Source: Acidimicrobiia bacterium (GTDB lineage Bacteria > Actinomycetota > Acidimicrobiia > IMCC26256 > JANYLB01). Taken from it: DNA of 28,057 nucleotides. Positions 1 to 28,057 of this stretch are shown piece after piece. Location: the NCBI GenBank assembly GCA_038222385.1, contig JBBRHS010000001.1, forward strand, positions 1-28,057, written 5' to 3'. A program made the translations under genes and the position numbers. The notes under the pieces are model-generated. The model made no database searches and was not told the origin of the DNA. It worked only from the letters and a program-made list of their open reading frames with translations. Each line of letters opens with the position of its first letter. The first letter of the stretch is position 1.

Positions 1-1
1 G

Positions 2-1216
2 CTCCGCGAGCGGGAGGACGTCTTCGCCACCGCCGAGGCGCGCGGCGCCGGCCACCCGATCGGCGACGCCCGGTGGGAGGTGGGCGCGGCGGCCGGCACC
101 TTCGAGTACTACGCCGGCGCGGCGAACAAGCACTTCGGCGAGGTGGTGCCGGTCCAGGAGCCGGGTCTCGACGTGGTGTTGCGGGAACCGGTCGGGGTGT
201 GTGCGCTCGTGGTGCCGTGGAACTTCCCGCTCCTCATCGCGTCGTGGAAGAGCGCACCGGCGCTCGCGTGCGGGAACCCGATCATCCTGAAGCCGGCGTC
301 GTACACACCGCTGACCGCGCTCCTGCTCGGCGAGATCCTCGTCGAGGCGGGCGTGCCGGCCGAGTGTGTCTCGGTGCTGCCCGGCCCCGGCGCCGAGGTC
401 GGCGGCGCCCTCGTGGCCGACCGGAGGGTGAACAAGATCTCGTTCACCGGCGAGACCGCCACCGGTGCCGGGATCCTGCGGGCGTCGTCCGACAACATCA
501 CCCGGGTCTCACTCGAGCTCGGCGGGAAGTCGGCGTGCGTGGTGTTCGCCGACGCCGACATCGAACGGTGCATCGAGGAGACACCGATGTCGGTGTTCGG
601 CAACGCCGGGCAAGACTGCTGCGCGCGCAGCCGGATCCTCGTCGAACGGAGTGCATACGACGACTTCGTCGCGCGCTTCGCCGCCCGCGTCGAGCAGATC
701 CGTGTCGGGCTTCCGCTCGACGACGCCACCGAGATGGGCCCGTTGATCTCGCCCGCCCAGCGGGAGACCGCGCTGCGGTACCTCGAGATCGGCCGCGACG
801 AAGGCGCGGAACTCGTCACCGGCGGCCTCGTGCCGGGCGACGACGCGCTCGCCGCGGGCTCGTTCCTCACGCCGGCGGTGCTCGCCGGGGTCCGCAACGA
901 GATGCGCGTCGCCCAGGAGGAGATCTTCGGTCCGGTGGTGGGCATCATCGCCTTCGACGACGAAGCCGACGCGATCCGCCAGGCCAACGACAGCGACTAC
1001 GGCCTGTCGGGTTCGCTCTGGACCCGAGAGCTCGGCCGGGCGACCCGCGTGGCGCGTGCGCTGCGCACCGGCACGCTCTCGGTGAACTCGAACCGCAGTG
1101 TCCGTAGCGAGACGCCGTTCGGTGGGTACAAGCGCAGCGGCCTCGGCCGTGAGCTCGGCATGTATGCCATGCAGCACTACACCGAGGTCAAGAACGTCTT
1201 CTTCTCGTCGGAGTGA
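2..1216 (+). CDS. NAD(P)-dependent aldehyde dehydrogenase, 5'-truncated (resembles actinobacterial AldC-like enzymes)
   Basis: The frame is open from base 2 (LREREDVFATAE...), so the ORF-track start at 80 is internal. ALDH motifs: VPWNFPL, LKPASYTP, FTGETATG, LELGGKS (catalytic Glu), GQDCCA (catalytic Cys), EEIFGPV, PFGGYKRSGLGRE. Confidence 0.95.
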   Translation, partial: LREREDVFATAEARGAGHPIGDARWEVGAAAGTFEYYAGAANKHFGEVVPVQEPGLDVVLREPVGVCALVVPWNFPLLIASWKSAPALACGNPIILKPASYTPLTALLLGEILVEAGVPAECVSVLPGPGAEVGGALVADRRVNKISFTGETATGAGILRASSDNITRVSLELGGKSACVVFADADIERCIEETPMSVFGNAGQDCCARSRILVERSAYDDFVARFAARVEQIRVGLPLDDATEMGPLISPAQRETALRYLEIGRDEGAELVTGGLVPGDDALAAGSFLTPAVLAGVRNEMRVAQEEIFGPVVGIIAFDDEADAIRQANDSDYGLSGSLWTRELGRATRVARALRTGTLSVNSNRSVRSETPFGGYKRSGLGRELGMYAMQHYTEVKNVFFSSE

Positions 1217-1223
1217 GCCGGGC

Positions 1224-4200
1224 TCAGACCGCGGTGGCGCGTTCGCTGAAGCTCTCCCAGAGCGCGGCGTAGGCGCCCTGTTGGGCGAGGAGCTCGTCGT
1301 GGCTTCCCTGCTCGATGATCTGGCCGTCATCGAGGACCACGATCCGGTCGGCCGCGCGCGCGGTCTGCAGGCGGTGCGCGATCAGGAGCGTGGTGCGGCC
1401 CGTCGACACGAGACCCATCGCCCGTTGGACGCGCGCCTCGGTCCCGAGGTCGAGGTTGGCGGTCGCCTCGTCGAGCAGGAGGATCGCCGGGTCGACGAGC
1501 AGGGCGCGCGCGAGGCAGAGCAGCTGGCGCTGTCCGGCCGACAGGGAACGGCCGCGTTCGGTGATCGGGTGCAGGTAGCCGCCCGCGAGGCCGGCAATGA
1601 ATTCGTGGGCGCCGACGGCCCGGGCCGTGGCCTCGACCTCGGCGTCGGTGGCGTCGGGCCGGCCGTAGGCGATGTTGTCTCGCACCGTGCCCGAGAACAG
1701 GAACGGCTCCTGGGGGACGTAGCCGATGCGGCGTCGGAAGGTCCCGAGGTCGAGATCGGTGACGGGGACTCCGTCGATCAACACCCGACCACCGGTCGCG
1801 TCGTAGAAGCGGGCCACCAGCTTCACGATCGTCGACTTGCCCGCGCCCGTCTCACCGACCAACGCGACCGACTCTCCCGGCGCGATGTCGAAGTCGATGC
1901 CGCGGAGCGCCTCTCCGGGCGCCCCCGGGTACGCGAACCGCACCCGCTCGAACCGGATCGCACCCTCGACCCGCGGGAGGGACACCGGTTCGTCGGGCGC
2001 CGGCGTACCGGTCGGGGTGACCATCAGCTCGTCGATCTTCTTCATCGACACGCGCGCCTGCTGCCACTGGTCGAACACCTGCGACAGCTGCTGGATGGGT
2101 GAGAAGAACTGGTTGAGGTAGAGCAGGAACGCGATCACCGTACCTGCGGCCAACGTGCCGTCGCGCACCAGCGGAGCGCCGATCCCGAGCACGATCGCGT
2201 CGCCGACGGTGGCGAGGAACAGCACGAACGGGAAGTAGAGGGCGACGAGCCGCTGGGCGTCGAGCCGGTCGCCGAGGTAGCGGCCGGCGACGGCGCGGAA
2301 CGAGCTCACGTTGCGGTCCTCGCGGACGTAGGCCTGCGCGACGCGCACTCCCGAGAGGTTCTCCTGGAAGTTCGCGTTGACCGTCGCGATGCTGTCCCGC
2401 GCCCGGGAGTAGGCCCGGTTCGACTTCCGTCGGAACAGCCACGTCGCGAGCAGGAGCGGCGGCACGAGGAGCAGCACCCCGAGCATCAGCTGCCAGCTCA
2501 TGAACGCGAGAATGACGAGCACGCCGACGAAGCTGAGCATGCTCACCACGGCCTGGATCAGACCCTGTTGGAGCAGCTGGGAGAGCGCTTCGACGTCGGT
2601 GGTCATGCGGGTCATCACCCGGCCCGCCATCTCCCGGTCGTAGAAGTCGACCGAGAGGCGTTGCAGGTGGGAGAAGATGCGGATCCGCAGTGCGAAGAGC
2701 AGGCGCTCGGCGGTCCGACCGGTGTACCGGGTGTACGCCCACGTCGCGAACCAGTCGCCCAACGTGACGACCAGGAACGCGGCCGACGCGACGAACAGCG
2801 CGGTGGTCGAGCCCTGGATCACGCCCTTGTTGATGCCGCTCCGCACGAGGAGGGGACCCGCGAGCACGAGCAGTGTGTCGAGCACGACGAGCCCGAAGCC
2901 GATCGAGAGCGGCCGGGAGTAGGGCCGGAGGAACCGCCGGAGCGAGAACGAATCGTCGGGTTCGGCCTCCGCAACGACGTCGATCTCGGGGTCGTCGTCG
3001 GCGGGTGGGAGCGCCTCGAGCTTGGCGAGCAGGTCGGGAGTCGCGCTGAGCGGGATCCCCCCGCCGAACCCGATCCCACCGCCGACGGCGCCGCCGCCCG
3101 CACCGGGTCGCGCCGGCGTCGCGCCGGCCGGTTGGAGGAAGGGTCGGGGCCCGTCGGTGTCGGCACCGTCGACCCGGTTCCAGAGGTGCGGGGTCGTGCC
3201 GTCGCCGTCGCTCCCGGTGTCTCGACCGCCACCGGCGAGCACCTCGATGGAGTCGGACCCGTCGCCGTCGACCTCGCCCGGTCCGGCGAGCAGTTCCCGG
3301 TAGCGCGCCGATTCGGCGAGGAGCTCCTCGTGGGATCCCTCGGCGGCGACCCGACCGCCGTCGACGAGCACGATCCGATCGGCGAGGCGCAACGTGGAGC
3401 GTCGGTGGGCGATCAGGATGGTGGTGCGGTCCTGCATGACCTCGCGCAGCGTCGCGTGGATCTGTTCCTCGGTCGCCGCGTCGATCGAAGACGTCGCGTC
3501 GTCGAGCACGAGGACTCGGGGATCGGTGATCAGCGCCCGCGCGATCGAGACCCGTTGGCGCTGGCCTCCCGACAGTGTGAGTCCGCGTTCGCCGACCACG
3601 GTGTCGTAGCCGTCGCGCAGCGCAGTGATGAACTCGTGCGCGCCCGCCGCCCGGGCCGCGGCCTCGACCTCGGCGTCGGTCGCGTCGGGGCGGCCGTAGG
3701 CGATATTCGTCCGCACGGAGTCGGAGAAGAGGAAGCTGTCCTCGAAGACCACGCCGATGTTGCGGCGGAGAGAGTCGAGGGTCACGTCGCGCACGTCGAT
3801 GCCGTCGAGGCGGATCGTGCCGGTCTGCACGTCGTAGAAGCGCGGGAGCAGGAGGCTCACCGTCGACTTACCGGATCCCGATGCACCGACGAGCGCCACG
3901 GTCTCGCCCGGCGCCACGTGCAGGGTGAAGTCGTGCAGCACCGGTTCCGACCGCAGGTAGCCGTAGGTGACGGCCTCGAACTCGATGTCGCCCCGCACCG
4001 GTGGGAGGTCGTCGGCGTCGGCGCGCTCGGTGACGAGCGGGTTCGAGTCGAGCAGCTCGAGGATCCGTTCCGCACCGGCTCGCGCTTGTTGGGCGACGGC
4101 GATCATCACCGAGAACATCCGCACCGGCGCAACGAGCTGCACGAGGTAGGTGGAGAAGGCGACGAACGTGCCGAGGGTGATGTTCCCTTCGATCGCGAGG

Positions 4201-5069
4201 TACCCACCGAGCGCGAGCACACCGACCTGGGCGAGCGTGGGGATCGTCTGCAACGTCGACGACAGTCGGGCCTGCATGCGGACCGTGCGCACGCGTGACT
4301 TGTAGAGCGTGTCGGCCGAGTCGGTGAGGTGGGCGAGCTCGCGTTGCTCCTGGCCGAATCCCTTCACCACTCGCACGCCGTTGACTGCTTCGTCGACGAC
4401 GCCCGCGACTTCGGCGGCTCGCTGCTGGGAGTCCCAGGTCGCGGGGAAGAGCGTGGTGCGGAGACGGAGCGCGACGATCGCGATCGCGGGGAGGCAGAGC
4501 AGCGCGACGGCCGTCAGCAGCGGGGAGAGGAAGAGCATCACGACGAGCGCCACGACCACCATCACCAGGTTGCCCAGCATGATCGGTGTGAACGCGAGCA
4601 GACCTTGGATCAAGCCGAGGTCGGTGCTCGCCCGGGAGACGAGCTGGCCGGTCGGGAGCTCGTCGTGGCGGGCGAAGTCGAGCCGTTGGAGCCGTTCGAA
4701 GATCGCGTTGCGCAGGTCGAACTGCACGTCGAGCGCGACGCGGCCACCGACGAACCGACGGACGTAGGCCGCGGCGAAGCCGAACACGCCGGCGACGACG
4801 AGCAGCGCGATCCACGGCGCGATGTTCCCGTCGTTGCTGCCGGTCACGTCGTCGATCACGACCTTGGAGATCAGAGGGGTCAGCGCGGTGACGCTCATCC
4901 CGAGCACCGAGAAGCCGAGTGCGATGAAGACCTTCGCCTTGTGCGCGGCGACGAACGGCATGAGGCGTCGGATCCAGCCGCCGCTCGGAGCGGGTTGCAC
5001 CGTGGGGCGGTTCGGATCGACGCGACTGTCGGCCGTGGGGGGTGCCCCGGGGCTCGTGGTCGCACTCAC
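1224..5069 (-). CDS. Fused type IV ABC exporter (TMD-NBD-TMD-NBD), Rv0194-like multidrug/lipid efflux family
   Basis: 1281 aa with two hydrophobic TMDs and two NBDs: Walker A GASGSGKS and GETGAGKS, signatures LSGGQ and LSAGQ, Walker B VLVLDD and ILLLDE, two AHR H-loops. GTG start overlaps the MarR stop (GTGA). Confidence 0.95.
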   Translation of the reverse strand: MSATTSPGAPPTADSRVDPNRPTVQPAPSGGWIRRLMPFVAAHKAKVFIALGFSVLGMSVTALTPLISKVVIDDVTGSNDGNIAPWIALLVVAGVFGFAAAYVRRFVGGRVALDVQFDLRNAIFERLQRLDFARHDELPTGQLVSRASTDLGLIQGLLAFTPIMLGNLVMVVVALVVMLFLSPLLTAVALLCLPAIAIVALRLRTTLFPATWDSQQRAAEVAGVVDEAVNGVRVVKGFGQEQRELAHLTDSADTLYKSRVRTVRMQARLSSTLQTIPTLAQVGVLALGGYLAIEGNITLGTFVAFSTYLVQLVAPVRMFSVMIAVAQQARAGAERILELLDSNPLVTERADADDLPPVRGDIEFEAVTYGYLRSEPVLHDFTLHVAPGETVALVGASGSGKSTVSLLLPRFYDVQTGTIRLDGIDVRDVTLDSLRRNIGVVFEDSFLFSDSVRTNIAYGRPDATDAEVEAAARAAGAHEFITALRDGYDTVVGERGLTLSGGQRQRVSIARALITDPRVLVLDDATSSIDAATEEQIHATLREVMQDRTTILIAHRRSTLRLADRIVLVDGGRVAAEGSHEELLAESARYRELLAGPGEVDGDGSDSIEVLAGGGRDTGSDGDGTTPHLWNRVDGADTDGPRPFLQPAGATPARPGAGGGAVGGGIGFGGGIPLSATPDLLAKLEALPPADDDPEIDVVAEAEPDDSFSLRRFLRPYSRPLSIGFGLVVLDTLLVLAGPLLVRSGINKGVIQGSTTALFVASAAFLVVTLGDWFATWAYTRYTGRTAERLLFALRIRIFSHLQRLSVDFYDREMAGRVMTRMTTDVEALSQLLQQGLIQAVVSMLSFVGVLVILAFMSWQLMLGVLLLVPPLLLATWLFRRKSNRAYSRARDSIATVNANFQENLSGVRVAQAYVREDRNVSSFRAVAGRYLGDRLDAQRLVALYFPFVLFLATVGDAIVLGIGAPLVRDGTLAAGTVIAFLLYLNQFFSPIQQLSQVFDQWQQARVSMKKIDELMVTPTGTPAPDEPVSLPRVEGAIRFERVRFAYPGAPGEALRGIDFDIAPGESVALVGETGAGKSTIVKLVARFYDATGGRVLIDGVPVTDLDLGTFRRRIGYVPQEPFLFSGTVRDNIAYGRPDATDAEVEATARAVGAHEFIAGLAGGYLHPITERGRSLSAGQRQLLCLARALLVDPAILLLDEATANLDLGTEARVQRAMGLVSTGRTTLLIAHRLQTARAADRIVVLDDGQIIEQGSHDELLAQQGAYAALWESFSERATAV

Positions 5070-5512
5070 GGTCGGGCCGCGATCCGGTCGGCGAACGCGT
5101 GGTCGAGCGCGGTCGCCAGTTGGGCGAGGGCCGCGTCGATCACCGCCGGGTCGTCGCAGCGATCGAGGAGGGGTTGCAGGTTCTCGGCCATCGCGACCTC
5201 GGCGCCGCGCAGTGCTGTTTCGCCGGAGAGCGTGAGTTGGAGCCGAACCGCGCGGCGATCGCCGTCGACCCGCGCTCTCGTGACGAGGTCGCGCTCCACG
5301 AGCGCATCGACCATCGCCGAGACGCTCGGCTTGGCCAGGGCGAGCTTGCCCGCGAGCGCGGTCGCCCGTTCGCTGCCCTCCGAGATCATGGCGAGGAGGC
5401 GGTACTGCGGCAGGGTGAGCTCACCGCACGATCGCTCCAGGACCCTCGCCAAGCGGGCGAGGGTCCGGACCGCTCCGGCTTGCTGCAGGGTGCGGGACGG
5501 AGATTTCGTCAT
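5066..5512 (-). CDS. MarR family transcriptional regulator
   Basis: 148 aa with winged-helix pattern LTLPQYRLL...ATALAGKLALAKPSVSAMVDALVERDLVTR...GDRRAVRLQLTLSG. 4-bp overlap with the ABC exporter start. Confidence 0.92.
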   Translation of the reverse strand: MTKSPSRTLQQAGAVRTLARLARVLERSCGELTLPQYRLLAMISEGSERATALAGKLALAKPSVSAMVDALVERDLVTRARVDGDRRAVRLQLTLSGETALRGAEVAMAENLQPLLDRCDDPAVIDAALAQLATALDHAFADRIAARP

Positions 5513-5532
5513 CAGGCCGGAAGTCTATCGAA

Positions 5533-5552
5533 CAGTTAGGAAGACGAACTAG
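5533..5552. promoter_or_regulatory. Putative MarR operator (imperfect palindrome AGTT-N9-AACT) next to a -10-like TAGACT on the minus strand (5527-5522)
   Basis: CAGTTAGGAAGACGAACTAG lies about 20-40 bp upstream of the MarR ATG, the usual position for autorepression. Confidence 0.35.
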
Positions 5553-5684
5553 TCACGGAGAGTGAGATAAGACCACAACCCGGCTCAAGTTTCCATCGGG
5601 TGGGCCGATATCTGCGACGGGGTACGGCGGGGCTTTCAGATCACGTCACGGATCAACGCGACACGGATCAAAAGGTGGGAACGG

Positions 5685-5783
5685 ATGCTCTTCCAGATCG
5701 GTGGACTCATCGTCATCGCGGCACTCATTGCGTTTCTCGTGATGCAACGACGCAAGGAGAGTTCGAACCGCGCGACGCGCTGA
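5685..5783 (+). CDS. Small single-pass membrane protein, 32 aa (MLFQIGGLIVIAALIAFLVMQRRKESSNRATR); not in the ORF track
   Basis: Purine-rich SD-like AAAAGGTGGGA ends 5 nt before the ATG. About 20 hydrophobic residues are followed by a basic QRRK stretch. A short GC hairpin follows the TGA. Confidence 0.7.
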   Translation: MLFQIGGLIVIAALIAFLVMQRRKESSNRATR

Positions 5784-5788
5784 AGACG

Positions 5789-5804
5789 GCTCGGGTTCCC
5801 GAGC
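5789..5804 (+). terminator. Short GC hairpin downstream of the small ORF
   Basis: GCTCGG-GTTC-CCGAGC, 6-bp stem with no U-tract, between convergent genes. Confidence 0.3.
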
Positions 5805-5880
5805 GGGCGACAGGGCGGAGGCGCCTCGGCTCAGGTCGGGGCGCTTCGTCGCGTCGCGGTGTGCTTCGGACGTTCGAGAG

Positions 5881-6942
5881 CTAGCGGATCACGTTGCGCG
5901 ACGTGACGAGCGGGAGATCGAGGGTCGAGAGCACGCCGGGAGGCGCGTCGCACACGGCCGGGATCGCGTTGAGCAGTCGCATCGCGGTCGCTATCAGTCC
6001 ACCGGTGTTGTGGTCACCGTCGGGCCCTTCGAACTTCAGCTCGCACTCGAGTGACGGTCGCCCCTCGAGGCGGATGACGTAGCTGCCGCTGCCGTGCTGC
6101 TGCGGCCAGTCGGGCGCGACGTGGTCGCGCAGGCGCGTGACGTGCTCGACGATGATCGCGGGCCGGCCGTTCACGATGCCCTGCACCTCGAAACGCAGCG
6201 CCTCCATCGTGCCCTGTTCGATCGTGCCGAGCGGGAACGTGAACGTCTCGTCGGCGCCGCGGCGCTCGCACACCTCGCGGACCTCGTCGAGCTCCACGCC
6301 CATCGCCACGGCCATCATCTCGACCACGCCGGCCCACGCGACCGAGATCGATCCGGGGAGCAACATCAGCGCGGGGTAGTCGAGCGGCTTGCCGAACCCC
6401 ATCGTCTCGAACAGCACCTCGGGCTGGTCGTAGGTCGCGTAGTTGAGGATCTCCTGGATCCGCAACGACTCGATCTCCTCGCAGAACCCGGCCAGGGTGA
6501 GGGGCAGGAGGTCGTTCGCGAAGCCGGGGTCGATGCCCGACGTGAACAGCGACGCGTTCCCGGCTGCGCACGCCTGCTCCAGCTTCGCGACGACGCGCGG
6601 GTCAGCCGACGGCGGGTACAGCAACGACACGACCGAGCTCGACACGACGTTCTTGCCCGACTCGAGGAACCGACACATCTCGGCGACGGCCTCCCGCGGC
6701 CGGAGGTCGCCGGTGGCGTTGTGCGACACGACGTCGGCGTCGAGCGCGAGCAGCGCGTCGATGTCGTTCGTCGCGAGCACGCCGTTGGGCGCGAGACCCG
6801 CGAGCTCACCGGCGTCGCGGCCGACCTTGTCGGGGCTGTGGACCCAGAGCCCGACGAGCTCGAGTTCGGGGTGCTCGATGATCGCGCGCAGCGCGAGCGC
6901 GCCGACGTTGCCGGTGGAGTACTGGATGACGCGGTAGGTCAT
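5881..6942 (-). CDS. DapB-N/Ord-like NAD(P)-dependent oxidoreductase (dihydrodipicolinate reductase-like; Rv0926c/Rv1059-like family)
   Basis: True start MTYRVIQYSTGNVG (Rossmann glycine motif) at 6942, preceded by GAGAGGAA and an ATGA overlap with the upstream gene. Family motifs GRDAGELAG, LESGKNVVS, SGIDPGFANDL. 353 aa. Confidence 0.85.
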   Translation of the reverse strand: MTYRVIQYSTGNVGALALRAIIEHPELELVGLWVHSPDKVGRDAGELAGLAPNGVLATNDIDALLALDADVVSHNATGDLRPREAVAEMCRFLESGKNVVSSSVVSLLYPPSADPRVVAKLEQACAAGNASLFTSGIDPGFANDLLPLTLAGFCEEIESLRIQEILNYATYDQPEVLFETMGFGKPLDYPALMLLPGSISVAWAGVVEMMAVAMGVELDEVREVCERRGADETFTFPLGTIEQGTMEALRFEVQGIVNGRPAIIVEHVTRLRDHVAPDWPQQHGSGSYVIRLEGRPSLECELKFEGPDGDHNTGGLIATAMRLLNAIPAVCDAPPGVLSTLDLPLVTSRNVIR

Positions 6943-7742
6943 GACGAGGTTCCTCTCGGGGTTGCGCTGACGATCGCGATCGCCATCGTGCGGGCTTCGG
7001 CGCCGAGGTCGCGGACCTCGACGCGCAGGAGTTCGCCGTCGGGTCGGCTCCCGATCCAGGTCGCGACGGTGCGGACGGGACCGACGCGTCCCGGCCTGAG
7101 GAAGTGGAGCACCACCGAGGTGAGGTGGGCGCCGCCGAGGGTGTGGCGCACCGCCGATTCGACGAGGGTCGTCGTGACCCCGCCGTGCAGGATCCCCCAC
7201 GGGTTGAGCACGGTGTCGGTGAGCGGGAGCTCGACTCCCGCGGCCGCGGGTCGGATTCCGTAGAAGGAGTTCGGATCGGCGAGTTCCGTCTTCGCCGTTG
7301 GGACCTCGAGGACCATCGGTCGGTCGTAGTTCGGGGGACCGCCGGCGGGTTCGAGCACCGCCGAGGTGAGCACGGCATCGGCGAGGAGCGCGTCGGTCGC
7401 GTCGTCTCGGGCATCGATCGTGGTGACGACGGAGTTCCGGCCCGCGCGCAGCACGCGTGCTCGGAGGACGACCCCGCCCTCGAGCTTCCGGGGGACGAGG
7501 CGGCCGACGAGGTTCGTCGACACGATCCAACGAGGGAGCGACGCGAGCCCGGCGCACACGCCGCCGGCGCTGTCGATCATGCCGAGCAGCACCCCTGCGT
7601 GGGCGATCCCCAACGGGTCGACCAGGTGGCGCCCGGCCGGCGCGGTCCCGACGACCACGCCCTCCTCGGCCTGCTCGCGCAGGGTCACACCGAGGTAGCG
7701 GGTGACGGACCGTCCGGCGTCAGGATCGTCGAACTGACTCAC
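6939..7742 (-). CDS. PaaI-type double-hotdog acyl-CoA thioesterase
   Basis: GTG start (VSQFDDPD) overlaps the upstream stop (GTGA). Two hotdog motifs GIAHAGVLLGMID and NPWGILHGGVTTTLVE, plus RVLRAGRNSVV. 267 aa. Confidence 0.85.
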   Translation of the reverse strand: MSQFDDPDAGRSVTRYLGVTLREQAEEGVVVGTAPAGRHLVDPLGIAHAGVLLGMIDSAGGVCAGLASLPRWIVSTNLVGRLVPRKLEGGVVLRARVLRAGRNSVVTTIDARDDATDALLADAVLTSAVLEPAGGPPNYDRPMVLEVPTAKTELADPNSFYGIRPAAAGVELPLTDTVLNPWGILHGGVTTTLVESAVRHTLGGAHLTSVVLHFLRPGRVGPVRTVATWIGSRPDGELLRVEVRDLGAEARTMAIAIVSATPRGTSS

Positions 7743-8548
7743 GCGGGCCTCACCGCGACCGCGGTCGCGACGGTGGTGACGCGGCCGGTGGAGTCGAGGA
7801 TCGACACGTCGGCCGTGTTCGGGTCGATCAGGCGAGCGGTCGTCCGCAGCGGCCCGGCCTTCACCAGCGCAAGGTACGTGATCTGGAGGTCGCACACCTC
7901 GACGACGTGCCCCGCGTTCCAGCCGACGATCGTGTCGGCGGCCACGACGGCGGCGGTCGCCACGATCCCGCCCTGCACCGCGCCGAGCGTGTTCACGATG
8001 TAGGAGCCGAGCGGGAGCTCGATCGCGCCGCTCGCGGCGTCGACGACCGCGAACCCGAGACGGTCGACGATGGGCTCGGTGAGGTGCGAGTCGGGGAGGG
8101 CCATCGTCCCGCGGCCCCCGACCCCGGGTGTGGGCAGCACCGGGTTGTCGGCCCGACGGGGGAGGCGGGCGAAGCTCATCGTGGCGATCCCGAGCGCGCC
8201 CCGGTCGTCGTGGAGCTCCACCTCGATCACCGCGGTCGTGCGACCGGCCCGCAGCACCCTGGCGACCCCCTCGACCTCGTCGCCCGCGGGCCGCGGGAGG
8301 ACGTGCAGGGTGAGGTCGGCCGTTGCGATCCAGTCGGGTTGCACCGTCGCGGCTGCGAGGCCCCCGCCCATGAGGTCGACGAGCGTGGCCAGCACGCCCG
8401 CGTGCACCGATCCAGTCGGGTTGCGCACGAACTCGGACACCGGCAACCACACGTGGCCGGTGCCGTCGGCCCTCATCTCGAACTCGATCCGCAGGTCGCG
8501 CAGCACGTGCTGCAGGGGCGGATACGACTCGTGCTCGATCTGCTTCAC
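7739..8548 (-). CDS. PaaI-type double-hotdog acyl-CoA thioesterase
   Basis: Motifs NPTGSVHAGVLATLVD, WIATADLTLH, RVLRAGRTTAV, NTLGAVQGG. GTG at 8548 has GAGGG 8 nt upstream; alternative GTG at 8563. Confidence 0.85.
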   Translation of the reverse strand: MKQIEHESYPPLQHVLRDLRIEFEMRADGTGHVWLPVSEFVRNPTGSVHAGVLATLVDLMGGGLAAATVQPDWIATADLTLHVLPRPAGDEVEGVARVLRAGRTTAVIEVELHDDRGALGIATMSFARLPRRADNPVLPTPGVGGRGTMALPDSHLTEPIVDRLGFAVVDAASGAIELPLGSYIVNTLGAVQGGIVATAAVVAADTIVGWNAGHVVEVCDLQITYLALVKAGPLRTTARLIDPNTADVSILDSTGRVTTVATAVAVRPA

Positions 8549-8567
8549 GTCAGGGACCCTCACACAC

Positions 8568-8613
8568 TTTGGCGTCGCAAACCCCTCAGTGTTGTGGGGC
8601 TTGCGACGCCGAA
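8568..8613. repeat. Intergenic stem-loop (REP-like or mRNA-stabilising/terminator hairpin)
   Basis: GGCGTCGCAAACCCC-TCAGTGTTGT-GGGGCTTGCGACGCC. On the minus-strand transcript it forms a 15-bp stem with one G-U pair. Confidence 0.75.
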
Positions 8614-8626
8614 GCGACGGGAACGG

Positions 8627-9760
8627 TCAGACGCCGAGTCGGGAAGCGGCTTCGCGGCGGTAGCGGCTGGTGGAGTGCTCGGGGTCCTTGTCGAAGCGCG
8701 GGATGACCTCGTCGCCGAAGAGCTTCACCGTCTTCTCGAGGAGGTCATGGGGGTAGACGCTGCCCGACGGGCCCATGATGAGCTGGTCGACGCCGATGTT
8801 CTCCCACTTGCGGAGCGCTTCTTCGCAGTCGTCGGGGTCACCGACGATGCTCGCGCCCATCTTCCAACCCGCTTCGACCTGTTCGAGGGTGGGGTCGGCG
8901 ATCTCGGTCGGCCACTCCGGCACCCACTTGGGCCTCGGGAACGTGTCGAGATAGTGGAACACGAGGCTCTGCTGACGACCGTTGCCGGATCGGGTCAGGA
9001 GCTCGCGGGCCTCGTTGCGGTCTTCGAGGCACATGAAGTTGGTGGTGATCGCGATGTTGTCGTTCACGTACTCACCGACGGGCTCGGCGTCCTTGATCGT
9101 GTTCTTGTAGAGCTCGACGAGCGGCGCCATCTTCTCGGGCGCACCACCGGTGAAGCACAACACGCCGAGGCCCATCCTGGCGGCCTTCTCGAACGTGCCC
9201 GGGTTCCCGGCCGCGACCCACATCGCGGGGTGGGGCTTCACGTAGGGCTTGGGGAGCACGTTGCGCTCGGGGAGAGCGAAGAACTTCCCGTCGAACTGGT
9301 ACGTGCCGTCCTTCCACATCTTCTTGAACTCGGGGATCACCTCGTCGAACATGTCCTTCGTCGACTCGGGGTCGGTGATGCCGAAGCCGGCCTGCTCGGT
9401 GGTCGACGATCCGCGCCCGGTGCCGAACTCGAACCGGCCGCTGGAGAGGTGGTCCATCATCGCGACGCGCTCGGCGACACGGGCCGGGTGGTTCACCGGC
9501 GGGGTGATGTTGATGATCCCGGAGCCGACGTGCAACTGGTCGGTGCGGGCGAGCACCCACGGAGCGAGCACCTCGTTGGCCGAGATGTGGGAGTACTCCC
9601 AGAGAAAGTGGTGCTCGGTGAGCCAGGCGTACTTCCAGTTGTGCTGGTCGGCCGTGACGCACAGGTCGGCCTCGCTCATCAACCGGGTGTGCTCGGCCTG
9701 CGGGTCGGCCTCCATCATCGATTGCGGGATGTAACCGCCGCAGAACAGTCCGAACTCCAT
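8627..9760 (-). CDS. LLM-class (luciferase-like) flavin-dependent oxidoreductase/monooxygenase
   Basis: Start MEFGLF with SD GGAGG. Motifs WLTEHHF, HPARVAERVAMMDHLSSGRFEFGTGRG, PKPYVKPHPAMWVA. 377 aa. Confidence 0.92.
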   Translation of the reverse strand: MEFGLFCGGYIPQSMMEADPQAEHTRLMSEADLCVTADQHNWKYAWLTEHHFLWEYSHISANEVLAPWVLARTDQLHVGSGIINITPPVNHPARVAERVAMMDHLSSGRFEFGTGRGSSTTEQAGFGITDPESTKDMFDEVIPEFKKMWKDGTYQFDGKFFALPERNVLPKPYVKPHPAMWVAAGNPGTFEKAARMGLGVLCFTGGAPEKMAPLVELYKNTIKDAEPVGEYVNDNIAITTNFMCLEDRNEARELLTRSGNGRQQSLVFHYLDTFPRPKWVPEWPTEIADPTLEQVEAGWKMGASIVGDPDDCEEALRKWENIGVDQLIMGPSGSVYPHDLLEKTVKLFGDEVIPRFDKDPEHSTSRYRREAASRLGV

Positions 9761-9822
9761 CGTGGTGCTCCTCCCCGAGAGCTGTGGCCCGAGAGTGTGG
9801 CCGGGAGCGCCCCGACCGGATT

Positions 9823-9836
9823 TAGAACACGTTATA
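9823..9836. promoter_or_regulatory. KstR-type TetR operator (TnnAACnnGTTnnA)
   Basis: TAGAACACGTTATA matches all fixed positions of the mycobacterial KstR consensus and overlaps the predicted -10 of the LLM operon. Confidence 0.75.
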
Positions 9837-9857
9837 AAAACGGGGAGCACCTGTCCA
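9829..9857 (-). promoter_or_regulatory. SigA-like promoter of the LLM-thioesterase-dehydrogenase operon
   Basis: Minus strand: TGGACA (9857-9852), 17-nt spacer, TAACGT (9834-9829; TANNNT). Confidence 0.65.
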
Positions 9858-9895
9858 GTGGTTCGTTCCCGGTCGGGGCGCCGGCCGGCTGATGC

Positions 9896-10942
9896 TCAGC
9901 CGTCGGTGAGGTGGCGGTCGAGGAAGTCGGCCGCCTGCTTCAGCGTCGCTCGGGAGACGCCGGCCCAGGGCATGAGTATCTCGTAGACGTGGAACATGTT
10001 CGGGGCCAGGAACGACTCGACTTCGACGCCGTCGCCGCGCAGGCGGGCGACGAGCCGACCGATCTCGTCGCGGAACATCTCGTTCGTCCCGCGCGCCACG
10101 AACGACGGCGGGAACCCGCTCAGGTCGGCGTACACCGTCGACACCATCGGGTCGTGCGGGTCACGCTCGCCGAGGTATCCGCGCACGGGGATCTCGTCGG
10201 GCAGCACGTCGTGGTGGGCGTTGGCCGTGATCGACTCCTCGCCCATCACGAGGTCGACTTCGGGTGAGAACAGCAACGCGCACGCCGGCTCGGGGAGGTG
10301 CGCGGCGCGCGCGTCCTCGAACAGCGACGTTGCGAGACCACCACCGCCTGAGTCGCCCGCGATCACGATCTGGCTCGCGGTGCGGTTGTCGTCGAGGAGT
10401 CCTTCGAACACCTGGATCGCGTCGTCGAGGCCGGCGGGGAACGGGAACTCGGGCGCCAACCGGTAGTCGGCGATGAACAGGTCGCACCCTGTGATGCGCA
10501 CCAACTCGGCCGTGAAGATGGCGTACATCCACGGCGTGGTCGCGAGGTACCCGCCGCCGTGCAGGTAGAGGATCGTGGCGCGCGGGCGACCCGGAGGACG
10601 GACCCACACTCCCGGGATGTCGCGGATGAAGTCGTCCTCGATCGTCACACCATCGCGGGTCGCGATCGGCGGTAGCACCACCCGGCAGAGGTCGTCGAGC
10701 ACCTTCTCGAGTGAGCGCAGCCGGGGCGTCGGGAGGTTCATCGAGTAGGTCAGCAGGGTCTTGAGGATCTCCCGCATGCTCTCCTCGATCGTGTTGTCGA
10801 CGATCGACTGGGGCCCGGACCAGGGCTGATGCAGCGGGAGGGTCGCGATCGTGGTGCTCAGTCGGGCCGCGAGCTCGCCCACGGTGAGAGCCGAGTCGAC
10901 GAGCCCGGCGGTCTGCACCTCGGGGCGATCGGCCATGACCAT
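9896..10942 (-). CDS. Hormone-sensitive-lipase family (family IV) alpha/beta-hydrolase esterase/lipase
   Basis: HGGGY oxyanion motif, DYRLAPEFPFPAGLDD, nucleophile GDSGGG, acid in GTNEMFRDE, His in MFHVY. TAGGAT lies 6 nt before the ATG at 10942 (leaderless geometry). Confidence 0.92.
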   Translation of the reverse strand: MVMADRPEVQTAGLVDSALTVGELAARLSTTIATLPLHQPWSGPQSIVDNTIEESMREILKTLLTYSMNLPTPRLRSLEKVLDDLCRVVLPPIATRDGVTIEDDFIRDIPGVWVRPPGRPRATILYLHGGGYLATTPWMYAIFTAELVRITGCDLFIADYRLAPEFPFPAGLDDAIQVFEGLLDDNRTASQIVIAGDSGGGGLATSLFEDARAAHLPEPACALLFSPEVDLVMGEESITANAHHDVLPDEIPVRGYLGERDPHDPMVSTVYADLSGFPPSFVARGTNEMFRDEIGRLVARLRGDGVEVESFLAPNMFHVYEILMPWAGVSRATLKQAADFLDRHLTDG

Positions 10943-10997
10943 CGCCGGATCCTAGGGGTGCCGTGGTCTGGTCCCGATCCCGGGACCGCCCGGTGCG

Positions 10998-11024
10998 ACC
11001 GTGGGAGCGATCGCTCCTAAGATC
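10998..11024 (+). promoter_or_regulatory. Operator/promoter element, copy 1 (palindrome GGAGCGATCGCTCC at 11004-11017 plus -10 TAAGAT at 11018-11023)
   Basis: Perfect 14-bp palindrome abutting a TANNNT hexamer. The 27 bp are 24/27 identical to 22173-22199 read on the minus strand. Confidence 0.75.
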
Positions 11025-11030
11025 ATGGAC

Positions 11031-11813
11031 GTGACCACGCAGCGGCGTTTCAGGGTCGGCGAGCTGGCCGACCGCTGCGACCTCTCGGTCGACACCATCC
11101 GCTTCTACCAGAAGCGCGGTCTGCTCCCGCCTCCCGATCGCGTGGGCCGCGTCGGCTGGTACGGGCCGGGCCACGAGGAGCGCCTCGCCCGCATCCGCGA
11201 CCTCCAAGCCCAGGGCTTCACCCTCGCGGTGATCCGGCGACTCCTCGACGGTGAGCTCGACGCGGCCGACCTGCCGCTCGTCGCCGCGGTCGCCACCGAC
11301 GGGGAGGCCGACCGCGCCGAGCAGTTCCTCTCGCTCGCCGAGGTGGCCGAGCGCGCCGGAATTCCTCTCGCGCTCGTGGAGGCGGGCGAGCGGGAGGGGC
11401 TCCTCGTGCCGCGTCGCCACGCGGGCGAGGCCCGTTACACCGAGGGCGACGTCGTGATCGTGGGCTCCGCGCTGCGGCTCCTCGAGACCGGCCTCCCGAT
11501 GCCGGAGCTGTTCGCCATCGCGCGTCGTCACCACGAGACGACCCGTGAGATCGCCGAGATGGCCGTCGCGATGTTCGACGAGCACGTGCGGCGTCCGCTG
11601 CTCGCCGCCGAGCTCCCCGCGGATGTGCGCGCCGAGCAGCTCGTCGACGCGTTCCGGGTGCTGCTTCCGTCGGTGACGACGCTCGTCGCGCACCACTTCC
11701 GCCGCGTCCTGCTCGAGGTCGCGCAGGAACACATCGAAGCGGTCGGGGCACCCGAGGAACGCGCCGCGGTCGACGCCGAAGGTGGCCGTGCGCTCGAAGG
11801 ACCCTTCTCGTGA
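11031..11813 (+). CDS. MerR-family transcriptional regulator with tandem HTH repeats
   Basis: HTH1 FRVGELADRCDLSVDTIRFYQKRGLL; second, diverged HTH LSLAEVAERAGIPLALVEAGEREGLL. GTG at 11031 is 7 nt after TAAGAT (leaderless); alternative starts at 11025 and 11001. Confidence 0.9.
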   Translation: MTTQRRFRVGELADRCDLSVDTIRFYQKRGLLPPPDRVGRVGWYGPGHEERLARIRDLQAQGFTLAVIRRLLDGELDAADLPLVAAVATDGEADRAEQFLSLAEVAERAGIPLALVEAGEREGLLVPRRHAGEARYTEGDVVIVGSALRLLETGLPMPELFAIARRHHETTREIAEMAVAMFDEHVRRPLLAAELPADVRAEQLVDAFRVLLPSVTTLVAHHFRRVLLEVAQEHIEAVGAPEERAAVDAEGGRALEGPFS

Positions 11814-11826
11814 TCGGAGCGCTGCG

Positions 11827-12537
11827 GTGAGCGACGCGCCGGTACTCCCGGTCGGCGACGAGAAGCGCGTCATGGTCGAGACGATGTTCGACGGTGTGGC
11901 GCCCCGGTACGACCGGCTGAACCGGATCATCTCCCTCGGTCTCGACCAGGGCTGGCGCCACCGTACGGTGCAGACGCTCGGCCTGCCGGCCGGGTCCTGT
12001 GTGGTCGACCTCGCGTGTGGGACGGGCGATCTCTGCGACGACGTTCACGCCGCGGGCTACCGACCGTTCGGCTTCGACGTGTCGGCCGGCATGCTCTCCG
12101 CCGCGCACACCGCCGCGCCGCTCGTGCGGTCCGACGTGCTCGTGCTCCCGGTGCCCGACGCGTCGGTCGACGGGGTGACCTGCGGCTTCGCGCTCCGGAA
12201 CTTCGTCGACCTGTCGACGTTCTTCGCCGAGTGCGCACGCGTGCTGCGCCCGGGAGGTCGGATCGCGGCCCTCGACGCCGCTGAGCCGGAGAACCCGGTG
12301 ATGCGCATGGGCAACTCGGTGTGGTTCCGCCGGATCGTGCCGTGGATCGGGGCCCGCTTCTCCGACGACCCCGCCGCATACCAGTACCTCCCCGCATCGA
12401 CGGCCTACCTCCCACCCGGTCCCGCGCTGATGGGTCTCCTGCGCGACGCAGGCTTCGGTGCGGTCGACCGCCGCACGATGATGGGCGGTTCGGTCCAACT
12501 CCTCACGGGAACGCGCACCCGGGCGGCGACCCCGTGA
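11827..12537 (+). CDS. menG: Demethylmenaquinone methyltransferase (UbiE/MenG)
   Basis: MFDGVAPRYDRLNRIISLGLD, SAM motif VVDLACGTGDL, FALRNFVD, AYQYLPAST. GGAG lies 7 nt before the GTG at 11827. Confidence 0.9.
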   Translation: MSDAPVLPVGDEKRVMVETMFDGVAPRYDRLNRIISLGLDQGWRHRTVQTLGLPAGSCVVDLACGTGDLCDDVHAAGYRPFGFDVSAGMLSAAHTAAPLVRSDVLVLPVPDASVDGVTCGFALRNFVDLSTFFAECARVLRPGGRIAALDAAEPENPVMRMGNSVWFRRIVPWIGARFSDDPAAYQYLPASTAYLPPGPALMGLLRDAGFGAVDRRTMMGGSVQLLTGTRTRAATP

Positions 12538-13715
12538 CGAATGCCGCGCTCCGCCCCGAACTCGTCGCCCGCACGCGGTACCTCTCCGACGACCTCGACC
12601 CGCTCGATGCACTCGCACCCGGAGGATTCGCCTGGCTGCACGACGGTGCTGGATTCGTGGCGACCGGGGTTGCGGCGCGGGTTCCTGTCGACGACGTCGA
12701 CCGTGCGCTCGCGGAGTTCGTGGTCGACGACGCCGTGCGGAGCCCGGGGACCGGGGTCATCGCGGTCGGTGGGCTCCCCTTCGATCCCCGGGGTCCCGGC
12801 GAGATGGTGGTGCCCGCCACGGTCGTCGGCCGTACGACCGACGGCAGGACATGGATCACCGATGTCGACGCCGTCGCGCCGAGCGCGGTCTCGGTCTCGC
12901 CGCAACCGACGCGGTACACCGTCGATCGGGGGATGGATCGTGACGAGTGGGATGCCGCGGTGGCGCGGGTGCTCGCCGAGATCGACCGCGATGCCGTGCG
13001 CAAGGTGGTGCTCGCCCGCTCCGTGCACGTGGCCGCCGACGCGCCGTTCGACGTGCCTCGAATCGTCCGGCGCCTGCGGGCCGAACAGCCCGGGTGTTTC
13101 GTGTTCTCGACCGATGGTCTCGTCGGTGCGAGTCCCGAGCTTCTGCTCGCGCGCAACGGTCTCGACGTGTGGTCGCGTCCGCTCGCCGGCACCGCGCCCC
13201 GCCTCGACGACGCCGCACTCGCCCGCCTCACCGCCTCGGCGAAGGACGCGAACGAACACCGGTTCGTTGTCGACGCGCTGGTCGACGAGTTCCAGCGCCG
13301 GTGCGGTGCGAGTGTGCGCGTCGCGGGTCCCGAGATCCTGCGGTTCAGCACCCTGGCCCACCTCGCGACCACCATCTCGGGCCGTCTCCCTTCAGCCGTG
13401 GGCGACTCTGCGTTGGCGTTCGCTCGCGCCCTGCATCCGACTCCCGCAGTGGGCGGTACCCCGAACGACGCGGCGATGGCACTGATCGACGAGCTCGAAG
13501 GTGGGTCGCGCGGTCGCTACGCGGGTCCGGTCGGCTGGGTCGACGCCGACGGCAACGGCGAGTTCGCGCTCGCGCTGCGCAGTGCTGAGATCGACGGTAC
13601 CGATGCCGTGCTGAGCGCCGGCGCCGGCATCGTCGCCGGTTCCGACTCCGACGCCGAGTGGGCCGAGACCGAAGCCAAGCTCGCCCCCATGCTCTCCGCC
13701 CTCATCCGCCCGTAG
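12534..13715 (+). CDS. menF: Isochorismate synthase
   Basis: KVVLAR, GASPELL, PLAGT, KDANEH, LHPTPAVGG, RGRYAGPVGW, AGAGIVAGSD...EWAETEAKL. GTGA overlap with menG. Confidence 0.93.
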   Translation: MTNAALRPELVARTRYLSDDLDPLDALAPGGFAWLHDGAGFVATGVAARVPVDDVDRALAEFVVDDAVRSPGTGVIAVGGLPFDPRGPGEMVVPATVVGRTTDGRTWITDVDAVAPSAVSVSPQPTRYTVDRGMDRDEWDAAVARVLAEIDRDAVRKVVLARSVHVAADAPFDVPRIVRRLRAEQPGCFVFSTDGLVGASPELLLARNGLDVWSRPLAGTAPRLDDAALARLTASAKDANEHRFVVDALVDEFQRRCGASVRVAGPEILRFSTLAHLATTISGRLPSAVGDSALAFARALHPTPAVGGTPNDAAMALIDELEGGSRGRYAGPVGWVDADGNGEFALALRSAEIDGTDAVLSAGAGIVAGSDSDAEWAETEAKLAPMLSALIRP

Positions 13716-13727
13716 CCCGGGCCCCCA

Positions 13728-13778
13728 GTTCCGGTCAGGTTCTCGCCGTGCGGTGCGACAGATTCCGGACGAGTTCGA
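13728..13778. repeat. Direct repeat copy A: displaced duplicate of the menD 3' end
   Basis: 45/51 identical to 17092-17142, with the first 21 nt identical. The minus strand reads LELVRNLSHRTART*. Confidence 0.9.
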
Positions 13779-13788
13779 GGCGGTGGGG

Positions 13789-16700
13789 TCAGGGGATGGC
13801 CGCGGTGGCCTGGGCTTGGGCGGGCGTCATGCCGATCCGCTCGGCGAGCTCGGCAGTGGTGGTGAGGAGGACGGTGGCGTGGTCCCGATCGCCGGGCACG
13901 TCGCGGCGGAGGAGCACGATGCCGAGGTCGAGCCCGCTCTCGACGACGAGCTGGTGGAGCTCCAGACGTTCGTGGAACGCGTGGCCGGCCTCCATGAGCT
14001 CGACGGCCCGGTCGAGGTTGCCCCGCACCGCGGCGAAGCGGCCGCGAGCCGCGTCCGCGGCCCCGACGATAGCGGCGTCGCTGCCGAGCAGCTCCCCGGG
14101 GAAACCCTCGGCGTACTCGGCGTACCCCTCGAGGCCGTCGAGCGAATCGAGGTGGAACGCGAGTCGTGGCATGTAGCCGAGGTCGGTGTAGCGCGAGACC
14201 GGTGGCACGAACGGCTCGATCTCACGCAGCCAGTCCGCGAGCAGAGCTCGGGCTGCCGGCGCGTCCCCCATGTCGAGTGCCATCAGGGCCGCGGTGGGGA
14301 CGACGAGTCCGAGCGCCGTCGCGTCGCACCGCGACTGCCAGATCGCCGCGGCGACGAAGTCGCCGGTGAGGCGGGCGGCGGCAAAACATTGGAGTGCTCG
14401 AATGCCGTCGTTGGAGTCGCCGAGCGCCGTCCCGAGCTCATGCGCGATCTCCGCCAACCGGACCGCTTCGTCGAACCGCCCGCTCGCGACCGCGTGTCCG
14501 GCCCGGTAGTCGGCGATCGCCCATCCTTCGAGCGCGCCGCGCACCTCCGACGTTCGAAGGAAGGCCGCGGTCGCGCCCTCGAGATCTCCTTGGCTGAGCC
14601 GCGCGTTCGCGAGCTGGTAGTGGGCTCCGACCTCCACGCTGCGATCGTTGCCTGCGCGCGCGGCTTCGATGGCGGCTTCAGCTGCCCGCTGTACGTCGAC
14701 CGCCGGGAGCACCCCGCGTACGGCCCAAGCCCGTACCGCCAGTGCGGAGCAGAGGGCAGGCTCGTCACCCGCTTCGCGCGCGGCCGCGACTGCGTCGTCG
14801 GCTCCCCGGAGGGCACCGCCCGGAGAGAGGATCGACCCGAGAGCGAGCGCGGAGAGCACCCGGGCCCGCACGTCGGGCCGGTCAGCTCCCAGTGCGCTGA
14901 GTCCCTCCTGCATGATCTCGGCGCCGACCGGGTCACTCGGGCTCGCCCATACTCCCAACTCGCCGCCATAGGCGACGCCGGCCTCTGCGAGCCGGGTCGC
15001 GTCGCCGACATCGCGAGCCATGTCGGCGGCCGCGAGTGCGTACTCGTGGCCGCGCTCGGGCTCACCGGCGCTGTGGGAGCACGTGGCGATCTCGGAGGTG
15101 AGCGCCGAGCGCAGTCCCGGGTCCTCGCGCTCGATGGAGTCGAGCGCGTCGAGCGTGCGTTCGTACAGCGCGATGGCATCCTCCCAGGCGAACGAATTCC
15201 GTGCCCCGTGCGCCGCCTCGCAGGCGCACTCCACCGCCCGAGCTGCGACGCCCGTGACCGCGGCTTCGAGGTAGTGGTGGGCGAGCACGTCGATGGGTGT
15301 TCCCGGTCTCGTGTCGAGCAGCTCGGCGATCTTGCGGTGCAGGCGCAGTCGCTTGTTGGTCGTCAGCTCCTCGAGCAGCGTCTGGCGGACGAGCGCGTGG
15401 GCGAAACTCAGGCGGCCCGGGCTCCCCTCGACCTCGTCGACGAGCTGCGCGGCAACGGCTTCGTCGAGGCGGTCGACCGCGGTGTCTTCGTCGATCTGCA
15501 GCACCGTCGCCACGAGGTCGACCTCGAACTCACGCCCGAAGACGGCGGCGGTGCGCATGAGGTCGTTCGTCTGTTCGGAGAGCCGCGAGAGGCGCTGGCC
15601 GATGACGTCACGCACGCCCTCGGGGAGGCCGGCCTCGCCGGGCGCGAGGGTGCCGACCCACACGCCGTCGTGCTGCACGAGTGCGCCGGTCTCGACGAGG
15701 TTGCGGAGCACCTCGGTGACGAAGAACGGATTGCCGTCGGTCTCGGCGGCCAGCCGGTCGGCCAGCGCGAGGCCCTCGGTCTCGAGGGGCTGTCCGCTCG
15801 CGGCCTCGAGGAACGCGCGCATCCCGGTTTCGTCGAGACCGCGCAGCGCGATGCGTTCCGCGCCGGCCGAGCGGTGGAGGTCGGCGAGAGCGCTGGAGAG
15901 CGCGTGGCTGCGGTCGATGTCGGTGTCGCGGTATGTGACGAGCACGAGCACGTGGGTGTCGGGGTCGAAGTGGCTTACGACGTGGCGGAGCAGGTGCACG
16001 CTGCCCGAGTCGGCCCAGTGCGCATCGTCGAGGAGCACCACGAGCGGCTGCGGATCGGCCGCCCGCTGGAGGAGGTCGACGACGGCCTCGAAGAGCAGGA
16101 GCCGTTCGGTGTCGGGATCGGTCGAGGCTGGTGGCGGGGCATCGGGAACGCGGCGAGCGAGATCGGGCACGAGTCGGCAGATCTCACCGCCGTGGTGGGC
16201 CACGTGCTCGATGATGGTGTCGTCGCTCACGTTGGCAACGACGAAGCGCAGCAGCTCGGTCCACGGTGCGTACGGCGCAGCGACGTGCTCGTCGCAGCGG
16301 CCGAGTGCCACGAGCGCACCTTGGTCGTGGGCCTGCCGGGAGACCTCCGACGCGAGTCGCGTCTTGCCGATGCCGGGTTCGCCGGCGAGGAAGACCGTGG
16401 TCGCTCGGTCCACCTGGGCGCGCTTCCAGGCATCGGTCAGTTGGAGGCGTTCGTCGTCGCGGCCAGCGAAGGGGACCTCCCCCGATTGCCGGCGGAGCGG
16501 CGCGGGTAGTGGGGCCGTGGCCTCGACGGCTGCGGTCCAGGGCACGTCGAACACGATGACGGGATCGGGGAGGCCCTTCAGATCGATCTCGCCCACGAGC
16601 ACGAAGCTGAGCTCGGTGCGACCGCGCGCGAGGCCGCGTACGAGGTCGTCGCAGAGGATCTGGTTGCCGTCGGCCGAGTCGCACAGACGCGCCGCGGTGA

Positions 16701-17055
16701 CGACCGGCGTGCCGTGGCAATCGCCGTCTTCCCAGGAGACGTCGCCTGCGCTCAAGCCGACGCGCACTTCGATCCGTCGGTCCTCGCGGGCTTGGCGGTT
16801 CGAGCGGTCGATCTCGCGCTGGATCTCGTGCGCCGCGTTCACCGCTTCTGCGGTGGCTCCGAACGCGGCGAGGATGCCGTCGCCGAGTCCCTTCACCACG
16901 GTTCCGCTGTGCCGGGTGACCACCGCACCGAGGATCTCGTCGTGATGGCGTCGCAGTCGATCGGCTTCCGCGTCGCCGAGCCGGGACCGCATCTCGGTGC
17001 TCCCGACGACGTCGGTGTACAGAATCGTCGCGGTGCCCGCCCCGGCCTGGCTCAC
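13789..17055 (-). CDS. Class III adenylate/guanylate cyclase - STAND (AAA_16-like) ATPase - helical/TPR-like repeat protein
   Basis: Cyclase ILYTDVVGSTE...VVKGLGDG...VRVGLSAGD...GTPVVTAARL; Walker A GEPGIGKT; Walker B LVVLLDDAHWAD; FAHALVRQTL; Ala-rich helical C-terminus; no LuxR HTH. GTG at 17055 is 7 nt after TAGCCT. 1088 aa. Confidence 0.9.
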   Translation of the reverse strand: MSQAGAGTATILYTDVVGSTEMRSRLGDAEADRLRRHHDEILGAVVTRHSGTVVKGLGDGILAAFGATAEAVNAAHEIQREIDRSNRQAREDRRIEVRVGLSAGDVSWEDGDCHGTPVVTAARLCDSADGNQILCDDLVRGLARGRTELSFVLVGEIDLKGLPDPVIVFDVPWTAAVEATAPLPAPLRRQSGEVPFAGRDDERLQLTDAWKRAQVDRATTVFLAGEPGIGKTRLASEVSRQAHDQGALVALGRCDEHVAAPYAPWTELLRFVVANVSDDTIIEHVAHHGGEICRLVPDLARRVPDAPPPASTDPDTERLLLFEAVVDLLQRAADPQPLVVLLDDAHWADSGSVHLLRHVVSHFDPDTHVLVLVTYRDTDIDRSHALSSALADLHRSAGAERIALRGLDETGMRAFLEAASGQPLETEGLALADRLAAETDGNPFFVTEVLRNLVETGALVQHDGVWVGTLAPGEAGLPEGVRDVIGQRLSRLSEQTNDLMRTAAVFGREFEVDLVATVLQIDEDTAVDRLDEAVAAQLVDEVEGSPGRLSFAHALVRQTLLEELTTNKRLRLHRKIAELLDTRPGTPIDVLAHHYLEAAVTGVAARAVECACEAAHGARNSFAWEDAIALYERTLDALDSIEREDPGLRSALTSEIATCSHSAGEPERGHEYALAAADMARDVGDATRLAEAGVAYGGELGVWASPSDPVGAEIMQEGLSALGADRPDVRARVLSALALGSILSPGGALRGADDAVAAAREAGDEPALCSALAVRAWAVRGVLPAVDVQRAAEAAIEAARAGNDRSVEVGAHYQLANARLSQGDLEGATAAFLRTSEVRGALEGWAIADYRAGHAVASGRFDEAVRLAEIAHELGTALGDSNDGIRALQCFAAARLTGDFVAAAIWQSRCDATALGLVVPTAALMALDMGDAPAARALLADWLREIEPFVPPVSRYTDLGYMPRLAFHLDSLDGLEGYAEYAEGFPGELLGSDAAIVGAADAARGRFAAVRGNLDRAVELMEAGHAFHERLELHQLVVESGLDLGIVLLRRDVPGDRDHATVLLTTTAELAERIGMTPAQAQATAAIP

Positions 17056-17091
17056 AAACCGGAGGCTACGCCCATACCGAACAGCCGATCC

Positions 17092-17142
17092 GTTCCGGTC
17101 AGGTTCTCGCCGCGCCGGGCGGCAGATTCCTGACCAGTTCGA
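17092..17142. repeat. Direct repeat copy B (current menD 3' end, stop codon and 7 bp downstream)
   Basis: Minus strand encodes FELVRNLPPGAART*; 45/51 identical to 13728-13778. Confidence 0.9.
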
Positions 17143-18841
17143 AGATCTCGCGATGGCGGGCGACGTTGTCGGCCCGGTCGGTGCGCACGAGGACCATGCC
17201 GACGCCACCGGCGTTGATCGCGTCGAGCACCGTGGGCGCGAGCGCGGCGGCGCGGGTGACCTCGACTGTCGGCACGCGGTGCACCGCGGCGAGCGCGGCG
17301 AGGTCGACGGGTTGGGGCGTGCCGAAGAGGGTCTCGAAATGATCGGGGAGCTGCGCCTGGGGCAGGAAGGAGAAGATCCCGCCCCCGCGGTTGTCGATCA
17401 CGACGAACACGGCGTCGAGCCCCCGTTCGGCAACGCCGAGCAGGCCGTTGGTGTCGTGCAGGAAGCACAGATCACCGACGAGGGCAACGGTCGGGCCGTC
17501 GTGACCGGCGGCGATGCCGAGCACCGTCGACACGAAGCCGTCGATGCCGTTCACGCCCCGGTTCGCGTGCACGTCGACCCCCGTCCGCGGCGCCGCGAAC
17601 GACTCCAGGTCGCGCACCGGCATGCTCGAAGCCACCACGAGCGCGGCACCGTCGGGGAGCGCGGCCATCACGTCGCGCGCGATGCGACCCTCGAACGGCT
17701 CGGCCCAGCGGTCGAGGACCGCGTCGACCTCGGCCCTCGTCCGATCCTCGTGCGCGGTCCAGCGCGCCGAGGATCCATCGGTGCGCCCGGTCTGTCGTTC
17801 GGTCAGTCGTTCGGTGAGGGCGACGAGGAGCGGCTCGGTGTCGGCGTCGACGACCTCGTGCGCGCGGCGGGCGGGATCGACCCAGCGGCGGTCGGGGTCG
17901 ACGAGCAGCGTCGGGAGGTCGGCGAGCCACTGACTCGTGGCCTTTCCGGTCAACGGAGCACCGAGGCGCAGGACCAGATCGGGCCGCAGCTCCGCGGCAC
18001 GGACCGGGTCGCGCAGCAGGATGTCGTAGATCGATACCACGTGACCACCGGTCCGCAGGTTCGACACCGCATCTGCGAGCACCGGCCAGCCCGTGGTCGC
18101 GGCGAACGCATCGACGACCGCGGGCGAGACGTGGGCATCCCAGCCGGCGGTGATCACCCCGTTCGGCGTCGCGCCGATGCGGGCCGCGAGCGCGGTGAGC
18201 GCAGCATCGTCGAGGACCCGCCCGGACACGGTTTCGCGGAGCCAGGGGCCTCCGTCGGGCCGGCCGGGCGCGTCGACGAGCGCCGCCCCGGTGGGCAGGA
18301 GGGGCTCGCGGAACGGGAGGTTCAGGTGCACCGGGCCTGCCGGCGGTCCGGCTGTCTCGATCACCGAACGCGCCGCGAGCTCGCGCCACGTCTCGCCGGA
18401 GCCGGGTCGGTCGATCGGGACTTCGGCGTCGACGAACCAGCGGACCGCGTCTCCGTAGAGGTGCACCTGGTCGATGGTCTGGCCGGCGCCGACGCCCCTG
18501 AGCTCGGGGGGCCGATCGGCGGTGGCGACGATGAGCGGAATACCACCGTGGCTCGCCTCGAGCACCGCGGGGTGGAAGTTGGCGGCGGCGGTCCCCGAGG
18601 TGCAGAGCACCACTGCGGGTCGGCCGGTCGCGCGCCCGAGGCCGAGGGCGAAGAACGCGGCCGACCGTTCGTCGAGGTGGACGTGGAGCCGGATCCTCGG
18701 GTCGTCGGCGAATGCGAGCGCGAGTGGTGCCGACCGGGACCCGGGGGAGAGGACCGCGTGGTCCACGCCGCCCCGGACCCACTCGTCGACGAGGGTCCGG
18801 GCGAAGGCGGTCGTTGCGTCGCGCGGAGCGGCTGCACTCAC
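17099..18841 (-). CDS. menD: SEPHCHC synthase (ThDP-dependent)
   Basis: SPGSRSAPL, HLDERSAAFFALG, TSGTAAANFHPAVLEA, TADRP, ANRGVNGIDG, GDLCFLHD, DNRGGGIF. Best start is GTG at 18841; 580 aa. Confidence 0.96.
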   Translation of the reverse strand: MSAAAPRDATTAFARTLVDEWVRGGVDHAVLSPGSRSAPLALAFADDPRIRLHVHLDERSAAFFALGLGRATGRPAVVLCTSGTAAANFHPAVLEASHGGIPLIVATADRPPELRGVGAGQTIDQVHLYGDAVRWFVDAEVPIDRPGSGETWRELAARSVIETAGPPAGPVHLNLPFREPLLPTGAALVDAPGRPDGGPWLRETVSGRVLDDAALTALAARIGATPNGVITAGWDAHVSPAVVDAFAATTGWPVLADAVSNLRTGGHVVSIYDILLRDPVRAAELRPDLVLRLGAPLTGKATSQWLADLPTLLVDPDRRWVDPARRAHEVVDADTEPLLVALTERLTERQTGRTDGSSARWTAHEDRTRAEVDAVLDRWAEPFEGRIARDVMAALPDGAALVVASSMPVRDLESFAAPRTGVDVHANRGVNGIDGFVSTVLGIAAGHDGPTVALVGDLCFLHDTNGLLGVAERGLDAVFVVIDNRGGGIFSFLPQAQLPDHFETLFGTPQPVDLAALAAVHRVPTVEVTRAAALAPTVLDAINAGGVGMVLVRTDRADNVARHREIFELVRNLPPGAART

Positions 18842-18855
18842 GCGAAGCTGCCCGG

Positions 18856-19563
18856 ATGCGGATGGTGCTGGTACCCGGGTTCTCGCAGCCCGCTTCGACG
18901 TGGAACGCGGTGCTCGCGGCGTTGCATCCGTCGATCGAGGCGATCGCGCTCGATGTTCCCGACGACCTCGACTTCGGCGCAACCGCCGGTGCGATCGGGG
19001 CACAGGGCGGACGCGCGGTCTACGTCGGCTACTCGATGGGGGGTCGTCTCGCGTTGCACCTCGCGCTCGAACGACCCGACCTCGTTGCCGGTCTCGTCCT
19101 CGTCAGCGCGTCGCCCGGGATCGCCGATCCGTCGGAGCGGGCGGGACGGGCGGAGGCCGATGCCCGACTCGCAGCCGAGGTCGAGCGCGACGGGGTTTCG
19201 GTGTTCCTCGAGCGGTGGCTCGCTCAACCCCTCTTCGCCGGCCTGTCGCGCGAGGAAGCGGCGTTCGACGATCGGGTCGCGGTGAACTCGACGGAGCGGC
19301 TCGTGCACCAGCTGACCGGGCTCGGTCAGGGCGCGATGCCCGATGCCTGGGCGCGACTCGTTGAGCTCTCGATGCCCGTGCTGCTCCTCACAGGAGTCGA
19401 CGACACCAAGTACGAGGAGATCGCGGCGGAGATGTGCCGGCGCAATCCTCGGCTCGAGCACTCGGTGATCCCGGGGGGTCATGCCCTGCCCCTCGCGCAG
19501 TCGGTGGCGGTGGCGGAGCGCCTCGACAGGTTCGTTCACGAGGTCGGCTCCACCACGGAGTAG
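18856..19563 (+). CDS. menH: SHCHC synthase (alpha/beta hydrolase)
   Basis: VPGFSQ, VGYSMGGRLALHLAL, RAEADARLA, FLERWLAQPLFA, LGQG, DDTKY, GHAL; located between menC and menD. 235 aa from ATG 18856. Confidence 0.88.
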   Translation: MRMVLVPGFSQPASTWNAVLAALHPSIEAIALDVPDDLDFGATAGAIGAQGGRAVYVGYSMGGRLALHLALERPDLVAGLVLVSASPGIADPSERAGRAEADARLAAEVERDGVSVFLERWLAQPLFAGLSREEAAFDDRVAVNSTERLVHQLTGLGQGAMPDAWARLVELSMPVLLLTGVDDTKYEEIAAEMCRRNPRLEHSVIPGGHALPLAQSVAVAERLDRFVHEVGSTTE

Positions 19564-20405
19564 CGCGCGAGCAGCTCCGGCGCCGGTGCCGGCCAGGTGT
19601 CGGGCACGCTCAGGACGTCACGCTGCGGTCGGAGAGGAGACGCGACGACGTCGCCCGCCAGTTCGTCGAGCGTCGCCAGTCCGCACGGCGGCGGCGCAGC
19701 CGGGAGTGCGGCCGCGAGCGCGAGTCCGGAGGCGATCCCGATCGAGGTCTCGAACATCGACGACACGAGCGCGGGCAGTCCGGCCGCGTCGGCGATCTCG
19801 AGCGCGGCGCGCACGCCACCGAGGGGCTGGACCTTGAGCACGAGCACATCGGCCGCATCCCCGGCGCGCAGTGCCCGCGCGTCGTCGATGGTGCGCACGC
19901 ACTCGTCGGCCGCCAGCGGAGCATCGACCATCCGCCGGAGTTCGGCGAGTTCGGCGATCGTCGCGACCGGTTGCTCCGCGAACTCGAGCTCGACGCCGGC
20001 ACTCGCGATGGCGGTCAGCACCTGCGCCGCAGTGGCGACGTCCCACGTGCCGTTCGCATCGACGCGGATCGACACGGCGGGGCCCAGCAGCTCGCGCAGC
20101 GACCGCAGCCGGGCGACGTCTTCGTCGGGATCCCGGCGTCCGACCTTCACCTTCACGCACCGGAAGCACGCGAGCCGGTCGGCGAGATGGACATCGATCT
20201 CCGCGGCGTCGGGAACGAACCCGTTCACGACGACCGATCCCCGAACCGGCTCGGGGAATCCGTCGCACGCGGCCTCGATCGCAGCCCGGCGAGCCACTCC
20301 GGGATCGCAGGGATACCCGACGACGGGCGAGATCTCGCCCCAGCCGGCCGGTCCCTCGAGGAGGGTGATCAGCCGGTCGCCGATGCGGAGCCGGTGTTCC
20401 CTCAC
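19536..20405 (-). CDS. menC: o-Succinylbenzoate synthase (enolase superfamily, short actinobacterial form)
   Basis: GWGEISP, KVKVG (KxK), RVDANG, EFAEQP, AADE, VLKVQPLGG, CGLAT. GTGA overlap with the menA stop. Confidence 0.93.
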   Translation of the reverse strand: MREHRLRIGDRLITLLEGPAGWGEISPVVGYPCDPGVARRAAIEAACDGFPEPVRGSVVVNGFVPDAAEIDVHLADRLACFRCVKVKVGRRDPDEDVARLRSLRELLGPAVSIRVDANGTWDVATAAQVLTAIASAGVELEFAEQPVATIAELAELRRMVDAPLAADECVRTIDDARALRAGDAADVLVLKVQPLGGVRAALEIADAAGLPALVSSMFETSIGIASGLALAAALPAAPPPCGLATLDELAGDVVASPLRPQRDVLSVPDTWPAPAPELLARYSVVEPTS

Positions 20406-21271
20406 GCGAGCGCGAGGCCGAGAGTCAGGAGCACGGCGACCACGACCTCGAGTCGCACGGTCCCGACGAGCGCGCGGACGAGCGACGGTGGGTCGACGCG
20501 CTGCAGCACGAGCCGGGTCGGGCCGAGGGCGAACGGGATCGCGAGCAGCGCGAGGAACGCGGTGGGGGAGTCGAGCCCGATCGGGATCACGGCGACGAAC
20601 GCGCCGATGATGCACGCAACGAACACCCCGCGTGCGCGCGGCGCACCGATCCGGACCGCGAGCGTGCGCTTGCCGGTGGCGCGGTCGGTGTCGACGTCGC
20701 GGATGTTGTTCGCGAGCAGCACCGCGCACGCCGGGAGGCCGACGACCAGCGATCCCCACCACGCGGCGGCCGGGACCGCTTCCGCCTGGACGTACGCGGA
20801 CCCGGCGCACGCCGCGAAGCCGAAGAACGCGAGCACCGCGACCTCGCCCCACCCCGAGTAGCCGTACGGGCGACTGCCCCCCGAGTAGAACCAACCCGCG
20901 GCGATCGCAGCCACGCCGAGCAGGAGGAGCCAGGGGTTCACCGCGAGCGAGAGCACGAGCCCGACGACCGCGGCGACGCCGAAGCTGACGAACGCGGCCC
21001 GCTTCACTGCGGCCGGTGCGGCAGTCCCGGTGGCCGTGAGGCGCAGCGGGCCCCGTCGGTCGGCGTCGGTGCCCTTCAGGCCGTCGGAGTAGTCGTTGGC
21101 GTAGTTCACGCCGATCTGCAACGCGACCGCAACGGCGAACGCGGCCAGCGCCCGCCACCAGATCACCTCGCGACCGAGCGCGCCCGCCGCGGTGCCGACG
21201 AGCACCGGTGCGACCGCGGCACCAAGCGTGCGCGGCCGGGCTCCCTGGACCCATTCACCCGCCGTCGTCAT
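20402..21271 (-). CDS. menA: 1,4-Dihydroxy-2-naphthoate polyprenyltransferase
   Basis: GARPRTL, QIGVNYANDYSDGLKGTD, WFYSGGSRPYGYSGWGE, ANNIRDVDTDRATGKRTLAVRIG; multiple TM segments. Confidence 0.96.
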   Translation of the reverse strand: MTTAGEWVQGARPRTLGAAVAPVLVGTAAGALGREVIWWRALAAFAVAVALQIGVNYANDYSDGLKGTDADRRGPLRLTATGTAAPAAVKRAAFVSFGVAAVVGLVLSLAVNPWLLLLGVAAIAAGWFYSGGSRPYGYSGWGEVAVLAFFGFAACAGSAYVQAEAVPAAAWWGSLVVGLPACAVLLANNIRDVDTDRATGKRTLAVRIGAPRARGVFVACIIGAFVAVIPIGLDSPTAFLALLAIPFALGPTRLVLQRVDPPSLVRALVGTVRLEVVVAVLLTLGLALA

Positions 21272-21309
21272 GCGCCGGTCGTCACGGCCGCACCCTCACG
21301 CCCGCACCG

Positions 21310-22161
21310 TCATGGGCGCTTCGGATACTGGTCGAAGTCGGGACGGCGCTTCTCGAGGTACGCCTGCTTGCCCTCCTTGGCTTCTTCGCTCATGTAGTAC
21401 AGCAACGTCGCGTCGCCGGCGAGCTGCTGGATCCCGGCGAGGCCGTCGTCGGCCGCGTTGAGCGAGGCTTTCAACATCCGCAGCGCGAGCGGTGAGAAGT
21501 CGAGCATCTCGCGACACCACGACACCGTCTCCTCCTCGAGCTCGGCGAGCGGCACGACCGTGTTCACGAGACCCATGTCGAGTGCCTGCTGTGCGTCGTA
21601 CTGTCGGCAGAGGAACCAGATCTCGCGCGCCTTCTTCTGTCCGACCGACGCCGCCAGCAGCCCGGAGCCGTAGCCACCGTCGAACGAGCCGACCTTCGGT
21701 CCGGTCTGGCCGAACTTCGCGTTGTCGGCCGCGATGGTGAGGTCGCACACGACGTGCAGCACGTGGCCGCCGCCGATCGCGTAGCCCGCGACCATCGCGA
21801 CCACCGGCTTCGGCAACCGTCGGATCTGGACCTGGAGGTCGAGCACGTTGAGCCGGCCGATGCCGTCGTCGCCGACGTAGCCGTCGTCGCCCCGGATCCG
21901 CTGGTCGCCGCCCGAGCAGAACGCGTCGGGTCCCTCGCCCGTGAGGATGATCACGCCGACCGACGTGTCGTTGCGGGCCAGTTCGAACGCGGCCTGCAGT
22001 TCGAAGAGCGTCTGCGGCCGGAACGCGTTGCGGACCTCCGGGCGACAGATCGTGATCTTGGCGATGCCGTCGGCGGTCTCGTACCGGATGTCGCCGAAGG
22101 CCGGTCCGGACCCGGGGTCCGGTGTCGTCCACGGCGCGCCCGGGCGGATGGGGGTGTCCAC
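21310..22161 (-). CDS. menB: 1,4-Dihydroxy-2-naphthoyl-CoA synthase
   Basis: [82 protein letters not shown] at 22161 has GGAG 7 nt upstream. Confidence 0.97.
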
Positions 22162-22172
22162 GATTTTGCTCC

Positions 22173-22199
22173 GATCTTGGGAGTGATCGCTCCTACGGT
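22173..22199 (-). promoter_or_regulatory. Operator element, copy 2, in the divergent menB/menE intergenic region
   Basis: Minus strand ACCGTAGGAGCGATCACTCCCAAGATC versus copy 1 ACCGTGGGAGCGATCGCTCCTAAGATC (24/27). Confidence 0.75.
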
Positions 22200-22206
22200 T
22201 ACGGTA
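22200..22206. promoter_or_regulatory. Putative bidirectional -10 element (TACGGTA) serving menE and menB
   Basis: Plus strand TACGGT lies 8 nt before the menE ATG; minus strand TACCGT points at menB. Confidence 0.45.
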
Positions 22207-22213
22207 GCCAGCG

Positions 22214-23263
22214 ATGGATCGGCCGGGCGACTCGGGTGCGACGGGTGCGACGGGCGCGATCGACGGGGGGATCACGGCTCAGGTGCGCGCGATCCGGCGG
22301 GCCTGGGCGGCCGGGGAACCCGTGGTCGTCGAGACCTCCGGCACCACCGGCCGACCCCGACGGGTCGAGCACGCACCCGCGTCGGTCGAGGCGTCGTGCC
22401 GGGCCGTGAGCCGGGCCCTCGCCGTCGACCCCGATCGCGACCACTGGCTGGCGTGCATCCCGCTGCGGTACGTGGCCGGTCGGGCGGTCGTGCTCCGCGG
22501 CGAGGTGACGAGCACGCCCGTCACCGTCCACGACGGCTTCGCGATCGACCGCGTCGGCGACGCGGCCGGCACCTGCACCCTGGTGTCGCTCGTGGCCACC
22601 CAACTCGTCCGTCTCCTCGACGCGGGTGCGCCGATCCACCGGTTCCGCGTCGTCCTGCTCGGTGGTGGACCGGTCCCGACGGGTCTCGTCGCGCGCGCGG
22701 CCGCGGCGGGCGTCGCCGTCCACACGACCTACGGCCTCACCGAGACCTTCGGCGGGTGCGTGCACGACGGCCATCCCCTCGACGGTGTGTCGATCCGCCT
22801 CGCCCCCGATTCGGGCGAGGTGCTCGTCCGCGGCCCGGTGCTCATGCGCGGCTACGTCGACGATCCGGACGCGACACACGCCGCGTTCACCGACGACGGC
22901 TGGTTCCGCACCGGCGACGTCGGTCGCTTCGCCGCCGACGGTCGCCTCGAGATCGTCGACCGGTTGAAGGATCTCGTCATCACCGGCGCCGTCAACGTGA
23001 GTCCGACCGCGGTCGAGCGCGTCGTGTCGACGCACCCTGCGTTCGCCGACGTGTGCGTGATCGGCGTCCCCGACCCGGAGTGGGGTGAGCGCGTCGTCTG
23101 CTGCGCCGTACTCGCGCCGGGTGCCGCCGCGCCGTCGATCGACGCGCTGCGCGACTTCGCTCGCGACCGGCTCGCACCGGCGGAGCTCCCGAAGGAGCTG
23201 CGGATCGTCGCCGCCGTGCCCCGGACCCCCGGGGGCAAGCCGCTCCGCCGCGAGCTGCGCTGA
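22214..23263 (+). CDS. menE: o-Succinylbenzoate-CoA ligase (short form)
   Basis: ANL-family motifs [44 protein letters not shown]; [12 protein letters not shown]; men-cluster context. Confidence 0.88.
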
Positions 23264-23281
23264 CGGTTCATCTCCGTCCAT

Positions 23282-23309
23282 CGTGCGGCGTGCGGCGTGC
23301 GGCGTGCGG
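23282..23309. repeat. 7-bp tandem repeat (CGTGCGG)x4
   Basis: Directly visible in the intergenic gap between convergent menE and the kinase gene. Confidence 0.85.
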
Positions 23310-23311
23310 TA

Positions 23312-23851
23312 TCAGGTGTCCCGTGGCAGGTTGGCCACGACGTCGGCGACCACCGACTCGACCGTGCCGTCGGTCGCGACGAGCAGATCGGCGACCTCTG
23401 CGAACAACGGGTCGCGCTCGATCCGCTGCTGCTCGGCGAGGGCGAGCGGATCCTCGCCGAGTCGCGGACGGCCGGTCATGGTCGTGGCTGTACGCCGGGC
23501 GAGCGTTTCCGGTGCCGCGGTGAGCCACACGACGAAGGCCTCGTCGTAAAGGCGGGCGCGGAGCGCGGAATCGGTCACGGTCGAGGCCGCGGCCGTGATC
23601 ACCGCGGCGCGACCCGCGTCGAGCGCGTCGCGCAAGACCCCGGCTTCCCGCGCGTGGAGGTCGTCGACGCCGTCGTCACGGGCGATCTCGGCCGCGGTGC
23701 GACCAGACCGTTGTTCGAGCACGACGTCGTTGTCGACGAACGGGCGGTCGAGCCGGTCCGCGAGCCGGCGGCCGATGGTGGTCTTCCCGCTCCCCATCGG
23801 CCCGATGATGACGACGGGGCGTGCGGGATCCGACCCTCGACCGGGGTTCAA
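23312..23851 (-). CDS. Shikimate kinase-like P-loop kinase (start uncertain; TTG at 23851 is the nearest in-frame start)
   Basis: VVIIGPMGSGKTTIGRRLA, FVDND, VVWLTAAPETLARR, GRP, RDPLFAEVAD. The canonical FRxxE and GGG substrate motifs are altered. Confidence 0.78.
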   Translation of the reverse strand: MNPGRGSDPARPVVIIGPMGSGKTTIGRRLADRLDRPFVDNDVVLEQRSGRTAAEIARDDGVDDLHAREAGVLRDALDAGRAAVITAAASTVTDSALRARLYDEAFVVWLTAAPETLARRTATTMTGRPRLGEDPLALAEQQRIERDPLFAEVADLLVATDGTVESVVADVVANLPRDT

Positions 23852-23894
23852 GGGTCCACGCCCGTCTGCCGATCCACGTGAGGAGCCACATCGG

Positions 23895-23901
23895 TAAGGT
23901 A
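23895..23901. promoter_or_regulatory. Putative bidirectional -10 element (TAAGGTA)
   Basis: Plus TAAGGT points at the lipoprotein gene and minus TACCTT at the kinase gene, in their divergent gap. Confidence 0.4.
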
Positions 23902-23938
23902 CGACCCGGGAACACCGCCGAGTGGGGGGATCCGCAGG

Positions 23939-24817
23939 ATGCGTCGAACACGGATGATGGTCGGGGTCGTGACGATCGCGACGGTGGCCGCCGCGCTGGT
24001 GCTCGCGGCCTGCGTGCCCGTACCGCCGCCCGGGGGCACGCCTCGCGGCACCGGCTGCGGCAAGCCGGTGACGACGGGCAACGTCCAGGCGAAGAAGCTC
24101 CTCTCCGGGGGCGTGGCCCGCGACTACTTCCTCACCGTCCCCGTCACGTACGACAAGAACGTGGCGTCGCCGATCGTCTTCAACTGGCACGGTCACGGCT
24201 CCACGGCCACCGAGCAGTACCTCTACACCCAGCTCGACGCCAAGGGTGCGGCACGCGGCTTCGTGGTCGTCACGCCGAACGGGATCGACGAGCAGTGGGA
24301 CTACACCGCGCCGTCGGTCGACTTCACCTACGGGTCCGACCTCGTGCGGTACCTCGACTCCGTGCTGTGCATCGACGACGACCGCATCTTCACGACCGGC
24401 ATGTCGAACGGCGCGGCGTTCTCGTCGGCGGTGGTGTGCCAGACCGGCATCGGGTTCGACGCCTTCGCCTCGGTGACCGCGTTGACGCCGGCGTGCGCGA
24501 ACGGTGCGCAGGTGCCGATGCTCGCGTTCCACGGGACCGCTGATCCGGTGGTGCCCTACTCCATCGCCGGTCCGTTCACCGCGTCGTGGGCGACGCGCAA
24601 CGGGTGCGACGCCACGCCGGTCGAGACGCGCATCGAGCCCGACATCCAGAAGCGACGCTTCGTCGGCTGCGACGCAGGCCTCTCCGCGACGCTCTACTCG
24701 GTGGAGGGCGGGGGCCATACCTGGCCCGACGGACTCGTCGACCTCCCGCAGTTCGGCGCGACCACGCGCACGATCGACGCCTCGGACCTCATCCTCGACT
24801 TCTTCGCGGCGCAGTAG
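23939..24817 (+). CDS. Secreted lipoprotein esterase (LpqC/LpqP, PHB-depolymerase/feruloyl-esterase-like)
   Basis: Basic N-region, hydrophobic helix and lipobox LAAC; FNWHGHG, nucleophile GMSNGA, AFHGTADPVVPY, GGGHTWP. Confidence 0.88.
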   Translation: MRRTRMMVGVVTIATVAAALVLAACVPVPPPGGTPRGTGCGKPVTTGNVQAKKLLSGGVARDYFLTVPVTYDKNVASPIVFNWHGHGSTATEQYLYTQLDAKGAARGFVVVTPNGIDEQWDYTAPSVDFTYGSDLVRYLDSVLCIDDDRIFTTGMSNGAAFSSAVVCQTGIGFDAFASVTALTPACANGAQVPMLAFHGTADPVVPYSIAGPFTASWATRNGCDATPVETRIEPDIQKRRFVGCDAGLSATLYSVEGGGHTWPDGLVDLPQFGATTRTIDASDLILDFFAAQ

Positions 24818-24832
24818 CCCAACGGGCATGCC

Positions 24833-24851
24833 GGCCGGTCAGCCGGCCTTT
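24833..24851 (+). terminator. Weak intrinsic terminator candidate
   Basis: GGCCGG-TCAG-CCGGCC followed by TTT between convergent genes. Confidence 0.3.
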
Positions 24852-24854
24852 GGC

Positions 24855-25316
24855 TCAGGCGGAGGTGACCCGGAAGAGCGCGGTGATCTTCTCGATCGTC
24901 TCCTGTTCCTTCGGGTTGACGGTCTTCGCCGCCTCCGCCACTGCCCGGGCGATGTCGACGAGCCAGCCCGCGACCTCGGCGGCCTCCATCGAGGACGTGT
25001 TCTTCCGCAGCGCTGCCGCGGCGGGTTCGAGGTCGGCCAGCGCGCCGGTGATGGCCTTGTCGAGGTTCTTGCTCCGGTGCTGGTTCATGTCGTGCCGGGC
25101 TTCCTTGCTGTCGGCCTCGGCCGTGATCGCCGCGATGAGCTCGTTCGCGACGCCCCGGTCGCCGGGCTGCGCGATCGAGCGCGCGCTCGCGCTCGCCTCC
25201 TTCACCATCGAGATCGGGCCGTGCTCACCCGCCGCGAACACGGCCATGGTGACCATGAGCGGCGCGTCGGTGAGCGCGTGCCATTCGTCGTCGGTGAACG
25301 CGGACTTGTCCGTCAT
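24855..25316 (-). CDS. Hypothetical all-helical protein (possibly TerB-like fold)
   Basis: MTDKSAFTDDEWHALTDAP... start with GGGAG upstream; WLVDIARAVAEAA and VNPKEQETIEKI resemble TerB-like helices. 153 aa. Confidence 0.7.
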   Translation of the reverse strand: MTDKSAFTDDEWHALTDAPLMVTMAVFAAGEHGPISMVKEASASARSIAQPGDRGVANELIAAITAEADSKEARHDMNQHRSKNLDKAITGALADLEPAAAALRKNTSSMEAAEVAGWLVDIARAVAEAAKTVNPKEQETIEKITALFRVTSA

Positions 25317-25406
25317 CGGAGCTCCCTGATCGTCGCGGGGCGGCGGATCGATGGCCGGAGCGTACCGGCCGGTGCGCGGGAACCGTCCCGGCGCTAGGGT
25401 GCGCGG

Positions 25407-25838
25407 GTGCCGAGCGACCTCCAGTTGAAGCTGATGAACGGCGTGCACCGTGCCCTGCTCGCGGTGAGCTTCGGTCACCTCGGTTGGAACGCGCTCGGCA
25501 TGCCGGTGCTCGAGCTCACGACCACCGGCCGCAAGTCGGGCCAGCCCCGTTCGGTGATGCTCACGTCGCCGTGGCAGGAGGGCGACACCTACGCGATCGT
25601 CGCGTCCCGCGGCGGCGACGACACGCACCCGGCGTGGTTCCACAACCTCGAGGCGAACCCCGACGTCGAGGTGACGATCCGCGGCACGAAGCGGCCCATG
25701 CGTGCCCGCGTCGCCGACGCCGACGAGCGCGCCCGCCTCTGGCCGATCATCACGACCGACCACACGAACTACGCGGGCTACCAGACCAAGACGGATCGCG
25801 AGATCCCCGTGGTCCTGCTCGAACCTCGCCCCGGGTGA
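25407..25838 (+). CDS. F420-dependent nitroreductase/quinone reductase (Ddn-like, FDOR-A)
   Basis: LTTTGRKSGQPR, IVASRGG, HPAWFHNLEANP, YAGYQTKTDREIPVVLL. TAGGGT lies 6 nt before the GTG. Confidence 0.92.
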   Translation: MPSDLQLKLMNGVHRALLAVSFGHLGWNALGMPVLELTTTGRKSGQPRSVMLTSPWQEGDTYAIVASRGGDDTHPAWFHNLEANPDVEVTIRGTKRPMRARVADADERARLWPIITTDHTNYAGYQTKTDREIPVVLLEPRPG

Positions 25839-26686
25839 TGCCGGCGGTCGGTGTCACCGTCTGGGAGCGCCTGTACTTCGGGGTGATCGCACTCGCCGCG
25901 CTGTTCGTCGCCTACCTCGGCTTCTTCGAGCCCGCCGAGATGGACGCCGACTTCACCTGGGCGTTCCTGCCTCCGCTCCACGCCCGCTTCGTCGCATCGC
26001 TCTACCTCTTCGGCGGCGTCTACATGGCGGGGTGCCTGTTCGGCCGCTTCCGCGCGCAGGTGCAACCGGGTCCGATCGCAGTCGTGATCTTCACGACCCT
26101 GCTCCTCGTGATCACCCTCCTGAACCCGGAGGCGTTCGACTACGACCTGGTTCCACCGTGGGTCTGGACGATGTCGTACGTGATCTACCCGATCCTGGGG
26201 ATCATCCTGGCGTGGTGCACGCGCGGCCCAGCCGCCGCGCCCGGCTCGCCACTCGCCCGCTGGGCGCGCACGTTCCTGCTCGTGCAGGCGGCGGTGTTCG
26301 CGGTCGCCGGAGTCGCGCTGCTGACCGCACCGGGTGTGATGGTGGATCTCTGGCCGTGGCCCATCACCGCCGGTCTCGCCCAGTTCTACGGCGGTCCCTT
26401 CATCGCCTACGCATACTGCAGTTGGGCGTACTCGCGCCGAGCGACGTGGACCGAGGTGATCGCCATCGTGCCAGGGATGCTCGCTTTCACCGTTGCGACC
26501 GTGATCGTGTCGGTCGTGCACCGCGAGCTCTTCTCCGCATCCGACCTGTCGACCTGGGTGTGGTTCGTGGTGTTCGGCGGCGCCGCGGTCGCGCTGGCCG
26601 CCATGGTTGTCTCCATGGTCACTGCCGGCAGGTCGGACCGGCACAGCTCGACAGCGACTCCAGCCGCGCCTGCAGTGACGCGGTGA
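25838..26686 (+). CDS. Uncharacterised 8-TM membrane protein with internal duplication
   Basis: ATG overlaps the upstream stop (TGATG). Eight hydrophobic segments; repeated loop motifs FTWAFLPPLHARFVA and LWPWPITAGLAQFYG. 282 aa. Confidence 0.8.
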   Translation: MPAVGVTVWERLYFGVIALAALFVAYLGFFEPAEMDADFTWAFLPPLHARFVASLYLFGGVYMAGCLFGRFRAQVQPGPIAVVIFTTLLLVITLLNPEAFDYDLVPPWVWTMSYVIYPILGIILAWCTRGPAAAPGSPLARWARTFLLVQAAVFAVAGVALLTAPGVMVDLWPWPITAGLAQFYGGPFIAYAYCSWAYSRRATWTEVIAIVPGMLAFTVATVIVSVVHRELFSASDLSTWVWFVVFGGAAVALAAMVVSMVTAGRSDRHSSTATPAAPAVTR

Positions 26687-26718
26687 ACCGGGCCGACCCG
26701 TGGGATCTGGTGTCGACG

Positions 26719-28056
26719 TCAGAGTGCGGCGGAGACGACGATGTTGTTGTCCTCCCGGATCTCGGGAACGACGTCGAGGTAGTCGAGCGACGCGATGAGG
26801 TACCCGCCGGGTGGGGCGAGATCGGGGAGCGCCGTGAACACGCCGACGACCTGCGAGGATCCCGGCCGTAGGGATCGGACCTCCGCGGTCGTGAGGAAGA
26901 CGTCGCCGTCGTCGAGCGTGGCATCGGACGACAGGTAGAACGCGGTCGTCGAACCCAACACGGTCGCCTCGGTACCGGGGTTGAACACGCGGAGGCCACC
27001 GCTGAGGCGACACCGCCCGATGTCGCGGCCGGAGCAGCGAAGATCGGTGCGCAACCACTCGCCCGACAGTCCGGCGCCGCCGGTGTTGATCGTCTCGCAG
27101 TTCAAGAAGATGTCGGCCTCGTCCTTGGGCGAGAGCCGGCTGCCGATGCACACGTCGGTGCCGTCGCCTCCGTCGAGGGTGTCGCGGCCCGGCCCGCCGG
27201 CGATGAGGGTGTCGTTCCCCGCGCCGCCGTTCAGGGTGTCGCTCCCGGCATCGCCGCAGAGGGTGTCGTTGTTGCCGCCGCCGTTGATCGTGTCGTTGCC
27301 GCCGAGGCCGTTGATCACGTCGGCGAACTCGATGCGGGACGGCGGAATCACCGTGACCTGCAGGAACTCACCGTTGATCGTCTCACCGGCCTCGGTCCCG
27401 ATCCGGGTCGCGTTCAGGGCGTTGCAGTTGAACGTGTGGTAGCGGGCGGCGCCGAAGTTCGAGCCGGCCGTCCCGACCACGACGGCCCGACCGTCCTTGG
27501 GCTGCACCGCGATCGCGGCACCGAGGTCGGCCGAAGCGGTTGTGCCGGTGGTGAAGTCGGTGGAGGTGAGCCCGTCCCCGCTGAAGCTCAGGTCGAGCGA
27601 TCCGCTGGCGTTGAGACGGGCGAGGGCGAAGTCGGTTGTGAAGTTCGCTGCGTTGACGGTCCCGGCGACGAGGAGCTTGCCGTCGGGTTGGACGGTCACA
27701 CCCGTGGCCCGGGAGTTGGGGCCGAAGCTGATGTTGCGGATTCCGTCGGCCGAGAACGTGGTGTCGAGGGAACCGTTGCTGTTGTAGCGAGCCACAGCCA
27801 TGGCGCGCGGACCGTTCGCAGGCTGTACCGAGATCTGCTCTCCGGCCATGACGACCTTGCCGTCGGGCTGGACAGCCAGCGCCTGCGCGTTCGCCGAGAT
27901 GCCACCGCCGAACGACGTGCCGGTCGCCCCGTTCGTCTGACCGAGGCCGACGTTGGTGGGTTCACCCGCCGAGTTGAGGCGCTCGTATGCGAACAGCGCT
28001 CCGCTCGTCCCACCGATGATGATGTCGCCACTCGGGACGATTGCCATCGCCGCCAG
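26719..28056 (-). CDS. Large secreted protein, 5'-truncated: delta-60 repeats, hemolysin-type Ca-binding (RTX) repeats and a CARDB-like C-terminal domain
   Basis: Repeats AVQPDGK...ARYNSNGSLDTTF and VQPDGKLLVAG...ARLNASGSLDLSF; GGNDTINGG/GAGNDTL nonapeptides; FYLSSDATLD...EIREDNN. The frame is open to the window edge. Confidence 0.85.
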   Translation of the reverse strand: MAAMAIVPSGDIIIGGTSGALFAYERLNSAGEPTNVGLGQTNGATGTSFGGGISANAQALAVQPDGKVVMAGEQISVQPANGPRAMAVARYNSNGSLDTTFSADGIRNISFGPNSRATGVTVQPDGKLLVAGTVNAANFTTDFALARLNASGSLDLSFSGDGLTSTDFTTGTTASADLGAAIAVQPKDGRAVVVGTAGSNFGAARYHTFNCNALNATRIGTEAGETINGEFLQVTVIPPSRIEFADVINGLGGNDTINGGGNNDTLCGDAGSDTLNGGAGNDTLIAGGPGRDTLDGGDGTDVCIGSRLSPKDEADIFLNCETINTGGAGLSGEWLRTDLRCSGRDIGRCRLSGGLRVFNPGTEATVLGSTTAFYLSSDATLDDGDVFLTTAEVRSLRPGSSQVVGVFTALPDLAPPGGYLIASLDYLDVVPEIREDNNIVVSAAL

Positions 28057-28057
28057 A

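Follow-up and report, generated by a model that had tools for sequence, protein, structure and literature searches.

A dispersed palindromic repeat brackets a cyclase-STAND gene inserted between menF and menD in an uncultured family of Acidimicrobiia

How does a single accessory gene come to lie between two convergent men genes with nearly the same short sequence at both of its ends, and is that sequence the footprint of an integrase? The question is raised by a 28,057-nt stretch of an Acidimicrobiia genome, here called the window. The left flank of the site is menF (isochorismate synthase; plus strand, 12321..13715), which matches Pfam Chorismate_bind at 1e-69 and NCBIfam isochor_syn at 254.5 bits, above the cut-off. 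The right flank is menD (SEPHCHC synthase; minus strand, ~18901-17099), with 434.6 bits to NCBIfam TIGR00173, also above the cut-off, and the Pfam TPP_enzyme N, M and C domains. Between them is one cyclase-STAND gene, enclosed by the stretches 13728-13778 and 17092-17142, which are identical at 45 of 51 positions and spaced 3364 nt apart; matches of this quality are expected by chance 9e-10 times within the window. A preliminary description took the pair to be a duplicated menD tail left by an integration, perhaps att-like, that had replaced the 3′-end of the gene. The pair and its spacing are as it stated. What the repeat is, and what it has done, turns out to be a different matter.

The two stretches belong to a family of palindromic repeats, ~58 nt long, that is dispersed over intergenic regions and specific to this lineage; the repeat is called E here. 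They share 47 of 58 nt in the CM alignment, and the repeating unit is a palindrome. Copy A (plus strand, 13725..13782; CM R1 64.1 bits, E-value 2.4e-13) follows the stop of menF by 9 nt and that of the cyclase gene by 6 nt, and copy B (plus strand, 17089..17146; CM R1 79 bits, E-value 4.4e-17) overlaps the end of menD. The consensus reads CCCGTTCYGGTCA(GG)-loop-(CC)TGACCRGAACGRGG, with conserved arms and a variable loop; the arms have the form GTTCYGG...CCRGAAC, the same on both strands, and are separated by a gap of ~25-40 nt. Other copies in this genome (G000) are found in unrelated intergenic regions of contigs C399, C56, C10, C8, C273, C174, C334 and C336. This genome has about a dozen copies, and congeners have dozens: CM R1 gives 11 matches in G000, 38 in G001, 40 in G003, 69 in G004 and 4 in G002, counted on both strands, so that the loci number about half of this. 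The same model finds no E in 35 genomes of 22 other families. Most copies sit 3′ of stop codons, and about one intergenic region in 60-100 carries one. The occurrence of E at many unrelated loci, and its place outside menD in two relatives (G004 and G001), dispose of the duplicated tail or att site. An Rfam scan of 13500-17400 at E-value ≤1 gave no match at either copy, and we found no account in the literature of the repeat, or of a gene bracketed by two of its copies, in Actinobacteria. E is a previously undescribed palindromic repeat family of an uncultured Acidimicrobiia family.

Most copies fold well (z -3.2 to -4.6). The hairpin of copy B is intact (-32 kcal/mol, z -4.6), and the right arm of copy A is degraded (CCGGACG for CCTGACC), its fold being no better than that of shuffled sequences (z +1.07). 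Strain variants of copy A have C at 13749 and G at 13758, both the state of copy B. Among eight copies, three structural pairs are changed on both sides, a count reached by 29 of 500 shuffles; the hairpin is thus supported mainly by folding energy, the covariation being modest. Many copies combine a strong hairpin with 2-4 A before it and 2-4 T after it, short runs that, judged from sequence, give E the look of a bidirectional terminator. A scan of the region for canonical intrinsic terminators found none.

As had been proposed, the cyclase-STAND gene was inserted at the convergent menD-menF junction, and the comparison with related genomes makes this plain. In seven relatives (G004, G001, G002, G005, G010, G035 and G016; three congeners and four more distant relatives) menF and menD stand tail to tail with no cargo. 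The occupied site is found only in G000 and in its sister species G003, which are sisters in a MenD+MenF tree with support of 99/99. Two of the three empty congeners (G004 and G001) have a single E at the junction, between the two stop codons, and outgroups from the same family and from three other families have neither cargo nor E there. In each of the four metagenomes examined the site is occupied. In these, the only candidate junction or empty-site forms were short-sided joints of 21-31 nt, none at the edges of A or B; since metagenome contigs drop rare variants, this is a weak negative. JGI metagenome contigs include two of the same species, both occupied, the remaining matches being at most 64% identical. 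No excision circle or within-species empty site was seen.

The replacement of the menD 3′-end is also real, but its source is the repeat. Conserved MenD sequence ends at ...ARHRE; beyond this point the tails differ among congeners, and the tail of the occupied lineage is unlike those of the empty-site relatives. On its minus strand copy B supplies the last 15 codons of menD and the stop (IFELVRNLPPGAART and stop), so that the frame through it, ending in ARHREIFELVRNLPPGAART and a stop, is the real MenD end; the minus-strand translation of copy A is ELVRNLSHRTART followed by a stop. From two synonymous mismatches it had been argued that both copies evolved as coding sequence. These two substitutions are the whole basis of the argument; both fall in the right arm of the hairpin, where they break the stem of copy A, and the argument is further weakened by a MenD tail that differs between strains that are 98.8% identical. 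Because it varies between such close strains, the tail is probably functionally neutral.

The cargo (minus strand, 13789..17055; 1088 aa) has an adenylate/guanylate cyclase domain (Pfam Guanylate_cyc, 3.6e-07), then a STAND-type NTPase (AAA_16, 1.3e-29) and then a long C-terminal region, the domain order that defines a cyclase-STAND signalling protein, its activity being predicted. The architecture (class III cyclase plus AAA_16 NTPase), as assigned from domains, is that of mycobacterial multidomain cyclases; NCBIfam TOMM_kin_cyc is matched partially, below the cut-off. The start is most likely the GTG at 17055, 43 nt past the menD stop. The repeats were said to enclose only this gene and its promoter; the gene is indeed alone, and no promoter-like site was found in the 43-nt gap. 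Nor does the odd codon usage that had been suspected hold: GC3 is 0.86, at the 35th percentile of the ORFs of the genome, and CAI is at the 43rd. The composition of the cargo is native, and the idea that it is foreign is rejected. The ortholog in the sister species, at the same site, is 86.5% identical. The gene belongs to a large paralog family, one member of which, on contig C28, is 72-73% identical. Homology to that paralog fades ~45 nt upstream of the start and ~10 nt past the stop, that is, at the edges of copies B and A, leaving the cargo a leader of ~45 nt and a trailer of ~10 nt; because the protein differs from its nearest paralog by 27%, these boundaries are blurred. No E adjoins a third mobile cyclase-STAND paralog (C28/C47).

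Two other loci show the same arrangement. In G004, a cyclase-STAND paralog lies between two E copies in the order recO, E1, paralog, E2, GNAT; in G003 the order is recO, E, GNAT. In G003, G004 and G005, an AbiEi/DUF559 gene lies between two E copies, after a molybdopterin oxidoreductase gene and before an MBL gene, a site that is empty in G000. The brackets are tight at all three loci, both E copies being within ~80 nt of the ends of the cargo gene, and two of the three are lineage-specific insertions, the sister genome having exactly one E. The idea of a variable-cargo hotspot thus holds for E sites in general, as the recO and oxidoreductase-MBL sites show; at menF-menD one kind of cargo only is seen. 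E copies also occur in other company: a pair 5.6 kb apart in G003 encloses ordinary metabolic genes, and lone E arms on contig C29 of G000 enclose HTH, PIN and oxidoreductase genes. By an estimate from copy numbers, chance would give roughly one to three close E pairs per genome.

Is the likeness of A and B a record of their origin? As far as sequence comparison goes, two E copies that bracket a gene do not clearly resemble each other more than two taken at random. Those in G004 rank 51st and 105th of 300 E pairs, and in G000 A-B (47/58) is barely ahead of the pair formed by B and the C10 copy (45/58). Moreover, the copies appear to exchange sequence by gene conversion. In strain L189, which is 98.8% identical, copy B matches B of G000 at 41 of 49 positions, and copy A of L189 matches B of G000 at 45 of 49; in strains that are 97-99% identical the allele of copy B differs at 8 of 49 positions. 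In G003 the two flanking copies share 55 of 63 positions, while their orthologs in G004 differ. Because of this exchange, the similarity of A to B does not date the insertion, and we infer that it reflects membership of the E family plus conversion rather than recent duplication.

Which enzyme could have been at work? No integrase is near the insertion, in agreement with the preliminary description: contig C1 has no PF00589 match, and no E-bearing contig of G000 has a tyrosine recombinase. The G003 assembly (86% complete, four contigs) has two tyrosine recombinases only, both Xer-like and conserved in five genomes. The Y1 (RAYT) transposase PF01797 was absent from G000, G001, G003, G004 and G005 (59-89% complete), control genomes being positive. 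No integron integrase was found, nor a parent transposase with E-type ends; the lone arms on C29 enclose no transposase. Around E there is no consistent flanking direct repeat that would be a target-site duplication, the filled and empty sites being too diverged to define ends. The AbiEi/DUF559 protein was considered as an E-specific nuclease and rejected: DUF559 genes number 2-4 in five of five genomes, whatever the number of E copies.

We consider it fairly probable that A and B are family members brought together by a single ancestral insertion, mediated by E and carried out by host functions, and that conversion followed. E-mediated insertion by host functions is the likeliest mechanism, although that step is read from the arrangement. 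The insertion would have taken place once, in the common ancestor of G000 and G003, using E itself and host functions in trans. It may have followed either of two routes. The resident E may have recombined with a second E, carried along with the cargo on an intermediate that was probably circular. Alternatively, the resident palindrome may have been extruded as a cruciform, nicked at its base in staggered fashion and so duplicated, the overhangs being filled in and a DNA fragment then captured by end-joining. Either route would give cargo between two E copies and would need no integrase in the cargo. Gene conversion after the insertion would have kept A and B alike. Identity within the short arms of E extends over 15-17 nt, and such arms are marginal substrates for RecA, a point that counts against the E-mediated route. 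A bolder proposal, which we regard as doubtful, is that E is an integrase-free cassette system: a gene between two E copies leaves as a circle of gene plus one E and enters again at any other E, be it in that genome or in one related to it, by host recombination or by an unrecognised E-specific enzyme.

The main challenge to E-mediated insertion is that E is a bystander, the cargo having entered beside a resident copy by illegitimate or homology-facilitated recombination and the second copy having come separately, through the spread of E to gene ends or as an old E-type terminator of the cargo. In favour of this, E is abundant and tends to sit at gene ends; by our estimate, chance would place two copies within a few kb of each other about once per genome or more often; many random pairs are at least as alike as the flanking pairs of G004; and the G003 counterpart of copy A is very unlike that of G000. 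The three tight brackets speak against this, above all the two that are lineage-specific with exactly one E in the sister genome: at the density of E in intergenic regions, a second copy at the new junction twice independently is unlikely. We rate such a coincidence as unlikely, though deserving of attention. The polarity could also be reversed, with the bracketed gene ancestral to the genus and the one-E sites of G004 and G001 produced by deletion. Direct repeats 3.3 kb apart are able to recombine; the oxidoreductase-MBL site of G000 looks like such a loss, its cargo being present in two genera; and C1-type and C28-type paralogs differ by about the divergence of the genus itself. But this requires at least two or three independent losses where a single gain fits the tree, the outgroups from the same and three other families have no cargo and no E at the junction, and at the empty sites menD has a tail of its own that stops short of E, an arrangement that a simple crossover between A and B would not recreate. 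It is improbable.

Two further accounts give the repeat a private role in the men genes. If an integrase, later lost, had inserted the cargo at the 3′-end of menD in the manner of tRNA-targeting islands, direct repeats would flank the cargo and the distal copy would rebuild the gene end, as is seen. However, the supposed att is a palindrome dispersed over dozens of unrelated loci, with no tyrosine recombinase on those contigs of G000, and lies outside menD where the site is empty; the 3.3-kb cargo is filled by a single ORF of native composition and contains no integrase remnant. The model is largely refuted and very improbable. Still harder to credit is a transcription-factor operator of the men genes, present twice because two promoters are regulated. 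A long palindrome with two copies in a men cluster would fit, but copies also follow recO, adjoin the molybdopterin oxidoreductase gene and occur at many other unrelated gene ends, mostly 3′ of stop codons, and copy A lacks the symmetry.

E-mediated insertion has partial counterparts among known systems. REP palindromes are sites of rearrangement and of IS insertion. ISPpu9 is reported to be inserted in REP sequences (PMC12288879). Like the REP/BIME palindromes and REPINs of Proteobacteria, E is a short imperfect palindrome in tens of copies that is confined to its lineage, is intergenic, follows genes for the most part, forms a hairpin and has the look of a terminator; it differs in having no RAYT/Y1 in five genomes of the family and no GTAG-type 5′ tetranucleotide, and in bracketing whole inserted genes. 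In MITE-flanked gene units (PMC10969869), too, two small non-autonomous inverted-repeat copies in direct order enclose a gene without mobility function, and MITEs share with E terminal inverted repeats, a variable centre and multiple copies. For E, however, neither a target-site duplication nor a parent transposase with matching ends was recognised, and the empty sites of the sister genomes still have one copy. Integron cassettes likewise pair a single promoterless-looking ORF with an imperfect palindrome having conserved outer arms and a variable centre, and the suggested circular intermediate of gene plus one site is common to both; but the polarity of attC, RYYYAAC...GTTRRRY, is reversed in E (GTT...AAC, read from sequence), and the locus lacks IntI (only the two Xer-like recombinases are present in G003), an array and an attI/Pc platform.

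Rickettsia palindromic elements (RPE), found in frame in genes, resemble E in that a dispersed palindrome codes for part of a protein, here the last 15 residues of MenD; E gives a C-terminal tail and stop only, not an internal segment. In Neisseria, minimal mobile elements and dRS3/NIME offer varied accessory genes at one intergenic spot between conserved genes, marked by dispersed repeats and acted on by host recombination, but the minimal mobile elements exchange through flanking core-gene homology after transformation, whereas E copies themselves bracket the cargo. A Xer/dif-type site (IMEX, pdif) is 28 nt, with two 11-nt arms around a spacer of 6-8 nt. The arms of E are ~25-40 nt apart, which is unlike the dif consensus. 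Finally, unlike an att-flanked island, the locus has no recombinase within or adjoining it, and its repeat is not private to the menD end.

In closing, the picture of an att site derived from the tail of one gene and private to it gives way to a testable reading, in which E marks the places where accessory genes are gained and lost one at a time, and is able to give a core biosynthetic enzyme a new end. The signal of gene conversion makes the likeness between such repeats unusable for dating insertions. Were the cassette proposal true, the menF-menD, recO-glyS and oxidoreductase-MBL sites would belong to one network, spanning the family, of places where accessory genes insert, the much-duplicated cyclase-STAND sensors among them. 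If E is passive, the case is a caution: where a genome is rich in repeats, short direct repeats at both ends of a gene are a weak argument for site-specific integration. If E is active in the insertions, it would provide a simple means of gene shuffling that needs no dedicated recombinase, in a lineage where few mobile elements can be recognised.

A single long open reading frame fills the interval between menF (12321–13715, plus strand) and menD (about 18901–17099, minus strand), both of which score above their NCBIfam cut-offs. It lies on the minus strand, with a likely GTG start at 17055, 43 nt past the menD stop as read from the sequence, and a stop at 13789–13791, and it carries a class III cyclase domain and an AAA_16 (STAND-type) NTPase domain. 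In the short spacers beside it, a scan for a sigma-70-like promoter or a canonical terminator found none. The assembly of the source genome (G000) is a MAG of 3.16 Mb in 516 contigs, 77% complete; the window is its contig C1. Sequence near-identical to the window turns up in at least 11 studies, in metagenomes of sediment, freshwater, microbial mat, biofilm and glacier, and the organism has a wide distribution in cold and fresh waters.

The preliminary description had proposed that the cyclase-STAND gene was inserted here, and empty junctions in relatives bear this out. In the congeners G001, G002 and G004, in the second genus of the family (G005) and in the more distant relatives G010 and G016, menF and menD stand tail to tail with 13 to about 110 nt between them; the gene is absent also from G035, another distant relative, where the gap is about 680 nt. 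Among the genomes compared, only G000 and its sister species G003 carry it, at the same site, the proteins being 86.5% identical. These two are grouped in a MenD+MenF tree (99/99 support), with G004 next. A palindromic repeat, E, is present once between the menF and menD stop codons at the empty junctions of G004 and G001, and is absent from those of G002 and the outgroups.

In the window, E (about 58 nt) occurs on both sides of the gene, as copy A (13725–13782) and copy B (17089–17146). The near-identity first noticed over 51-nt stretches of the two is real (45/51 positions; chance expectation within the window, 9e-10), but it does not reflect a menD-tail duplication left by att-like integration, as had been supposed. 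With copy A as query, the whole assembly yielded a third match on contig C399, and short-word BLAST and an arm search of G000 added copies on C56, C10, C336, C8, C273, C174, C334 and C171. A covariance model based on eight copies gave 11 matches in G000, 38 in G001, 40 in G003, 69 in G004 and 4 in G002, counted on both strands, so that loci are roughly half as many. The second genus was matched as well, and no match was obtained in 35 genomes representing 22 further families in the order. Since copies lie at many loci, and among the genomes searched only within the family, the supposed duplication is two members of E, a lineage-specific dispersed palindromic repeat. A search of Rfam returned nothing for it.

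Every copy has a variable centre between two common arms, CCCGTTCYGGTCA(GG) and (CC)TGACCRGAACGRGG. With few exceptions the copies are intergenic and near stop codons, often with short A-runs before and T-runs after. Folding is far better than that of shuffled sequences for copy B, the C399, C56 and C10 copies and a G004 copy (z −3.2 to −4.6). In copy A the right arm is disrupted by two substitutions, so that this copy folds no better than shuffles (z +1.07). E resembles REP/BIME and MITE-like repeats, but comes without a RAYT or a recognisable target duplication. Among the G004 copies (L169–L188) the arms are of two types or more, including GGTCAGG/CCTGACC and GGTCAT/ATGACC. The types also occur together in one and the same copy, a sign that E may be modular or recombining. 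Two metagenomes (runs X3 and X4) each have another long contig, of 9155 nt and 7718 nt respectively, on which a 47-nt stretch differs from copy B (17091–17137) at only 3 positions; those strains thus have an almost identical E elsewhere.

A and B are the closest E pair in G000 (47/58), with B and the C10 copy close behind (45/58); the two bracket pairs of G004 rank 51st and 105th among 300 E pairs. On such comparisons, the A–B similarity is not very informative. The site is also occupied on two JGI contigs from this species (overall identity 98.8% and 97.3%); their B allele differs from that of G000 at 8/49 positions, and their copy A agrees with G000 B at 45/49. In G003, the copies flanking a DUF559 gene share 55/63 positions, while the G004 orthologs differ. 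The cross-matching alleles and the alike G003 pair indicate that E copies are overwritten by gene conversion. As the MenD tail changes along with a converted E, synonymous differences between A and B, once read as expected if both evolved as coding menD ends, carry no weight.

E brackets genes at other loci. In G004, recO is followed by E, another cyclase-STAND paralog (identity about 50%), a second E and the 3′-end of a GNAT gene, on contigs C101 and C440, joined by synteny. At this site G003 has recO, one E and GNAT, G001 has recO, one E and glyS, and G002 and G005 have no E. The recO–glyS spacer (G003 L166:5492–6223; G004 L141:1–100; compare G001 L165 and G002 L167) is a second variable spot: the GNAT acetyltransferase gene is in G003 and G004, the latter with the cyclase-STAND gene also, and not in G001, G002 or G005. 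Between molybdopterin oxidoreductase and metallo-beta-lactamase genes, an AbiEi_4/DUF559 gene (Vsr-like endonuclease fold) has E on each side and is conserved in two genera (G003 L138:3207–4208; G004 L139:2390–3421; G005 L163:4107–5016). G000 lacks it (L161, C190:2870–2951) and has a single different hairpin, CGTTGGTGCGAT...ATCGCACCAACG.

The nearest paralog of the inserted gene is on G000 contig C28 (protein identity 72–73%). Beyond the coding region their similarity persists for about 45 nt ahead of the start codon and about 10 nt past the stop codon, then fades where copies B and A set in. By GC3 and codon adaptation the inserted gene is typical of G000, which gives no sign of a distant donor. 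The C28 gene (6174–9419, L056) is itself 96% identical in DNA to one in G004 (C47:1–979, L057), the core genes of the two species being about 80% identical. The similarity ends some 55 nt ahead of the gene, the flanks are unrelated and no E adjoins; this looks like a recent single-gene transfer or relocation.

With one E at empty sites and E–gene–E at occupied ones, we lean towards insertion mediated by E, by either of two routes that we consider about equally likely. Two E copies flanking the gene at a donor locus could recombine to give a circle of the gene plus one E, which one crossover with the resident E would then insert. Alternatively, same-polarity nicks at the base of an extruded cruciform would leave E-long 5′ overhangs; fill-in would place a full E on each end, and end joining could trap a DNA fragment between them. 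Neither would require an integrase borne by the gene. The bracket is reminiscent of MITE-flanked units and, less closely, of integron cassettes, although the arm polarity of E is reversed relative to attC and IntI is absent.

Several observations count against an active role of E. Intermediate forms, sought in four independent metagenomes, were not seen, the species being fixed there for the occupied form; close E pairs are occasionally to be expected by chance; and the C28/C47 gene, a third mobile cyclase-STAND paralog, has no E beside it. That E brackets the gene by coincidence is a reading to be kept in mind, if an unlikely one. Presence of the gene in the ancestor with later deletions is less probable still: one gain on the common stem of G000 and G003 is most parsimonious. 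An integrase acting at att sites would account for a flanking pair, but the pair is dispersed E, no recombinase was found in or near the gene, and the five family genomes searched have no Y1 transposase or integron integrase; we give this very little credence.

Whichever way it arose, the occupied form has a rebuilt MenD end. Copy B codes for the real terminus, ...ARHREIFELVRNLPPGAART and stop; the same reading of copy A gives ELVRNLSHRTART and stop. The cyclase stop is in frame with the latter (13735–13791, minus strand), and read-through would add 17 residues, probably a coincidence. In other strains of the species the tail reads ELVRNLPHSAKKT and stop. In G003, menF and menD (L035:5305–6713 and 10113–11896) each fall into three tblastn pieces, which look like frameshift errors of a four-contig, probably long-read assembly rather than real pseudogenes; its MenD tail is apparently one base out of register with that of G000. 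Where the site is empty, a short variable tail of MenD's own follows the conserved ...ARHRE and terminates outside E, whereas in G000 and G003 the tail extends into copy B, so the insertion removed the old tail and spacer. E now provides 15 codons and the stop of menD, which recalls the in-frame palindromic elements of Rickettsia.
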